Assembly: GCA_016699105.1 (NCBI GenBank)
Contig: CP064960.1
Span: 72,727-136,726 of the forward strand
Reading direction: 5' to 3'
Source of the DNA: a bacterium
GTDB taxonomy: Bacteria; Patescibacteriota; Saccharimonadia; UBA4664
Length of the DNA stretch: 64,000 bases
This document shows, piece by piece, positions 1 to 64,000 of the stretch; within the stretch, counting starts at the first letter, position 1, and each line of letters starts with the position of its first letter. The position numbers were made by a program, and so were the translations under genes. The notes beneath the pieces are model-generated. The model saw nothing but the letters and a program-made list of their open reading frames with translations. It was not told where the DNA came from and made no database searches.

Positions 1-1592
1 GAATGCGGGTAACAGCTAGTGTCGCCAAAAACATGAGAGCAGCTGCCGCTATAAATACTGGTCGTAACGAGTGGCTAAAGGCTTCAACGACGTCATGAGC
101 GAAGTTGTCTTGCTGGACTTTCAGGTTGCCGAGAGTTTGCTCAGCTACAGGTGCGGGCAGATTGTCTACACCACGGGCAGCACCGTCGTTGATGGCCTTT
201 TTAACGTCTGCAGTGTTGAGGTTAAGAGCAGTATCGGAGTTGAGTTCACCCAAGAGTTGTGAGGCAGCTGGTTGGCGTTGCAACAACTGGATATAGGCAC
301 TGTCTTGCAAATTACCTAATTGGGTCGTAATACCGGCCGCCAGCAAACTGCCAAAGACAGCCGTGCCGATAGTCGACCCCAATCCACGGAACAATTGACT
401 GGCTGAAGTGGCGGCGCCCAAGTCGTGCTGTTCAAATTCGTTTTGGACGGCCAAGTTCATGATGGGCATGCCGGCGCCCAGACCAGCACCCGCCAGCAAC
501 ATGAGGATGGCTTCATGCCAATAGGGTGAGCTGGGTGTGAGTATTGTGAGCAATCCAACGGCAATCGTGGCGACACTGAAACCGGTGACGATAGGCCATT
601 TATATTTGCCACTGCGAGTGACATATTGTCCGGTAATAGCCGCGCAGCTGGCTAACCCGACTACCATTGGCAGGATCATGAGCCCAGAAGTAGTCGCATT
701 GGCGCCGAATACTTGCTGATTGAACTGAGTCAGATACAATATTGCGCCTAGGAAAGCGGCACCAAATAAAAGAGCTGCCACCATAATAGTAGTGAAGTTG
801 TGGTTCTTGAAAAATCGTAAGGGAATAATCGGTTCGGCTGCCCGTTTTTCGGCCACCACAAATCCGGTGGCGGTGAGCGCAAATAGCGCAAATAAGCTGG
901 CTTTGATGGCATTCAAACTCCAACCCGCATCGATGACCGAAGCAAAGATTTTGTCGGTATTATCAACAGCCAGGATGAGACTGGCCAGTGATACCGCCAA
1001 CAGTCCGGCACCGAGATAGTCGACTTTCGGCCGCTGTGACTGGCGGGCATTGGGAGCGTACATAGAGATTACGATAAAGCTCAGAATGCCGACTGGAACA
1101 TTGATCCAAAACGTCCAGCGCCAATTGGTGGTGAGACCAGCGATCGTATGCGCATCGGTCAAAAACCCACCAAGTAATGGCCCGATGAGCGAGCTTAAGC
1201 CAAAGACGGCGGCAATCAAACCTTGCCACCGGGCCCGTTCACGCGGCATGAATAAATCGCCGATAATAGTAAACGCGTTGGCGGTAATGATACCCCGCCC
1301 AATCCCTGGAAAGCCCGTGCCCAAATGAGCTGGTCGATGCTGCCGGCCGCACCGCTTAGTAATGATCCGAGGGTAAAATTGCCACACCAATCATAAGCAC
1401 AACCCGGCGTCCGAATTGATCGGACAATTTACCGGCGATGGGGATGGTAACCGTAGTGGTCAGCAAATAAGCGGTGACCACCCAGCTCAATGAAGAAAAG
1501 CTCTTAAATTCTTCGACGATTTTGCCGAGGGCAGTGGCGATGATGGTTTGGTCAAGCGCGACCAGGAACAGTCCACTCATAACGGCGAGCAT
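1..1592 (-). CDS. MFS transporter, DHA2/EmrB-QacA-like drug:H+ antiporter. The N-terminus is intact; downstream the frame is broken by frameshifts. The gene is partial at the window edge.
   Basis: ORF 1356..1592 translates to MSGLFLVALDQTIIATALGKIVEEF...LTTTVTIPIAGKLSDQFGRR, a typical DHA2 N-terminus. Manual retranslation past 1370 continues in another frame (FTLGSLLSGAAGSIDQLIWARAFQGLGG). The plus-strand ORFs 71..262, 105..296 and 1050..1328 are antisense to it. Confidence 0.6.
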
Positions 1593-1647
1593 AACGATTA
1601 TTTTTCACGCTGTGTCATATGGTGCAGCATATTATTCCCTCGAATAG

Positions 1648-1895
1648 TTATAAATTGTCGTTGTCGATGAGTTTGGATAAACCAGTGGCTTGGGCACCTA
1701 AATGCTCCACCAGTTTTTGCGCTTGAGATTCGGTAATGAAGGCCACTGCATTTTGGCTGTCACATAGAGTGCAATCAATTTGTCACCCGTCTGAATATGC
1801 ATAAGTTCGCGGACCTCGGCTGGAATGACTACCTGACCCTTAGGCCCGACACTAACGGTGCCGGCTAAACGAAAGGTGGCATGATGCGGATTCAT
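1648..1895 (-). CDS. AbrB/MazE/SpoVT-type looped-hinge-helix DNA-binding protein. Probable orphan antitoxin-like regulator, with a frameshift near the C-terminus.
   Basis: The sequence GQVVIPAEVRELMHIQTGDKL is the SpoVT/AbrB motif. An alternate frame continues DSQNAVAFITESQAQKLVEHLGAQATGLSKLIDNDNL to a stop at 1648. No MazF/PemK partner is adjacent. Confidence 0.45.
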
Positions 1896-1965
1896 GTTAG
1901 TTATAGTATTACAAGTAATACAAGTAGGTCAACAACGTTACAGTGATTTGTATTCAAAAGTTGAA

Positions 1966-2000
1966 GCCCGGGACCCGAAAATTACTTTCGGGTCCCGGGC
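1966..2000 (-). terminator. Rho-independent terminator hairpin for the 2048..2353 gene.
   Basis: Perfect inverted repeat gcccgggacccgaaa / tttcgggtcccgggc with a 5-nt loop. On the minus strand it is followed by a T-rich run. Confidence 0.5.
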
Positions 2001-2047
2001 TTGTGGAAACACAGGTATATTATATTCCAGTGTAATCGAAGATTTTC

Positions 2048-2353
2048 TTAAAGGTCGTTGTCTTCGTGCTCTTCAACTCTATTCAAGATGAGTCTAGTAG
2101 CAGCGCCTCCAGCCGATGCAGCGATCATCGCGCCAAAGAATGCACCACCACCATCACGGAAAATAATTATAGCTGTACAATACGCAGCCGCAATTGCCAA
2201 CCAGGCAATAGCAACAATTGCGTAACTGAGGCGCAACGTCACCTGTTCGGCCTTGAAATTGGCAATTTCGGCTGCAGTCTGATGTTGGATAGCCATCTCG
2301 CTCGGTTGAGCGGGTTCCATTGAACTGGCGTCACCGTAAGGCGGCTGAGCCAT
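2048..2353 (-). CDS. Hypothetical small membrane protein.
   Basis: 101-aa ORF with two hydrophobic segments (AIVAIAWLAIAAAYCTAIIIF, GAMIAASAGGAA) and the terminator immediately downstream. Confidence 0.4.
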   Translation of the reverse strand: MAQPPYGDASSMEPAQPSEMAIQHQTAAEIANFKAEQVTLRLSYAIVAIAWLAIAAAYCTAIIIFRDGGGAFFGAMIAASAGGAATRLILNRVEEHEDNDL

Positions 2354-2526
2354 TGAATTCTCCGTTCTGTAGCGGGATTGGTTGATTACCTGCGAGATGT
2401 CAAACTGAGCAACGCTTAACGAGTGCGTTACTCAGTACTTATACGATATCTATTTGTCTTAAGCAAGCATGAGCATGTTGTAAGTGGAGCCGGCAAAGAG
2501 AATGCGCTACTTTCGGGAGGTACATC

Positions 2527-2925
2527 GTGTCTTGGGATCATGGTACCTATGGCTGGGAAGAATTCGACGGTTTCTTCAATGCACTAGTTCTACTTGGGGT
2601 TGCCAATGCCGTGACGTCGCACGGACCGACGCGCAGCGTTGGATATGACTTTGGACCTACCGAGCGTCAACTACGACAGGTGACGTTTGTGGGAAGTGAT
2701 GGCGTGAGTATGACATGCCGCGAATACCTCATAGTCGATGACGGTGACTGTGATGGTCGTTCGCGGGTCGGAATCGCTGTTTTCGTAACGGCCAATCCGC
2801 CGGTGCTATGGACGACCGTCCTCGATGGGGGTCACGAATCGTATCCGGGCGTCGACAATAGCAACTTCGAGTTTAACTGGGAGACGCAACAGGCGAGACC
2901 GCTACCGGAGAATGCAGAAGTCTAA
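2527..2925 (+). CDS. Hypothetical protein.
   Basis: 132-aa ORF (GTG start in the track), followed by a hairpin plus T-tract at 2943..2990. Confidence 0.35.
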   Translation: MSWDHGTYGWEEFDGFFNALVLLGVANAVTSHGPTRSVGYDFGPTERQLRQVTFVGSDGVSMTCREYLIVDDGDCDGRSRVGIAVFVTANPPVLWTTVLDGGHESYPGVDNSNFEFNWETQQARPLPENAEV

Positions 2926-2942
2926 CGCCAAGCATCACAATT

Positions 2943-2990
2943 ACACCCGGTTGGATAGAAATTATCCAGCCGGGTGTCTGCATTTTAATA
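2943..2990 (+). terminator. Rho-independent terminator.
   Basis: acacccggttgga...tccagccgggtgt stem, followed by ctgcattttaataatattat. Confidence 0.4.
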
Positions 2991-3162
2991 ATATTATACA
3001 GCCACGTTTGAGCCGATTACTGAACTCCAAGGCATAAACATCTCAGTTGTTAATTAGTTTATACCAAGCCTGTATATAGTTTGGGAGCTCATAAATTCCC
3101 TTATCACCTCCCGTGAATACCAATCGAGAGCATCTGGTGGCTTGGTGGATTTTTAAACTGAT

Positions 3163-3693
3163 ATGATAATGGATATGAAAACTATCTACCTTTTGCGCCA
3201 TGGCCAAAAAGATAGTAATGGCCACCTCACGGCAGCCGGAAAGCAAGCGGCACGGGAATTACAGCCGAAATTGCCTCATTTTAATCAGGTAGTGTCGTCG
3301 AGGTATGCCCGGGCGATGGAATCGGCACAGCTCTTGAGTGGGCAGGATCCGCAGGTCGACGAACGCGCCGGTTACCCGATGGCGCCGCAGGACGTGAGTG
3401 ATGCAATCAACCTACTGGCGAGTCAGAAAGGATCGTCTTTTTTGGAGGCAGCTCATGAATACAACGACGCCATGGTGCTGGCAGACATACATGACCAAGC
3501 CCATGATCTCAACGGCTTAATTGATGAACTCTTGGCGAAAATAGCTGATGGTCAATTTGCATTGGTCGCATCTCATGACATCACGATTGTGCCCGCCATG
3601 ACGCAGCGAGGACTGCCTTTTGTGTCGATTGAGCCATTGGACGGGTATGTGATTCGGCAAGCTGACGAGCACGTAACTGTTGAAAAATTATAA
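3163..3693 (+). CDS. Histidine phosphatase family protein (phosphoglycerate mutase-like).
   Basis: The N-terminal KTIYLLRHGQ matches the RHG catalytic motif of the histidine phosphatase superfamily. 176-aa ORF. Confidence 0.6.
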   Translation: MIMDMKTIYLLRHGQKDSNGHLTAAGKQAARELQPKLPHFNQVVSSRYARAMESAQLLSGQDPQVDERAGYPMAPQDVSDAINLLASQKGSSFLEAAHEYNDAMVLADIHDQAHDLNGLIDELLAKIADGQFALVASHDITIVPAMTQRGLPFVSIEPLDGYVIRQADEHVTVEKL

Positions 3694-3794
3694 AGCAACC
3701 CCGGATCGGAGGCGCATGGCCATTATTAGAAATTCAGGGTAGTCCCATCCCGACGCGTGTAGCACCGGGATGGGATCGGTTGACATGTGTTGCC

Positions 3795-4712
3795 CTAGAT
3801 AGCCGCCGACCAGATGTGCGGCCATAGCCTGATGAATATGATTGTCAGATAGACAAGTGCTGCAATTATAAGCCGAGTAGTTCTTAGAGAAAGAATATAA
3901 CTCATCGCTTGTTCGCTCGTGTGGCCGGTTTTCACTCGACGGGTATAGATTTCGAGCATTAGTCGCTGAGAGGGAACGGCCGTGAACAGGGTGAGCAGCG
4001 GAAAGAACCCGCGTTTCTGGAGCCAAAGACTGTAGAGGGCACTCGCTTGCCAACGTTGGCGAGAACTCCAATCCTCGGACCCGGCCATAAACGTCAGGAT
4101 AGCCAATGCTGGTCCATCGGCGCCTGATGCACGTCGTTGTCGGTGACGACCAAAGCGGCGGCGGATAACCAATAGGGCCAGGCCGGCAGCGAGCAGTCCC
4201 AAACTCAGCCATCGCGGAAGTTCATGACCGATCCAACCTACCAAGTAGAGAGGGCCAAGCGCCACGATGTGTCCGAATAACGCTAGCAGCAGCCAATATG
4301 GTAGCGATGTCACCAAAAACAATCCAATGCCTGAAGCCCAGATACGCGTGTCGTTCAGGCGACTAAACTGAATCGTGAAGGAGCCAACGGGGGCAGACGG
4401 CAAATGACGCGTAAACCAGGAGCCGGCGACAATCTGCCGAGCCTTGGTTGCGGTGATATGAGGAGTAATGTACATCTGCATGGAAGCGATTGCCTGACAT
4501 GCCCATACGGCACACAGAACTGCGGCTGGAAAACCGAGGATAATGTGAAAGCCTATCCTATACAGCTCTGGCTGGGTAGTTTCCGGAACCCAGCGCAAGT
4601 GGTGACCAGCAACAACCGCACTCGTGCGCAGGAACTGGTAGAGCGCCCACACGAGCGTCAACATGGATAGAACTGCATACCGAGGGCTTAATGAGATTGC
4701 ACGTCGGGCCAT
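3795..4712 (-). CDS. Hypothetical polytopic membrane protein (Trp-rich).
   Basis: 305-aa ORF with at least 7 hydrophobic helices and no recognisable family. Confidence 0.4.
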   Translation of the reverse strand: MARRAISLSPRYAVLSMLTLVWALYQFLRTSAVVAGHHLRWVPETTQPELYRIGFHIILGFPAAVLCAVWACQAIASMQMYITPHITATKARQIVAGSWFTRHLPSAPVGSFTIQFSRLNDTRIWASGIGLFLVTSLPYWLLLALFGHIVALGPLYLVGWIGHELPRWLSLGLLAAGLALLVIRRRFGRHRQRRASGADGPALAILTFMAGSEDWSSRQRWQASALYSLWLQKRGFFPLLTLFTAVPSQRLMLEIYTRRVKTGHTSEQAMSYILSLRTTRLIIAALVYLTIIFIRLWPHIWSAAI

Positions 4713-5001
4713 GAAGGCTCCTTAGTGTTTAGGCCCGGCAGGGCGAACGAAATGTCAACGATACGACGCCCAACATAACGTCATTGGGCGTTCTATTTTA
4801 TACCAATTATGAATCTATAAATCAATGAATGAAAATAAAATACGTTTTCAGCTATTACACGTATAATCTAGCGTTCGCCATACACTTTTTAGCTTCTGCG
4901 GTTTTGCGCTCCATTTCGGATTGCTCTTCTACAATCTTATATGGTGCATGAACGTCTAAAAACCAAAAGAAGCCCTGAACGTGAGAGTTCAGAACTTCTT
5001 T

Positions 5002-5079
<78 letters not shown>

Positions 5080-5176
5080 ACAGGGGTATGAAAAATACTA
5101 TCGTACTCTACCCTATTTTTAGTAATAAATCTAGACCTGATAGGAGTATAGCCGTATAATGATACGGATCACACAT

Positions 5177-5253
5177 CGGGGTGTGGCGCAGTTGGCTAGC
5201 GCGCCTGCTTTGGGAGCAGGAGGTCGAAGGTTCGAGTCCTTTCACCCCGACCA
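5177..5253 (+). tRNA. tRNA-Pro (TGG anticodon), CCA encoded.
   Basis: CGGGGTG-TG-GCGC-AGTTGGCTA-GCGC-G-CCTGC-TTTGGGA-GCAGG-AGGTC-GAAGG-TTCGAGT-CCTTT-CACCCCG-A-CCA. The acceptor stem is perfect. Confidence 0.85.
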
Positions 5254-5388
5254 GTGATTATTTTATTGATTTTTCCTATTATAATTGTATAGTGTATTTT
5301 AGTACCAGCTGGGAGGCGAGATTATTGAGGGTTGTAGCCTCGTTCCTCGGCTGGTACTTATTGCTCATTTAAAAATTACTCGTTCAAT

Positions 5389-5778
5389 TTGGCTGAGGAG
5401 AAGAGGTGTCCCGTGCTGGTCGTGTTGGCGTTGGGGTTTGTGGTTGTGAGTACTCTATTCAATGGCTGGGTTCTGCAGGTGATGTGGAACTGGTTCATGC
5501 CTGAGATTTTTCCGGCTCTGCCCAGCTTGTCATTGGCTGAAGCTTTTGGACTGTCACTAGTAGTGGCAGCTATGATGACTGCCGACTCGAGTGATGATGA
5601 TGAGGATGTCGTCGATTGGCTGATTCGTCTTGTCATTTGGGGCTTTGGCCGCGGATTGATCCTGCTGATCGTCGGTTTTTTTCGTTCACGCAGCCATTGT
5701 TTGAGTAGTTTTACGGTGCTTCGGCACCACTGCCCCCGGCGAAGCATGTGCTTCAAAGGGGGCATCACCATTTTTTAA
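5389..5778 (+). CDS. Hypothetical small membrane protein with an acidic (SSDDDED) loop.
   Basis: 129-aa ORF with three hydrophobic segments. An overlapping antisense ORF 5376..5771 is judged less protein-like. Confidence 0.3.
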   Translation: MAEEKRCPVLVVLALGFVVVSTLFNGWVLQVMWNWFMPEIFPALPSLSLAEAFGLSLVVAAMMTADSSDDDEDVVDWLIRLVIWGFGRGLILLIVGFFRSRSHCLSSFTVLRHHCPRRSMCFKGGITIF

Positions 5779-5920
5779 AGGCGTGGCCTGGGGCAATTTA
5801 ACTACCCCAAGCCACGCCCATGTGCGTGCGGTTACTTCTACTCCGAGATTGATTCGTGCCAGCCTTGAGTGATTAGCCCATGTTACCTCCTCCATATGCC
5901 GGAAGTCACCACAGCTATTT

Positions 5921-6552
5921 TTAACTGCGGTCGATGTAGCCGATGAATCGCCAACCGCGATACAAGGCGCGATTGGAGCCTGAAAGGTCGCCGTCCATGC
6001 CAAAGCCGATTAAGTACAGCTTGGGGTCGACATTGTCGAAGCCAATGAAATTCAAAAGTGGCTCGACTGCATGCCGGACGGTTTCAGTGGCGGCTCCCCG
6101 TTTGTAGCAGCCAACCAGAAAATCTAGCGACATGTACGCGATGCTCTGCGACTTAAACTGTTGCTTGATTGCGAGCAACGTCAACAGACTATCACCGACA
6201 TCGTCAACAATGATGACGTGCTTACGAGATAGGTCGACTGGCAATTCGTCAAAATTCAACACCACGTGGCCACTGGTGTGTAACGCGCCAGCTTCGTAAC
6301 TGCTGGCATGAATGGTCGTCATTTCGACGTTGCGAGATGGATTGAGGGCCCGCATCAAATCAACAGTTAAAATAATGCACCAGTGCGTACACCCATCAGC
6401 ATGATGTCGCCTGTGGGATAGCGGTGTTCGATAGCTGCCGCAAGCTCCTGAACCATCCGTCGGCAAGCAACTTCATCGGCGAGCACATGAACTCTTGGGT
6501 CATCGAGTGGGTTGGCAGAATGTGTCGTGGGTACGAGCGAAGTAGGCGCCAT
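5921..6552 (-). CDS. hpt: Hypoxanthine-guanine phosphoribosyltransferase, split by one frameshift near 6380..6420.
   Basis: The N-terminal piece (ORF 6367..6552) reads DDPRVHVLADEVACRRMVQELAAAIEHRYPTGDIMLMGVRTGALF. The downstream frame carries the PRPP-binding motif VIIVDDVGDSLLTLL and C-terminal YLIGFGMDGDL. This is the typical 6-oxopurine PRTase layout. Confidence 0.7.
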
Positions 6553-6609
6553 GGCGTTAGGTTAGCGAAATTTTTACATGGGCGCAAGATGAGGGTCATG
6601 AATTGATGA

Positions 6610-6644
6610 TTGACATTTTATAATACTTATGTTAATATAGCTCA
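6610..6644 (+). promoter_or_regulatory. Sigma70-like promoter: ttgaca, 17-nt spacer, taatat.
   Basis: ttgacattttataatacttatgttaatat lies upstream of the GC-rich small ORF. A structured leader with two short hairpins follows. Confidence 0.35.
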
Positions 6645-6710
6645 CATCACAACAACCGCGTTGTGTGTACACCCATACCCTCTTCGTGAGGGTAAGTGAA
6701 GGAGCCAGAA

Positions 6711-6899
6711 ATGGCTGGAACCTTTGGCCACATGACCCCGCGGGTCGACGCACCGCTGCCGAGGCTCGTCAGGCGGAGAGCGACAAGCTCGCCCAAGCAG
6801 CGCCTGGCACGGCTCGACGAGCGCCTCGGCGCCGGCGTGGGTGCCAAGCAGGAGCGGGCCAGGTTGGCTCGGATGGCTGCGAAGGCCAAGAAGGCCTGA
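6711..6899 (+). CDS. Small basic hypothetical protein (62 aa) in a high-GC islet.
   Basis: The gaaggag RBS sits 7 nt before the ATG. The sequence MAGTFGHMTPRVDAPLPRLVRRRATSSPKQRLARLDERLGAGVGAKQERARLARMAAKAKKA is Arg/Ala-rich. A terminator hairpin follows at 6923..6950. Confidence 0.35.
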   Translation: MAGTFGHMTPRVDAPLPRLVRRRATSSPKQRLARLDERLGAGVGAKQERARLARMAAKAKKA

Positions 6900-6922
6900 C
6901 CATCGCTCCACCGCAACACCCC

Positions 6923-6960
6923 GTCCCCGGTGACTTCGGTCACCGGGGACACCTCATTTA
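6923..6960 (+). terminator. Rho-independent terminator.
   Basis: gtccccggtgac-ttcg-gtcaccggggac, a perfect 12-bp stem, followed by ctcatttatgctc. Confidence 0.45.
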
Positions 6961-7014
6961 TGCTCAACAACAGTTAATTATCTGATATAATAACGTTTAC
7001 AAATTCCGAGCTGC

Positions 7015-7089
7015 GCGGGTATCGCACAACGGCTAGTGTATCTGCCTTCCAAGCAGAGGATGTGGGTTCGATTCCCGCTACCCGCACCA
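7015..7089 (+). tRNA. tRNA-Gly (TCC anticodon), CCA encoded.
   Basis: GCGGGTA...CTGCCTTCCAAGCAG...TTCGATTCCCGC-TACCCGC-A-CCA. The acceptor stem GCGGGTA/TACCCGC is perfect. Confidence 0.75.
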
Positions 7090-7102
7090 AGGAATTATCT
7101 TT

Positions 7103-7179
7103 GCCCCTGTAGCTCAGCTGGATAGAGCAGTGGACTTCTAAGCCAATGGTCGCAGGTTCGGAATCCTGCCGGGGCACCA
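7103..7179 (+). tRNA. tRNA-Arg (TCT anticodon)-like. The anticodon and acceptor stems have mismatches, so it may be a hybrid or damaged tRNA, or contain sequence errors.
   Basis: GCCCCTG-TA-GCTCAGCTGGATAGAGC-A-GTGGA-CTTCTAA-GCCAA-TGGTC-GCAGGTTCGGAATCCTGC-CGGGGC-A-CCA. It closely parallels tRNA-Arg(UCU) from E. coli (as recalled) and B. subtilis, but only 3 of 5 anticodon-stem pairs are Watson-Crick. Its 3-prime half is duplicated at 7800. Confidence 0.55.
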
Positions 7180-7208
7180 GGAATTATTTATTTGACCGTC
7201 GTTTTGAG
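7142..7208 (+). repeat. Direct repeat copy 1: the tRNA-Arg 3-prime half plus 29 nt of downstream sequence (attL-like).
   Basis: gccaatggtcgcaggttcggaatcctgccggggcaccaggaattatttatttgaccgtcgttttgag recurs at 7800..7865 with 1 deletion and 1 substitution. Weaker similarity continues for about 12 nt beyond. Confidence 0.75.
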
Positions 7209-7370
7209 TTGGTGGCCGGTATTTCAAATTAGAAGCGATAATAAACGTGACAATGTTTATTGATAAATTCCCTAGTTTTGTTTTGATCTACTCCGCTTTC
7301 TGCTAAGAGAAATTGTATAAATTGCTGCAAGCAAGTTCCATTAATCTAAGCATTGGTGTTGTATTGATCA

Positions 7371-7775
7371 CTATTGAACCGCGAGACCCACTGCTAATAA
7401 TATTTCCCCATCAGCACTTATGATCAAAAAATTAAAACTCGAATACTGGTGTGACAATGAATTTCTTAGGTTCCAAAGATTTTTAGCATCGTCTTGACTC
7501 AACTCAAAAATCAACGGCCGACTCCATAAAATATTTACTATTACTACCTGGACGCGTTTTTTATATTTAATCCTGATCACTAAATCGACCGCAGTGCAGA
7601 ATAGCAAGGGCGCTGCGAGTAATGGACGCGGCATAATTGGGTTAATTTGAGCACTATGATTGAATAAAATATCTTTCTTGAGCTGTAGTAGCACGCTTCT
7701 GCGTTTTAATACTCCACTGTATACATTTTCAAGCTCTTCGATACATAATTCACGTAAAAGCTGCTCTTGTAGCAT
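7371..7775 (-). CDS. Hypothetical ORF inside the AT-rich insert between the tRNA-Arg repeats.
   Basis: 134-aa ORF in an approximately 35% GC segment. No integrase motifs were recognised. Confidence 0.25.
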   Translation of the reverse strand: MLQEQLLRELCIEELENVYSGVLKRRSVLLQLKKDILFNHSAQINPIMPRPLLAAPLLFCTAVDLVIRIKYKKRVQVVIVNILWSRPLIFELSQDDAKNLWNLRNSLSHQYSSFNFLIISADGEILLAVGLAVQ

Positions 7776-7799
7776 ATAAGTAATAGCTTATTTAATTTG

Positions 7800-7865
7800 G
7801 CCAATGGTCGCAGGTTCGAATCCTGCCGGGGCACCAGTAATTATTTATTTGACCGTCGTTTTGAG
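7800..7865 (+). repeat. Direct repeat copy 2: an orphan tRNA-Arg 3-prime fragment (attR-like) that also covers the hup stop codon.
   Basis: See copy 1. The fragment begins exactly at the 3-prime strand of the anticodon stem. Confidence 0.75.
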
Positions 7866-8116
7866 GCGGTTGCCAGGTCGGAATTGGACGAGTGTCATCG
7901 CCGGGATGGTGATGGGGCTCCGGTGCGAGGATCGACACCTTTGCGGGCGGCCCGATTGCTGGTATCAAAGGTGCCAAAGCCGGAAATACTGACGCGTTCG
8001 CCCGCTGCCACTGTGCGCTCGATTATACCGAGAAGCGTATTGAGGGTGCGCTCACTTTGGCGTTTGGTCAGGTTCGATTCGGTGGCGAGTAATTCGATGA
8101 GTTGTTGTTTGGTCAT
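7845..8116 (-). CDS. hup: HU/IHF-family DNA-binding protein, with a frameshift near 7900.
   Basis: MTKQQLIELLATESNLTKRQSERTLNTLLGIIERTVAAGERVSISGFGTFDTSNRAARKGVDPRTG matches HU. The C-terminus ITIPAMTLVQFRPGNRLKTTVK is in another frame and ends at a TAA stop (7845..7847) inside the repeat. Confidence 0.7.
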
Positions 8117-8913
8117 GGTGAGACTAATTGTATGACTTGCTCAATGGCGGTGGCAAGGCCAGACTTGGTGTCAACCGTGATGATTACGCCACATAATTGG
8201 CGAGTACCGTCGGTTTCGAGCTCATTGCGGCTGCGGTCGCCGCTGAGCCAACGTCGCGTGATAATGTCGGTTTTGATACCAAGGCAAGAATCGCGAGAAC
8301 CAACCATGCCAACGTCGGTGATATGCGCCGTGCCGAGTGGCAGTACCCGAGCATCGGCTGTCGGGATATGCCAGTGATCACCGATTACGGCCGTGACGCG
8401 ACCGTCTAAATATTGGCCAATGACGTACTTTTCGGAGGAATAGTCACCGTGAAGATTGACGACGGTAGCAATGCGAGCTTGGTTTTTGGTGTCTTCAAGG
8501 ATTGCGTCGACGGTGACGAGCGGATTGTCTAAATTTTCGGGCTGACGGTAGCCAACTGTTTGGCCGAGTAAGCTGATAACGAGCACTTTGCCGAAGGGCG
8601 TATCAACAAATTTGTATCCGCGACCAGTCGTACCAGCGGGATAATTGGCGGGCCGCACGAGCGGCTTGGCTGGATCTTCGAGCCACGGATAAATTTCAGG
8701 CCGGTGCAACGTCCAATCGCCACCTGTAAGGGCAGTAACGCCAGTATCGAGCATGGCTTGGGCGTGAGTTGGCAGGAGTCCTTTGCCATGAGAGGTTTTC
8801 TCCTGGGCAACCACCACATCAATACCCTGCTCGGCTATCAAACCAGGTAGGAGCTGTTGGACGGTTTCGCGGCCAGGCCGCCCCATGATATCGCCAAGAT
8901 AAAGTAGTTTCAT
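8113..8913 (-). CDS. ymdB: YmdB-like metallophosphoesterase (2',3'-cyclic-nucleotide phosphodiesterase family).
   Basis: The N-terminal MKLLYLGDIMGRPGR and GDHWH/NLHGDYSSEK motifs match the TIGR00282 calcineurin-like family. It overlaps hup by 4 nt. Confidence 0.7.
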   Translation of the reverse strand: MKLLYLGDIMGRPGRETVQQLLPGLIAEQGIDVVVAQEKTSHGKGLLPTHAQAMLDTGVTALTGGDWTLHRPEIYPWLEDPAKPLVRPANYPAGTTGRGYKFVDTPFGKVLVISLLGQTVGYRQPENLDNPLVTVDAILEDTKNQARIATVVNLHGDYSSEKYVIGQYLDGRVTAVIGDHWHIPTADARVLPLGTAHITDVGMVGSRDSCLGIKTDIITRRWLSGDRSRNELETDGTRQLCGVIITVDTKSGLATAIEQVIQLVSP

Positions 8914-8976
8914 AATTAATATAGTTATACCATAAATGGTGCGCCCCGGACAACACGAGTTGTCCGGGGCATGGTG

Positions 8977-9366
8977 TCAGCTGAGGTTCCAGCGGACGGT
9001 GCGGCGGCTCCAGCGACCCGGCATGATGTCGAACGCGTCGGCGTCGACCGGGTTGAGCCTACCGAGAGCAGCTTTGGCGCTGCGACGATCCTGGCGGTTG
9101 AGGCGCCGAGTCTCGTAGCCGTTGGCCTCGGAGTCGCCGGCCATACCGCCGAAGTGCACCAATTCGCGGCTGCAGTTGGTGTGGATAACGCTGTTGCGCC
9201 ACCCGTGTTTGCCACCCTTACGCCGATTGACAAAGTCCGGCAATACGGGCTGCTCAGCGATCTGGCACAGCGAACCATTCCAGCAGCAGCTGTGGTACAT
9301 GTAGCCGGGCCGAGTCGTGTCAACAGCCTGCAGTGCGTAGGGCTGCGTGTTGTCGGTGCGAGACAT
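8977..9366 (-). CDS. Hypothetical Cys-containing protein in a high-GC islet.
   Basis: 129-aa ORF with diverse composition (YHSCCWNGSLCQ...RRTVRWNLS). The opposite-strand ORF 8971..9450 is Ala/Val-rich and typical of GC antisense. A degenerate copy of the C-terminal coding end lies at 9456. Confidence 0.4.
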   Translation of the reverse strand: MSRTDNTQPYALQAVDTTRPGYMYHSCCWNGSLCQIAEQPVLPDFVNRRKGGKHGWRNSVIHTNCSRELVHFGGMAGDSEANGYETRRLNRQDRRSAKAALGRLNPVDADAFDIMPGRWSRRTVRWNLS

Positions 9367-9455
9367 GATAATCCCCTATCCAGACACCACCATGGTGCCT
9401 TAATGGGGAGGGATGTAGACAACCAAGTGCTGCCTCCAGCCTGTGCGTAATTTGG

Positions 9456-9560
9456 TCAGTTGAGGTTCCAGCGGACAGTGCGGCAACCGAACCGATGACG
9501 GAGTTTGATTATAGCCTGCTTTGGGCCAAGCTGACCAACCCAAATTGATGACACCGGAAG
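9456..9560 (-). repeat. Degenerate partial paralog of the 3-prime end of the 8977..9366 gene.
   Basis: tcagttgaggttccagcggacagtgcggc (9456) versus tcagctgaggttccagcggacggtgcggc (8978). It encodes ...CRTVRWNLN* compared with ...RRTVRWNLS*. Confidence 0.5.
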
Positions 9561-9988
9561 TGCACCGTTGCTCAACTGCCCCCAGACTAGCCAGGCAATC
9601 CGACCTGGATCAATATTATAACCTTGCGTAGGTTCGATATGCGCTCTGTAGGTAGTGACGGTCGTCGATCGACTCGATCCAAGTAATTTCTGGATTCAGA
9701 ATTGATCGAAATGCACTGTGTAAATCCGGATACATATCGATCGGCCTGATTGGCGTCGATCCTGGAAAAATTCGACATCCAGGCTTCAGGTGGTCAGCCG
9801 GTACAACAATCACTGAATGCAATCTGCCGAATCCCAATCTGTAGTCCGTACCAGCTATAAAAGCGGGACGACCTAGACGACAGATAACAACGGCAAGCGA
9901 CATAGACCGCCTTCCTTTATTAGTAGAGGTTCTCGGCGTGCTTGCCGATACTATATTAAAGCACTATTGTGTGCAATTTGCAAACATT

Positions 9989-10914
9989 AGTTCCGTGAAT
10001 CTAAAAACCCACCTCCATCTGGTAACCCAGTAATATCCTGACGTAGTGGAGCAAATAACCATTTACGCTCCGTGGAAACGAGCTCACCAGAGGTAAATGC
10101 TCTTTTAAGTGGTCAAAGGTAGCCTCAATCTTGGCTCGTTTGTACAACAGGGACTGCTGCCACTGTGCCATAACCTGGCGACGCTGGCGCCAGTGAGGCG
10201 GAGCCACGACCACAATTCCCCGTGCCTTGAGCTTGGCCCGCTGAATGCGGTCGCCGTAATGACTGTCACCGACCACGATCTTGGTCTCGGCTCGGACGAG
10301 TTGCTCAGTAATGTGGCCGTCGTAGACATCGGCTGGAGTAAAGGCCAGAGCTGAGATTTGACCTGACCCGTTAATAGCCAAATGGAGCTTAAAGCCATAC
10401 CAGTAGCCTTGCCAGTTTCGACCGACTCCAGCTAATTTTTCGGCCACCCGGTAGCGTCCGGTACGGTGGTTTGAGCAAACGGGTAGTTTGGTCGAATCAA
10501 TAAATTGGATCTTAGCTGGCACCAATAGCATGCCTAGCAACCTCGTGAGCTGGGGTACTAACCGGTGGCAATGAGCCACAAAAGCACCATATGTACCCAG
10601 CTTGGGCACGTCGCGGTGGTGGTACAAAAGCGCCCACCGAAACACATCTTTGAGCGTACGCTGACGAGTACTCGACAAGCAATTCCAGATTAAAAGGGTA
10701 ATGATTTCCGAGTCGCGAACCAGTTTCGGTCGGCCGCCCTGCGGGCGAGCCGGCTCCTCGACGAGACTATCTACAAAGCAAAAGATATCTACGATATGAT
10801 GAGGTTGCAAAGAACGCATTTGGTTTTTCCTTGTTTTGTTTTCCACTTACAAGTTTAACCGGTGCGTTTTTGCATTGTTAATGGGTTAGGGGGTTTTTGA
10901 ATTCACGGTTAGTT
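9989..10914 (-). mobile_element. IS982-family insertion sequence, complete, with imperfect terminal inverted repeats.
   Basis: Left end ttccgtgaatctaaaaaccc and right end gggtttttgaattcacgg (reverse complement ccgtgaattcaaaaaccc) form an 18-bp IR with 2 mismatches. It carries a single transposase ORF and abuts the rny stop codon. Confidence 0.7.
10001..10846 (-). CDS. IS982-family DDE transposase.
   Basis: FIDSTKLPVCSNHR...GYWYGFKLHLAINGSG...VVGDSHYG...KRAKIEATFDHLKEHL...SVNGYLLHY parallels the IS982 ISLL6-type transposase motifs (FIDST..., GWFYGFKLH, ADAGY, RQRVETLFSVLK). Confidence 0.75.
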   Translation of the reverse strand: MENKTRKNQMRSLQPHHIVDIFCFVDSLVEEPARPQGGRPKLVRDSEIITLLIWNCLSSTRQRTLKDVFRWALLYHHRDVPKLGTYGAFVAHCHRLVPQLTRLLGMLLVPAKIQFIDSTKLPVCSNHRTGRYRVAEKLAGVGRNWQGYWYGFKLHLAINGSGQISALAFTPADVYDGHITEQLVRAETKIVVGDSHYGDRIQRAKLKARGIVVVAPPHWRQRRQVMAQWQQSLLYKRAKIEATFDHLKEHLPLVSSFPRSVNGYLLHYVRILLGYQMEVGF

Positions 10915-10916
10915 GT

Positions 10917-12434
10917 CTACTTAGCAAATTCAATGGCGCGAGTTTCGCGAATAACATTTACCTTGATGACGCCTGGATATTTAAGGGTGGCCTCAACTTT
11001 GGTAGCAATGTCACGGGCCATCTGGATAGCCTGGAGGTCATCGATACGTTCAGGAGTGACAATAACTCTGATCTCGCGGCCAGCAGAGATGGCATAGCAT
11101 TTATCGACACCGGGGAAAGCGTTGGCCAGGTTTTCGAGCTCGGTCATGCGTTTGGCGTAGTTTTCCATGGTATCGCCACGAGCACCGGGACGACCGGCCG
11201 ACAGAGCGTCACACACCCGTACGATGAGGGCTTCAACGGTGGTGGCTTCGGTGTCGTCATGGTGAGCGTCAATGGCGTGCACGATGGCATCTTCGAGGCC
11301 GTACTTTTGGGCTAATTCAGCCCCAATGTGGTGGTGACCACCTTCGATTTCATGGGTGACAGCTTTGCCCATGTCATGGAGCAGGGTAGCAGTTTTAGCG
11401 ATACGGACATCGGCACCCAGCTCGGTAGCAATCATTCCGGCAAGGTTTGCCATTTCAACCGAGTGCTTGAGCACATTTTGCGAATAACTGGTGCGGAATT
11501 TGAGTTGCCCGAGGAGCCGGATAAGCTCAGGCGGCAAGCCGACAACACCGGTTTCTTTGACGGCCTTTTCGCCTGCTTCTTTGACCATCTTATCGACTTC
11601 GGATTTGGCTTTGGCTACCACTTCTTCGATGCGGCCGGGATGAATACGACCATCGGACAGCAATTTTTCGAGAGCGACACGGGCGACTTGGCGGCGCATT
11701 GGATCAAAGCTGGATAGAACGATAGCGCCGGGGGTTTCATCGATAATGACATCGACGCCGGTAGCGCGTTCGAGCGCTTGAATATTACGGCCCTCTTTGC
11801 CAATGACCCGGCCTTTGAGTTCTTCATTGGGCAGTGGAACGGTTGTAATCGTGCGTTCGGCGGTTTGGTCCGAAGCCATACGCTCCATAGCTGACACAAT
11901 AATCATGCGGGCTTTGTCGTCAGCTTCTTCCACTGCGTCCACTTGCATCTTGGCGACCAGTTTGACCAAGTCCTGCTTGATGTCGCGCTCAGTCATTTTG
12001 AGCAATTTCTGCTTGGCTTCCTCTTTGGTGAGGGCGGCGATTTTTTCGAGGTTTTCTTGTTGCTTGGCCCGAATTGATCGCAGGTCATCTTTGAGTACAT
12101 CGAGGTCGGCTTCGTGCTTGCGCAGCTTTTCGGAGCGCTTGTCCAGTTCTTCGAGTTTGGAATCGAGGGCTGATTGGCGAGCAAGCAACTGTTGCTCGGT
12201 TTTGGCTAGTTCGCTGCGACGCTCTTTTTCTTCTTGGCGGGCGGCGTCGGCTAGTTTATTGGCATCAGTTTTGGCATCGCCGAGTAATTCTTTGGCTTGG
12301 ACTTGGGCTTGTTTAATAATTTTATCAGCTTGATCAGTGGCAGCTTGGGAGCGGCGAGTTTTGCGGTACTTGTCATAGGCAATGGTGGCGCCACCTCCGG
12401 TTACGAAAGCCACGAACACGTAAAAGAACATCAT
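10917..12434 (-). CDS. rny: Ribonuclease Y.
   Basis: N-terminal TM helix, long coiled-coil, KH domain (GRVIGKEGRNIQALE) and HD domain (LLHDMGKA...HHHIGAELAQKYG). 505 aa and intact. Confidence 0.9.
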   Translation of the reverse strand: MMFFYVFVAFVTGGGATIAYDKYRKTRRSQAATDQADKIIKQAQVQAKELLGDAKTDANKLADAARQEEKERRSELAKTEQQLLARQSALDSKLEELDKRSEKLRKHEADLDVLKDDLRSIRAKQQENLEKIAALTKEEAKQKLLKMTERDIKQDLVKLVAKMQVDAVEEADDKARMIIVSAMERMASDQTAERTITTVPLPNEELKGRVIGKEGRNIQALERATGVDVIIDETPGAIVLSSFDPMRRQVARVALEKLLSDGRIHPGRIEEVVAKAKSEVDKMVKEAGEKAVKETGVVGLPPELIRLLGQLKFRTSYSQNVLKHSVEMANLAGMIATELGADVRIAKTATLLHDMGKAVTHEIEGGHHHIGAELAQKYGLEDAIVHAIDAHHDDTEATTVEALIVRVCDALSAGRPGARGDTMENYAKRMTELENLANAFPGVDKCYAISAGREIRVIVTPERIDDLQAIQMARDIATKVEATLKYPGVIKVNVIRETRAIEFAK

Positions 12435-12639
12435 GGTATAGGTGCCTCGGACTCATGTCATCAATTCCTGGTCGCGCTGCTGGGGTAAACAAAAAACGCA
12501 ATAAGCCGCTTTAGACTTGGGTGGCGCGGTCGGATGGAGTTGAATTCATGAGTATAGTCTTAAAAAGTAATTGTGGGTGAATTTAGATCAGCTAGTCAAA
12601 AGCGAGCAATCTTATTAAACCCCGTATTGACCCAACCGG

Positions 12640-13050
12640 TCAAGATTTGGGCTGTTTTTGGGGATGCGTAATATGTGCCTCGCTGCCATAGGCGGGCAAG
12701 GCTGGAACCGAAGCGGGCGTATGAGGTAGCTTGGTCAACCCTTGGGAGAGCCAATCATCGCCTGTCGTGCCGATGATAGGAATCTGCAGACTATCAGCTA
12801 GGGCATTGAGGACTGTATGACCAATGCGCAGTGATGTGAAGGAACCGGGGCCACTAAATACGATCAGGCCAGATAGGTCACTCAAAGTAAGGTTGTGGTC
12901 TGCCAGGAGTGATTGGAGCTGGCTAAGGAGTTCCGTAGAAAGGTTGCGACCGGAATCCCAGATTAATTGGGGATCGCCAGCAGAATTATTAGCAGCATCG
13001 AGCAACCACATAGAAGTAGTGGGACCGGCAGCATGTAGCGCTAATATCAT
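12640..13050 (-). CDS. tsaB: tRNA threonylcarbamoyladenosine biosynthesis protein TsaB (YeaZ-like, short form).
   Basis: GPGSFTSLRIGHTVLNALA is the YeaZ signature. It is adjacent to tsaE. Confidence 0.65.
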   Translation of the reverse strand: MILALHAAGPTTSMWLLDAANNSAGDPQLIWDSGRNLSTELLSQLQSLLADHNLTLSDLSGLIVFSGPGSFTSLRIGHTVLNALADSLQIPIIGTTGDDWLSQGLTKLPHTPASVPALPAYGSEAHITHPQKQPKS

Positions 13051-13562
13051 GTTTTATCCTCGGTTTGTCGTGACGACCGCCAAGCACTCAATACCTGTTC
13101 AGATGCTGTTCCACCTGATTGAAAACTAATTTGGCGATCATCATCTCCAGTGACGGTGAAACTGATTTTTAATCGATCGGCAGGCAGCTGGCTGTGAGCG
13201 ATATCGGCCCATTCAATAATAGTAATTACTTGGGGATCCACTAAATCTTCTGCTAATTCTTGACCCACGATACCGGCGTCACCCAAGCGGTACAAATCGT
13301 AATGATGCACCTCAAGTTCAGACTTCAAGCGGTAGACTCGGCTGATCGCGAAGGTCGGGCTGCCGACTTCGCCGCCAAAACCCCAGCCGGTGGCCAAGCC
13401 TTGCACGAAAGTGGTTTTGCCACCGCCCAAATCGCTGGCCAATTCCAAGATGTGGCCGCCTTTCAGAAACGGCGCCAGGCTGGCCGCTAGTTGCTGAGTG
13501 GCCGCGAAGCCGGTGGTAGATACGTTGTAGGTCATAGCGGAATTCATATATACAGTAGACAA
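13047..13562 (-). CDS. tsaE: tRNA threonylcarbamoyladenosine biosynthesis ATPase TsaE (YjeE).
   Basis: The P-loop ELASDLGGGKTTFVQGLA lies within the conserved YjeE core. It overlaps the tsaB start by 4 nt. Confidence 0.7.
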   Translation of the reverse strand: MSTVYMNSAMTYNVSTTGFAATQQLAASLAPFLKGGHILELASDLGGGKTTFVQGLATGWGFGGEVGSPTFAISRVYRLKSELEVHHYDLYRLGDAGIVGQELAEDLVDPQVITIIEWADIAHSQLPADRLKISFTVTGDDDRQISFQSGGTASEQVLSAWRSSRQTEDKT

Positions 13563-14742
13563 GTGTAAGCCCGAGGAGCGTAAATATCAACCAACTGGCG
13601 CTGGGAGCAGTGGCCGCTTCACCAGCTGATTTGGCCAGAGCGGCGGCTTTACTGGCGGCGGGAGCCAACCCCGAACTGGTGGCAAAGGATTTGTTGACTG
13701 TCGTACTGTTGGTAGTAGAAGTTGTGCCCGATTTGACCGTCAGATGATTGGCCGCTCCTGGCGTCGGCGTAGAGGTCCAACTCCACGTTTCACCATCGCG
13801 AGCCCAGGCTGCACCAGCTGTAGCTTTGGGGTAAGTGACCGTAGCACCGATGGGTTCGCCGTCTGGAGAGAATAAAGCAATGGAAGACCCGCCATTGGCT
13901 AATGACACTTTGGTGTCGGCAATTTTGAGTGCCAGATATGATCCCGGTTCGACGATGCCGCCTTTGAGTGCGTGTTTAGTACCGAGTGCCGATCCAGTTT
14001 TGACGACAATGCCGGTCAAATCTATGGCTGAAGTGCCGGAATTGTAAAACTCAATGTACTCATCGGCAGCATCGGTTTGAGGACTAGCGGGGTCGGGCAA
14101 CAGCTCTGTTAGTAAGAGGGCGCCATAATTTTGAGGATCGACATTGTCAGCCGATGCAGTGCTCGTTGCCCCAGTCAGACTGTAACTCGTTGTGGCGTTC
14201 GAAGAACTTGCACTACCTGTCTTGGCCGGTGCCGGCGTGGGTACCACAATGGTATTGGCTGACCCAGACGTTGGCACCACCGTCCAGCTCCAACCGGCGG
14301 ACCCGAGCGCCCACGCGGCCCCAGTGACGGCTTTGGGATAGGTTGTAGTATCGCCATAGGCGCTGCCACCAGCATCAAGCAAACTTACTGTTGCGCCACT
14401 ATTTGATAAGGCAAATCCAGCTTGAGCTGAGGTGATCACAGCATAACCTCCAGCCGGAACACTGATGTCTGAAAGCGGTTTTGTAGTTGGATTGGCAGCT
14501 GTAGCGGATTTGATCTGAATTTTGTAGCCCGCTAGACTGACCGATTCGGAGCTACTATTAAATATCTCTACAAATTCGTGATCGGCATCAGTTTGAGGAC
14601 TAGCCGGATCGGGCAACAGCTCGGTAATGGACAAGGCTACGGCTTCAGAATGAGCTGGCGAAGCCCAAACCAGGCTCAAGGGCAGGCTCAAAAGTAAACT
14701 TATGGCAAAAATAAATAATCGGCGCATTGGCAAAGTCTCCAT
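13318..14742 (-). CDS. Secreted lamin-tail-domain (LTD) repeat protein with a C-terminal TM anchor. The annotated 3-prime end, which overlaps tsaE, is probably read-through caused by a frameshift. The true stop is likely near 13560.
   Basis: Signal peptide METLPMRRLFIFAISLLLSLPLSLVWASPAHS. Two LTD units (ITELLPDPASPQTDADHEFVEIFNSSSESVSLAGYKIQ and LTELLPDPASPQTDAADEYIEFYNSGTSAIDLTGIVVK). TM helix WLIFTLLGLTLVYCIYEF. Confidence 0.55.
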   Translation of the reverse strand: METLPMRRLFIFAISLLLSLPLSLVWASPAHSEAVALSITELLPDPASPQTDADHEFVEIFNSSSESVSLAGYKIQIKSATAANPTTKPLSDISVPAGGYAVITSAQAGFALSNSGATVSLLDAGGSAYGDTTTYPKAVTGAAWALGSAGWSWTVVPTSGSANTIVVPTPAPAKTGSASSSNATTSYSLTGATSTASADNVDPQNYGALLLTELLPDPASPQTDAADEYIEFYNSGTSAIDLTGIVVKTGSALGTKHALKGGIVEPGSYLALKIADTKVSLANGGSSIALFSPDGEPIGATVTYPKATAGAAWARDGETWSWTSTPTPGAANHLTVKSGTTSTTNSTTVNKSFATSSGLAPAASKAAALAKSAGEAATAPSASWLIFTLLGLTLVYCIYEFRYDLQRIYHRLRGHSATSGQPGAVSERRPHLGIGQRFGRWQNHFRARLGHRLGFWRRSRQPDLRDQPSLPLEV

Positions 14743-14902
14743 CTTTTCGATCTGATGTAAACGACTATACCGAACGAATACCGTAATGCAAGCATGGGCG
14801 GATTGGAACTCTGACAAAACTATACACCGTTATTGCTTGCTTAATTGCAATTATCCGTGCTAAGAATCATGTGCCCCCATCAGAACTCGGGGGCGCGCAC
14901 CA

Positions 14903-15524
14903 TTGACACCATCCATCCCTCCAGAGAGGCAATATGAATTGTCCTCAAATCGCATCGACATCAGGGGGCTATCAAGAGCCAAGGTTTTGGCAGCCCTCTT
15001 CAACGCCGCCGAACCGCCTATTCACAACGATGTGATCCACTTTCAAAAAGGTCCATATGTAATGACTACGATCTGGGCACAAGAGCTCATCGAAATCGGC
15101 AGATTATTTTTGCCGGACAATGATGACGATCAAGCATCAAATCAGGATCCGTTATTCTTTGATGTCGTTTATGGCCGCAGCTGTAAGCTGCATTTTGGCG
15201 ACCGAACCAGTATTGATGTTGCGGATTACGACCGCGATAACGGTGGCGATGGTGCCGCCGAGCGCGTGATCGATCGGCTTCGAATCACTGGTGAAGTCCA
15301 CGAGAATTCCAGCCGTTAGCGCCAGCGATTGGACCGACCAAGTGATCAGGCGCTCGCTGATGCGCTATGACGAGCAGGATCTTATGGGTGTGTTTAGCAT
15401 GTTTGTGATCGGTATGGCGCAGCACCCCGATACCGCAGTGGTTGCCGAAGATATTGCACTTCATCGACGACTGTTGGCCGCTTGCAAGCTGGCGCCAGTC
15501 GTGAAGAGATCGGTGCAATCATGA
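14903..15524 (+). CDS. Hypothetical protein. ORFs 14903..15319 and 15291..15524 are probably one gene with a frameshift.
   Basis: The two ORFs are contiguous and on the same strand. No family was recognised. Confidence 0.3.
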
Positions 15525-15548
15525 GAGAAATTCCGGTAATCCGGTAAT

Positions 15549-15596
15549 CAAAACGCTCCCTGGCCTGAAGATATTTCAGAGCTAGGGGAGCGTTTG
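15549..15596 (+). terminator. Stem-loop (terminator-like).
   Basis: caaaacgctccc ... gggagcgtttg is a 10-12 bp perfect stem, followed by tcgataaaaaaa. Confidence 0.35.
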
Positions 15597-15772
15597 TCGA
15601 TAAAAAAACTAGATAATAACGTGCATTGCGCGGGGACCCTTTGGGAGAGTCCTCCCGCGCAAGTGATCGCAGGGGTTGCGATCAGGCGGGGACGGAGGCG
15701 CGCTGGAGCGCCGCCTGGACCAGCTCGACGGTGTCGTCGTGCGCAGGCCGTAGAACGGGTTCTTGGTGGTCA

Positions 15773-16265
15773 TCACCACTCCTGTTTCTCGCAGGCGAGA
15801 ATCATCGTGACGCCCTCGGGCATCACGGGCATGTCGATCTTGCTCTGCTTCACTTCTTGCGGAACAGATGGTGATGCGGTGGCGCCGGGTCGAGCGCGAC
15901 TTCGCGAACGTCGAAATCGAGCGGCGGCGGCGGGACGAGTGCGGCCTTGGCCGCCTTGATCAGGCTGAGCAGGGACGTCTTGACCTCCTTGCGCCGGACC
16001 GCCTCGACGTACCGCACACGGTCCCCGCGACCGTGGCGTCGCCAGGCTGATGTAAATCTTCTGGCTTCGCGGACCTTGTTGATGAGCGTGATGAGGGCCG
16101 TCGGAGCCGTTCCTCCCAGCCGAAGGCCAGAACGACCTCCTTCTCCGGAACAACCAGCACCACGGGCTCGCCGTCGTCGGACGACGTTGATCGAGAACCA
16201 GCGTTCGTGTCGGTGGATGCCATGTTTTCAAGTCCCTTCGTGGGGGCGCAGGCTGTCTGCACCAT
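15773..16265 (-). CDS. Frameshift-broken hypothetical gene(s) in an approximately 68% GC islet.
   Basis: On the minus strand MASTDTNAGSRSTSSDDGEPVVLVVPEKEVVLAFGWEE continues in another frame as ALITLINKVREARRFTSAWRRHGRGDRVRYVEAVRRKEVKTSLLSLIKAAKAALVPPPPLDFDVREVALDPAPPHHHLFRKK. A short downstream ORF (MPVMPEGVTMILACEKQEW) and a further one (MTTKNPFYGLRTT...) follow, with an ATGA start/stop overlap. An AT-rich flank lies at 16270..16400. Confidence 0.3.
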
Positions 16266-16425
16266 GGGTCGTAATATAGCATAATTATTTAATTATGTCA
16301 ACTATATATTGTGATAGTAATTTTGCCTCCAATTTAATGTTGCAATACTCCTGACGCTTTACTCCCCGGACGCACCTTTCCGGGGCTTACTTTTTAAATA
16401 CTGCTTGTGCTACAATTGTTGTAAT

Positions 16426-18429
16426 ATGCGCATTGCAGACCCCGAGTTAAAACAGCTGCTCGTCAAATCTGGCTTGGTTAAAGCCGAGGCGTTGGAAGAG
16501 TTGATGCCCAAAGAGGGTGATAATGAAACGTTGCTTTCTAATGTCCTCAAAAAGAAGTTGGTATCTGAAAAGATCTGGCCAAACTCTATGCCAAGAGCTT
16601 GGAAATGCCGTTTGTAGAGCTCGGTGAAGCTAAGATCCCGCGCGAAATTTTGCTCAAAATACCCGAGCGGATTGCCCGTAAGTACCAGGTCATTTTGTTT
16701 GGCATCGACGAAGACCAGTTGCAACTGGCTATGGCTGACCCCGAAGACTTCCAGGCGATCGATTTTATTACCAAACAAGTCGGCGGTAAGCTCAAAACGT
16801 ATATTGCGACCCAAGCCGACATTTTGGGCGCATTGGACCAATACAAGGGCAGTATTTCCAGCGAGATTACGCAGGCAATTAAGGATTCTAGTGCCGACGC
16901 GGCGGCCGAAGAAAGGTATCGGCCAAAGATTTGGCCGAAGATGCGCCAATCGCCAAAACCGTGAATGTGATTCTAGAATATGCCGTCAAATCGAGAGCGT
17001 CCGATATTCACATTGAGCCGCGGGAAACGATAGTCCAGGTACGGTACCGGGTTGACGGTGTACTCAAAGAGACAATGACGCTACCCAAGCCGATACTGGC
17101 AGCGGTGGTGAGTCGCATTAAGATTTTGGCCAATCTCAAGATTGACGAGCACCGGGTGCCCCAAGATGGCCGGTTTAAATTTGCGATCGGACAAACTCAG
17201 GTAGCCTTGCGGGTATCGACACTACCAATTATGGACGGCGAAAAAGTGGTTATGCGTATCTTGACGAGTCAGCCCGAGCCTTGACGCTCGAAGAACTCGG
17301 TTTCAACGGACACGCGCTGGAAACGATTGTGCGAAATTTGCACAAACCCCATGGTATGACGCTGGTGACTGGTCCGACTGGTTCAGGTAAATCGACAACC
17401 CTCTATTCGGTCTTGAGTATGCTCAATACCGCCGGCGTCAACATTTCGACGATTGAAGATCCCGTGGAATACCGCGTGGGCGGTGTCAACCAAACCCAAG
17501 TCAATCCTAAGGCTGGTATGACTTTTGCTTCAGGTTTGCGGGCCTTGCTCCGACAAGATCCCAATATCATCATGGTCGGTGAGGTGCGCGACGGTGAAAC
17601 AGCCAACTTGGCGGTGCAGGCAGCCCTGACCGGACACGTCGTCTTGAGTACCCTCCACACCAACAATGCCGCGACCACACTCCCCCGTTTGCTCGATATG
17701 GGAATTGAGCCGTTTTTGATATCCAGCACCGTCAATACCGTCATCGGCCAACGGCTCGTGCGCCGCTTGTGTCAGACGTGCCGCATCCCATATGTGCCGG
17801 TGGGAGTGGAACTTTCCAACATCAAACGTGATTTCCAGCTCGATGCTGCCATCAAGCGTTATAACGAAATCAAAGGTATGCCGGAAGCTGCAGCTGCGTC
17901 GACGCCGGAACCCGAGGTCAAACCCAAGGTTGAAGAACAAGCCATTTTGCCGACCGAGCATAAAAAAGGCCGGGTGATCAACCCAGAGCACGAGATCATT
18001 GAGGGTGCCAAAAGTATTTTGGATAAAATTGCAGCCGACCCCAACATTCTCAACCGCAGTGCCGAAGAAGCTAACAAACCCAAAACAGTGGCTCAAAATG
18101 CTCCCGCTCCCAAAGACCCCAAAACGTCAGCGGCGCCTGAACCAGCACCTGATCCCAAAGACCTCAAAGCCGGTCAGTTTGTGCTCTATAAGCAAGGTCC
18201 CGGCTGTGAAGCGTGTGGGGGCGTCGGCTTCCAAGGCCGCATGGGTATTTATGAAGTTCTGGAAATAGATTCCACATTGTCGAAGCTGATTGTGTCACGG
18301 GCTACGAGTGACGATATCCAGATGTCGGCTATTCGCAACGGTATGTTGACCATGCAGCAAGATGGTTTCGTCAAAGCTCTACTGGGTAAGACGACGATCG
18401 AAGAGATCATGCGGGTCACCAGGGAGTAA
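16426..18429 (+). CDS. pilB: Type IV pilus assembly ATPase PilB (GspE family). It is split into 4 ORFs by 3 single-base frameshifts in short homopolymers (gaaaag near 16575, ccaaag near 16935, cagccc near 17285). It also carries an ~85-aa low-complexity insert between the CxxC pairs.
   Basis: GspE N-terminal domain (EMPFVELGEAKIPREILLKIPERIARKYQV). Walker A GPTGSGKSTT. The Asp/His boxes. The tetracysteine motif CQTC...CEAC, interrupted by PEPEVKPKVEE...APEPAPDPKDLK. Confidence 0.8.
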
Positions 18430-18455
18430 GTTTATGGATAACGACTAACCACACC

Positions 18456-19673
18456 ATGGGCCAATTTAACTATAGTGCACACGACAAAAGCGGTGCCATC
18501 GTCAAAGGCACGGTGTTTGCGCCTGATCGAGCGGCAGCCACTGCCAATTTGACTGCCAAAAGCCTGACACCAGTGCTGATCAAAGAAGTGGCGGTGGGCG
18601 GCAAAGGCAGTGGTGGCATCCTGGGCAAATTCCTGGGACAGCACGTAAGCCTCCAAGATAAGGTAGTGTTTAGCCGCCAGTTTGCCACCATGATCAATGC
18701 TGGTGTGCCCATCGTGCAATCATTAACTATTCTGACCGAGCAGACTACGTCCAAAAAACTCAAACGAGTGACAGCGGATGTGTCCAAACAAGTTGAGGGT
18801 GGTGCCACCCTGGCCAACGCTTTGGCTGCTCATCCCGATGTCTTCAACGAGATATACGTCAATATGGTGAAGGCTGGTGAGGTAGGCGGTATTTTGGATC
18901 AAGTGCTTGACCGTTTGGCTACGCAGCAAGAAAAAGACGCCGAAATTGTCAGCAAAGTGCGCAGCGCTATGATTTATCCGGGCGTCATTACGGTAGCGAC
19001 CGTGTCGGCGTTTATATTTTTGATGACCGTGATCGTGCCCAAATTGTCGAGTATTTTTGAGAACGCCGGCGCAGAACTACCAATTTATACCAAGATTATG
19101 CTCTCAATTTCGAGCTTTTTGGTGCATGGCTGGTGGATATTGCTCGTTGGATTGGTAGCGTTTGTGATTGGCTTCACCCGCTGGCGCGCTACTGAGAGTG
19201 GCCGGCGAACCGTTGATAAACTACTCCTCAAGATGCCGATTTTTGGTCAAATTTTGGTCAAAGTAAATGTTGCGCGCTTTGCCCGTACGTTTGGATCGCT
19301 GATGGCTTCGGGTATTTCGGTGTTAGATGCCATCAATGCCACCAAGTCGGCGCTCGGCAATACTGTCTATCAAGACGAATTGTCAGTGGTGGCTCAGTCA
19401 GTTAAGAACGGCCGCCCCATGAGTGAACACATTCGCGCCAGTAAGCATTTTCCAGCCATTGTCGGGCAAATGCTCAGTGTTGGTGAAGAAACGGGTCAAA
19501 TGGATTCAATCTTGCTGAAACTGGCCGAATTTTACGAAAAAGAAGTCGATACTGTGGTGGCGGGCATCAGTTCTATCATCGAACCTATATTAATCATGGT
19601 GCTGGGTGGAATGGTTGGTTTTATTGTCATCAGTGTGTTTGGGCCCATATCGAATATCGGTAGTTCTGTTTAA
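18456..19673 (+). CDS. pilC: Type IV pilus inner-membrane platform protein PilC (GspF family).
   Basis: 405 aa with two GspF repeats (NAGVPIVQSL...; MASGISVLDAI...) and 3 TM regions. Confidence 0.85.
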   Translation: MGQFNYSAHDKSGAIVKGTVFAPDRAAATANLTAKSLTPVLIKEVAVGGKGSGGILGKFLGQHVSLQDKVVFSRQFATMINAGVPIVQSLTILTEQTTSKKLKRVTADVSKQVEGGATLANALAAHPDVFNEIYVNMVKAGEVGGILDQVLDRLATQQEKDAEIVSKVRSAMIYPGVITVATVSAFIFLMTVIVPKLSSIFENAGAELPIYTKIMLSISSFLVHGWWILLVGLVAFVIGFTRWRATESGRRTVDKLLLKMPIFGQILVKVNVARFARTFGSLMASGISVLDAINATKSALGNTVYQDELSVVAQSVKNGRPMSEHIRASKHFPAIVGQMLSVGEETGQMDSILLKLAEFYEKEVDTVVAGISSIIEPILIMVLGGMVGFIVISVFGPISNIGSSV

Positions 19674-19860
19674 CGCATCAATCACTACAACCCAGGCCTC
19701 ACTTGCCTGCGAAACTCGCTTATTGCTCAAACATTCTCGGCTGCGTTCGGCCGGCTTTTCGTGATTGATTTTTTGTACACTAAACTAATCAACAGCTCAA
19801 ATGAATCATTATGGCGGCAAAGTGCTCGCTGAGTGCTAAGTGCAATGCAGGAATGTCCCA

Positions 19861-19890
19861 TTGACATATGAACCTTAAGCACTTTATGAT
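19861..19890 (+). promoter_or_regulatory. Candidate sigma70 promoter for the major pilin gene.
   Basis: ttgaca, 18-nt spacer, tatgat. It lies about 70 nt upstream of a strong RBS (ttaaggaggtg). Confidence 0.35.
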
Positions 19891-19958
19891 GCAAGGGAAG
19901 AATAGCATCAAATAAAAGCTGTTTTGTCCGCGAAAAATTTTTAAGGAGGTGAGCACTC

Positions 19959-20390
19959 ATGTCTGGTTTGTCAATTAAGAAGCAAGGTGGTTTCACACTG
20001 CTTGAGTTGCTGATCGTGATTGTGATCATTGGTATATTAGCCCTTTTGATCATCCCCAATATTACATCGGCTCCCAAGAAAGCCCGTGATACACAGCGTA
20101 AGACGGACATCACGACCGTCCGCAAAGGTCTGGAAGAATACTTCGTCAATAACAACGTGTACCCGGCCGCTTTGGCTGACCTCCAGAGTGGTTCAGCTCC
20201 GATTATGAAGACGGTGCCTGGTGACCCCAAGAACGTGGCTCCTTTCACCTACGTGTATACGCCAGCTAACTCGAACACGACGTACACTCTGACAGCTTGT
20301 CTAGAGAATGACCAGGACAACAGCGCCAACACCTTGGCCGCCGTCGCCCCTTGTACAACCCGTTCGTTCCAGGTAGTAAACGGAAACTAG
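19959..20390 (+). CDS. pilA: Type IV major pilin (PilA-like).
   Basis: Class III signal MSGLSIKKQG|GFTLLELLIVIVIIGILA with Glu at +5. 143 aa. Strong RBS. A terminator hairpin lies immediately downstream. Confidence 0.85.
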   Translation: MSGLSIKKQGGFTLLELLIVIVIIGILALLIIPNITSAPKKARDTQRKTDITTVRKGLEEYFVNNNVYPAALADLQSGSAPIMKTVPGDPKNVAPFTYVYTPANSNTTYTLTACLENDQDNSANTLAAVAPCTTRSFQVVNGN

Positions 20391-20413
20391 TTCATAAAAA
20401 ATCAATAGTTCCA

Positions 20414-20453
20414 CGAAACCAGCCCGGCTCACGCCGGGCTGGTTTCGTTATTG
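20414..20453 (+). terminator. Rho-independent terminator after pilA.
   Basis: cgaaaccagcccggc-tcac-gccgggctggtttcg is a perfect 15-bp stem, followed by ttattg. Confidence 0.6.
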
Positions 20454-20479
20454 TAAGCATTAGCGATATAATAGATGGC

Positions 20480-21853
20480 ATGAATCAAGCCACTCGTGAG
20501 CAGGGCTTCACCCTCGTTGAATTGGTGTTTGGCGTAACTATCATGGCCATCATGGTAGCGGCGATAGGTGGTTTGTTTTTGGATAACCTCCAAACCGTGA
20601 CACTGGGCAAAGCCCGGGCGATTGGTTTGTCGCTGGCGACTGAGAAAATGGAGCATTTGCGTGACCTACCCTACGATAGTCTGGCTACCCAAAACGGTAC
20701 TATTTACCCTCCAGGGACGATTGCCGACAACGAAACGGTCGTCCGCGGTAGTTACACCTTCACGGTTCACACCGACATTAGCTATGTCGATGATCCCTAT
20801 GACGGTTATATTTCGTGCCCCTGTGCGAGTGGGCCAGCTGCTGGCAAACCCAAAGACTTATACCCTTATGATTACAAGAAGGCCCAAATAGCAGTAAAAC
20901 TGACCAACCGGAATGTGGAAGTGGCCAAATTGACGACCGATATAGCTGGTAAAGCCGCTGAAACGTCGAGCAATACCGGCATCTTGAGCATTACGGTCGT
21001 CAATGCTGCTGGCCAACCGATCCCCAACGCTACTGTCACAATCGTTAATACCAACCCCAACCCCGACGTCAATATCACGACCACAACCGACAATAACGGA
21101 TTGGTAGTAGTACCGAAATTGCCACCGGACTCAAACCGGCGCTATGTGGTGACGGCGAGTTTTCCCGGCTATTCTAGCGAGGGCACGATTGCCGATCCGC
21201 CAGGTGCGCAGACAGCGGTCAAACTCAACCCCAACGTACTGGCTCAACAGATTACAGGCGTCAATTTCGCCATAGACCAATTGTCGACATTGTATGTGCA
21301 TGTGACCGATACAAGCGGCAACCCAATTCCGTCGCTCAATGTCACTACGATTAGTGCCAAAAAGACGATGACGACACCGGATGTCTTCAAGTACAATCAA
21401 TCGGCCACAACCAATGCAACTGGCGATATAGCACTAAGCAACATGGAATGGGACAGTTATCGTTTCACGGTGCCGGGCGGAAATTATATCGTGTCAGCAA
21501 GTCCCTATGCGCCGGTAGCCTTAGATCCCAATTCGTCAAAGACTGTCAATTTGGTGGTGTCTCCTAGTAGCAGCTGGCCGCGGATTACGACCGTCGATCC
21601 CCTCACTATTACTACCGGATCGACGTTTACTGGCTTTGATGTGACGGGCGTTAGCTTTGCATCGGGTATGTCGTTGACGCTTAAAAAAACCGGCCAATCT
21701 GACATCAGTGGCACGAGCTGTACGGTAACCGGAAGCACTCTCCTAACGTGTAACCTCAACCTGACCGGTGCAGCGGTGGGTGCCTGGGACGTAGTAGTTA
21801 CCAAGAGTGGCAACAGTACAACGCAAGTGGGAGGGCTTGATGTCACGCCATAA
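20480..21853 (+). CDS. Large (458 aa) pilin-like protein: a type IV pilin N-terminus fused to repeated Ig-like/carboxypeptidase-regulatory-like beta domains.
   Basis: MNQATREQG|FTLVELVFGVTIMAIMVAAIGGLF has the prepilin cleavage site and Glu+5. The C-terminal 380 aa is Thr/Val/Asn-rich with motifs like SITVVNAAGQPIPNATVTIVNTN. Confidence 0.65.
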   Translation: MNQATREQGFTLVELVFGVTIMAIMVAAIGGLFLDNLQTVTLGKARAIGLSLATEKMEHLRDLPYDSLATQNGTIYPPGTIADNETVVRGSYTFTVHTDISYVDDPYDGYISCPCASGPAAGKPKDLYPYDYKKAQIAVKLTNRNVEVAKLTTDIAGKAAETSSNTGILSITVVNAAGQPIPNATVTIVNTNPNPDVNITTTTDNNGLVVVPKLPPDSNRRYVVTASFPGYSSEGTIADPPGAQTAVKLNPNVLAQQITGVNFAIDQLSTLYVHVTDTSGNPIPSLNVTTISAKKTMTTPDVFKYNQSATTNATGDIALSNMEWDSYRFTVPGGNYIVSASPYAPVALDPNSSKTVNLVVSPSSSWPRITTVDPLTITTGSTFTGFDVTGVSFASGMSLTLKKTGQSDISGTSCTVTGSTLLTCNLNLTGAAVGAWDVVVTKSGNSTTQVGGLDVTP

Positions 21854-22424
21854 CCAGCGCGGTTATTCACTCCTAGAGTTAATCATTGTGATAAGCCTGA
21901 TGTCAGTGGTGGCTATTCCGCTTATCATGTTTACCTCACGCGGTATTGCATCGTATGAGTTTATGCAATTGCAGTCTGATACCTCAACTGACTTGAGCAT
22001 ATTGTCGCAACGCATGGGTAAAGTGATTCGGGGCACCACCAACGTCATTGATGCCCAAAACAATTCGTTGACAATCTACGGTTATTTTTCTCCTCAAGAT
22101 ACGATCGTCAAGAAAATTCGCTATTTTATCAACGGAACCCATTTGAATATCGGTGTGACGCCGCCGACTGGTACGGCGCCCAACTACACATATAACGTAG
22201 CTGATGAAGTAGTCACCACAACCAGGGTCGACTTGGCCATGGGAGGCCAATCGATGTTCACTTATTACGACGATACCGGCACCATCTTGCCAAACGGATT
22301 TGCGGTCAGTCAGATTAAGGCTATTGGCTTGTACGTTGCCGCCAACCCTGATACCACTCGATTATCGGTGCCAATTTCGCTGACGACCCGGGTAACACTG
22401 CGCAATTTTAAAACGAATTTGTGA
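21840..22424 (+). CDS. Minor (pseudo)pilin (PilV/PilW-like).
   Basis: MSRHNQRG|YSLLELIIVISLMSVVAIP has Glu+5. It overlaps the upstream stop. Confidence 0.6.
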   Translation: MSRHNQRGYSLLELIIVISLMSVVAIPLIMFTSRGIASYEFMQLQSDTSTDLSILSQRMGKVIRGTTNVIDAQNNSLTIYGYFSPQDTIVKKIRYFINGTHLNIGVTPPTGTAPNYTYNVADEVVTTTRVDLAMGGQSMFTYYDDTGTILPNGFAVSQIKAIGLYVAANPDTTRLSVPISLTTRVTLRNFKTNL

Positions 22425-23782
22425 GCAAAAGAATCATGAGTAAACATCCAGCCAGCCAATCACATCAAGAACAGGGTTTTATTATGCTCACAGCCCTGAT
22501 GATGGCGTTTGTATTGTCATCACTCGGCATGATAGCAGCCCAGCTGCTTATTTCAAATGCGCGCTTTACCCAATACGAGACCCGAAGCGCCCGAGCGATG
22601 CAGGTCGCAGAAGCAGGGATCAACTACTATCTGTGGCACCTGTCACATAATTCAGCCGACTATAAGGATGGCGGGACAACTCCTGCCAACCCACCGTATG
22701 GGCCGTATACGCATAATTATTACGACAATGATGGCAATTTACTGGGGACATACACCTTGAATATCACTCCTCCTGCTAGTGGATCGACTATCACAACTAT
22801 TGAATCAATTGGGCAGGTGCCTCATTTTTCGGGGACGCGGACAATATTGGCTCAGATCGGGCAGCCATCATTTGCCAACTATATTTTCTTGTCAGACGTT
22901 GAATTGCGATTTTCGCCGACGTCGACTACAACCGGACCGGTACATTCCAATGTTGGTATCGAGTTCAACGGTACCAATAACGGTTCGGTGACAGCCGCCA
23001 ATACGACGTATACCAATGGTAGTGGTAACCATAATGGTGTCTGGGGCACAGGTGGACCGACCAGCCAATGGCAGTACCCGGTACCTTCAGTGGACTTCAC
23101 CGAAGTGACAGCCGATTTGAGTAGCCTATCGACAATGGCACAGTCTAACGGTATTTACTTGAATAATTCTGGTGGTATCGGTTATTACTTTGTACTTAAA
23201 TCAAATGGCACAATTGATGTCTACCGAGTTAACTCTGAGGGTTCATCAGGTATCAATACCACATTCATTCAAAACCGGGCGGCACCCGCGAATGGCATAC
23301 TTTTCTCGACTCAAAATGTCTGGATTAGCGGCACGAGCTGGCCAGGGCGCATCACGGTAGTTGCCGCCCGATTACCAGATAATTCTTCGTCACGTCGCAG
23401 CATTAAAATAACAAATAACTTAACATATGCTGCCAAAGATGGTAGCGCGGCTATCGGCTTGATTGCTCAAAACGATGTTTTTGTACCCCGCTATGTACCC
23501 AACACCATGGAAGTCAACGCGGCCCTTTTATCACAGTACGGTAGTGTGGGTTATGACACCACTAACGGCGGCCTCAAAACCAGCTTTACCCTCTACGGTG
23601 CCGTCGCCCAAAACTTAAACGATTACGGCTTCAAAACGACAGGTTGCGGAAGTTATTGTAATGGTTTTCCGACGACGAATTACAATTTCGATTCACATCT
23701 GATATTTGCCCCGCCACCCCAATATCCAACGACCGGAAATTACAGTGTGTTGAACTGGCGGGAGCAGCTTTTCAACCCTTAA
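22421..23782 (+). CDS. PilX-like minor pilin (PilX_N domain) with a large C-terminal domain.
   Basis: QG|FIMLTALMMAFVLSSLGMIAAQLLISNARF matches the PilX N-terminal consensus. 453 aa. Confidence 0.55.
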   Translation: MSKRIMSKHPASQSHQEQGFIMLTALMMAFVLSSLGMIAAQLLISNARFTQYETRSARAMQVAEAGINYYLWHLSHNSADYKDGGTTPANPPYGPYTHNYYDNDGNLLGTYTLNITPPASGSTITTIESIGQVPHFSGTRTILAQIGQPSFANYIFLSDVELRFSPTSTTTGPVHSNVGIEFNGTNNGSVTAANTTYTNGSGNHNGVWGTGGPTSQWQYPVPSVDFTEVTADLSSLSTMAQSNGIYLNNSGGIGYYFVLKSNGTIDVYRVNSEGSSGINTTFIQNRAAPANGILFSTQNVWISGTSWPGRITVVAARLPDNSSSRRSIKITNNLTYAAKDGSAAIGLIAQNDVFVPRYVPNTMEVNAALLSQYGSVGYDTTNGGLKTSFTLYGAVAQNLNDYGFKTTGCGSYCNGFPTTNYNFDSHLIFAPPPQYPTTGNYSVLNWREQLFNP

Positions 23783-23831
23783 GGGCGATAGATGATACAA
23801 TGATCATAATGGCTATGGTTAGGATTAAGTA

Positions 23832-24884
23832 ATGCGCGTACCACTGATTTATCGGGATCGGCCGACATTTGGCTTTGATTTGGGTACGCGTACGGCCAAG
23901 ATCATGCAGCTGAAAGCTGGTGGTAGCCATCACAAAATTCTGGGTTATGGCTATGCTGACTTTGATGAAGACGCCATTACTGAAGGAATTATTGTTGATC
24001 CCAAGCTGATTGCCCATCAACTTCGGCCTTTGATTGACAAAATTCCGCATGGACGCTTGACGGCTTCGCGGGTGGCGACAGCGCTGCCAGTAGCCAAGCT
24101 GTTCACTCGCGTGATCCAATTACCGAATATGAAGCCGGAGGATTTAGGGGCGGCAGTGCGTCTGGAAGCCGAACAATATATTCCCGTCCCGTTGGCAGAC
24201 TTGTATATTGATCACGAGATCGTTGAAGCTGGTCCTGAGCAGAGCGAGGTTTTGATGGTAGCAGCTCCACGTGCAGTTGTTGACAGCTATATGAAGCTTT
24301 TTGATATTCTTAAGCTTGAAGTCAGATTGATAGAATCGAGCTTGGCTGCCGCTACTCGGGCGGTGGTTGCTACTGCCCATATGGATAAACCGACCTTAGT
24401 GGCCGATATTGGCTCAGGCTCGATAGACCTGACCGTGTACGACAAGGTGCTTCGGCTGACCGACACCGTCGCTATGGGCGGTGATACGTTGACCATGCAA
24501 CTGGTGAAGGATTTGGCAGTGACACGAGAACAAGCCAATGAAATTAAATTCAAATTTGGAGTTGGACCATCTGGATTGCAGCCCAAGATTGTTGCCAGCC
24601 TTGGTGTGCCGCTCAAGAAGATGTGTGACGAGATGAAACGGGTTATAAAATTTTATCAAGACCGAGGCGCAGGCAAGCGCAAGATAGAACTTATTATTGT
24701 GTCCGGAGGCAGCGCCAGTATGCCAGGGTTCGTGGAATATATGGCCTCACAAATGAATGTACCGTTGGTCGTAGCTGATCCTTGGAAGGATCTGGAGTTT
24801 GGTCGGCTGCCGGGCATATCTGAAGCCGATGCGCCTATGTATACCACTGCCATCGGTTTGGCTCGTTGGGAGACGCATCGATGA
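23832..24884 (+). CDS. pilM: Type IV pilus assembly protein PilM (actin-like ATPase fold).
   Basis: FGFDLGTRTAKIMQL...GYGYADF...IDIGSGSIDLTV has the PilM/FtsA-like sugar-kinase fold motifs. 350 aa. Confidence 0.8.
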   Translation: MRVPLIYRDRPTFGFDLGTRTAKIMQLKAGGSHHKILGYGYADFDEDAITEGIIVDPKLIAHQLRPLIDKIPHGRLTASRVATALPVAKLFTRVIQLPNMKPEDLGAAVRLEAEQYIPVPLADLYIDHEIVEAGPEQSEVLMVAAPRAVVDSYMKLFDILKLEVRLIESSLAAATRAVVATAHMDKPTLVADIGSGSIDLTVYDKVLRLTDTVAMGGDTLTMQLVKDLAVTREQANEIKFKFGVGPSGLQPKIVASLGVPLKKMCDEMKRVIKFYQDRGAGKRKIELIIVSGGSASMPGFVEYMASQMNVPLVVADPWKDLEFGRLPGISEADAPMYTTAIGLARWETHR

Positions 24885-25426
24885 TTAATTTGATGCCACC
24901 AGACGTCAAGCAGCAGATTTATTATGCCCGCATGAACCGGATGGTATTGCGTTATATCAAGCTTAGCGTCGTCGTGGTATTGGCACTGGCTGGAGTCTTT
25001 GGCTGGGCATTGCGCGATCTCAGCCAAACGGCTGCGCGCGTCGACCAAGAAGCAACCGATAAGCAAGCTACCATCACTTCACTCAATAAATCATTTACCC
25101 CCAAAGCCAAAGAGGCCAGCGACCGACTGGCAGCGGTTGCTTATGTCTACAACAGCCAAACCCGATTCTCGGCAGTCATCGAAGACCTGGCCAAAGTCGT
25201 GCCTCAAGGCGTAGCCATTGACACCATGACACTGACCGGTGACGATAAGCAGCCAGTGCGTATCGGTTTTTCAGCTACCACTTATCAAGCAGCATTGGCA
25301 TTTCGGGACGCATTGATGACATCGCCACGGGTAGCGGCAGCCGACCTTGAAAACATTACCAGTACGACATCGGGCGCCTATACAGCCGCAATTATTGTTG
25401 GCTTCAATAAGGGGCAAGCCAAATAA
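24881..25426 (+). CDS. pilN: Type IV pilus assembly protein PilN.
   Basis: MINLMPPDVKQQ, a single TM, and a periplasmic coiled-coil. There is an ATGA overlap with pilM. Confidence 0.7.
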   Translation: MINLMPPDVKQQIYYARMNRMVLRYIKLSVVVVLALAGVFGWALRDLSQTAARVDQEATDKQATITSLNKSFTPKAKEASDRLAAVAYVYNSQTRFSAVIEDLAKVVPQGVAIDTMTLTGDDKQPVRIGFSATTYQAALAFRDALMTSPRVAAADLENITSTTSGAYTAAIIVGFNKGQAK

Positions 25427-25980
25427 TGGATCCAAAGCGCTTCTTTTATGTCTTGCTAATTCTACTAGCAGTAGTAGTAACGGCAGGTGGTGGTGGCTAT
25501 TATCTGGCTCTCAAACAGTTGAATGCCCAAAAACAAACCGTGGCAGACAAAATGCTCGCAGCCGAACAGGCGTCGCAAGAGATCGATAGCCTAGCGAGCC
25601 TCAAGCGGCAATTCGACAAAGACGTGGCTCCCAATTTGGCGCTTATCGACAGTGCATTGCCCAAGGACAAAAAACAAACTGAAATTCTGGCGCAATTGCA
25701 AAACATCGCCGGGGCTTCCGGACTGACAATTTCAACCATTAGTATGCCCAGTCCCATCGGTGTACCGACAAGCACATCTCAAACCATCAAAAGTGGCCAG
25801 GTGCTGGCATTGCCGATCAGTTTTCAGCTTTCTGGCACCTACGATCAGCTGCAAACGTTTCTCAAAAAAGTCGAGCGTTTGAATCGTTTTACCAACGTGA
25901 CGAACCTGGGGATTAGCCGACCCGACAAGACAAAACCAATCGTCTATACTATTAGTTTAAATGCCTATATAAAGCCATGA
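25426..25980 (+). CDS. pilO: Type IV pilus assembly protein PilO.
   Basis: N-terminal TM, coiled-coil, and a PilO-like C-terminus (LQTFLKKVERLNRFTNVTNLGI). Confidence 0.65.
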   Translation: MDPKRFFYVLLILLAVVVTAGGGGYYLALKQLNAQKQTVADKMLAAEQASQEIDSLASLKRQFDKDVAPNLALIDSALPKDKKQTEILAQLQNIAGASGLTISTISMPSPIGVPTSTSQTIKSGQVLALPISFQLSGTYDQLQTFLKKVERLNRFTNVTNLGISRPDKTKPIVYTISLNAYIKP

Positions 25981-26264
25981 ATATGAATCTCAAACTCAAT
26001 CTGAATGTCAAAGATCTCCTCAATGGGTTGCGGCGCGCGCAAGCCTATATGTTTGGAGCGGTCTTAGTGGGTGTATTTGCTTACACCGCTTATGTTGTCA
26101 ACGGGGCGCTCAACGTCATGCCGTCTGCTTCAGTCGCCGATGACAGTAGTACGTCGAGCAAAATTACGTTCGATAAGAAAACAATCGAGGCGCTCAAAAC
26201 TTTGGATAGTGTCAGTGGCAGCGTACCAACAGGTACATTGGGTTCAGACGATCCGTTTCGCTAG
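25977..26264 (+). CDS. Small membrane protein, the last gene of the pilus operon (PilP-like position).
   Basis: 95 aa with one TM (AYMFGAVLVGVFAYTAYVV). It overlaps the pilO stop. Confidence 0.4.
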   Translation: MNMNLKLNLNVKDLLNGLRRAQAYMFGAVLVGVFAYTAYVVNGALNVMPSASVADDSSTSSKITFDKKTIEALKTLDSVSGSVPTGTLGSDDPFR

Positions 26265-26445
26265 GGTTTACGGTGCCGCCAGCTCCCTGGCCGGCGATGA
26301 GATTCAGCGCCCCAAGCTTGCTCTTCGAGTTGGACTAACAATTGATGTAATTTACGACCAATTTGATCGACTTGGTTGAGTTTGGTGGACAGTGGTGTTT
26401 GCGGTATTTTGACTGCCGACTGCCGGAGAGATTGGCTATTGTGGT

Positions 26446-28210
26446 TCATTGATGCTGCCGCGCTAAATCTTGGCAACCAGCGTCGGGCGTGCTAGCTACG
26501 GCAGCCGTGATATCGATAAACCGGTACGGTGACGTATTGTTGGAGATGAAACTACAATTTGGTAAGTAGGGCAGCCCGGCATCAAAGTATTGGTTAAATA
26601 TGATGCGGAAGGTGTTTACTGGCGTCAAGAATTGCGCTTTGGTTTCATCGGTGGCGTCGGGTAGGAAAGCAGCCTGGAGAATGTCAGTTTTGTGACGGAC
26701 GACGGCCGGATCAGCCTGTTCCCACGAGAAATTTCCGCCAGCTTCGGGAGCAATCTCGGCGAATTGACGGGGTATGGTCCTTCGTCGGCAGCCAATACAA
26801 TGACTGGCGGGACCACACTGGCTTGTTTGATTTTGTCGACCATTTCCAAGATGCGACCGTTGAGATATTGAAGTTGGTTGAGATATTTTTGCTCACGGGG
26901 AATACCATAATCATTGGCCTCATCATTGTATGAAACGGTGCTGCCATCGGGCATAAAGACATAGGTGGATGAGGCGAAATGAAATGAGTAAATACAAATT
27001 TTGGACCGACAGATTGATCGGTGGCGACCTGTAGTAATGCATCTACTTGGTGATTAAACGTATCGGCGGGGCTGCGAGTGGGCAACATCTGGCCGACGGT
27101 ATACGGTCAAGGTGTCGTCCACCAGCGAGCAGTGACGAATAGAAAGTTTGACCGAGGACGGCTTGTTGATAATCGGTTAAGTCGATATGTTGGCCGAGCA
27201 ATGCAAATTGAAATTGATCTTGAGGAGATTGACTGCTTGATCCATCGTACGTGAGACGCCAAACCACGAGCTCACATTGTAATTGGCATAACCGGCGGCT
27301 CGAAACGTAGCAGCTACTTGATTATCGGCGAAATATTTCCGGTACGGTAATTGGCTATACGACGACTCGGATCCAAGCTTTTGGGAAACGTCAGTCAGAT
27401 ACGTCATATTGAGCGTGGAAGCCAATGAAATGGCCGTAAAGGGGTAGTTGGCGTAGGCTTCGGGTTTTAATGTGAACCCACGATCGGCTAAGCTCTGATA
27501 GAATCCGGCGTTGTCATAGCCAAAATCTTGTTGGAGGACAGCCTGGCTCGCATAGCGGTCGAGCACACGATATAATACACATCTCGGGCAACAGCTGGTT
27601 GTTGGAGATTAATTACAGGTTCGACCGGCGGTTCATACGCCAAAATATGGGCTTGGCGACTGAAGAATGTCATCAGGCCAATAGCTTGAAAGGCTATCGT
27701 GACCAAGACAAATGATATTAGTACTGTTTTGGCAAAGTGCCCTCGTTGAGGCCAGCGCTGGTTGAGGCGCACAATAGTCCAGCCAATACCAAAGCTGCCT
27801 CCGAGTAGAATAGCGAGGGTAACTAACGTGGTTTTACCCGGTGCAAAGGCCAAAAAAACATTCGCGCTCGAATATTTAACGCGATCAGGATATTGAGTAA
27901 GCAGTAAATAGCTGGCGCTAATACCGGCAGTTAACCGGGCAACCGGCAATGGTACGAGGAAGTGGAATAATAGACTCAATCCAGTGGCGGCGGCGGCACA
28001 CAAACCCACAGTGAGCCACAGTTCACTCGGATAATTGTACGCATGCGTCTGCTTGGTAAATGCCATAATGGGCAATGAAATGGCAAATACTATTGTTAGT
28101 GGCCATTCGAACCGCCACCAGCTAGTATGCGGCCGCAACCACCGTATGACGGACTTCCAGATAGAAATGTAGGTATACCTCGGCATAGAAGAGATTGTAG
28201 CGTGAAGCAT
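26446..28210 (-). pseudogene. LTA-synthase/sulfatase-family (alkaline phosphatase superfamily) membrane protein, broken into at least 5 ORF fragments.
   Basis: The N-terminal 5-TM domain is ORF 27488..28210. The sulfatase core is spread over ORFs 27177..27566, 26711..27088 (FTHFISPHPP motif), 26625..26954 and 26446..26628. There are at least 4 frame changes in 1.8 kb, far denser than elsewhere in the window. Confidence 0.5.
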
Positions 28211-28234
28211 TCTCAGATAAAAGGTTTAAACCAC

Positions 28235-29253
28235 TTAGGAGCTGGGAACGGGGCGGCCTAAATGCTGGTAAGCTTTGGCGGTTACCCTGCGACCGCGGGG
28301 AGTGCGTTCGAGCAGTCCGATCTGCATGAGGTATGGTTCATAGACATCTTCGATGGTGGTGGTCTCTTCAGAACATAGGGCACCCAGCGTCCATAATCCG
28401 ACTGGACCACCAGCATAATGACTAATGATAGCTTCTAACAATGACCGATCAGCGGCATCGAGACCAAGATCGTCAATTTCAAGGAGGTGCAAAGCGTCAC
28501 GGGCGGTGCGGCGGGTAATAGTGTCCACGTGTTGAACCTGGGCAAAATCTCTGACCCGTTTGAGGAGCCGGTTGGCGATGCGGGGTGTCAATCGGGAACG
28601 AGTGCTGATTTCGGCTGCCGCTTCAGCATCAATAGCAATACCAAGATGCCCGCCGCGCGCGCAATGATCTGTTGCATTTCATCAGGTGAGTAATATTCTA
28701 GCCGGTGGACGTGGCCAAAGCGATCGCGCAGCGGTGCCGACAGTGCGCCGGCTCTGGTCGTCGCGCCAATGATTGTAAAACGAGGCAAATCGAGCCGGAT
28801 TGATTTGGCAGAGGGACCTTTGCCGATCATGATGTCTAGACCAAAGTCCTCCATCGCCGGATACATAATCTCTTCGACTGTTTTGGGTAGCCGATGGATT
28901 TCATCGATAAACAAAACATCACCGGGGGCTAAGTTGGTGAGGAGACTCGCCAAATCGCCGGCTCGTTCGATAGCCGGACCGCTAGTTAATCTGAAGGCGG
29001 AACCCATTTCGGAAGCAATAATGCCGGCCATGGTGGTTTTGCCCAGTCCGGGTGGCCCATAGAGCAAGATATGGTCGACGGGCTCGTCACGGTGCCGGGC
29101 CGCTGCAATTGCCAGCTGCAAATTTTTTTTCAGTAAAGGTTGGCCGACATAGGCATCAAAACTGGTCGGACGGAGATTGGCGAAGGTGCGCTCTTCGGCC
29201 AACGCTTCGGGTGAATCGGGGTTGGCAACTGGTGCCACGATGCGTTCTATCAT
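28235..29253 (-). CDS. ruvB: Holliday junction branch-migration ATPase RuvB, with one frameshift near 28600 (gggcc run).
   Basis: [19 protein letters not shown] (Walker A), FIDEIHRL (Walker B), and the C-terminal [17 protein letters not shown]. The two ORFs (221 aa + 118 aa) sum to the normal length. Confidence 0.85.
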
Positions 29254-29371
29254 ATTAAAGATATTGTACCGAACGTCAGCCGCACTGGCAAACTTGACGT
29301 TTTGTTAAATAATCATTATTATATCTATCCGGCTGTTTGTTTTACTCCCTCCCAGCCAGCTCTTTGCAACT

Positions 29372-29998
29372 TTGGAGATGCTTTCTATGGCGTCGATAAC
29401 TGCAGCTTATGTCGTAAAAAACGTAACCGGCCGACAAGTTCGCTGGTTACACGCTGATCGCCCTCTACTTGCGAAGCAGTCAGAAAATGTGACTGATCTG
29501 TATTTACCACTCGATGTCATCAGTGAAAAATTGGTGTCTGAAACGTCGACAATCATCCAAACGGCAACGGTACCAGCTACATTTGGCTCCACTAATATCT
29601 ACCGACCGGTCGTACTTGGTATCACCCAGCCAACCGCCCATCATGCGGAAGTTTTCTGCCGTTTGGATGGCGCATTGGCGCGAGAAGTCGGTACGCTACC
29701 TGGAGCTCACACCTGGTTTTATGGCAAAACACAGTTTTGTGTTTGCAGCCTCGATGTAGTTTCAGAGGAACATCACGTCAAATCGTTTCGACTTAAAGTG
29801 CAACAATGGCGTATAAACAATTCCACACCTGCAGGTATCACCTTAGATGGTACGACTATTGCCGACCTCGATTCCGAATCGCATCGCGCTGACCAATCGG
29901 CCATACCTGATATATGGACGCCGGCATTTACAGCATGTTTAGACCAGCTGATGTGTACTGTGCCAGATTGCCAGCAAATCCATATTGCCCAACCCTAG
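29372..29998 (+). CDS. Hypothetical protein inserted between ruvB and ruvA.
   Basis: 208-aa ORF with no recognised family. It is followed by a perfect terminator. Confidence 0.35.
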   Translation: MEMLSMASITAAYVVKNVTGRQVRWLHADRPLLAKQSENVTDLYLPLDVISEKLVSETSTIIQTATVPATFGSTNIYRPVVLGITQPTAHHAEVFCRLDGALAREVGTLPGAHTWFYGKTQFCVCSLDVVSEEHHVKSFRLKVQQWRINNSTPAGITLDGTTIADLDSESHRADQSAIPDIWTPAFTACLDQLMCTVPDCQQIHIAQP

Positions 29999-29999
29999 A

Positions 30000-30040
30000 C
30001 CCCCTGTACGACGTTGTCGTACAGGGGGATCCTTTTTATT
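30000..30040. terminator. Bidirectional rho-independent terminator.
   Basis: ccccctgtacgac-gtt-gtcgtacaggggg is a 13-bp perfect stem, followed by atccttttt. It lies between convergent genes. Confidence 0.6.
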
Positions 30041-30596
30041 ATTGAACCGATTTGAGGGCAGCTTTGATGCGCTCTTGGTCACTTGTCAGGTTTACCGGGA
30101 TGGCGGCTACAGCCTGCGTCGCTTGAGCTGGCGTATATCCAAGCCCGACGAGCGCCTGGTAGGCAGGGTCAGCAACTGGTGCCAGACCGGCAGCCTCTAT
30201 TTCCAGTTTGCCTCGTAAATCGATGACGATTCGTTGGGCAGTTTTGGGCCCAACGCCCGTGATGCCTCTGAGTAGGCTAGCATCGCCGGACTCGATCGCT
30301 TGGCGCAAACGTTCCGGACCGCCAGCATTTAAGATCTGCAAGGCGGACTTTGGCCCGACCCCATTGACACCGATGAGCTGGACAAACAATTGGCGGCCCG
30401 CCAGATCGGGAAATGCATATAATTGGTGAGCATCTTCCCTGATATGCTCGTAGATATAGTATTTGGCTGCAGTACCGAGTTTAGCCGCTCCCCATGAATC
30501 GACTGTGACTGCCAATTCGTAACCGATGCCGCCGGTTTCCAAGATCAAAGTATCGGCCAATTTTTCGGTGAGTTGTCCTGACAAAGTGAGTATCAT
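30039..30596 (-). CDS. ruvA: Holliday junction DNA helicase subunit RuvA.
   Basis: MILTLSGQL...LILETGGIGYEL...LIGVNGVGPKSALQIL...GITGVGPKTAQRIV has the OB fold plus two HhH motifs. Start is at the internal Met (30596). Confidence 0.85.
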   Translation of the reverse strand: MILTLSGQLTEKLADTLILETGGIGYELAVTVDSWGAAKLGTAAKYYIYEHIREDAHQLYAFPDLAGRQLFVQLIGVNGVGPKSALQILNAGGPERLRQAIESGDASLLRGITGVGPKTAQRIVIDLRGKLEIEAAGLAPVADPAYQALVGLGYTPAQATQAVAAIPVNLTSDQERIKAALKSVQ

Positions 30597-30679
30597 ATCA
30601 GATATTGTAGCATTGCGGCAGAATGTTATACCGCTCGTGATTGCTGTAGGGGTAGCTGCACGCGTACAATTAGGTTGCA

Positions 30680-32110
30680 ATGAATATCCTTATGATCGCG
30701 GGCGAAGTGTCGCCGTATGCCAAAACTGGCGGTTTGGGCGAGGTCATGGAAGCTTTACCAAAAGCAGTCCATCGACTTGGCCATGACGTGCGAGTCTACA
30801 TGCCAAAATACGGTGCTATCGATGAGCAGCGCTTAGCTTTCGTGCCGATTGGCCGGTCGACCTCGCTGACAATTGAAGGGCGCAAGATGCCGATCAGTTT
30901 TTCGGCTAGTATTTTGGCACAAGAAGTGCCGATTTATTTTTTTGAAAGCGACGATTTTTTCCCTGGTGATAGTCAGGCTATCTACGATCATACGGCCGGT
31001 AACCTCCCCTTTTATGCCTTCAATTTAAGTGTATTTAAACTGCTCGATATTCTCGACTGGGTGCCGGACGTCATTCAGGTGCATGATTGGCATGCGGGCT
31101 TGGTGCCGAACTTGATTGCCGATCTGCCCAAAAGTTCGAAATACGCTCATATTGCCACCGTCCAGACTATTCACAATAGCGCGTATGTTTCAATCAGTGG
31201 CCAACGAGCAGTTCCAAAAGAGCGCCAAGATGATGGGAGCGGCCGACTGCCAATGGAAGTTGGGCAGGTGCCATACTTGAATTTCTTAAAACGCGGTATT
31301 GTGCATGCCGATGTCATAACGACAGTGAGTGAACAATATGCCAAAGAGCTCTTGATCCGGCAATCGAGTCACGGCCTTTATGATGTCCTCAGTCCGCGGG
31401 CGAAACACTTCTTTGGTATTCGCAATGGCCTCGACTACGCCCATTGGAACCCAATGTTTGACCCGCATTTACCCGTTAACTACGACCATGACATTTTGCA
31501 CCGCAAATATGACAATAAGCGGGCTTTGCAGCATCGTCTCGGATTGCCAATAGATGAGAAAATCCCCATTTTGGGAATGAATTCGCGCATTACCGAGCAA
31601 AAAGGTTATAGCCTGGTGTTTGAAATTATTGATGAGTTGATGGCTCGGGGCGTGCAATTGGTGGTAGTGGGAACCTCGCAAAAGGACGAATATGATGACA
31701 TCTTATGCGAAAAAGTCCGGCAATATCCTGGCCAAATAGCTTATCGTCCCTATTCGAGTGAAACCGGTAGTCTGGTGTATGCTGGCGCCGATATATTTCT
31801 GATGCCGAGCTTGTTTGAACCCAGTGGTTTAGGGCAATTGGTCAGCTTACGTTACGGTACTATTCCGGTAGTGCGCCGAACCGGTGGATTAGCTGACACA
31901 ATTTTCGAATATTCACATCGAGCCAAAGGTACGAACGGCTTTGTCTTCGAAGAGTATACGGGAGAGGCGTTATTGGCGGCCATCGATCGAGCACTCTTGG
32001 TGTGGAGCCGTAAACCGGAATGGTGGGATTTGATGGGCCGGGCGATGGCTTTATCCTATTCGTGGGAAATACCAGCCAAAAATACGTCAAAATGTACCGT
32101 ACTGCTATGA
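30680..32110 (+). CDS. glgA: Glycogen synthase (GT5, ADP-glucose type).
   Basis: MNILMIAGEVSPYAKTGGLGEV, the HDWHAGL motif, and the C-terminal PSLFEPSGLGQL. 476 aa. Confidence 0.85.
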   Translation: MNILMIAGEVSPYAKTGGLGEVMEALPKAVHRLGHDVRVYMPKYGAIDEQRLAFVPIGRSTSLTIEGRKMPISFSASILAQEVPIYFFESDDFFPGDSQAIYDHTAGNLPFYAFNLSVFKLLDILDWVPDVIQVHDWHAGLVPNLIADLPKSSKYAHIATVQTIHNSAYVSISGQRAVPKERQDDGSGRLPMEVGQVPYLNFLKRGIVHADVITTVSEQYAKELLIRQSSHGLYDVLSPRAKHFFGIRNGLDYAHWNPMFDPHLPVNYDHDILHRKYDNKRALQHRLGLPIDEKIPILGMNSRITEQKGYSLVFEIIDELMARGVQLVVVGTSQKDEYDDILCEKVRQYPGQIAYRPYSSETGSLVYAGADIFLMPSLFEPSGLGQLVSLRYGTIPVVRRTGGLADTIFEYSHRAKGTNGFVFEEYTGEALLAAIDRALLVWSRKPEWWDLMGRAMALSYSWEIPAKNTSKCTVLL

Positions 32111-32149
32111 AAGCCCACCAGAGCCGAGACTGATATAATCAGAATAGAT

Positions 32150-33890
32150 ATGAATACTTTTCTCAAGCATATGGGTAGTGCAATTGTGGTGGCGGCAAGT
32201 TGGTTGTGGTTGAGTGGAGTGGCGGTGGCGGCCGGAGATATGACCATTACGCGGTTTGATGCCGACTTGACGCTGTCGAATACCGACAAACAAGGCCAGT
32301 TACATCGTTGAAACGATTGATATGGAATTCCTGGTACCTAAGCACGGACTGCTGCGAGCCATACCCGAGAAATACCAAGGTCAATCGCTGGAATTGTCGG
32401 TCAACAAAGTGACGTCACCAAGCGGCGCACCGAGCGGCTTTGAGCTAGAGTCCAACAATGACAATATAGTATTGCGCATCGGCGATGCCAATCAAACAAT
32501 AACAGGTAAGCAGACATATGTTATTGATTACACTGTCAGCAATGTCGTGCGCTGGTTTGACGGCCGGCCCGAATTGTATTGGGACATCAACGGCGATCAA
32601 TGGCCGGCAGCTACTCAAGCGGTACAAGCGGTACTGCATCTGCCTGGATCGGCCGGATTAAGCCGTTGTTATACCGGCAAATATGGACAAACAGAGGCCG
32701 CCTGTACCATCGAAAATAATGGTAACAATGTGAAGGTAGCGACGACGGCTCCCTTACAAGATTATGAAACTCTGACGCTGGTCACACAATTGCCAGATGG
32801 CTACTTTGTGGCACCGACATGGCGCGATTGGCTGGCCGAGCGGGCTGCAGAACTAGCAGTCGCTATGGCTATTTTTGGGTTCGTCGGCGGTTGGGCCTGG
32901 CGAAAATGGTGGCGCGAAGGGCGCGATCTCAAAGGCCGGGGCATTATCGTGCCGGAGTACGACGCGCCAAAAGGGATTTCTCCGGCCGAAGCCGGAGTGA
33001 TCGATGGTTATAGGCTGGAGTCGCGCGATCTGACAGCCACATTGATAGATTTGGCAATCCGCAAATACGTAAAAATTCACGAAGAGACGAAACGCCAACT
33101 CATCGGATCAACGCAAACGTATCATTTTGAACTCCTCAAATCTGATTGGGCGAGTCTCAATGACAGTGAGCGCCAAATATTGACAGCCTTATTCGAGGAT
33201 AAAACCGCTGGTACTGTGGTGGACGACCTGGCCGGCCGACGCACCGAACTGGCCCAAGTGTTCCGAGATTTAGGTTCGAGCCTGCCCAAGGATTTAACGA
33301 CGCGCGGCTATTTTCCAGCTAACCCAATGACAAGCGGAGGCTGGTTGTGGGCGGTGGGCATAGTGTTGGGCGTGGCAGCCTTTTTTGTGGCTAATGTTTT
33401 GAGTTGGGTGGCGGCCGCTTGTGCCGTAACAGCGGCCGTGACATTTGCCCTAGCCGCGCTCATGCCTAAGAGGACTAATAGCGGAGTAACAGCACGTGAG
33501 CACATCCAGGGATTAAAGCTATATTTGGATACTGCGGAAAAAGACCGGCTCAAAATGATGCAAAGTGTTACCCGAAGATATGCTCGATCGGTTGGCGAGG
33601 CGCCTGTGCGAACGGTGGAGCTATTTGAAAAATTGTTACCATATGCCATTGTGTTGGGTGTGGAAGACTCGTGGGCGAAACAGTTTGCCGATATCTATAC
33701 CCAGGAACCCGACTGGTATGCCGGTAATTGGATAACGTTTAATGCGATGGCCTTGACGCATAGTTTGAACGGAGCAGTTGGCGCTATGAATACTAACTTT
33801 ACACCACCCAGCAGTTCGAGCAGCAGTGGCTTTGGTGGTGGCGGCTTCTCGGGTGGCGGTGGTGGTGGTGGAGGTGGTGGCAGTTGGTGA
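32150..33890 (+). CDS. DUF2207-family membrane protein with a Gly-rich C-terminal tail. There is an N-terminal frameshift near 32300.
   Basis: An unlisted upstream ORF encodes the signal peptide plus ITRFDADLTLSNTDKQGQL, the DUF2207 N-terminal motif. It continues VETIDMEFLVP in the main ORF. Three TM helices follow, then the tail SSSSSGFGGGGFSGGGGGGGGGGSW. Confidence 0.65.
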
Positions 33891-34762
33891 TGTCAAACGA
33901 AGCTTGGATGCGTGAATATTTGGGTGGGCTGGCACATGTCCACACCCGGTTGAGCAATTATCACGGTCACCACGAAAGCGACCAGTCGGTGCAATCGTAC
34001 GTGGCCTGGTTGCATGAACACGATTTACTGGGACCTCAAGCACCATGGCAATATCTGGTTATAACAAACCACACCGCCAATCCAGTTCGGCCATGGCGGC
34101 TCAGTTTGCGGGGTTGGCGATCGCGTCAGCTGAAACACCAGGCACTGCAGGCCACAGTAGATGGCATCCGGGTATGGCAAGGGTTTGAATGTAGTTTGCT
34201 ACCCAACGGGCATACTGACATCCCCGATACTATGCACGCTCGGGCAGCGGTGGTAGTAGCGTCAGTCCATGGAGGTTGGTCTAACTTTAGTGACGGACCA
34301 AGCCGGCTTGCGACGCTCGAGCAAGCCTGTAATTTGTTGGAAGTTGATATCTTGGGTCATCCACTACGGGGCATTGAAGCCGTGGCCAGTGATCTCAACT
34401 GGGAATTATTATGGCGGCGAGCGACTGCAACCGGAACCGCTATCGAAATAAATGTAAACTCTTTTCCTGGTGCGACCGAGCCGGAGTGGCGGCAAACACC
34501 CTGGCACCAGTGGTTGAAAAGTCTGGCCCATGGTCCCGCCCAACTATGGTTGGGGTTTGATTTGCATAACCAAGTTCAGCTGGAACGACTGCGCGCAAAT
34601 TGGCAGTCAATTGATAATCCTGATGAACCCAACCAATTGCGAGATTGTTTACTGGCATTACGTTCGGCTGGTATCCGACCGGAGCGCATCATTAACCGTC
34701 AGGTCAACGACTGGCAAGCATGGCTAGATCAACCGAAGGGCGATCGGGGAAGCAAATTGTGA
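33884..34762 (+). CDS. PHP-domain metal-dependent phosphoesterase (putative).
   Basis: HVHTRLSNYHGHH and the downstream DILGHP/His clusters resemble the PHP family. Confidence 0.4.
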   Translation: MVMSNEAWMREYLGGLAHVHTRLSNYHGHHESDQSVQSYVAWLHEHDLLGPQAPWQYLVITNHTANPVRPWRLSLRGWRSRQLKHQALQATVDGIRVWQGFECSLLPNGHTDIPDTMHARAAVVVASVHGGWSNFSDGPSRLATLEQACNLLEVDILGHPLRGIEAVASDLNWELLWRRATATGTAIEINVNSFPGATEPEWRQTPWHQWLKSLAHGPAQLWLGFDLHNQVQLERLRANWQSIDNPDEPNQLRDCLLALRSAGIRPERIINRQVNDWQAWLDQPKGDRGSKL

Positions 34763-35754
34763 ACCACGTTTACGACAAGGCTGATGTACCAGCCGATGTG
34801 GCTGATGTTTTAGCTGAACAACAGTTGGAAATCGTCAAAATCTGGCGGCGCGGTCCACGATTCTGGACAGGATTAGTCCGGCTGCCAGATAACGGCGATA
34901 TACCTGGTCAAGAAGCAGTGCTCAAGGTAGTACTCAATGATTGGCCCTGGCAACTCCAAACGAACGCCACCGAATGGCATTCTTCCGATCAACTGTTGGC
35001 CGAAGCCGATGTGTTGCTGGCGCTGGGTGAATACCGGCATCGGCTATCAGGGCATTTGCCGTCCATACTGGGTCATAAACGCGATCGTCCAGCCTGGACA
35101 TTACGATCCATGGTCTATGGTCGAGGTATTGACCTGGCCGCTAACGGATTCGGTTTTGACTCCACTACTTGGCATTCCCAGGATACGAAACGGCTCGTTA
35201 ACTATATCCGAGATTATCAAAAGCTGTCTCTGGAACTCCCGGAACTGGCGGTATCAACAGCCAAGGGTGATCCACAGTATATGGACGCCTGGGTCTCTTG
35301 GCTTGATTTAGATAATCCGGCTGAAGCGCTCACTACGTATAGCTACGACATAAAAAATTACCTCACCGATCTGGTGCCTTGGGTGAAGTCGTTGCCCCAT
35401 GTGCTGGTTCATGGCGAAGTCTATCCGATGCACATCTATGTTGACGAGGGTAAATTAGCCTTAATTGATTGGGAAAATGCTCAACGTGGCAATGAAATGA
35501 TCGACTTGGTCACGTATTGGTTACGTGGTACGACGTACACCGATTGGCAAACTGATTTTAAACGGCAGGTTGCCGACAGTGAACGATTGCTAAACCCAAA
35601 TGAATTCAATAAATTGTGGGATTTCATGGTAGTTACAGGTGCCGCCGGTACGATTCGCCATCTGGAATTGGCTCCAGAAATTGCGCCAGAATTCCGACAG
35701 GCAGCGGTGACCGACCTCGTGCAGATAGTCCGAACTGCCTTGTACCAAAAGTAA
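34720..35754 (+). CDS. Aminoglycoside-phosphotransferase-like (APH/choline-kinase fold) kinase family protein.
   Basis: VHGEVYPMHIYVDEGKLALIDWENAQRGNEMIDLV matches the catalytic loop and DxxE region of the APH family. Confidence 0.5.
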   Translation: MARSTEGRSGKQIVNHVYDKADVPADVADVLAEQQLEIVKIWRRGPRFWTGLVRLPDNGDIPGQEAVLKVVLNDWPWQLQTNATEWHSSDQLLAEADVLLALGEYRHRLSGHLPSILGHKRDRPAWTLRSMVYGRGIDLAANGFGFDSTTWHSQDTKRLVNYIRDYQKLSLELPELAVSTAKGDPQYMDAWVSWLDLDNPAEALTTYSYDIKNYLTDLVPWVKSLPHVLVHGEVYPMHIYVDEGKLALIDWENAQRGNEMIDLVTYWLRGTTYTDWQTDFKRQVADSERLLNPNEFNKLWDFMVVTGAAGTIRHLELAPEIAPEFRQAAVTDLVQIVRTALYQK

Positions 35755-35789
35755 GTCTTGGTGCACGCAGGCTACGAATCTGCTAATGT

Positions 35790-37442
35790 TTGAGCAAGAT
35801 GACCACCCAACAATCAATTCCTGTGGCCTATTTTTCGGCGGAATACGCTATTGCCGACGATATGCCGATCTATGCCGGCGGACTCGGGGTGTTGGCGGCT
35901 GATATTGTGTTGCAAGCGGCGGCGGAAAACCGGCCGTTTATGGCCGTGGGTTTGGTCTATCATCAAGCATTTAGTGGCAATGACCTTGATCAGCGGCCCA
36001 TCCATGAACGCTTGAGTTCCCATGGTTTTGAAGTGGCAGTCCACGACGGACAACGCGTGACCGTGACGGTGCAGGTAGCCGATCGAACCGTCAAGTTGCA
36101 GGCTTGGGTCAAACAATGGGGTCAAACGAGCTTGGTACTACTCGACACCAAACTGCCCGAAAATGACCCGAGAGACCAGGCAGTCTGCGATCATCTCTAT
36201 GCGAGTGAACACCATTTAGCGATGGCTCAAGAGATTTGCCTAGGGATGGGTGGCGTTGCCATGGTGCGTGCGTTAGGCTTCCAACCACAAGCCTGGCATC
36301 TCAACGAAGGCCATACGGCTTTGGCCGGGTTGGCTTTGGCGCTGGAATACTTGAAAGGTCATGCTGGTAGTAGCTTGGCAGCAGCTGCCGCGGCGATGCG
36401 ACCAGTGATTGCCGGCACGAAACACACAATTTTGCCGGGAGCTGGATTGTTTTTGGACTGGGGCAGTGTTGACCTCTTATTGGGGCCGACCCTTCAAGCG
36501 TCTGGAATTCATCTCGATGAGCTCAAAAGTTTGGCGGGCCGACCACAACAAAACGATTACTCGGGCACGAAATTATTAGTAAGTTTATGTGGACGCCAAA
36601 GTGGTGTTTCAATTTTACATGTCAGTGAAGAAAAGCGAGTGCATCCATCGAGTACGCTCATTCCGATCACAAACGGTATCTTCCGGTGGCGATGGACCAC
36701 CAAAGCGTGGGACGGCAATCCGCTCGAGTATGATGACGCTAAGTTTTGGGCGGTACACAACGAGAACCGCCGTCAGCTAATTGAGCATGTCCGGCAACAA
36801 ACTGGCAAGCAACTGAACAACGATTGGCTGACCGTGGTATGGGCACGGCGGATGGCGGCCTACAAACGCCCAGAGCTTCTAGTGAGTGACACTGAGAGAT
36901 TAGCCAAAATACTCAATAATAGCGATAAGCCAGTCCAATTTATCGTGGCCGGTCAGGCGAATCCGGCTGACATGGGCGGCGTCGAGTTGATGCAGCGGAT
37001 TATTTCGGCAGCCAAATTGCCGGAGTTGGCTCCACGTTTGGCCTACCTCCCAGGTTACAATCCGGTAAGTGCCAAGTTTTTGGTCCGGGGAGCCGATGTT
37101 TGGTTAAATACTCCTATTCGCGGCTACGAAGCTTGCGGTACGTCGGGCATGAAAGCGAGCTTAAATGGAGCGTTGCAGTTGTCAACATCTGATGGCTGGG
37201 TTGACGAGGTAAAGTTGCAAGACATTGGCTGGTTGTTGCCGGACGTGGGCGGTGAAGCTGCCAGCCAGGCTTTGTACGACATTTTGGAAGACGAGGTGGC
37301 TCCCCTGTTTTATTGGCGAACATATGGCATCCCCCACTATTGGATCGAGCGGATGCGCGCCAACATGAAATTGGTTTTGGAAGGCTTCACGACCGAGCGG
37401 ATGTTGGCGGAATACTATACGAAGCTGTATGAGCATGCGTGA
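35790..37442 (+). CDS. glgP: Alpha-glucan (glycogen/maltodextrin) phosphorylase, short GT35 form.
   Basis: YFSAEYAIADDMPIYAGGLGVLAADIV and the PLP-lysine region CGTSGMKASLNGALQLSTSDGW. Confidence 0.8.
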   Translation: MSKMTTQQSIPVAYFSAEYAIADDMPIYAGGLGVLAADIVLQAAAENRPFMAVGLVYHQAFSGNDLDQRPIHERLSSHGFEVAVHDGQRVTVTVQVADRTVKLQAWVKQWGQTSLVLLDTKLPENDPRDQAVCDHLYASEHHLAMAQEICLGMGGVAMVRALGFQPQAWHLNEGHTALAGLALALEYLKGHAGSSLAAAAAAMRPVIAGTKHTILPGAGLFLDWGSVDLLLGPTLQASGIHLDELKSLAGRPQQNDYSGTKLLVSLCGRQSGVSILHVSEEKRVHPSSTLIPITNGIFRWRWTTKAWDGNPLEYDDAKFWAVHNENRRQLIEHVRQQTGKQLNNDWLTVVWARRMAAYKRPELLVSDTERLAKILNNSDKPVQFIVAGQANPADMGGVELMQRIISAAKLPELAPRLAYLPGYNPVSAKFLVRGADVWLNTPIRGYEACGTSGMKASLNGALQLSTSDGWVDEVKLQDIGWLLPDVGGEAASQALYDILEDEVAPLFYWRTYGIPHYWIERMRANMKLVLEGFTTERMLAEYYTKLYEHA

Positions 37443-37887
37443 TGGCAATAGCCAAAGCATCGGCGGCATCGTCTGGACGCGGGATAGCCGACAATTTGAG
37501 GAGATTTTTGACCATATCTTGGATTTGCGGTTTTTTAGCGCCACCGTAGCCGGTGACAGCCTGCTTGATTTGCATGGGTGTATATTCTGCCGGAAGGAGC
37601 CCCGCTTGGGCGATGACTAACAAAATGACTCCCCGCGCCTGTCCGACAGAAATGGCGGTAGTGACATTGGTGGAAAAGAAGAGCTGCTCGACAGCCGCGG
37701 CTTGAGGTTGGTGCTCGGCAATAAGCTGAGTGAGCTCGGTGTACAGCGTGACTAACCGAACGGGCATAGCCTCCGCGGGCGATGTCGTAATGACACCAGC
37801 ATCGATGAACGCCAAATGACCACGAGTAGCTTCAATTACGCCAAAACCCGTAGTAGCCGTACCGGGATCGACTCCTAAAATTCTCAT
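37387..37887 (-). CDS. ruvC: Holliday junction resolvase RuvC.
   Basis: MRILGVDPGTATTGFGVIE is the catalytic-Asp N-terminus. It is convergent with glgP and overlaps it by about 55 nt. Confidence 0.8.
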   Translation of the reverse strand: MRILGVDPGTATTGFGVIEATRGHLAFIDAGVITTSPAEAMPVRLVTLYTELTQLIAEHQPQAAAVEQLFFSTNVTTAISVGQARGVILLVIAQAGLLPAEYTPMQIKQAVTGYGGAKKPQIQDMVKNLLKLSAIPRPDDAADALAIAITHAHTASYSIPPTSARS

Positions 37888-37924
37888 ATTGTAATTAAGT
37901 GTACCAGACGGGTTTGCTTGATGT

Positions 37925-38807
37925 ATGATGGCGGTTATGGAACTCGTTAAACTCATTACACCCCGTGATCGCTATATGCTTGACGGACTGGTCTATGGAT
38001 CAGCTGGTGCGCAGCGCGGTTACATCTTTATACATGGATTAGAAAGTTCGGCCTTTAGCGGACATCAAGTGTTGGCGCCCTTGGCTGGACCCGATACTCA
38101 AGTGCTGTACTTCAATAATCGAGGTCACGATACATTGACGGGCATCAAGCAAGTAGCTGATACTGCCAAAGGCTATACCTGGGCAGTCGGCGGAGCTGCC
38201 CAAGAGGTATTTACCGATTGCACGGACGATATTACGTCCGCAGTGACATTTATGAAGTCGCGCGGTGCCCGTGAGATCGTGTTGGTAGGTCACTCCACTG
38301 GTTGCCAGAAGGCTATTTACACTATGAGCCAATCTGTTGCTGATGCCGCGGTGACGGGTGTGGTGTTGCTGTTGCCCAATGAGTGATTACGCAGCTATGC
38401 GCCATGAAGTAACTCCGGAAGTGTATAAGAAGGCTAAAACTGAGGCGCAACGATTCATTGCTGCTGGCAAGCCCATGGCGTTGCTTGATGAATCTTTGTG
38501 GCCGGAGATTGTGTCTGCCCAACGCTGGCTGAGTTTGTATTCCGGTACGAGCGAAGAAGAAGTATTCCCCTACGCGTTGAGCGATAAACAACCCGAAGCG
38601 CTGCGAGCTGTCAAAGTGCCGATATTGGCAATTGTGGCCGGAGCCGATGAATATCTGGATCGATCGGCAGGCGAATTGGCTAGTTGGTTTCGAGAGCACC
38701 TGGTGCAACCCGGATCGCAAGCGGTGGTTGTGGAGGGATCGTTACATAATCTCAAAGGTCACGAATCTGAGATAATGGAATTAATTTCGCAATGGCGACG
38801 TAAGTAG
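37925..38807 (+). CDS. Alpha/beta-hydrolase fold protein, with one frameshift near 38370.
   Basis: The nucleophile elbow LVGHSTGCQ sits in ORF 1. The C-terminal half with the SLHNLKGHE catalytic His sits in ORF 2. Confidence 0.55.
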
Positions 38808-38942
38808 GCAGCACGAGACGACTTGACATATCATTGATTACATTTGCCAATCATGCCATAATTGGCTGATGAAATCATTCATAGATCCGAGATTGGAGTT
38901 ATCGTGTCAAAAATTCGACCGATTAGTCTGCGGCGATGAGTT

Positions 38943-39284
38943 TTGTCACTCGATGGGCTGGCGGATTTAGTGGCCGAGCTGATGAGAGAACTATTGATGC
39001 GCCCGCACTGTATGACCACAATTTCAATCGGAAACGCCGGATCTGATGTGTACTTGACTAGTTTTGGCGATGATCATACCAGAATAACAGCAAGTTTTAC
39101 GGACATTAGTATCGTTGGGCGAGATGGCCTGTTCATGAGTGTGATACCACGGGGATCTTCGTACCAAATCCAAGGTAACCCAGGTATATCAGATGAAGAC
39201 ATGGTCAGAGCCGGAACGATTAAGATCGAATTTAGGGGTCCTAGTGGCACGAAGCTGATGTTTGCGTCAGAACTCCGGACTTAG
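38943..39284 (+). CDS. Hypothetical protein.
   Basis: 113-aa ORF followed by a strong terminator. Confidence 0.3.
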   Translation: MSLDGLADLVAELMRELLMRPHCMTTISIGNAGSDVYLTSFGDDHTRITASFTDISIVGRDGLFMSVIPRGSSYQIQGNPGISDEDMVRAGTIKIEFRGPSGTKLMFASELRT

Positions 39285-39293
39285 GCTCGACTG

Positions 39294-39338
39294 CCCAGGT
39301 ACCCACAGTTTTACCTGTGGGTACCTGGGACTTTTTGT
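39294..39338. terminator. Bidirectional rho-independent terminator.
   Basis: cccaggtacccacag-tttt-acctgtgggtacctggg, followed by actttttgttt. Confidence 0.6.
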
Positions 39339-40593
39339 TTAAATGTGTGACCGGCGGCGGCGCATAAGTTGGACACCTATGGCGGCCAAGGAGGCGAAAA
39401 TAGCTGCCAGTAATAGCCCTGCTTGGCTACCGAGCATACCGACACCGGGTAGGTCACTCAAGCCGGAGCCATCGGTGCTAGCACCTAATACCGACCCCGG
39501 AGTGGGAGATGTTGTGACGGTGGGAGTAATGGTGGGGCTAGTCTGAGGCGATGGGCTGGGTGATGGTGAAACCAATGCGGTCGGCGTGACTGATGGGGTG
39601 GGAGCCGGGGTTGACTGCCCAGGAGCCGGGACGTCGCCGGCATAAACCGCTATTGGAAAACTGGCACCACTGAGTCCCAATACAACATATGAAGTGTTAA
39701 AGGAGTCGCCGTCGCCAGACTGGTACGGGAACGATCCAGTGGCGGTTTGGACTAATTTGATGTAATTTTGAGCGTTGGTAGCGGCTGTTGAGCTGCCTTC
39801 GCCGATGGTCGACAGGGCGATAACTACCCAGGCAGATGTTGATACGTTTGAAGCATTGCCACCCCATTCAGGCGGGGTCAGTGGGTCGTAGGGGAAGCCA
39901 CCATCGGGGTTTTGAGTACCCAACACATATGCCCGGGCGGATGCTTTGGCCGCCGGTAAGCGCAAGTCTGTGCTTCCGGCAGATTGTGCGGCCTGGATGG
40001 CCATCATGGCTGCGGCGGTGTCGTCGACATCCGGCATCGTACCCGTCGTGCTGTAGTTAAAGCCGCCACCCGACAGTTGGTGGTCGAGCAGGAAATCGAG
40101 GGCATCAACAAATACCGGATTGGTCGGGTCGACATTAGCTGCAGCTAGAGCCAATACCCCAAAGGCGTCGTCATTGACGGCGGTGGCACTGCCAAGCTGT
40201 CCCCCGGTATGTAGCGATTTGAGGCCAGCGACGTAATCGGTACCACCAGCGCTGTAGGGGTTTTGGCCATCAGCTACCAGTGCCAGAATAGCCTTCTCCC
40301 AATCGGTGGCGGTCGCTCCGGCTGCGGGTGGATGAGCCAGTAGGTACGCGCGCAAACTGGCGTTGGTCTGACCGGCGGCCGCGTAGGCCATGAGTGCCCA
40401 CGGATTGACGCCACTAAAACCGGTAATCTGGCCATCGGGCTGTTGCTGAGTAGTAATGTAGGCGAGCGCCGAGGTGACGGCAGATTGGTTTGCGACCGGA
40501 ACGGCCGCCTGACTGGTAACGGGCGCCAATGCCAGTATGGCGATGGCAAGCGCTGCTAATCCACAGCTCCGATTTTAGTTATTGATACTCCCA
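39339..40593 (-). CDS. Secreted, membrane-anchored alpha/alpha-toroid repeat protein (prenyltransferase/terpenoid-cyclase-like fold) with a Pro/Thr/Ser linker and a C-terminal TM plus RRRRSH. There is an N-terminal frameshift in the signal peptide.
   Basis: Repeated QxxxG(G)F-type motifs (QQPDGQITGF, HQLSGGGFNY, QNPDGGFPY, QTATGSFPY). A good RBS (aggagata) plus ATG lies at 40593. The signal peptide CGLAALAIAILALAPVTSQA is in a shifted frame. Confidence 0.55.
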
Positions 40594-41185
40594 TACAACG
40601 GTATCTCCTGTAGTTATTGATGCTAGCGAACAACCTTTGGGCGACGCGCCGTTGACCTTGAAGGTCCAGTTGTTGTAATAGCCGTTAATTTCGCGCACAT
40701 AGGCGCTTTTGAGGGTGGACAGATAAGAGTTGTCGATGGTTACTGATTTGACATAGCCTTGGTCACGAGCCGCTATCAGAATGGTGCAGGCATCGGTGAT
40801 GGCCATCAATTTGACAATGTATTGAGACGAACCAGCCGGACTTTTGAGCTGTAAATTGACAATGGGCTGGGGGTGACGGTGGCGACGGCTGTTTGATTGA
40901 GGTATTGGTACGGCTTGAGTCACCAGTGACTGGCCGGGGTAGACTTTGATCGGATGATTGAGCTGAGGGGGCAGATGTTGGGGCAACCGTCTGATCGCCA
41001 GCGACAGCTGGAACAGTAATTTCGGAATTGTTAGTAGGTGTTTGAGGCCGGGTGACAAAACCAGCCGGACGGGGCGCCACCGCCAAACCAAGCGCTGCCG
41101 CCACGATGACGAGCCCGAAAATAATTCCAAAACGCTTGATGGCTTTCCCCCTAAAAACAAAAAACTTCCCTTCGGAAGTTGCCAA
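40579..41185 (-). CDS. N-terminally anchored protein with a Ser/Thr/Pro-rich linker and a DUF4430-like C-terminal beta domain. There is a frameshift near 40860.
   Basis: The TM is GIIFGLVIVAAALGLAV. The C-terminus is YIVKLMAITDACTILIAARDQGYVKSV...NNWTFKVNGASPKGCSLASITTGDTVVWEYQ. This resembles the DUF4430/transcobalamin beta-domain motif W.Y.VNG...GD.I.W.Y. Confidence 0.45.
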
Positions 41186-41387
41186 GACGCACTAGTGTGA
41201 TGACGGCTGGCCTTTAGATTCCGAAGGCACGAAACGCGTGACGGCTCGATAGATTGGTCCGACTTTACGGTAGCGGTACTGCCCTGAATTACACAGGCTT
41301 CGCCCTATGAGCGTGAAGCATATTTAACATGAAATGAACGGTGCTTTACCAATGTAACAGGCCGCAACCGGACTTGGCAACCACGAG

Positions 41388-43251
41388 TTACTGGTGATTG
41401 GCATACAGCCGGCGGGCGGCGGCGGCACTCCAAAGTTGAACCCGATTCATGAGGCCTTCGGGAGCTGGCTGGTCAGTATAGAGCCGGGCTTGGCCATGGT
41501 CGTCGTAGTGAACTTCCGGAAAATGGCCGAGGGTAGTAAAGGCATGCAAGGTGGTTCCTGCAACGTCTAAACGGGCGGCGTCGATGAGTTTGAGCGTGTC
41601 CATTGCCCAACGATGCTCGCGACCATATTCAAGCTGACGAGCCAATCCGTCGGCTGTAAAAACCACTTGTTTTGCCCAAATGACATCACCGTGATACTGG
41701 CTATGATCGTACCCATCGTGATGGCCTACAAGTGTGGGTCCGATTTAGTATGAAAATATTTCGGGGAAAGTAAGCGCTGGGCAAAGCTAGCAACATCGGT
41801 TTCGGAAGGAGTGCCGTAAAACAAATCATACGATTCGTCGAGGTGATTGACTGCCAAGCGCTGGCCATGATGGCGGCCGGTAGCGCCATTAGTACCATAC
41901 AGAGCCAGAGCATAGCCCGTGAGGCCGTCTGATTGGTAAAGCGGTACCAGGCCTTGGTGCGGTCCCACTTGTGGATGAGCCGGTCCAATAAGGCCGCATC
42001 GAGGCCTAAGACTTGGTGGTGGGCGCCGTACTGGCGCAATGCTTGCGGATAAAAACCGCATTAACATCAAACGGCGCTATGACCGGATCAATGCGCTGGA
42101 AGGCTAGTGTGGAATCCCGCCAATTGCCAGAGTCGTAGTATTCGTCACCGCGTTGCCGGCGGAAGGGTTGAGCCAGTTGTTTGAAGGTAATGAGATTGTG
42201 ACTATCGGCTTGGGTAACCAGGGTACCGCGACACCCGGCGCAGTCGGACAAGACTATCGGTGTCAAAATCTGACGGGTCGATATGACGTAAGCCCAAGAT
42301 ATAGTGCGGCTCAATGTCGATCATTTGCCGGGTGACAAATAGTTCATCTAGGTCATGCATGACCGCCTCAAACCGTTGCCGGTACGGACTGTCTGGTCCG
42401 ACCAATTCTCCTAGATTGCTCCGCAGATTGCGCAACTCTTGCTCGCGTTCAAAGCGGAATTCACCAACGATATCTTCATGCCAACCAGCGCCGTCATCAG
42501 AGACGTGCCGCAACGACTCGGTATAAAAGAAGCGATAGGCGGCTGGTGTTAATTCCGGCTCGAGTAAATCGGCAGTTTCAATCCAATCTCGAGGAAAAAC
42601 GGTGCCATAATCAAAACCGCTGGTTTTGCTATTGGAGACCAGATGATTAATTTCGGCGGCCGTCTGGTCGAGCAGCGGAGTAGAAGGCTGGGGCGAAGTT
42701 CGGCGCCACAATGTCCGCCGGAAACGGGCGGGGTGGACATTGGTCGTGGTCGTGATAGTCACGTTGATAGTTGGAGGGGCGCCAGTCAAACGAAACCCGT
42801 GCAAATTAGCGTCACGTTCGAGCGTAACGCCAGCCGGCCACTGCCAGCGAGTACCATAGAACGACTTGCCGTACGTGCGTGCATAGGACACAGCAGTACC
42901 ATCAGCCTCAGGTACAGCCGTGATTTGTTGCGGACTTAAATCAGCTAGGTTTTTGGGGGCAAGTTCGGTAAACGATAATTCACGTTGGCTGATGCTTTGA
43001 ATAAATTGCCGAACTCGGCGGATGTGTCCCATAGCGGGGTCAGCAATAAACCGTTCTGGCAGGTTTAGCTGCAATTGTATCTGTACCTCATGGTCAGTCG
43101 CTATTACCTCCATAATTCGGCAATTGCGACTTTGGAGCCCAGATGACCCCAGCAACAAATGATTGCCCGGTCCCACAATGCGCAGTTCGCCATAGTCATT
43201 GGTATCAATGTAATAGGCGCCTTCGAGCCAGACATTGCCAACTGCCTCCAT
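41388..43251 (-). CDS. Large uncharacterised protein (about 620 aa) split into 3 ORFs. It may be glycogen-related (alpha/alpha-barrel glucosidase-like). This is an inference from context only.
   Basis: ORFs 42202..43251, 41701..42070 and 41388..41666 are co-linear on one strand, between glgP and the GT4 gene. No motif was confidently recognised. Confidence 0.3.
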
Positions 43252-43398
43252 GAGTCCTCCTGGATAATTGTTAAGTTATTATGACGAAAGTTACATAATA
43301 TCCAACTGCCCATATAACTAGCAACGGCAAATTTGGCAAATATACCAACGAATCTGGGGTTTCATTATGGTGAAATACCTAGCACCAGAGGAGGAAGT

Positions 43399-44654
43399 AT
43401 GAAAAAACTCACAATTGCGATGGTGGCACCCCCGTGGCTGACCGTGCCGGCCACCGGTTATGGCGGAACCGAATCGGTGATTGATCATTTGTGCCGCGGG
43501 TTGTATGACGCAGGAGTACGCGTAGATTTTTATGGAGTTGAGGGTAGTACGACGCCCGCCAGGCGTCATTATTGGACCTACGCTAACGAACAATATGATA
43601 AATTAACGAATGGTCTTGATGACCCGTCCCCTATCCCGCTGACTCATTTGATGCAAGTAGTTGAGCAGGTTCAGCGGCGTGGCGGGTATGATCTTATTCA
43701 CGATCACAACAATTTTTTTGGACCAGTTGTGCTAGCCAATCATGCCGGACTACCACCGGTTCTTCACACCTTGCATGGTCCATTTGTCACTACTGAGCGT
43801 CGTAACCAGGGATTTATAGATTCTGATAGTTTATATACTCTGTTGTCCCACAACGACCGGTTGTATTTCAACGCCATTTCGCGAGCCCAGGCAGACCAGG
43901 CACCTGTATCGTTGCGCAAGAAAATTGTAGCGGTCATACACCATGGTATCGATGTAGCAGGGCGCACCATGACGGAAGCCAAAGACGACTACTTTGTGAC
44001 CGTCGGTCGGATCGCGGCCGAAAAAAACGGGATTGGCAGCTAAACTGTGCGCCAAACTGGGTTTCCATTCAAAATTGCGGGCGTAGTTGGCGGAATCGAC
44101 AATCCCAGGGAACTCACTAGAGCATTGGCCGACAGTCAGCAAACCGGTCGGATCGCAGATTTAGCCTACTTCCGCGATAATGTGGTTCCTCATTTGAAAT
44201 CTGGCCAGATCGAATATGTCGGCAGTGTCGCTGGAACGGCCAAGGACCAATTGATCGGCCGGGCGAAAGCGTTTTTAATGCCTATTGCCTGGGATGAACC
44301 GTTCGGTGGGCAATCATTGACGCCCTGGTCTGCGGCACACCGGTGGTGGCCATGAATCGTGGATCGATGCCCGAGATTATTGAGCATGGGGTCAATGGTT
44401 TCTTAGCTGATACGCCCGGAAGAATCGCCCACTATATGCTGCGGGTTGGTGAAATCGATCCGACGGACTGCCGGCGCAGTGTCGAAGAAAAGTTTTCGTA
44501 TCAGTTTATGGCACAACGCTATGCGGCCACCTATGAGCGAATCATTAAGCGGCATGCCAGTGTCAGCCGGCCTGTGAGTTTGCTCCCGACGTGGCGGCCG
44601 CAACCAGCGTTTTACGAGAAGTTAACCAAAGACCGGCGCAAGCCTTCGAGTTAA
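43399..44654 (+). CDS. GT4-family glycosyltransferase, with two frameshifts (near 44040 and 44340).
   Basis: MKKLTIAMVAPPW...YGGTESV at the N-terminus and EPFGG plus GTPVVAMNRGSMPEII...GFL at the C-terminus are the GT4 signatures. RBS ggagga. Confidence 0.65.
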
Positions 44655-45391
44655 CCGAGTTTTTCCATCAATTCAGGAGCAATATCGAAATTGGCATAGG
44701 TAGCGGTGACATCGTCGAGTTCATCGAGTGAGTCCATGAGGCGCATGAGTTTGCCGGCAGTGGCTTCATCGGTAACCGGCACCGTAGTGTTGGGTTCAAA
44801 CGATAGTTCAGCCTTAACGACCGTATAACCAGCAGCCACGAGACCTTTGCGGACGACATCGAGTTCGGTGGGATGGGTGTAGACGACGAGTTCATCCTCA
44901 CCCTCATCAACATCTTCGGCACCAGCTTCAATGGCCGCCATTGTGGCCGCTTCTAGATCCGTGGCGGCAATCACGACGACACCGCGTTGGGTGAATTGAA
45001 AAGCGACTGATCCGGTAGTACCGAGCGATCCACCATGCTTGGTGAAAGCTGAGCGCACTTCGGGGCCAGTGCGGTTGCGGTTATCGGTGGCAGTTTCAAC
45101 GATGACAGCAACGCCGGCGGGACCATAGCCCTCATAGGTAATTTCTTCAAACGTGCCACCGTCATCTTGGCCGGAACCGCGACGAATAGCACGGTCGATG
45201 TTGGCATTGGGGACACCGGCTTTTTTGGCGGCGTCCATGGCCAGCCGGAGTTTGAAGTTCATGGTGGGATCGGCACCGCTGCGAGCTGCCACTGAAATGA
45301 GGTTGGCAAACTTGGTAAAGCTGGCGCCACGACGGGCGTCTTTGATGCCTTTTTGATGCTTAATGGAGGCCCATTTGGAGTGTCCAGACAT
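44651..45391 (-). CDS. yebC: YebC/PmpR-family transcriptional regulator.
   Basis: MSGHSKWASIKHQKG is the family N-terminus. 246 aa and intact. Confidence 0.85.
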   Translation of the reverse strand: MSGHSKWASIKHQKGIKDARRGASFTKFANLISVAARSGADPTMNFKLRLAMDAAKKAGVPNANIDRAIRRGSGQDDGGTFEEITYEGYGPAGVAVIVETATDNRNRTGPEVRSAFTKHGGSLGTTGSVAFQFTQRGVVVIAATDLEAATMAAIEAGAEDVDEGEDELVVYTHPTELDVVRKGLVAAGYTVVKAELSFEPNTTVPVTDEATAGKLMRLMDSLDELDDVTATYANFDIAPELMEKLG

Positions 45392-45434
45392 AAGGCGATT
45401 ATACCAGATATATCTGGTAATAGCGAGGCTATTT

Positions 45435-45731
45435 TTACTTTGGCGAAGGCGTTGGAGCAGCTTGCGAGAGTTGTTGCTTCAAATATTCAATTTCGAGTTG
45501 CGTTTTTTCTGATTGCTGACGATATGTTTGATTATTGAAATGCAATTCGTCTATTACTAAACCGACAACCGCAACAACAATACCAACCATGCTTATCACG
45601 GCTACAAACAATACAGCATGAACTAAACTCTCGATTGATGTGATCCTACGTTCATTACGGCGATGAGTTGGTTCCGGCCCACTTTCCGGGTCAATTCTAA
45701 GAAGTGAACCCTCGGGTTGCTGTTCAGCCAT
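45435..45731 (-). CDS. Hypothetical small membrane protein with a C-terminal coiled-coil.
   Basis: 98 aa with TM VLFVAVISMVGIVVAVVGLVI. Confidence 0.3.
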   Translation of the reverse strand: MAEQQPEGSLLRIDPESGPEPTHRRNERRITSIESLVHAVLFVAVISMVGIVVAVVGLVIDELHFNNQTYRQQSEKTQLEIEYLKQQLSQAAPTPSPK

Positions 45732-46003
45732 TAGGTGAATATCCCTCGGACAGTTATGACATCTCCCGAACGTTCGATCTGTAAATCACGTCCAAGATAT
45801 TGAAACAAATCAATGCCGCCAAAGGACACACCTCGTCCAATACCTACGTTGGGACCAAAGGCTACTGCACCGACCTTAGTATTTTGACGAGTAACTAGCA
45901 TCCCGTCTTCATGTTTAAAAACAGTCCAAAAACTCACGCGCTCAGTCATAGCACTATTATAGCTAAGTTGAGGTAAATCAGCATGCAGCATGTTAGAAGT
46001 CAT
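45731..46003 (-). CDS. Hypothetical protein.
   Basis: 90-aa ORF. Confidence 0.25.
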   Translation of the reverse strand: MTSNMLHADLPQLSYNSAMTERVSFWTVFKHEDGMLVTRQNTKVGAVAFGPNVGIGRGVSFGGIDLFQYLGRDLQIERSGDVITVRGIFT

Positions 46004-46051
46004 CTTATCCCATTAAGATACCGTACATTTTCCGAATATTCAATGGTTTGC

Positions 46052-46411
46052 TTACACTTTGCGGTAGCGGCGGGCGGTTTCCCAGACTATTTGGGCGTGC
46101 TGGGCCGCCCGAATCAATCGCACAAGCTCGAGGAGCCGCAAGCCCCTTAAAAGCTCAGCCCAAGCGTAGGTCATGGGAATTGAAGCAAGTAACAGGTACC
46201 AATTGCGTCGCAAGTAACCCCGTTTTTGCTTGGTTAGTAACCACGTAATAAAAAAGTCGCCCAAGAATATGTAGGCGACGACAATATCAAATTCGAAGAT
46301 GAGTCGCGAAGTGTAAGCCGTCGGATGAACAGCATAGTCGTAGGCAACGGTGCCTACACTAATAACAGCCAGAAGCGCGAACACTAATTCTTTGTACAGT
46401 CGCCAACCCAT
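46052..46411 (-). CDS. Voltage-sensor-domain-like small membrane protein (ion-transport family fragment or VSD-only protein).
   Basis: 3-4 TM helices plus an S4-like helix LRGLRLLELVRLIRAAQH with Arg every third residue. No pore (P-loop) segment follows. Confidence 0.4.
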   Translation of the reverse strand: MGWRLYKELVFALLAVISVGTVAYDYAVHPTAYTSRLIFEFDIVVAYIFLGDFFITWLLTKQKRGYLRRNWYLLLASIPMTYAWAELLRGLRLLELVRLIRAAQHAQIVWETARRYRKV

Positions 46412-46434
46412 GACTTAAGCATACTACGATTCGC

Positions 46435-47894
46435 CTAAGAGACCGCGACTTCGGTGAGGCGGCGACGGTTTGTCGGTGCTTGGGTCGGTCGTCCAGCCCG
46501 GCGGTTGGTGGTGTTCAGTAGGATGATCAAAGCGATAATAATGCCATAAACCGCGAGCATCCCGATCAGACTGAGATGGGCTTGGGTGCCAGCCCACGGC
46601 AGGGCGGCGAAGGCATCGATGATGTTGGTCATAAAACCGAGTACTAGCATAGCCGGCCATGCTAACCAACCACACCAGATAGGCAATAGGCTGCCGGCAA
46701 TCCCCGCCACAAAGCTAGTGGCCATAGCCAGCGGTACCATGGGCAAAATTATCAGATTGGTGATGGGTGCCACGATGGACAATTCGTTAAAGAAATAGAG
46801 GATGAGTGGCAGCGTGAGTAATTGGGCGGCTGCTGATTCGATGAACAGACGAACCACTACCAATTTAGGATGGCCAAGTCGGGCTTCGATGGCTGGTGCC
46901 AAGATAAGTACACCAAAGAACGCTAAATACGATAATAGCCAGCCAAGATCGGTCAGGTAGCCGGGATTGTAGAGCCCAGTGGCTGCCGCAGTCAGCAGAA
47001 TGAGCGCCAAGGGTGGGAAGCGACGGCCATAAAAACCAGCGACCAGACTCAAGACACTGACTAAGCTCGCCCGCACAATGCTGGCGCTGGCTCCAGTAAC
47101 AATGAGAAACCCGCTGATCAGCCACAAATTGACATTGAGGGTGATGCCCCGGCCAAAGCGGCCGAGGCTGCGTTCAACTGCCCGCACGATAATAGTGAGA
47201 TTATAACCGGAGACAGCGACCAAATGGCTGAGTCCTACCAGCGCCAGCTCAGTCTGCATATTGTTGGGAATAAGCGCTCGGATACCCACCAATAAGCCGA
47301 GCCCAAAGGAAGATACCGGCTCCGGTAATGCTGTGCGCATACCAGCAAAAAAATGCTGGCGCCATTGCTCCAGCTCTGATTGCTTGGTGTCGAGTATGGT
47401 CATTCGGGGATAACTCATACTCACGAGGGCGTTGCCGTAGCCATGTTTGACGGTGCCGGTCACCTCCAACCGGTAGCCTCTTTGCAACGCGCTGGCATAG
47501 CTATAAATCGTAATTGTTCCTGGCAAGTGCGCGACGGTTTTACCGGTAGTTTTATCGAGTAAGGTCAAGCTTTTGAGCTTGTAACTCATTTGGCGGTTGT
47601 CGCCGGCGGTCGGATCGTCGGCAATGATACCCTGCAGATCGACATTTTGGCCTATGAGCGCAACAAACCGGTCGCTTTGCTCTTGCCAGGCAGCGGTGCG
47701 CCACAGTCCGAGAACTAGCACAATAATGAACCAACTGGCTAAGGCCAAGCGTGTGCGACGCAGTAACCAGGCCGCGACGACCGCTCCTACGAGCCACCAC
47801 CAAGCTGCCGGCACGCCGCCCGGCCCAGCGCTAATCCACCCACTAGGCCTGCAGCCAAGAGACTGATGATCGTGGCTCGCCGGTACATAATCAT
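46435..47894 (-). CDS. comEC: Competence protein ComEC/Rec2 (competence channel core, no metallo-beta-lactamase domain). There is an N-terminal frameshift.
   Basis: Polytopic Competence-domain core (LVGLSHLVAVSGYNLTIIVRA...). The ATG at 47894 (MIMYRRATIISLLAAGL) runs in a different frame for about 25 codons before joining the main ORF. Confidence 0.65.
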
Positions 47895-47984
47895 GCGCGC
47901 AATTGTGAGCCATACTGATTCCGAACACAAGCGCAAGGGCTTTAAAAACATAGTGTACAATGCAAGGAAAGGGGCGCATAAGCG

Positions 47985-48827
47985 ATGGCAGACTGGGACA
48001 AACTAAGCGGCAGTGGCAATGTTGATGACCGTCGCATGTACGGGCCTGTGATGGGTGGCATTGGTAGTTTTGGCGCAATGGGAATTGTGGCTTTAGTGGT
48101 GGCCAACCTACTCGGCGTTGACCCCGGTTTGACCAGTGATATCATGAATCAATTGGCACAGTCCCAAGCTCAACGTCAAACGACGGGACCAAGTGAATTT
48201 GACGGCAAAGATTCGTATGAAGCGTTTACATCCAAGGTGCTGGGCTCGACAAACGATACCTGGACGGGCATTTTCGAGCAAAGTAGTACGGCTTATCGAG
48301 AACCGCGACTGGTATTATTTCGGGGCGCGACGGCTTCTGGTTGTGGCGGTGCCACCAGTAGCTCCGGACCGCACTATTGCCCGGCTGACGAGACTATTTA
48401 TCTGGATGAGACGTTTTTCGATGAGTTGACCAAACAGTTGGGAGCTAAGGGCGGTGATGTCGCTCAAGCCTACGTGATTGCGCATGAGGTGGGGCACCAT
48501 GTACAACAACAACTTGATCTACTCAATGAAACCGAGCGCGCCCGTGATGCCGAGGCTGCCCGAGCTGTATCGATCAAGCTCGAGTTGCAGGCTGACTGTT
48601 TTGCTGGCGTGTGGTTGTATGCCGTCAATCAACAAGGAATATTGGAGCCAGGCGAAATTACCGAAGCCCGAGATGCGGCAGCGGCAGTGGGCGATGATCA
48701 TATCCAGCAAACCACTAGTGGTCGAGTGACACCCGAAAATTGGACCCATGGATCATCGGCCGAGCGTACCTGGTGGTTTAACCGGGGTTACCAGTCGGGA
48801 CAGCCGTCGCAGTGTCAAACGTTTTAG
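47985..48827 (+). CDS. YpfJ-family putative zinc metalloprotease.
   Basis: N-terminal TM, HEVGHHVQ (HExxH), and the conserved Cys-rich region. Confidence 0.6.
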   Translation: MADWDKLSGSGNVDDRRMYGPVMGGIGSFGAMGIVALVVANLLGVDPGLTSDIMNQLAQSQAQRQTTGPSEFDGKDSYEAFTSKVLGSTNDTWTGIFEQSSTAYREPRLVLFRGATASGCGGATSSSGPHYCPADETIYLDETFFDELTKQLGAKGGDVAQAYVIAHEVGHHVQQQLDLLNETERARDAEAARAVSIKLELQADCFAGVWLYAVNQQGILEPGEITEARDAAAAVGDDHIQQTTSGRVTPENWTHGSSAERTWWFNRGYQSGQPSQCQTF

Positions 48828-49360
48828 GCCGGCGCCAGAGATAGATGCCGAGTATAAAGACCGGTGGCATGACAGCTAGAATCCCGCCGCCGATTAAACT
48901 CAACCCCTGATAGTAACCATTGGCCGTAATGATGGCGGCAAACCATACCGGCAGCCACAATTGTTGGACATCCCGAAAGAATCCCATGATGGAAACAAGC
49001 GTGGCCTTGTGATGACTTGACCCGAAATGACGCAAGAGTTGGTCCTGATAAATGATGTTTCGAAAGCGCCAAAACGCCATGGTAATTATCATGGATAAAA
49101 TTGATAGCGGTAAGCTACGCGTGAAGCCAATCAGCAATGGCTGGACGGTGCACATGAGGATGTCGAGACCCGCATATTGCATGAGCGAAAGCCGGTTGAG
49201 TTTGTGTAAATACCAACCGCCACCGGCCGCCGCTAAACTGGCAGTAGCATACATGAAACCAGATAAGTTTGGCGCCAAGCATGCGCACCCAATTGTAGAC
49301 ATTAATATTATGCTGCAGGTCAGCTTCGGAGAAAGCCGCTGATCTTGTCGTGGTTGGCAT
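48778..49360 (-). CDS. Hypothetical membrane protein. ORFs 49115..49360 and 48778..49503 probably form one frameshifted gene.
   Basis: The start sits directly after the upstream gene's stop. The segments are hydrophobic. Confidence 0.25.
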
Positions 49361-49363
49361 AAG

Positions 49364-49801
49364 CTATTTGCCGGTCGCTTTGGCGTAGATAATGACAGCC
49401 AAACCAGCAGTGACAAGAATGAGACCCCCTGCCTGATATGGAGTGATGCGTTCCTTGAAAATAATGGTACCCAATACCGCCGACAAAACGATGGCGCCAC
49501 CAAAAACTACGGGGCTGACGATGGCCACATTACTAGTAGCAAAAGATTTGTTTAAGAACACGGTAAACGCGCCAATCGCGATGCCGCCAAGGCCGGCCGC
49601 AATCAAGCCACTTCGCTGGTTTACGGCTGTAGTATGCGACATTTCGGCTAAAACGAAGGCCAGTCCGGCGACTACGGCCAAGATATTCGTAATGAGACTG
49701 ACGACCGCCGGTCCAGCGTGGCGGGATGCGTACGTGCCTAATAAAATAGCAACAGTATAGACGAGTAGCGCCGCAATGATGTACATCATGGAGCTAAACA
49801 C
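49364..49801 (-). CDS. Small EamA/DMT-superfamily 4-TM transporter.
   Basis: 145 aa, four TM helices, Gly-rich. Confidence 0.45.
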   Translation of the reverse strand: MFSSMMYIIAALLVYTVAILLGTYASRHAGPAVVSLITNILAVVAGLAFVLAEMSHTTAVNQRSGLIAAGLGGIAIGAFTVFLNKSFATSNVAIVSPVVFGGAIVLSAVLGTIIFKERITPYQAGGLILVTAGLAVIIYAKATGK

Positions 49802-50375
49802 TCGGCGACGAGTTCTGGAAATTCAACAGTACCTAAATCTCTTTGGAAAAAGTGACCGTATTCATGGAATTCTCGGTAGGTTAGGTCTTGGACTTTCGAC
49901 CTGATAATACTGACGGATTCACGGATCGATTCATGATCGTTGTCTGAGTTGAAGATTGTGACACCGGCGGTGCGACTGACTAGATCGGGATCGATTTCAA
50001 AATCAAAGAAATCAGCCGTTTCAGATTCTGGATTGTTATCGGGGTTGAGCCAGGTGCCACGAGTATGACTTTGCCGACTTTGGTTTGTTTGTGTTCACTA
50101 AGCCACCTGACGAGGAAACCGCCACCACAACTGTGTCCGACGAGGAGCGTTTCGGGTCCGATTTCAAATCGTTCAAATTCTTTAGACCAGACGTCAAAAC
50201 GGGGTCGCCAAGGCTGCGGCGGCTCGATGGCGACAGCAAACACATCATTTATTTGGAGCTGCTTGGACAGCCAGGGAAACCAATGATTGTTACTATTGGT
50301 GGGGTACTTGGGATTATAATATTCGGATTTATCGGGCCGACCCGGTACAAGAATGGCGTTTTTCATATTACTCAT
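49786..50375 (-). CDS. YdeN/RBBP9-like alpha/beta serine hydrolase, with one frameshift near 49980.
   Basis: LVGHSCGGGFLVRW is the nucleophile elbow. The C-terminus DNDHESIRE...FHEYGHFFQRDLG lies in a second frame and ends at 49786. Confidence 0.55.
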
Positions 50376-50470
50376 TATACTTGGATCGATTATTGTCTGT
50401 AAGACAGTAATTTAATCGCTTTCTTTAATGTCTTTGGGACAATAATTCGTCAAAAACAATCTTTTTATAG

Positions 50471-51082
50471 TCACAAGTTTATTTGTGAGATGTGCCAAAC
50501 CCCAGCAGCGGTTTTCTTTTGACCGTGTTTCGTCATGGCTTTGTACATTTGCTCAGTTTTAACGACACGCCATTTCGGATGAGTCGGACTGGGATCGATA
50601 ATGCGAATATCACCGTCAATAATACGGTCGAATACTACGACATGTCCCCAATCTCTTTTGTCGTCATCGATGAGTGCGCCGTGATTAAAACACAGCAGTG
50701 CATGACCGTCGTCTGATTCTACTTTAATCAAGCTGTCTCGCAATTGATCAACGGAAGTAATCGATTGTATGTGGTCGATTTCGTACTTCAATGGAATGCC
50801 CATTTTCCTAAAAGCAGTGTTGAGTTCGTATTCGTCTTCGTAGATTCTCGTGCCATATCCACCAGATGGAGGCACTGCCGCGGTGCGAGCATTGTAAAAA
50901 AGATACCCATCGTCAGGTCTGACAACGAGCCCAAGATTATAGCCAATTTCTTCGGCAGGTATCAGTGGGATGTTCAACTTATACATGACTGTCTGAATAC
51001 ATGTTGGGACACAACAAGAAGCTTGCTGTGTAAGAGGTACATACCGGGAATCTATAGGTGTTACCGCAGGAATATATGTCAT
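50471..51082 (-). CDS. Hypothetical protein (possible Cys/His peptidase-like) adjacent to tRNA-Lys.
   Basis: 203 aa. The Cys cluster QQASCCVPTCIQTV is near the N-terminus, with conserved His residues downstream. No family was confirmed. Confidence 0.3.
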   Translation of the reverse strand: MTYIPAVTPIDSRYVPLTQQASCCVPTCIQTVMYKLNIPLIPAEEIGYNLGLVVRPDDGYLFYNARTAAVPPSGGYGTRIYEDEYELNTAFRKMGIPLKYEIDHIQSITSVDQLRDSLIKVESDDGHALLCFNHGALIDDDKRDWGHVVVFDRIIDGDIRIIDPSPTHPKWRVVKTEQMYKAMTKHGQKKTAAGVWHISQINL

Positions 51083-51098
51083 ATTTGAAAATAATTAC

Positions 51099-51175
51099 TG
51101 GAGGGCCCAGTGGGGCTCGAACCCACGACACGCTGCTTAAAAGGCAGCTGCTCTAACCAACTGAGCTATGGGCCC
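51099..51175 (-). tRNA. tRNA-Lys (TTT anticodon), CCA encoded.
   Basis: GGGCCCA-TA-GCTCAGTTGGTTAGAGC-A-GCTGC-CTTTTAA-GCAGC-GTGTC-GTGGGTTCGAGCCCCAC-TGGGCCC-T-CCA. All stems are perfect. Confidence 0.85.
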
Positions 51176-51202
51176 TCATAGTGAAAGGAACTTGGACTTG
51201 CA

Positions 51203-51282
51203 CTCAGTTGGTTAGAGCAGCACCGCTGCTTCTTTTTTATCTTGGCCGCGTGTGCGGCGCCAACTGAGCTATGGGCCCTCAT
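51203..51282. repeat. tRNA-Lys-derived fragments: an inverted D-arm/anticodon-stem fragment and a second copy of the tRNA 5-prime 22 nt.
   Basis: ctcagttggttagagcagc (plus orientation, 51203..51221) and gcgccaactgagctatgggccc (51259..51282), which duplicates the 5-prime end of the tRNA at 51154..51175. A hairpin gcagcaccgctgc plus ttctttttt lies between them. Confidence 0.5.
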
Positions 51283-51350
51283 GATTTTAAACCCGCGACA
51301 GATAGCGGGACTGGCGAACTGGTAAATTGTAGCGCATCTTGGCTAAATTC

Positions 51351-51848
51351 TCAATGCTTACCGTCACGGGCGAAGCCCAGGAGCCACACTGTTACCGGCA
51401 GGAGACCGAGTAACCACGGGTAACCCTGACGCAAATAGAGCGCCAGGATTGAATCATTGGCCACCATATCGGCTTGGCTGGCTGGCAAAAGGGCTATGGT
51501 AGTGGCAGCGATGAGGGCAGCGGCCAAGGTGCCAATCAGCAGATTGGCAATCATGGCGCCGCGGCTATGACCATTGGCATGATGGACACCAAAGAAGCCA
51601 AATAACACGATAGGTGCACCGAGTGAGACCCAGCCGAGTTGCTCGGGCGTGAGAAAGGTGATATTGGGTGCAATTTGACTGGATAGTTGGGTAGAAATCA
51701 CAATGCCGACGTAGCTACTCAAGATAAGTAAGCGCAAGCGTTGCTGGCCGGCGAACACACCATAAACACTGCCAGCCAGGAGGGCGGCGGCGATAATAGT
51801 AGTGAGGTTGAGCACAGGCATTTGCATAAGGCTTATGTTTGGCTTCAT
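51351..51848 (-). CDS. Hypothetical polytopic membrane protein.
   Basis: 165 aa with 5 hydrophobic helices. Confidence 0.35.
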   Translation of the reverse strand: MKPNISLMQMPVLNLTTIIAAALLAGSVYGVFAGQQRLRLLILSSYVGIVISTQLSSQIAPNITFLTPEQLGWVSLGAPIVLFGFFGVHHANGHSRGAMIANLLIGTLAAALIAATTIALLPASQADMVANDSILALYLRQGYPWLLGLLPVTVWLLGFARDGKH

Positions 51849-51857
51849 TATAGCATT

Positions 51858-52475
51858 ATGGCAAAATCACGACGCGTCACTCAGGACCGATTAGCCGAAC
51901 CCCGGCGCCGGCAGCGCAATGCACCGGTTGGTCAAGATTTATTTGCTGGCTTGGTAGCCCTCATGCTCATCGCTATGATGACTACGGGGTTCATTTGGAT
52001 TGTGATGCGTAGTTTTGGCGGTGGGGCTTGGGTGCAAAAAGCGACCTCGCCGTCGCCCAAGGCGGGTACGTCGAAAGCGCCAAGCGTTTCTAATACCGTC
52101 AAACCAGGAGGTAGCGGCACTATCAATGGACAAGTCATGAGCGCCGCAACCGGGAGTTCGCCAGCTGCACTCGTGTGCGCCATGCCGGTGGATGAGGCAG
52201 CAGCTGAAGCGGGAGCGGTGGAAGCGTGTATCAATCTGGATAGTGGCATCGGCACATTTAAATTGCCGGTGTCGGCCGGTACGTATTTCGTGTCGGCTAA
52301 ATTAATGGAACCGGCTGGAGTATTACCGGCGGGTGTGACTGAATATTTCAGCGAATATGTGACGTGTAAACGCGACCCTGCAGTCACCTGTAGCCAAAAT
52401 TTGCATCAACGTAAATTGCCAATACCAGTGGCCAATGGCGCCGTATTAAGCGATATTGACGTTATCTTTAATTAG
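51858..52475 (+). CDS. Membrane-anchored extracytoplasmic protein with an Ig-like/CarboxypepD_reg-like domain.
   Basis: [22 protein letters not shown], then [21 protein letters not shown], then the [26 protein letters not shown]...GTYFVSAKL pattern. Confidence 0.4.
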
Positions 52476-53578
52476 AGTTTCCAGAAACCTTTTTTGCCGG
52501 CGCCCGATTCGGCTGCGAATTGCTCGAGCAGTTCTTTTTGCCGAGCGTTGAGCTTGGTGGGCGTGATGACGGTGACGGTCACGAGATGGTTGCCCCGGGT
52601 GCGGGAAGCACCGAGTCCGGGCACACCGCGTTCGGACAGTTTGAATACTTTGCCCGATTGGGTACCGGCGGGGATTTTGAGTGTGACAGTACCATCGACC
52701 GTTTCGATGGGTACCTCGGTACCCAGAGCGGCGGCGGCCATCGGTACTTCGACCTGACTGAGGATGTTTTGGTCTTCGCGCTGCCAGCGGCTATCACGGC
52801 GCACCCGCACGCGTACATACAGATCACCTTTGTGACCGCCACCACGCGGAGCGGCTCCTTGACCGGTCAGTCTAAGGGTGGCACCGTCATCGATGCCAGC
52901 GGGTAACTTGATGGTCAATGGCTTACTCTGACGCTGAATGCCGGCGCCATGACAGACCGTACAGGGCTTGGACGGAACTTTACCGCGGCCACCGCAGGTA
53001 TGGCAGGGGCTGGATTGCTGAATGGGCCCGAGGATGGTTTGTTGAACCCGGTTGACTTGACCGCGGCCTTTGCAGGTGTCACAAGATTTGAGACTGCTAC
53101 CCGGTTCGGCACCGTTGCCGTGGCAATGTTCACAGGCATCATCGAGGGTAAGATTGACCGTTTGCTCGGTACCAAAGACGGCTTCTAGGAAATCGATGGT
53201 GACCGAAGTTTCGAGGTCACGGCCGCGAGCCGGACCACTTTGGCGCCCGCCACCGAAGCCACCCCCCATAAATTGGTTGAGGATATCGCTGAAATCAAAG
53301 CCTTCAAATCCTTGGGAACTATAGCCACCTTGGGCACCGCCTTGGCCAAAGGGATTGCCTTGAGCTCCGGCGTGGCCAAATTGATCATAGCCTGCGCGTT
53401 TTTGGGGGTCTTTGAGTGTTTCGTAGGCTTCGCCGAGCTCCTTGAATTGGGCGTCGTCACCACCGTGCCGGTCAGGATGGTGTTCCATAGCCAGTTTGCG
53501 GTAGGCTTTTTTGATCTCATCAGCGGTGGCTGATTTGGAGACGCCTAAAATATCGTAATAATCTCGTTTGTTAGCCAT
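52472..53578 (-). CDS. dnaJ: Molecular chaperone DnaJ.
   Basis: J domain with HPD ([31 protein letters not shown]), G/F region, and four CxxCxGxG zinc-finger repeats. Confidence 0.9.
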
Positions 53579-53610
53579 AATACTCGGTCGATTATAGCAC
53601 TCAAGGGTCT

Positions 53611-53788
53611 AGAGTGCTAGCCTTTTGGTCATCGTGAAATGGACGTTACCATGGAATACCGGGCGGCCACCCTGGTCGGTATATCCTGATCGCGCATAAA
53701 ACGGACGCGCGTGCTGGCGGGAGTGCAACATGACAATGGTAGCTCCGCGACGCTTGGCTTCGGCTTCATTGTCTGAAGCAACTGTCAT
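53611..53788 (-). pseudogene. Orphan C-terminal remnant of a GNAT acetyltransferase (59 codons).
   Basis: IVMLHSRQHARPFYARSGYTDQGGRPVFHGNVHFTMTKRL has the GNAT C-terminal beta-strand/Tyr motif, but no N-terminal half is upstream. Confidence 0.3.
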
Positions 53789-53850
53789 GGATAAATTATA
53801 ACGTGCAGATTATTAGATTTGGCGACATTTTTTGGATTACTTTTTTGCAA

Positions 53851-53925
53851 AATAGGACACTTTGCGCCTAAATTTATGTCTTTGTAGCTGCTTATGATTG
53901 AAATTAGGCGCAAAGTGTCCTAATT
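53851..53925 (+). promoter_or_regulatory. Palindromic operator upstream of the PadR-family regulator.
   Basis: aggacactttgcgcctaaatt ... aatttaggcgcaaagtgtcct are perfect 21-bp inverted arms separated by 33 nt. The site ends 8 nt before the padR ATG. Confidence 0.5.
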
Positions 53926-53932
53926 TGCCTTC

Positions 53933-54286
53933 ATGAAACCGCAATCTTTGAGCTCACTAAATCTACTTGTATTGGCGGCTTTGGCTGAAAATCCGACCCA
54001 CGCTTACGGTATTCGGGAGCGCATTATGACGATTACGTTGATGCAAACTCAGCCGCATGCCAGCAGTATCCGCAGTGCACTGCGACGATTTGAACAAGCA
54101 GATTGGATTTGCCAGGCGTGGCAAGAGCGGGGGAAGGCCTCTGCTCATGACCGGGTGATATATGACATTACTCCACAGGGTTGGGCACTATTACGCGAGG
54201 AGAGACAACGATTGCGATTTACAAGTCAGTGGATTGACCGGCTGGAGGCTCGGCGGCGGGGGCTGGCAATGCTGAGGGCGGCGTGA
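53933..54286 (+). CDS. PadR-family transcriptional regulator.
   Basis: LNLLVLAALAENPTHAYGIRERI is a winged-helix PadR N-terminus. 117 aa. Confidence 0.65.
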   Translation: MKPQSLSSLNLLVLAALAENPTHAYGIRERIMTITLMQTQPHASSIRSALRRFEQADWICQAWQERGKASAHDRVIYDITPQGWALLREERQRLRFTSQWIDRLEARRRGLAMLRAA

Positions 54287-54370
54287 CTTACCGTGGGCAC
54301 CACCGACATTGACGAGATCGCGGTGCAAGAGTTGGCGCATGAGTGGATTATACCAGCACTATTTACGTAA

Positions 54371-55205
54371 TTAGTTCATGACCTTTGCAACAATCCGGCC
54401 CGGAGTTTGCAGGTTAATGCCAAGATGTAGTCTGGCTTCATTGTAATACCTTAGGTAATTATCTAGTAAATAGGCGGCGCTAGCCGCCTGTGGCCGCAGG
54501 CCACCAAAACATTCATCTTGGATGGTGCGGTTAAAGCGTTCAATGTGTGCATTGTCGTTGGGTCGCCGCACCCGACTGTGTCGGCTGGGTATGCCAGCGG
54601 CATTGAGGCGGTCAGTAAACCACGTTGAGTACTCGGGGCCGTTGTCACTTTGGACCATGCGGAAGGTGAACCCAGCTTGCTCCTGGGCACGTAAGATGAC
54701 ACTGGCTGCAATCTCCGGCTTCACCCGTGGATGGTACTCGGTGTAGGCCCAGCGAGAACACACGTCAATCACGGTATACAAGTAAGTTCGGTGGCCTTCT
54801 GGATGGATGTAATGCACGGTGTCGGTTTGAATGAGATCCCCGGGCCGCTCCACCCGCGGACGAGGCACACTGGGTCGGAACCGAGCCCACTTGCTCCGCT
54901 TCTTGAGCAAGCCTTGGCGCTTCAGGGTACGTTTCACACTCGACACCGAGACGACCACACCCAGTTCGGCTAAATGCGCCCAAATTACTGGTGCACAGCG
55001 CTGGAGTGTCCGGCGCAGGATGCAGATCTGATTCACGATGCGTCGGTCGAGGGCACGGGGTGAAGTATGGGTCGCGACGAATCGGTCGGGATGTTGAGCC
55101 GGCCATCTGTCTTAGCTTTCTTGAGCCAACGGCCCACGGTGGAGCGATGCACACCAGCGTGCCGGGCGGCCTGAGCCGCACTCAACCCTCCTTCATTACA
55201 AGATT
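54371..55205 (-). mobile_element. IS481-family transposase gene, degraded. The N-terminal HTH is frameshifted relative to the rve core. Element ends are not defined.
   Basis: DDE/rve core QTDTVHY...TVIDVCSRWAY...SDNGPEY...DNAHIERFNRTIQDE (ORF 54371..55036). The upstream frame encodes AAQAARHAGVHRSTVGRWLKKAKTDGR...SSRP (HTH) and no clean start. Confidence 0.6.
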
Positions 55206-55425
55206 AACTGTCTGACGTCTTGCGCGCGGCGCATACGGACTCGTAACATATGACATGGCAGTGTGCCTTTCTACTTTAGTTATCGCTAACTACAGTTTGG
55301 CAGCTGCCACTTTTATTTGGCTAGATATTTGTTGCGAAGGTGTTGAACCATTACGTAATGATTGACTTTTTATACTTTTTATGCTACTATTTGTCCGTTC
55401 AATCACCTTCGGCGTTAGGATCGAC

Positions 55426-55764
55426 ATGACCATCAGTCTGAAGATCACGACCCGCACCTCGTCCGGCACGGGTCGCCTGTACTTCCCACTCCGTCGGCGA
55501 GGAGATGACTTCAGCGACTGGAGCGGCGATGTCACCCTGGGTCAGTTGCGAAAATTCGTCGTAGACATCGACGAGCCCAACGGCAACTGGCGGGTGGACA
55601 GCGTCGGCTACAAGTTCGACCCGGATGACTTCGACCGAATCATCATCACTCGTACGAATAGGCTAACCGTCACTGACGACATGATCGAGCTGATGTTCGA
55701 CCAAGCTGATGAGGACGGAGTCCGCGCCGTTTTGGGCGATCTTGCCATCCTCAAGGTGTCCTGA
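55426..55764 (+). CDS. Hypothetical small acidic protein.
   Basis: 112 aa from the internal Met (MTISLKITTRTSSG...). No family was recognised. Confidence 0.3.
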   Translation: MTISLKITTRTSSGTGRLYFPLRRRGDDFSDWSGDVTLGQLRKFVVDIDEPNGNWRVDSVGYKFDPDDFDRIIITRTNRLTVTDDMIELMFDQADEDGVRAVLGDLAILKVS

Positions 55765-56005
55765 GCCCCAAGAACCAACCGCACCAACGCCGGCGCCTAG
55801 GAGAGATCCTGGTCGCCGGCGTGTAACATTTTGATGGCATATTTATATAATTCCGGCATGTTTAACCCGGCGATGTCAGCCAAGTCGAAGGCTTTGAAAT
55901 CTGCTTTGGCTGCTACGATACCTGTGGCTAATAATTGGAGTGGCTTAGCAATTTTGGTGCAGCTTTCATGCTATGATTGTAACTCTTGTACCAGATGATC
56001 GTTGG

Positions 56006-56410
56006 TTAACTTAGTGACTGGTGCTTCAGCCAGACTTTGACCTGCAGCATCATACTGCCAATCATGATTACCAACGCCAACGCGGCATCAACAAATACAT
56101 AATGATGGATAATTGGCTCTGGGCCTCTGTCCGCAAAGCGCCATTCCCAGATCGTCGGGTCATAGGCCGTCACATAGTCTCCTTCGCGGCACGATGGCAA
56201 GTCAAGTGGGCTGAGACTATCGTAATCTGGTATGGAACTGCACGCTATATCAATGTAATAACTGTCAGTGTAAACCGCGCCCTTTGTCGTCCATTTAAAA
56301 ACGTAATTGTCATTTATTTGGATGATTTGGTAGCCTACAAATGCCAGATAGACAGCGGCAGCGGCAGTACCCAGCCGCAATGTTTTTTTGAGGTTAGGTG
56401 CCGCCATCAT
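56006..56410 (-). CDS. Hypothetical membrane protein (N- and C-terminal TM helices).
   Basis: 134-aa ORF. Confidence 0.3.
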   Translation of the reverse strand: MMAAPNLKKTLRLGTAAAAVYLAFVGYQIIQINDNYVFKWTTKGAVYTDSYYIDIACSSIPDYDSLSPLDLPSCREGDYVTAYDPTIWEWRFADRGPEPIIHHYVFVDAALALVIMIGSMMLQVKVWLKHQSLS

Positions 56411-56412
56411 GC

Positions 56413-56886
56413 TTAAGATTGTAGCTCTTTCGCCATAGGCATGTGGCCTTCAGCGTCGGGTTCGCCGGGTGGTATTGGCGCGTAACCGGCTTTGTCATAA
56501 AAACCGATGGCCGACTGGCGGGCATCTAAAGTAATGCGAGTTGCGCCTCTTTCGGTGGAGGCTTGCTCGGCAGCCGACAATACTTGTGCACCGATACCCT
56601 GGCCGCGGTGGTCATGGCGGGTCACCATGCGGCTGACATAATGAGTGCCGGGCGGCTCCGCTTGGGGATCCACTCGGACTGCTGACACAACTTCTTTGCC
56701 CTTAAAGGCAGCCATATGCAGATTACTAGGATCTTTGTCGGCTTCGGTCGGTTCGACTAGTTCAGGCAATGGTTGGTCGCCGTTAAGTTCTTCTAATCTG
56801 AGGGTACGGACTGCAGCCAACTCGTCCGGAGATGGCTGGCGAATGACAATTTGCGATTCATCGGGGTGGAGTGCTTCGTTCGGCAT
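56413..56886 (-). CDS. GNAT-family N-acetyltransferase.
   Basis: VTRHDHRGQGIGAQVLSAAE (acetyl-CoA motif A) and ARQSAIGFYDKAGYAPI. Confidence 0.7.
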   Translation of the reverse strand: MPNEALHPDESQIVIRQPSPDELAAVRTLRLEELNGDQPLPELVEPTEADKDPSNLHMAAFKGKEVVSAVRVDPQAEPPGTHYVSRMVTRHDHRGQGIGAQVLSAAEQASTERGATRITLDARQSAIGFYDKAGYAPIPPGEPDAEGHMPMAKELQS

Positions 56887-56996
56887 ATAGTGATTTTAGC
56901 AAAAATGAGATTTCATATGTTGTAGCATATGTAATTGATATGTCACAGCATATCAATTTCGATTATTGCCATAAAGGCGTTCGGTTAAATGAATGG

Positions 56997-57641
56997 TCAA
57001 TGGCGACTTTGGACGGCAATGCTTATCCCAAGCCCCACCAGGATGACACCGAATATCTGTTCAAGTCGGTGTTGGACCTTACCAAAAGCCGCTCGCACGG
57101 GACGCTGAGTGAGAAGTGTGGCGACCAGCGCAAACCAGGTAAACGTCACAAGCGACATTTCGGCGCCGTAGAGGATTTTGATGCCGACACCCGTCTGCGG
57201 ACTAATAACCTGGGTGAAGAGCGCCAAAAAGAACAGCGTTGCTTTGGGGTTGAGCACGTTAGTGAGGAAACCTGAGCGGATGGCGTCCCACATTGTTGGC
57301 TCGGTGCGACTAACTACCGACTCGTTGCCTGGCTGGTCGGTGGCGATAGACGGCTTATACAGAAAAGCCTTCACCCCAAGATAGATAAGGTAGCCCGCAC
57401 CAATCAGCTTGATGGCGTTAAACAGCAGGACGGATTGCGAGATCACGAGGGCCACACCCAAAATGGCGTAGGTAACATGAACCAGAATCCCTAAGCCCAG
57501 CCCGGCCGCGGTCAGCACCCCGGTGCGGCGCGAATAAATTAGCGCATTACGCAGCACCAGGGCAAAATCTGGACCGGGGCTCATGACGGCTAACAAATGG
57601 ATGCCAGCGACCAGGAAGAATTGGGCGAGGAGTGGCGACAA
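56997..57641 (-). CDS. LysE/RhtB-family amino-acid exporter.
   Basis: MSPLLAQFFLVAGIHLLAVMSPGPDFALVL is the family N-terminus. 6 TM, 214 aa. Confidence 0.75.
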   Translation of the reverse strand: MSPLLAQFFLVAGIHLLAVMSPGPDFALVLRNALIYSRRTGVLTAAGLGLGILVHVTYAILGVALVISQSVLLFNAIKLIGAGYLIYLGVKAFLYKPSIATDQPGNESVVSRTEPTMWDAIRSGFLTNVLNPKATLFFLALFTQVISPQTGVGIKILYGAEMSLVTFTWFALVATLLTQRPVRAAFGKVQHRLEQIFGVILVGLGISIAVQSRH

Positions 57642-59567
57642 CTACTTTTTATCTTCGTCGACTACTTCGCCTTCGACGGGACCAGTTTGGCCGTCGGTTT
57701 CGTGGGCTTCGACTTCTTCGGGAGCGCCTTCGGTACCGGGTTCGCCTGCTTCGGACGGACCGCCGGCAGCATACATGGCAGCGCCGACTTTTTGCATCTT
57801 TTCGGACAGATCAGTCCCCTGCTTTTCGAGCTCGTCTTTGGAAGCGTCTTCTTTGGCTAGTACTTCTTTGGCCGCGTCGATGGCAGTTTGCAGATCAGAC
57901 TTATCGGCTTCGGGAGCCTTGTCGCCAACATCTTTGAGGGTCTTTTCGCCGGTGTAAACGAGTGAGTCTAAATGGTTGCGCGCTTCCACCAATGACTTGC
58001 GAGCTTTGTCGGAATCGGCGTTGGCTTCGGCTTCTTGTTGCATTTTCTTGATGTCGTCTTCGTTCAAGTTACCAGAGTTTTGGATGGTAATGTGTTGCTC
58101 TTTGCCGGTACCTTTGTCTTTGGCTTTGACGTTGACGATACCGTTAGCGTCGATGTTGAAGGTGACTTCTACCTGAGGGATACCACGGGGAGCGGGGGCA
58201 ATACCATCGAGGATGAAGCGGCCCAATGACTTGTTGTCGGCGGCAAATTCGCGCTCGCCTTGCAGTACATTGATTTCTACCTGGGTTTGACCATCGGCGG
58301 CCGTAGAATACACTTGGGATTTACTGGTAGGAATGGTAGTGTTGCGCTCGATCATGCGGGTAGCGACGCCACCCATGGTTTCGATAGACAACGACAACGG
58401 GGTGACGTCCAGTAAGAGCACGTCTTTGACGTCGCCCGCCAACACACCACCTTGAACGGCAGCTCCGAGAGCCACGACTTCATCAGGGTTGACGCCCTGG
58501 AGTGGTTTTTGACCGAAGATTGATTCAACCTTCGCCTGAACAGCGGGCATGCGGGTCATACCACCGACTAGAATGACTTGGTTGATATCGGAGGCTTTGA
58601 GACCGGCGTCTTTGAGGGCGTTATGGCAAGGACCAGCCGTGCGGTCGATGAGTTCGGATACCAGCGACTCGAGCTTGGCGCGAGACATCATATAAGTAAA
58701 GTGTTTGGGACCGCTGGCGTCAGCCGTAATGAACGGCAAGTTAATTTCAGACTCGTTGGTCGTAGACAGCTCGATCTTGGCTTTCTCGGCCGCTTCTTTG
58801 AGGCGTTGGACGGCCGCCTTGTCAGCACCGAGGTCGATGCCTTCTTGCTTTTTGAATTCGGCGATGAGATGGCCCATGACTACCTGGTCGAAATCGGCGC
58901 CGCCGAGGTGGGTGTCGCCATTGGTGGATTTGACTTCGAAAACGCCATCACCGAGCTCGAGCACCGACACATCGAAGGTACCGCCACCGAGGTCGTAGAC
59001 AATAACCTTTTCTTCGGCTTTTTTGTCGAGTCCGTAGGCTAAGGCGGCGGCAGTCGGTTCGTTGATAATGCGTTTGACCTCAAGGCCGGCAATTTTCCCA
59101 GCATCCTTGGTGGCCTGACGTTGGGCATCATTGAAGTAGGCGGGAACGGTGATGACAGCTTCGGTGACCGGTGAGCCCAAGAAAGCTTCGGCATCGGCTT
59201 TGAGCTTGGACAAGATCATGGCCGAAATTTCTTCAGGTGTGTAGTCTTTGCCGCTCATGGCGACCTTGACGCTCGCACCCGAGGCGACAATCTTGTACGG
59301 CATGAGCTTGGTATCACGCTGCACTTCGGCATCAGTACCCTTGCGACCGATGAGGCGCTTGACCTCGAAGATGGTGTTGTCAGGATTAATGACAGCTTGG
59401 CGCTTGGCAACTTGACCGACCAGTCGCTCGCCAGTCTTACTGGTGGCAACAATGGATGGGGTGGTGCGGTTGCCTTCAGCGTTAGCAATAATAGTGGGTT
59501 GGCCACCCTCCATGACGGCCATAGCCGAGTTGGTGGTACCCAGATCGATTCCAATAATTTTTCCCAT
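57642..59567 (-). CDS. dnaK: Molecular chaperone DnaK (Hsp70).
   Basis: [35 protein letters not shown], and the C-terminal [10 protein letters not shown]...DEDKK. 641 aa and intact. Confidence 0.95.
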
Positions 59568-59677
59568 GGATAGATTTGCTCCTGTTTGATTATAATTCCA
59601 GCACTCACCTTATCGGTGTGCTAGCAATGACCTCATTGTATCGAGCTAGCACTCGTCAGTCAAGAGTGCCAACTTTC

Positions 59678-60579
59678 CTATTGCCAGACTCGAACGTAAT
59701 CAACTTGCATATTGGCAGGGACACTATTAGCCGTGCCCCAATTGGCTAAACTGAGGTTGAGAATCAGATAATGTGGGCTCGAAATATTAACGTTGTATGT
59801 ACCGACCTTGATGCCATCATAGAAGTACGTTACTGACCCGGGTTGCCAGTATGAGGCAAATCGATGCCAGCCGGCTGTCAGCGCGGGACATGTAGAGCCG
59901 AGCTGCCCACCAGAGTAATGGTAGGTAAAACAGACGCTACCGCTCAACGTCTCCATAATGTCGTCTTCACCATCGGCTGGCCAATTTTGGCCATCGGTCC
60001 AAAACGCTGCCCAATTGGTTGGGGTTTGACCTGTGGTGCCGGGCGGTAGATTAATGTACGCCTCGGCGTAACCATAGGTGTAGTTAAAATACCGGATCGA
60101 TTGAATCATGCCGCCGGCATGCGTGTATGTAACTCCATTTGCGGCGGTACAGGGTCGTTTTCTAGATCGAGATTTAGTAACCCGTCACCGACCGTTACCT
60201 GTTGTGGATCATAACAAACTGGCTCGGTCGACGTATTTACAGGCTGTGTAATCTTGGTAGCATCCCAGGCCAGCCAGTTTGGATCCCACTTGGTTAAGTC
60301 CAAGTTTGTGCCACTAAATTCATCCTGAAATGCTAGCTGCAAGTTTGATGGAATACTGGCGTCACTCGTCGGATTATATGGTTGTGGTGTGGTGCCGAAT
60401 CGGATCAAGCTATTTCCCGAAGCATCGCCGTGCGAATGGGTACTTACATTGCTAGATACATTGCCAGCTTCAGGCTCAAAGGCCGCCAGTGGGCCAGCAG
60501 CGAGCGAGCGGGTGACAATATAGCCAAGTAAGATGGCGCCACCCACTAAGAGTAATACTTGAGGCTTTACCTTCCACAT
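59678..60579 (-). CDS. Secreted GH16-family glucanase with the shared N-terminal leader module. There is one frameshift near 60106.
   Basis: The leader is MWKVKPQVLLLVGGAILLGYIVTRSLAAGPLAAFEPEAG. GH16 N-terminal LAFQDEFSGTNLDLTKWDPNW. Catalytic motif GEDDIMETL (ExDxxE) in the second frame. Confidence 0.6.
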
Positions 60580-60583
60580 AATA

Positions 60584-61684
60584 TTATTCGAGCACTCTAA
60601 CATGTGGCATTATTAAATCTAGGTCGGCTGGAGCGCCATTCCACCAAACACGAAGTGGAGCCACTTGTGCACTTGAGGTACTCCGCGGATCAGCATAAAG
60701 TACAACTGGATTGGTGCCGTAATTTTGGTCAACCACGTAAGCCCCATACGTCTGAAGTGTATCCCAGACCATGTTTCCGCCCGAAGTCATTCCGGTCGGC
60801 CGCGAGATTCCTGCCGGAATACCAATACGAGCGCCCATTGGAATTGTCCCCTTGTAATTTGTACCGCTGTTACCATCTTCGGCGATAGCTGGAGATACCC
60901 AACCTTTTTTCAGCAATGTGCCTAATAGTGATACTGCCAAAGCTTGATGTTTTACGCCGGTCGTAAAATTATACCCCTGAAGCAGACCTCCTAGCGCTGA
61001 GGCGCCCGCTGCCCTGATACCTGCTGATTTAAACGGACTTGATGTACCAAAACCGCTACCGGTGACTACATCTGTACAACCATACGATGATGAAGTGGCA
61101 GTTATGTCAGATCCACGAACGAAGTGCCAGAAGTCACACACTTTTGTACCGTTCTGGATAATAACTGTTTTATCTGTGCCGGTATCACCTGTCAGTCCTG
61201 AAGGTGCAGCCATTGAAACTGGACCAGCTGGCCATCCCCAAGATGCCGGTACCGTGATTGAAACCATCGGATCAGAAGGAGCGGCAATAGCATATGGCAT
61301 GGAATATTGGGTGCTATTGACGTACCAATGGTTGCTACGCAATAGCGGCTCATCGCGCCACGTTGCATTGGCCGGTAGTGGAGCATTCCAAGGTGATGTA
61401 GAGGCAAATGGCTCTAGGGAGCTAGGTACAACTGTCGGACTTGGCGTAGGTGTGGTTGAGGAGCTGGCAGCAAATTTGACGACACCGTTCCCAGATGATC
61501 CAGCCTGAGATTGGATGCTGGCGCCAGCTGAAAGACTACCGGTTTCAGGCTCAAAGGCCGCCAGTGGGCCAGCAGCGAGCGAGCGGGTGACAATATAGCC
61601 GAGAATAGTTACTGCGCCAATAACAGCCAAGACTCGGAATTTTACCCAAGATGTTGAGCCGAATATCATTGTGGTGACGGGCAA
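60584..61684 (-). CDS. Secreted protein of unknown family (paralog A) with the shared leader module.
   Basis: The leader is VLAVIGAVTILGYIVTRSLAAGPLAAFEPETGSLSAGASIQSQAGSSGNGVVKFA. The C-terminal region TLQTYGAYVVDQNYG is paralogous to the next gene. Confidence 0.55.
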   Translation of the reverse strand: MPVTTMIFGSTSWVKFRVLAVIGAVTILGYIVTRSLAAGPLAAFEPETGSLSAGASIQSQAGSSGNGVVKFAASSSTTPTPSPTVVPSSLEPFASTSPWNAPLPANATWRDEPLLRSNHWYVNSTQYSMPYAIAAPSDPMVSITVPASWGWPAGPVSMAAPSGLTGDTGTDKTVIIQNGTKVCDFWHFVRGSDITATSSSYGCTDVVTGSGFGTSSPFKSAGIRAAGASALGGLLQGYNFTTGVKHQALAVSLLGTLLKKGWVSPAIAEDGNSGTNYKGTIPMGARIGIPAGISRPTGMTSGGNMVWDTLQTYGAYVVDQNYGTNPVVLYADPRSTSSAQVAPLRVWWNGAPADLDLIMPHVRVLE

Positions 61685-62884
61685 GCCGGATTAGATTCGT
61701 TTGTAGCCGGGCCATAGATAACTCGCAGCTGATTCAGTGGAATGGCACTGACTGTATAGCGGTCAATATGTAATGGATCGGCTGTACTGATTGGCCAATT
61801 GGCGGTCGTTTGATCCTCAATATATACCTTAGTTGAACCCGAGTTATCAATGATGTAAGCGCCATATTGCTGTAGCGCTCGAGCAATAGTAACCCCTGCT
61901 GAACTTAGGCCGAGCGTTGTAACATCCAGACTTGGATTCAATTGGACTCGAGCACCCTCGGGCGCGTCAGTGCCTGCGATACCGCCAAAGTTGCCACCAT
62001 CCGATTTAGAGGCTGGGTACCGGCACTCTGGCGAAGGGCCTTTGTAGGCCATTGAAAGCGCATGGTCAATGTGACCTTGTTCAATCTCCCAACGACGCAC
62101 CAAGCCTGAGAGATAGGTTGTGCCAGCACCGCGCCCAGCTTTACCGTCTGCGAAGCGCCCATTATAACCACTGCCAGTGTGGTAACGGAAACCGTTGGTA
62201 GCATAATATGTACCGTTTGGATCTTTACCGAATTGCCAGAAGCCCCATTCGACGTTATTCTGGGCATCCCAGAATGTAATTTGACCGTCGCTACCGACCC
62301 CGCTCACTGCCTGGGCTGGGATCGGAACATTGGGAATCGTAGCAGCAAATCCGTAGCCGACTCGTGAATTATCGCCTGCGTCATAGCTGGAAAAGTATCC
62401 CGACATTTGGACGCTGGCGCGGGGTGTTTCGTTGTCGAAACTATATATCGGTATCGTGTATTGACTAACATCACTTGTTAGAACTGCCTTGTTGGCGAAC
62501 ACGCCTGCACTTTGACCTTCAAGCGGCGTTTTAGTAATTATTCGGTTGATAAAGTTGGTAGAGTTTGGGTCGATAGTAGGAGTCGCGCCGATAGGAGTGT
62601 TCCAAGGAGCTGAAGTGTCATAGGGCGTCCGGTGGTCGGCAACCGGCACTGATGTGGTAGTAGAGAATTTGACGACTCCACTGCCGCTGGCTCCGGTGGC
62701 AGATTGGACGATTGGCGCCAGCAGTCAGCGTGCCAGTCTCGGGTTCAAAGGCCGCCATTGGACCGGCGGCAAATGACTGGACGACCATATAGCCCAATAG
62801 TACTGTGCCTATCAGGAGCACTACCAAGCGCACTCGAGACAGTTGGTGGTTTGATTTAAGGATTGATTTGGGCGCCATTATCAT
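61666..62884 (-). CDS. Secreted protein of unknown family (paralog B) with the shared leader module. There is a frameshift near 62700.
   Basis: The N-terminus MAPKSILKSNHQLSRVRLVVLLIGTVLLGYMVVQSFAAGPMAAFEPETGTLTAGA is encoded in ORF 62618..63088. The body (ORF 61666..62649) carries ALQQYGAYIIDNSGS, as in paralog A. Confidence 0.5.
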
Positions 62885-63839
62885 CGAAATAGTTACCTTG
62901 CCAGGTGGCTCCACTAATACTAACCGGACCGTACCCAGCGTTGCGGGTGAAGCGGTTATTTCGAAATACCGTTGATGAAGCAACTTGGCCGGCGTTGATT
63001 GTCCAACCGCCGCCGTCAAATAGGTTGTTCTCAACCAGCCAATTGGAAATACCCTGCCCACTTTCATTGCCCATCTGGATACAGGCATTGGCGCCGTTGG
63101 TGGTACTTAGCTTACAGGTTGTGTGTCTGATTGTGACATTGTTGCCACCGGTCGTCTGAATACCATCGTTGTGGGTGTCATTGCCAACCGATAGGTTGTG
63201 GACATAACTATCTTCTATGAGCACATCACCGTCAGCTTTGATGCCATCGGCGGCACCATAAATCTCGACCCGCCGCAGCGTGTAGTTGGCAAAGCTGATA
63301 CCGGCTGTGACATTGCTATTGGTGCCAATAATTTCGCTGTCTTCAATAAGTAAGCCGGTATTGTCATTATCGAAATAGCGGATGGGATAGTAATCTCCCG
63401 AAGTGATTCTGGTGTTTTTGATAGTGACATTATTAGCCCGAATGATGACTTCGCCGTTAATATTGAGCCCATTAATGACGGTGCCGTTTTGCGTAATGGT
63501 AATTGATGAACTGGGCGTGAGCGAGACACCGGCCGGCACTCCGGTATTGGTTTCGTCGGGGTATCCACATACGTGGGGCGAGGCAATGCAGTTATATTGT
63601 GCTGCAGGCGTACCAGTTGGTGTGGGCGTGGCAGCGGTTGCGAACCTGACGACACCACTGCCCGATGCTCCGGTGGCAGATTGGACGGTGGCGCCAGCAG
63701 TCAGCGTGCCAGTCTCGGGTTCAAAGGCCGCCATTGGACCGGCGGCAAATGACTGGACGACCATATAGCCCAATAGTACTGTGCCTATCAGGAGCACTAC
63801 GGCGGCGGCACGGAATTGAGTGTTGTATTTCATTTGCAT
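62856..63839 (-). CDS. Secreted right-handed parallel beta-helix (pectate-lyase-fold) protein with the shared leader module.
   Basis: The leader is MQMKYNTQFRAAAVVLLIGTVLLGYMVVQSFAAGPMAAFEPETGTLTAGATVQSATGASGSGVVRFA. Repeated beta-helix rungs follow (NNVTIKNTRI, LLIEDSEIIG, VLIEDSYVHN, NNVTIRHTTC). Confidence 0.6.
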   Translation of the reverse strand: MQMKYNTQFRAAAVVLLIGTVLLGYMVVQSFAAGPMAAFEPETGTLTAGATVQSATGASGSGVVRFATAATPTPTGTPAAQYNCIASPHVCGYPDETNTGVPAGVSLTPSSSITITQNGTVINGLNINGEVIIRANNVTIKNTRITSGDYYPIRYFDNDNTGLLIEDSEIIGTNSNVTAGISFANYTLRRVEIYGAADGIKADGDVLIEDSYVHNLSVGNDTHNDGIQTTGGNNVTIRHTTCKLSTTNGANACIQMGNESGQGISNWLVENNLFDGGGWTINAGQVASSTVFRNNRFTRNAGYGPVSISGATWQGNYFDDNGAQINP

Positions 63840-63844
63840 TTCGT

Positions 63845-64000
63845 CATCCCGTCCAGTGGCCTAATAGTATTGAAAGATCGAAGATGTTGACAGTGCCGTC
63901 GTGATTTAAGTCTGATGAGGCGGTAGCCGTACCCCATTTGGTTAACAGCGCTGATAAGTCAAAAACGTTGACTTTGCTGTCGCCGTTGATATCGCCGGCT
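63845..64000 (-). CDS. C-terminal end of a dockerin-domain protein (partial; it continues beyond the window).
   Basis: The minus-strand translation is ...AGDINGDSKVNVFDLSALLTKWGTATASSDLNHDGTVNIFDLSILLGHWTG*. This gives two dockerin type-I-like Ca-binding repeats. Confidence 0.5.

What the first reader, a model, noticed from the sequence alone, without database searches (positions are those of the whole stretch)
7103..7865. Integration scar at tRNA-Arg: 66-nt direct repeat of the tRNA 3-prime half plus the hup 3-prime end, bracketing a 590-bp AT-rich insert
The 3-prime 38 nt of tRNA-Arg(TCT), starting exactly at the anticodon-stem 3-prime strand, plus 29 nt of downstream sequence reappear 658 bp downstream. 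The downstream sequence includes the hup stop codon and C-terminal codons. The second copy has 1 indel and 1 substitution.

This is the classical attL/attR signature of tyrosine-recombinase integration into a tRNA gene. The enclosed segment (7209..7799) is AT-rich and holds only a 134-aa orphan ORF. I could not recognise an integrase in it. It therefore looks like a remnant of a deleted island or a miniature element.

The tRNA itself has an imperfect anticodon stem. That fits a hybrid reconstituted tRNA, or sequence errors.
Basis: partly seen in the sequence, partly recalled or inferred. Interest (0 to 1): 0.6.

Follow-up and report, generated by a model that had tools for sequence, protein, structure and literature searches.

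The report
Single-gene insertion scar at tRNA-Arg
A small foreign gene for a probable RNA-cutting (HEPN-type) protein has been inserted between a tRNA-Arg gene and the hup gene of a Saccharibacteria genome. It is flanked by a duplicated 76-base piece of that junction, which is a familiar kind of integration scar, here unusually small and without any integrase.

Summary
Bases 7142-7217 recur at 7800-7874: 66 nt are near-identical, then 9 nt have 3 differences. None of 100 shuffles gave a match.

The closest relative found (L010, YmdB 90% identical) has the empty site, with tRNA-Arg directly followed by hup. The insert has the lowest GC of the whole window (35.6% against 51.4%).

The insert is not "an orphan 134-aa ORF plus spacer". 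It is filled by one roughly 183-codon gene (7229-7775, minus strand) of a rare unnamed family (about 40 clusters). The family carries an invariant Rx4HxY motif and has a HEPN/HepT-like predicted fold.

The tRNA's imperfect anticodon stem is conserved across the lineage, so it is not a hybrid artefact. The tRNA's low score comes from two one-base indels at G runs. Indels of this sort are concentrated in 6929-7914. One breaks hup and four break the inserted gene, and they look like assembly errors.

No integrase is present in or near the insert. The hup fragment in copy 1 carries the L010-type C-terminus (HQ), not the resident type (NR), so the block was imported from a related strain.

Another relative (L014) has an unrelated single gene at the same tRNA end, flanked by a 12-nt repeat.

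Verdict: a real integration scar of a known kind. It cannot move on its own, and the recombinase is unresolved.

The parts
7015..7089 (+). tRNA-Gly(TCC), immediately upstream in the tRNA cluster (context only)
   Evidence: ARAGORN. Rfam 66 bits.
7103..7179 (+). tRNA-Arg(TCT), the regenerated target gene. The 5' part (7103-7141) is present only once. The 3' part from position 39 lies inside repeat copy 1.
   Evidence: ARAGORN. Rfam 45.5 bits against 64.6 bits for the L010 orthologue. It differs from L010 only by an extra G at 7160/61 (T-loop) and a missing G in the G5 run of the acceptor 3' strand.
7142..7217 (+). Direct repeat copy 1 (attL-like): tRNA-Arg positions 39 to CCA, a 9-nt spacer, then the hup stop and 9 codons
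7188..7217 (-). Dead hup 3' fragment inside copy 1. It encodes GHQLKTTVK*, the L010-type C-terminus.
   Evidence: The 9 nt at 7209-7217 (TTGGTGGCC) are identical to L010 and differ at 3 positions from the resident hup.
7229..7775 (-). Cargo gene: a HEPN-like (Rx4HxY) protein of about 183 codons, read in three frames. The called 134-aa ORF is 7371-7775. Frame changes lie near 7557, 7506, 7406 and about 7300.
   Evidence: tblastn with P0002/P0003. Family HMM hits in three frames covering HMM positions 6-199. Homologues. Structure and fold search.
7800..7874 (+). Direct repeat copy 2 (attR-like). 7800-7836 is the displaced tRNA-Arg 3' half. The rest is the true 3' end of the resident hup.
   Evidence: This copy has the canonical 7-nt T-loop TTCGAAT.
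7845..8116 (-). Resident hup (HU-type DNA-binding protein). It ends in GNRLKTTVK* and is broken by a one-base gap at the G4 run at 7914.
   Evidence: Pfam Bac_DNA_binding, 1e-20. Alignment to L010 hup shows a single missing base at 7914.
8127..8156 (-). Promoter-like site upstream of hup. No terminator-like site lies between hup and the cargo gene, so co-transcription is inferred.
   Evidence: consensus match only.

Best explanation
A single horizontally acquired gene, a HEPN-like probable RNase, was inserted at the convergent tRNA-Arg(UCU)/hup junction of a Saccharimonadia chromosome.

The insertion arose by recombination inside a segment of about 76 nt that the incoming DNA shared with the target. 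That segment runs from tRNA position 39 to CCA, through the spacer, to the last 9 codons of hup.

The outcome is the classical one. The tRNA is completed by the incoming copy of the block (7142-7217). The original tRNA 3' half stays attached to the resident hup (7800-7874).

The element has no recombinase of its own. It is therefore a non-autonomous, att-flanked islet, like a CIME or a decayed island.

The incoming block contains hup coding sequence of the L010-type lineage. Hence the DNA came from a related Saccharimonadia chromosome that already carried the insertion. My preferred route into this genome is RecA-type homologous recombination of DNA from a relative, as a circle or a linear piece. 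An integrase or an illegitimate event would have made the first insertion in some ancestor.

The cargo gene lies directly downstream of hup on the same strand with no terminator between them, so it is probably expressed by read-through from hup.

Shown: the repeat, the empty site, the foreign composition, the cargo gene family and the imported hup fragment.
Inferred: the recombination route, the expression, and the RNase or defence role.
For: - The repeat is confirmed and far beyond chance.
- Empty site: L010 (YmdB 90% identical) has tRNA-Arg 10 nt from the hup stop, and L018 is also empty.
- The insert is 35.6% GC, the lowest of all 582-bp windows in 64 kb (mean 51.4%, sd 3.4).
- The insert is one gene with only 11 nt and 24 nt of flank.
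- The hup fragment in copy 1 reads CAC CAA (HQ), identical to L010. The resident hup reads AAC CGC (NR), close to the AAA CGN (KR) of four more distant relatives. So copy 1 is not a copy of the resident gene.
- No integrase was found in or near the insert.
- L014 carries an unrelated single low-GC gene (AstE/AspA-like) at the same tRNA end. A 12-nt repeat of the tRNA 3' terminus flanks it, and the ancestral spacer is still attached to hup.
- Cargo gene: R121 and H126 are invariant, and D77 and Y128 nearly so, in 34 homologues. The AlphaFold2 model has pLDDT 95. The seven best PDB matches are all HepT/HEPN toxins.
Against: - The enzyme is not identified, and only 64 kb of a 1.32-Mb contig could be inspected. 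An integrase elsewhere in the genome cannot be excluded.
- The donor-lineage argument rests on 3-4 nucleotide positions.
- The region has many single-base assembly errors, so small differences between the two copies are unreliable.
- The 12-nt repeat in L014 is too short for RecA. At least that event needs site-specific or illegitimate recombination.
- The HEPN assignment is weak by sequence (Pfam HepT-like E = 0.14, below threshold) and modest by fold (Foldseek E 0.09-0.6, TM 0.29-0.43).
Confidence: 0.65

Rival explanations
1. Classical route only. A phage, ICE or island with a tyrosine integrase integrated into tRNA-Arg, then lost everything except one cargo gene by deletion. The block is its attP-derived identity segment.
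For: - tRNA 3' halves are the usual targets, and a regenerated tDNA plus a displaced fragment is the defining signature (PMC4383910).
- The same tRNA end was used independently in L014, with a repeat too short for homologous recombination.
Against: - There is no integrase or any phage or ICE gene remnant. The insert is exactly one gene with 11-nt and 24-nt flanks.
- Two independent cases (window and L014) both reduced to exactly one gene would be a coincidence.
- The identity block does not include the anticodon loop. It extends 38 nt past the tRNA into hup coding sequence of a relative, which an attP does not need.
- No viral contig carries the tRNA 3' half or the spacer.
Confidence: 0.25
2. 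In-situ duplicative insertion. A break or template-switch repair event copied foreign DNA into the junction and duplicated about 76 nt of target, with no att site involved.
For: The block has arbitrary-looking ends. A short GCC/GGCC microhomology sits at both junctions: 7215-7217 at the end of the block and 7142-7144 / 7800-7802 at its start (direct reading).
Against: A fresh duplication would give two copies of the resident sequence. Instead copy 1 carries L010-type states at all four differing non-tRNA positions, and the functional copy is the one that differs from L010. A 3-nt microhomology is not significant.
Confidence: 0.07
3. Assembly artefact: a chimeric or mis-polished join of strain variants in a metagenome-assembled genome.
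For: - The stretch 6929-7914 is unusually rich in single-base indels relative to L010. One of these breaks the hup reading frame.
- Runs of five or more G or C are depleted in the window (0.47 per kb against 0.7-2.0 in relatives).
Against: - Homopolymer errors do not create a 590-bp insert with a truncated hup fragment fused to a full-length foreign gene.
- The protein is on record in NCBI from a 1.32-Mb contig.
- The architecture has an independent parallel in L014, a different assembly.
Confidence: 0.03

Closest known systems
tDNA-integrated genomic islands or prophages (the principle used by the Islander database, PMC4383910)
   Same: The target tRNA is regenerated by sequence on the inserted DNA. 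A displaced tRNA 3' fragment in direct orientation marks the far end. Relatives have the empty site. The composition is foreign.
   Different: - There is no integrase.
- The insert is only 590 bp and holds one gene.
- The identity block starts just after the anticodon loop.
- It runs 38 nt beyond the tRNA into the 3' end of the convergent hup gene.
- The block's distal end is chromosomal sequence of a related lineage.
Cis-mobilizable elements (CIMEs) of streptococcal ICEs (definition in PMC6323972)
   Same: It is flanked by attL-like and attR-like repeats and lacks integration and transfer genes, so it could move only with outside help.
   Different: No cognate ICE or integrase is known for it. 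CIMEs are usually several kb, are defined by att sites of a known ICE family, and have demonstrated mobilisation in cis. None of this is shown here.
HepT/HEPN toxins of HEPN-MNT toxin-antitoxin modules (PDB 7ae8, 6m6w, 5yep)
   Same: The cargo protein has the Rx4HxY signature (RNSLSHQY) and a conserved upstream acidic residue. Its predicted helical fold finds these toxins as its best PDB matches.
   Different: - It is about 200 aa against about 130-150 aa, with extra N- and C-terminal elements.
- Its Pfam scores are below threshold.
- No MNT nucleotidyltransferase partner lies next to it here or in the nine homologue contexts examined.
Integron gene cassettes
   Same: It is one tightly packed ORF plus one recombination site. 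It is inserted downstream of a promoter it does not own, here apparently that of hup.
   Different: There is no attC-type imperfect palindrome, no IntI and no attI. The recombination site is a piece of tRNA/hup chromosome. This is an analogy only.

Membership tests
tDNA-integrated genomic island (tyrosine-integrase type) | Complete (regenerated) tRNA gene at one end | tested here: met
   ARAGORN and Rfam call tRNA-Arg(TCT) at 7103-7179. The score is lowered by two one-base indels that are probably assembly errors.
tDNA-integrated genomic island (tyrosine-integrase type) | Displaced 3' fragment of the same tRNA, in direct orientation, at the other end | tested here: met
   7800-7836 matches tRNA positions 39 to CCA.
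tDNA-integrated genomic island (tyrosine-integrase type) | Integrase gene inside the island, usually next to one att site | tested here: not met
   The insert holds one HEPN-like gene only. No recombinase domain was found in neighbouring ORFs or in ten large ORFs of the window.
tDNA-integrated genomic island (tyrosine-integrase type) | Empty target site in related genomes | tested here: met
   L010 and L018 have tRNA-Arg directly followed by hup.
tDNA-integrated genomic island (tyrosine-integrase type) | Crossover at a canonical sublocation (anticodon loop, T-loop or 3' end), with the identity block confined to the tRNA | tested here: inconclusive
   - The anticodon loop is excluded, because the 7 nt before each copy share 1 of 7 bases.
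- A crossover in the T-loop or at the 3' end is possible.
- The block overshoots the tRNA by 38 nt.
CIME (cis-mobilizable element) | attL and attR retained, integration and transfer genes absent | tested here: met
   Definition from PMC6323972.
CIME (cis-mobilizable element) | att sites recognised by the integrase of a related ICE, with mobilisation in cis | not testable with these tools
   No ICE or integrase partner was found. Only 64 kb of the genome is available.
HEPN superfamily (HepT-like) for the cargo protein | Rx4-6H catalytic motif (Rx4HxY in HepT) | tested here: met
   The window protein reads RNSLSHQY. R and H are invariant and Y nearly invariant in 34 homologues.
HEPN superfamily (HepT-like) for the cargo protein | Significant match to a HEPN-clan profile | tested here: not met
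   - HepT-like E = 0.14, 12.4 bits against a cut-off of 23.5.
- Single homologues touch HEPN_Cthe2314 (0.0031), RiboL-PSP-HEPN (0.015) and NTase_sub_bind (0.054).
- The PDB sequence profile search found nothing relevant.
HEPN superfamily (HepT-like) for the cargo protein | HEPN four-helix fold | tested here: inconclusive
HEPN-MNT toxin-antitoxin module | Adjacent MNT nucleotidyltransferase antitoxin gene | tested here: not met
   No second gene lies in the insert. Homologue neighbours vary (His_Phos_1, Fic plus an unknown gene, unknown genes) and none is an MNT.
Transposon or IS insertion with target-site duplication | Short target-site duplication (2-15 bp), terminal inverted repeats and a transposase | tested here: not met
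   The duplication is 76 nt. No terminal inverted repeats were found and there is no transposase in the insert.

The most novel reading that the evidence does not exclude
Saccharimonadia gain accessory genes as integrase-less single-gene cassettes. These insert at the 3' ends of the tRNAs in the His/Pro/Gly/Arg cluster and carry a copy of the tRNA 3' end, sometimes with more of the flank, as their recombination site. They would spread between related strains by DNA uptake and host recombination.

The window insert (a HEPN-like gene) and the L014 insert (an AstE/AspA-like gene) would be two instances. The short tRNA-Pro 3'-end duplications in L035 and L038 would be empty or decayed ones.
Probability: 0.12. 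Interest if true: 0.6.

Novelty: new member of a known kind. Interest (0 to 1): 0.3.

Why it matters
Mobile-element biology in Saccharibacteria and other Patescibacteria is poorly described. This locus gives a clean, datable example of gene gain at a tRNA, with the empty site preserved in a sister lineage. A second, independent single-gene insertion sits at the same tRNA end in another relative.

The locus also flags a small unnamed protein family (about 40 clusters among 1.84 billion representatives). The family has a HEPN-type catalytic motif and a confidently predicted fold, and it may be a stand-alone RNase toxin or defence gene.

For annotation, the apparent defects of tRNA-Arg and hup, and the truncation of the inserted gene, are most likely homopolymer errors of the assembly and not biology.

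Tried and rejected
- Exact or degenerate search for the spacer/hup part of the block in metagenome contigs and viral contigs gave no hits.
- The tRNA-Arg 3' half was searched in viral contigs with no hits, so no attP-bearing phage was found.
- The insert was searched against the phage database. Only generic tRNA matches came back.
- PADLOC and PHROGs searches on the 134-aa ORF found nothing useful.
- A protein-guided locus search for the cargo family found nothing in viral contigs and only the already known contig in metagenomes. The broader alignment was too divergent for that tool.
- The contigs of the homologues have no tRNA next to the gene, no flanking direct repeats and no trace of the 76-nt block.
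- "Hybrid tRNA explains the anticodon stem" is rejected, because the mismatches are conserved in all relatives.
- "Pseudogene by real frameshifts" is considered less likely than assembly error. All four frame changes are repaired by adding bases to homopolymer runs. That is the same direction as the errors in hup, the tRNA and a terminator hairpin. It cannot be excluded.
- Thermodynamic folding of the tRNA was uninformative.
- The L035 and L038 inserts have no Rfam family.

Full report
**1. The observation**

The region was read directly and scanned for repeats.
- 7142-7160 is identical to 7800-7818.
- 7161-7217 matches 7818-7874 at 93%.
- The register shifts by one base because copy 1 has GG where copy 2 has G (7160/7161).
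- Within the first 66 nt there is that indel and one substitution (G7181 against T7838).
- The next 9 nt (TTGGTGGCC against GCGGTTGCC) differ at 3 positions, after which similarity ends.
- A 48-nt piece of the block occurs only at these two places in the window with up to 3 mismatches. It occurred in none of 100 dinucleotide-preserving shuffles.
- In a whole-window repeat scan this is the only such repeat apart from paralogous gene segments at 60-64 kb.

- ARAGORN and Rfam find tRNA-Arg(TCT) at 7102/7103-7176/7178.
- The repeat starts at tRNA position 39, the first base of the 3' strand of the anticodon stem. It covers the rest of the tRNA including CCA.
- The block then continues through a 9-nt spacer into the stop codon and last nine codons of hup on the opposite strand.

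**2. Source genome and its quality**

The 134-aa ORF is on record in NCBI as IPG36_00565 of an unclassified "bacterium" MAG, on a 1.32-Mb contig. Thirty-seven loci encoding relatives of the neighbouring YmdB protein were found. Nearly all are labelled Saccharimonadia, Saccharibacteria or Patescibacteria, or simply "bacterium".

Alignment with the closest locus (L010, YmdB 90% identical) shows a cluster of single-base gaps between 6929 and 7914.
- Nearly all are places where L010 has a run of five G or C and the window has four.
- They include both arms of a terminator hairpin, the acceptor 3' strand of tRNA-Arg in both repeat copies, and position 7914 inside hup.
- The base missing at 7914 breaks the reading frame of hup, an HU-type protein.
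- Runs of five or more G or C are about half as frequent in the window as in relatives.

I conclude that the assembly undercalls homopolymers locally. This is an inference from the pattern, because the sequencing method is not known to me. Single-base differences in this stretch should not be given biological meaning.

**3. The tRNA**

It does not.
- All nine relatives' tRNA-Arg(UCU) genes have the same G27.A43 and A31.G39 mismatches.
- In the more distant relatives the inner pairs covary, for example U28-A42 and G29-C41 become G-C and A-U.
- L010's tRNA, identical to the window's apart from two indels, scores 64.6 bits. The window's scores 45.5 bits.
- The deficit is due to the extra G in the T-loop and the missing G in the acceptor strand.

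**4. Empty site**

- In L010 the order is tRNA-Gly, tRNA-Arg, 10 nt, hup stop. L018 is also empty, with a 17-nt gap.
- Nucleotide alignment of the window to L010 runs 6918-7217 and resumes at 7800. It maps both copies of the block to the single L010 junction.
Formally, it could instead be precise loss of the insert in the L010 lineage.

**5. The insert**

Composition: 7218-7799 has 35.6% GC. The minimum among all 582-bp windows lies here, against a mean of 51.4% and sd of 3.4.

Gene content: the insert is not a 134-aa ORF plus non-coding DNA.
- tblastn with the two database homologues (200 and 202 aa, 46% and 41% identity) finds matches in three frames.
- A family HMM searched against the three minus-strand frames covers HMM positions 6-199 between 7769 and 7235.
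- The gene runs from the ATG at 7775 to the TAA at 7229-7231.
- Only 11 nt remain before the hup fragment and 24 nt before the displaced tRNA half.

Frame changes: there are four, near 7557, 7506, 7406 and about 7300.
- Each is repaired by adding one or two bases to a homopolymer run.
- This is the same direction as the errors noted in section 2.
- I therefore think the gene is probably intact in the organism, but real decay cannot be excluded.

**6. The cargo protein**

- An exhaustive profile search of 1.84 billion representative proteins found only 40 relatives, almost all about 200 aa.
- In an alignment of 34 of them, R121 and H126 are invariant. D77, L117 and Y128 are nearly so, giving LWxLRNxxSHxY, which is the Rx4HxY signature of HepT-type HEPN RNases.
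- Pfam gives only sub-threshold hits, but to four different HEPN-clan families in four different members.
- AlphaFold2 on the alignment gives a confident model (pLDDT 95.3, pTM 0.91).
- The seven best Foldseek matches in the PDB are all HepT/HEPN toxins (7ae8, 7ae2, 6m6w, 5yep). The scores are modest, with E 0.09-0.6 and TM 0.29-0.43.
- No MNT antitoxin gene accompanies it here or in nine homologue contexts. Neighbours vary: His_Phos_1, Fic plus an unknown gene, or unknown genes.
- In two contigs the homologue also has lower GC than its surroundings.

The best reading is a stand-alone HEPN-like accessory protein, possibly a toxin or defence RNase. Activity is inferred, not shown.

**7. Mechanism of insertion**

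No integrase was found.
- The insert has no room for one, and the flanking genes are tRNAs, hup, ymdB, an IS transposase and rny.
- Ten large ORFs elsewhere in the window are pilus, chaperone and other housekeeping genes or have no Pfam match.
- Neither the block nor the tRNA half occurs in viral contigs.

The hup fragment in copy 1 reads GGC CAC CAA CTC (G H Q L).
- This is identical to L010.
- The resident hup reads GGC AAC CGC CTC (G N R L).
- Four more distant relatives read GGC AAR CGN CTC (G K R L).
- The dead fragment thus shares derived states with the L010 lineage and is not a copy of the resident gene.
- At the fourth differing position (7181/7838) copy 1 is again L010-like.
- Both copies share the window-type spacer (ACCGTCG, where L010 has ACTGTGG).

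What this pattern means:
- It is what a single crossover within the block between the resident junction and a homologous block on incoming DNA from a related strain would leave.
- Equally, it fits a double crossover importing an existing insertion from such a strain, with the right-hand exchange inside copy 2.
- The block begins after the anticodon loop, so an anticodon-loop crossover is excluded. The 7 nt preceding the two copies share 1 of 7 bases.
- The block ends 38 nt beyond the tRNA. It looks like a captured piece of chromosome and not an evolved attP.
- Cultivated Saccharibacteria are naturally transformable and are engineered by homologous recombination (my own knowledge). The window carries type IV pilus genes.

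I therefore prefer homologous recombination as the route into this genome. How the very first insertion arose remains open.

**8. A parallel case**

In L014 (YmdB 67% identical), hup is followed by GGAATTATTTG, the same spacer as in the empty sites. Next come the last 12 nt of tRNA-Arg (CCCGGGGCACCA), a single 237-aa AstE/AspA-like gene, and the complete tRNA-Arg.
- The 12-nt exact repeat is the only direct repeat of 10 nt or more in that 900-nt stretch.
- The insert is the lowest-GC segment of that locus, at 43.9% against 52.2%.
- The same tRNA end therefore received an unrelated single gene independently.
- Its repeat is too short for RecA. This keeps site-specific or illegitimate recombination in play for the primary events.
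- L012 and L013 have other genes between hup and tRNA-Arg without repeats.
- More generally, the tRNA-His/Pro/Gly/Arg cluster is contiguous in L017 but interrupted at different points in other lineages. It behaves as a hotspot for gene gain.

**9. Comparison with known systems, and verdict**

- The structure fits the principle that a regenerated tDNA and its displaced fragment mark the ends of an integrated element (PMC4383910).
- It lacks the integrase that defines an autonomous island.
- By definition it resembles CIMEs, which retain attL and attR but have lost integration and transfer genes (PMC6323972). No partner ICE is known.
- It is not a transposon insertion, because the duplication is 76 nt and there are no terminal inverted repeats.

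I rate it a new member of a known kind. The integrase claim is unproven.

Interest is modest. It rests on the setting (Patescibacteria), the one-gene size, the recurrence in L014 and the uncharacterised HEPN-like family.

Noticed in passing
window 6929-7914 (6929, 6949, 7171, 7406, 7832, 7914 and others): Single-base gaps relative to L010 cluster here. Nearly all are runs of five G or C read as four. One breaks the hup reading frame, and the same G5-to-G4 change is in both copies of the tRNA acceptor strand. This looks like local homopolymer undercalling in the assembly. It may be worse here because the locus is repeated or polymorphic.
   Followed up: partly
window 7129-7146, and tRNA-Arg(UCU) genes in L010-L045: The anticodon stem of tRNA-Arg(UCU) has conserved non-Watson-Crick G27.A43 and A31.G39 in all Saccharimonadia examined. 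The three inner pairs covary. The L010 gene still scores 64.6 bits in Rfam.
   Followed up: partly
L014 7142-7913: An independent single-gene insertion (237-aa AstE/AspA-like protein) lies between hup and tRNA-Arg. It is flanked by an exact 12-nt repeat of the tRNA 3' end (7142-7153 and 7902-7913) and is the lowest-GC segment of that locus.
   Followed up: partly
L035 7307-7519: The last 18 nt of tRNA-Pro(UGG) recur 178 nt downstream around a hairpin-rich non-coding insert. A further motif (CAGCTGAC..ATTTGAACCGG) is repeated after the second copy. There is no Rfam match.
   Followed up: partly
L038 7225-7312: A partial second copy of the tRNA-Pro 3' half lies 75-150 nt downstream of the gene. 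It is split in the T-loop by about 62 nt (GTCGCAGGTTCG ... ATCCTGTCTCCCCG). There is no Rfam match above noise.
   Followed up: partly
window 5274-6917 against L010 7349-8424: The segment between tRNA-Pro and tRNA-Gly shares no nucleotide similarity between the window and its closest relative. The window has broken phosphoribosyltransferase-like ORFs and L010 has a HAD/SerB-like gene. Both keep a small basic ORF and a terminator hairpin just upstream of tRNA-Gly. This is a second variable spot in the same tRNA cluster.
   Followed up: partly
window 8976-10846: A DDE transposase (DDE_Tnp_1_3, 10001-10846) sits between rny and ymdB, where L010 has a 269-aa ORF instead. A 30-nt direct repeat (8976-9005 and 9455-9484) lies beside it, and both copies match one L010 site.
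   Followed up: no
L050 4063-6621 (also L051): A homologue of the HEPN-like cargo gene follows a Fic-domain gene and a 273-aa gene of unknown function. The trio is wedged between ftsK and rpsF-ssb-rpsR and may be a small toxin or defence islet.
   Followed up: no
window 60455-63800: Three to four tandem paralogous gene copies share repeat segments of 74-112 nt (spacing about 1.0-1.2 kb). None has a Pfam match.
   Followed up: no
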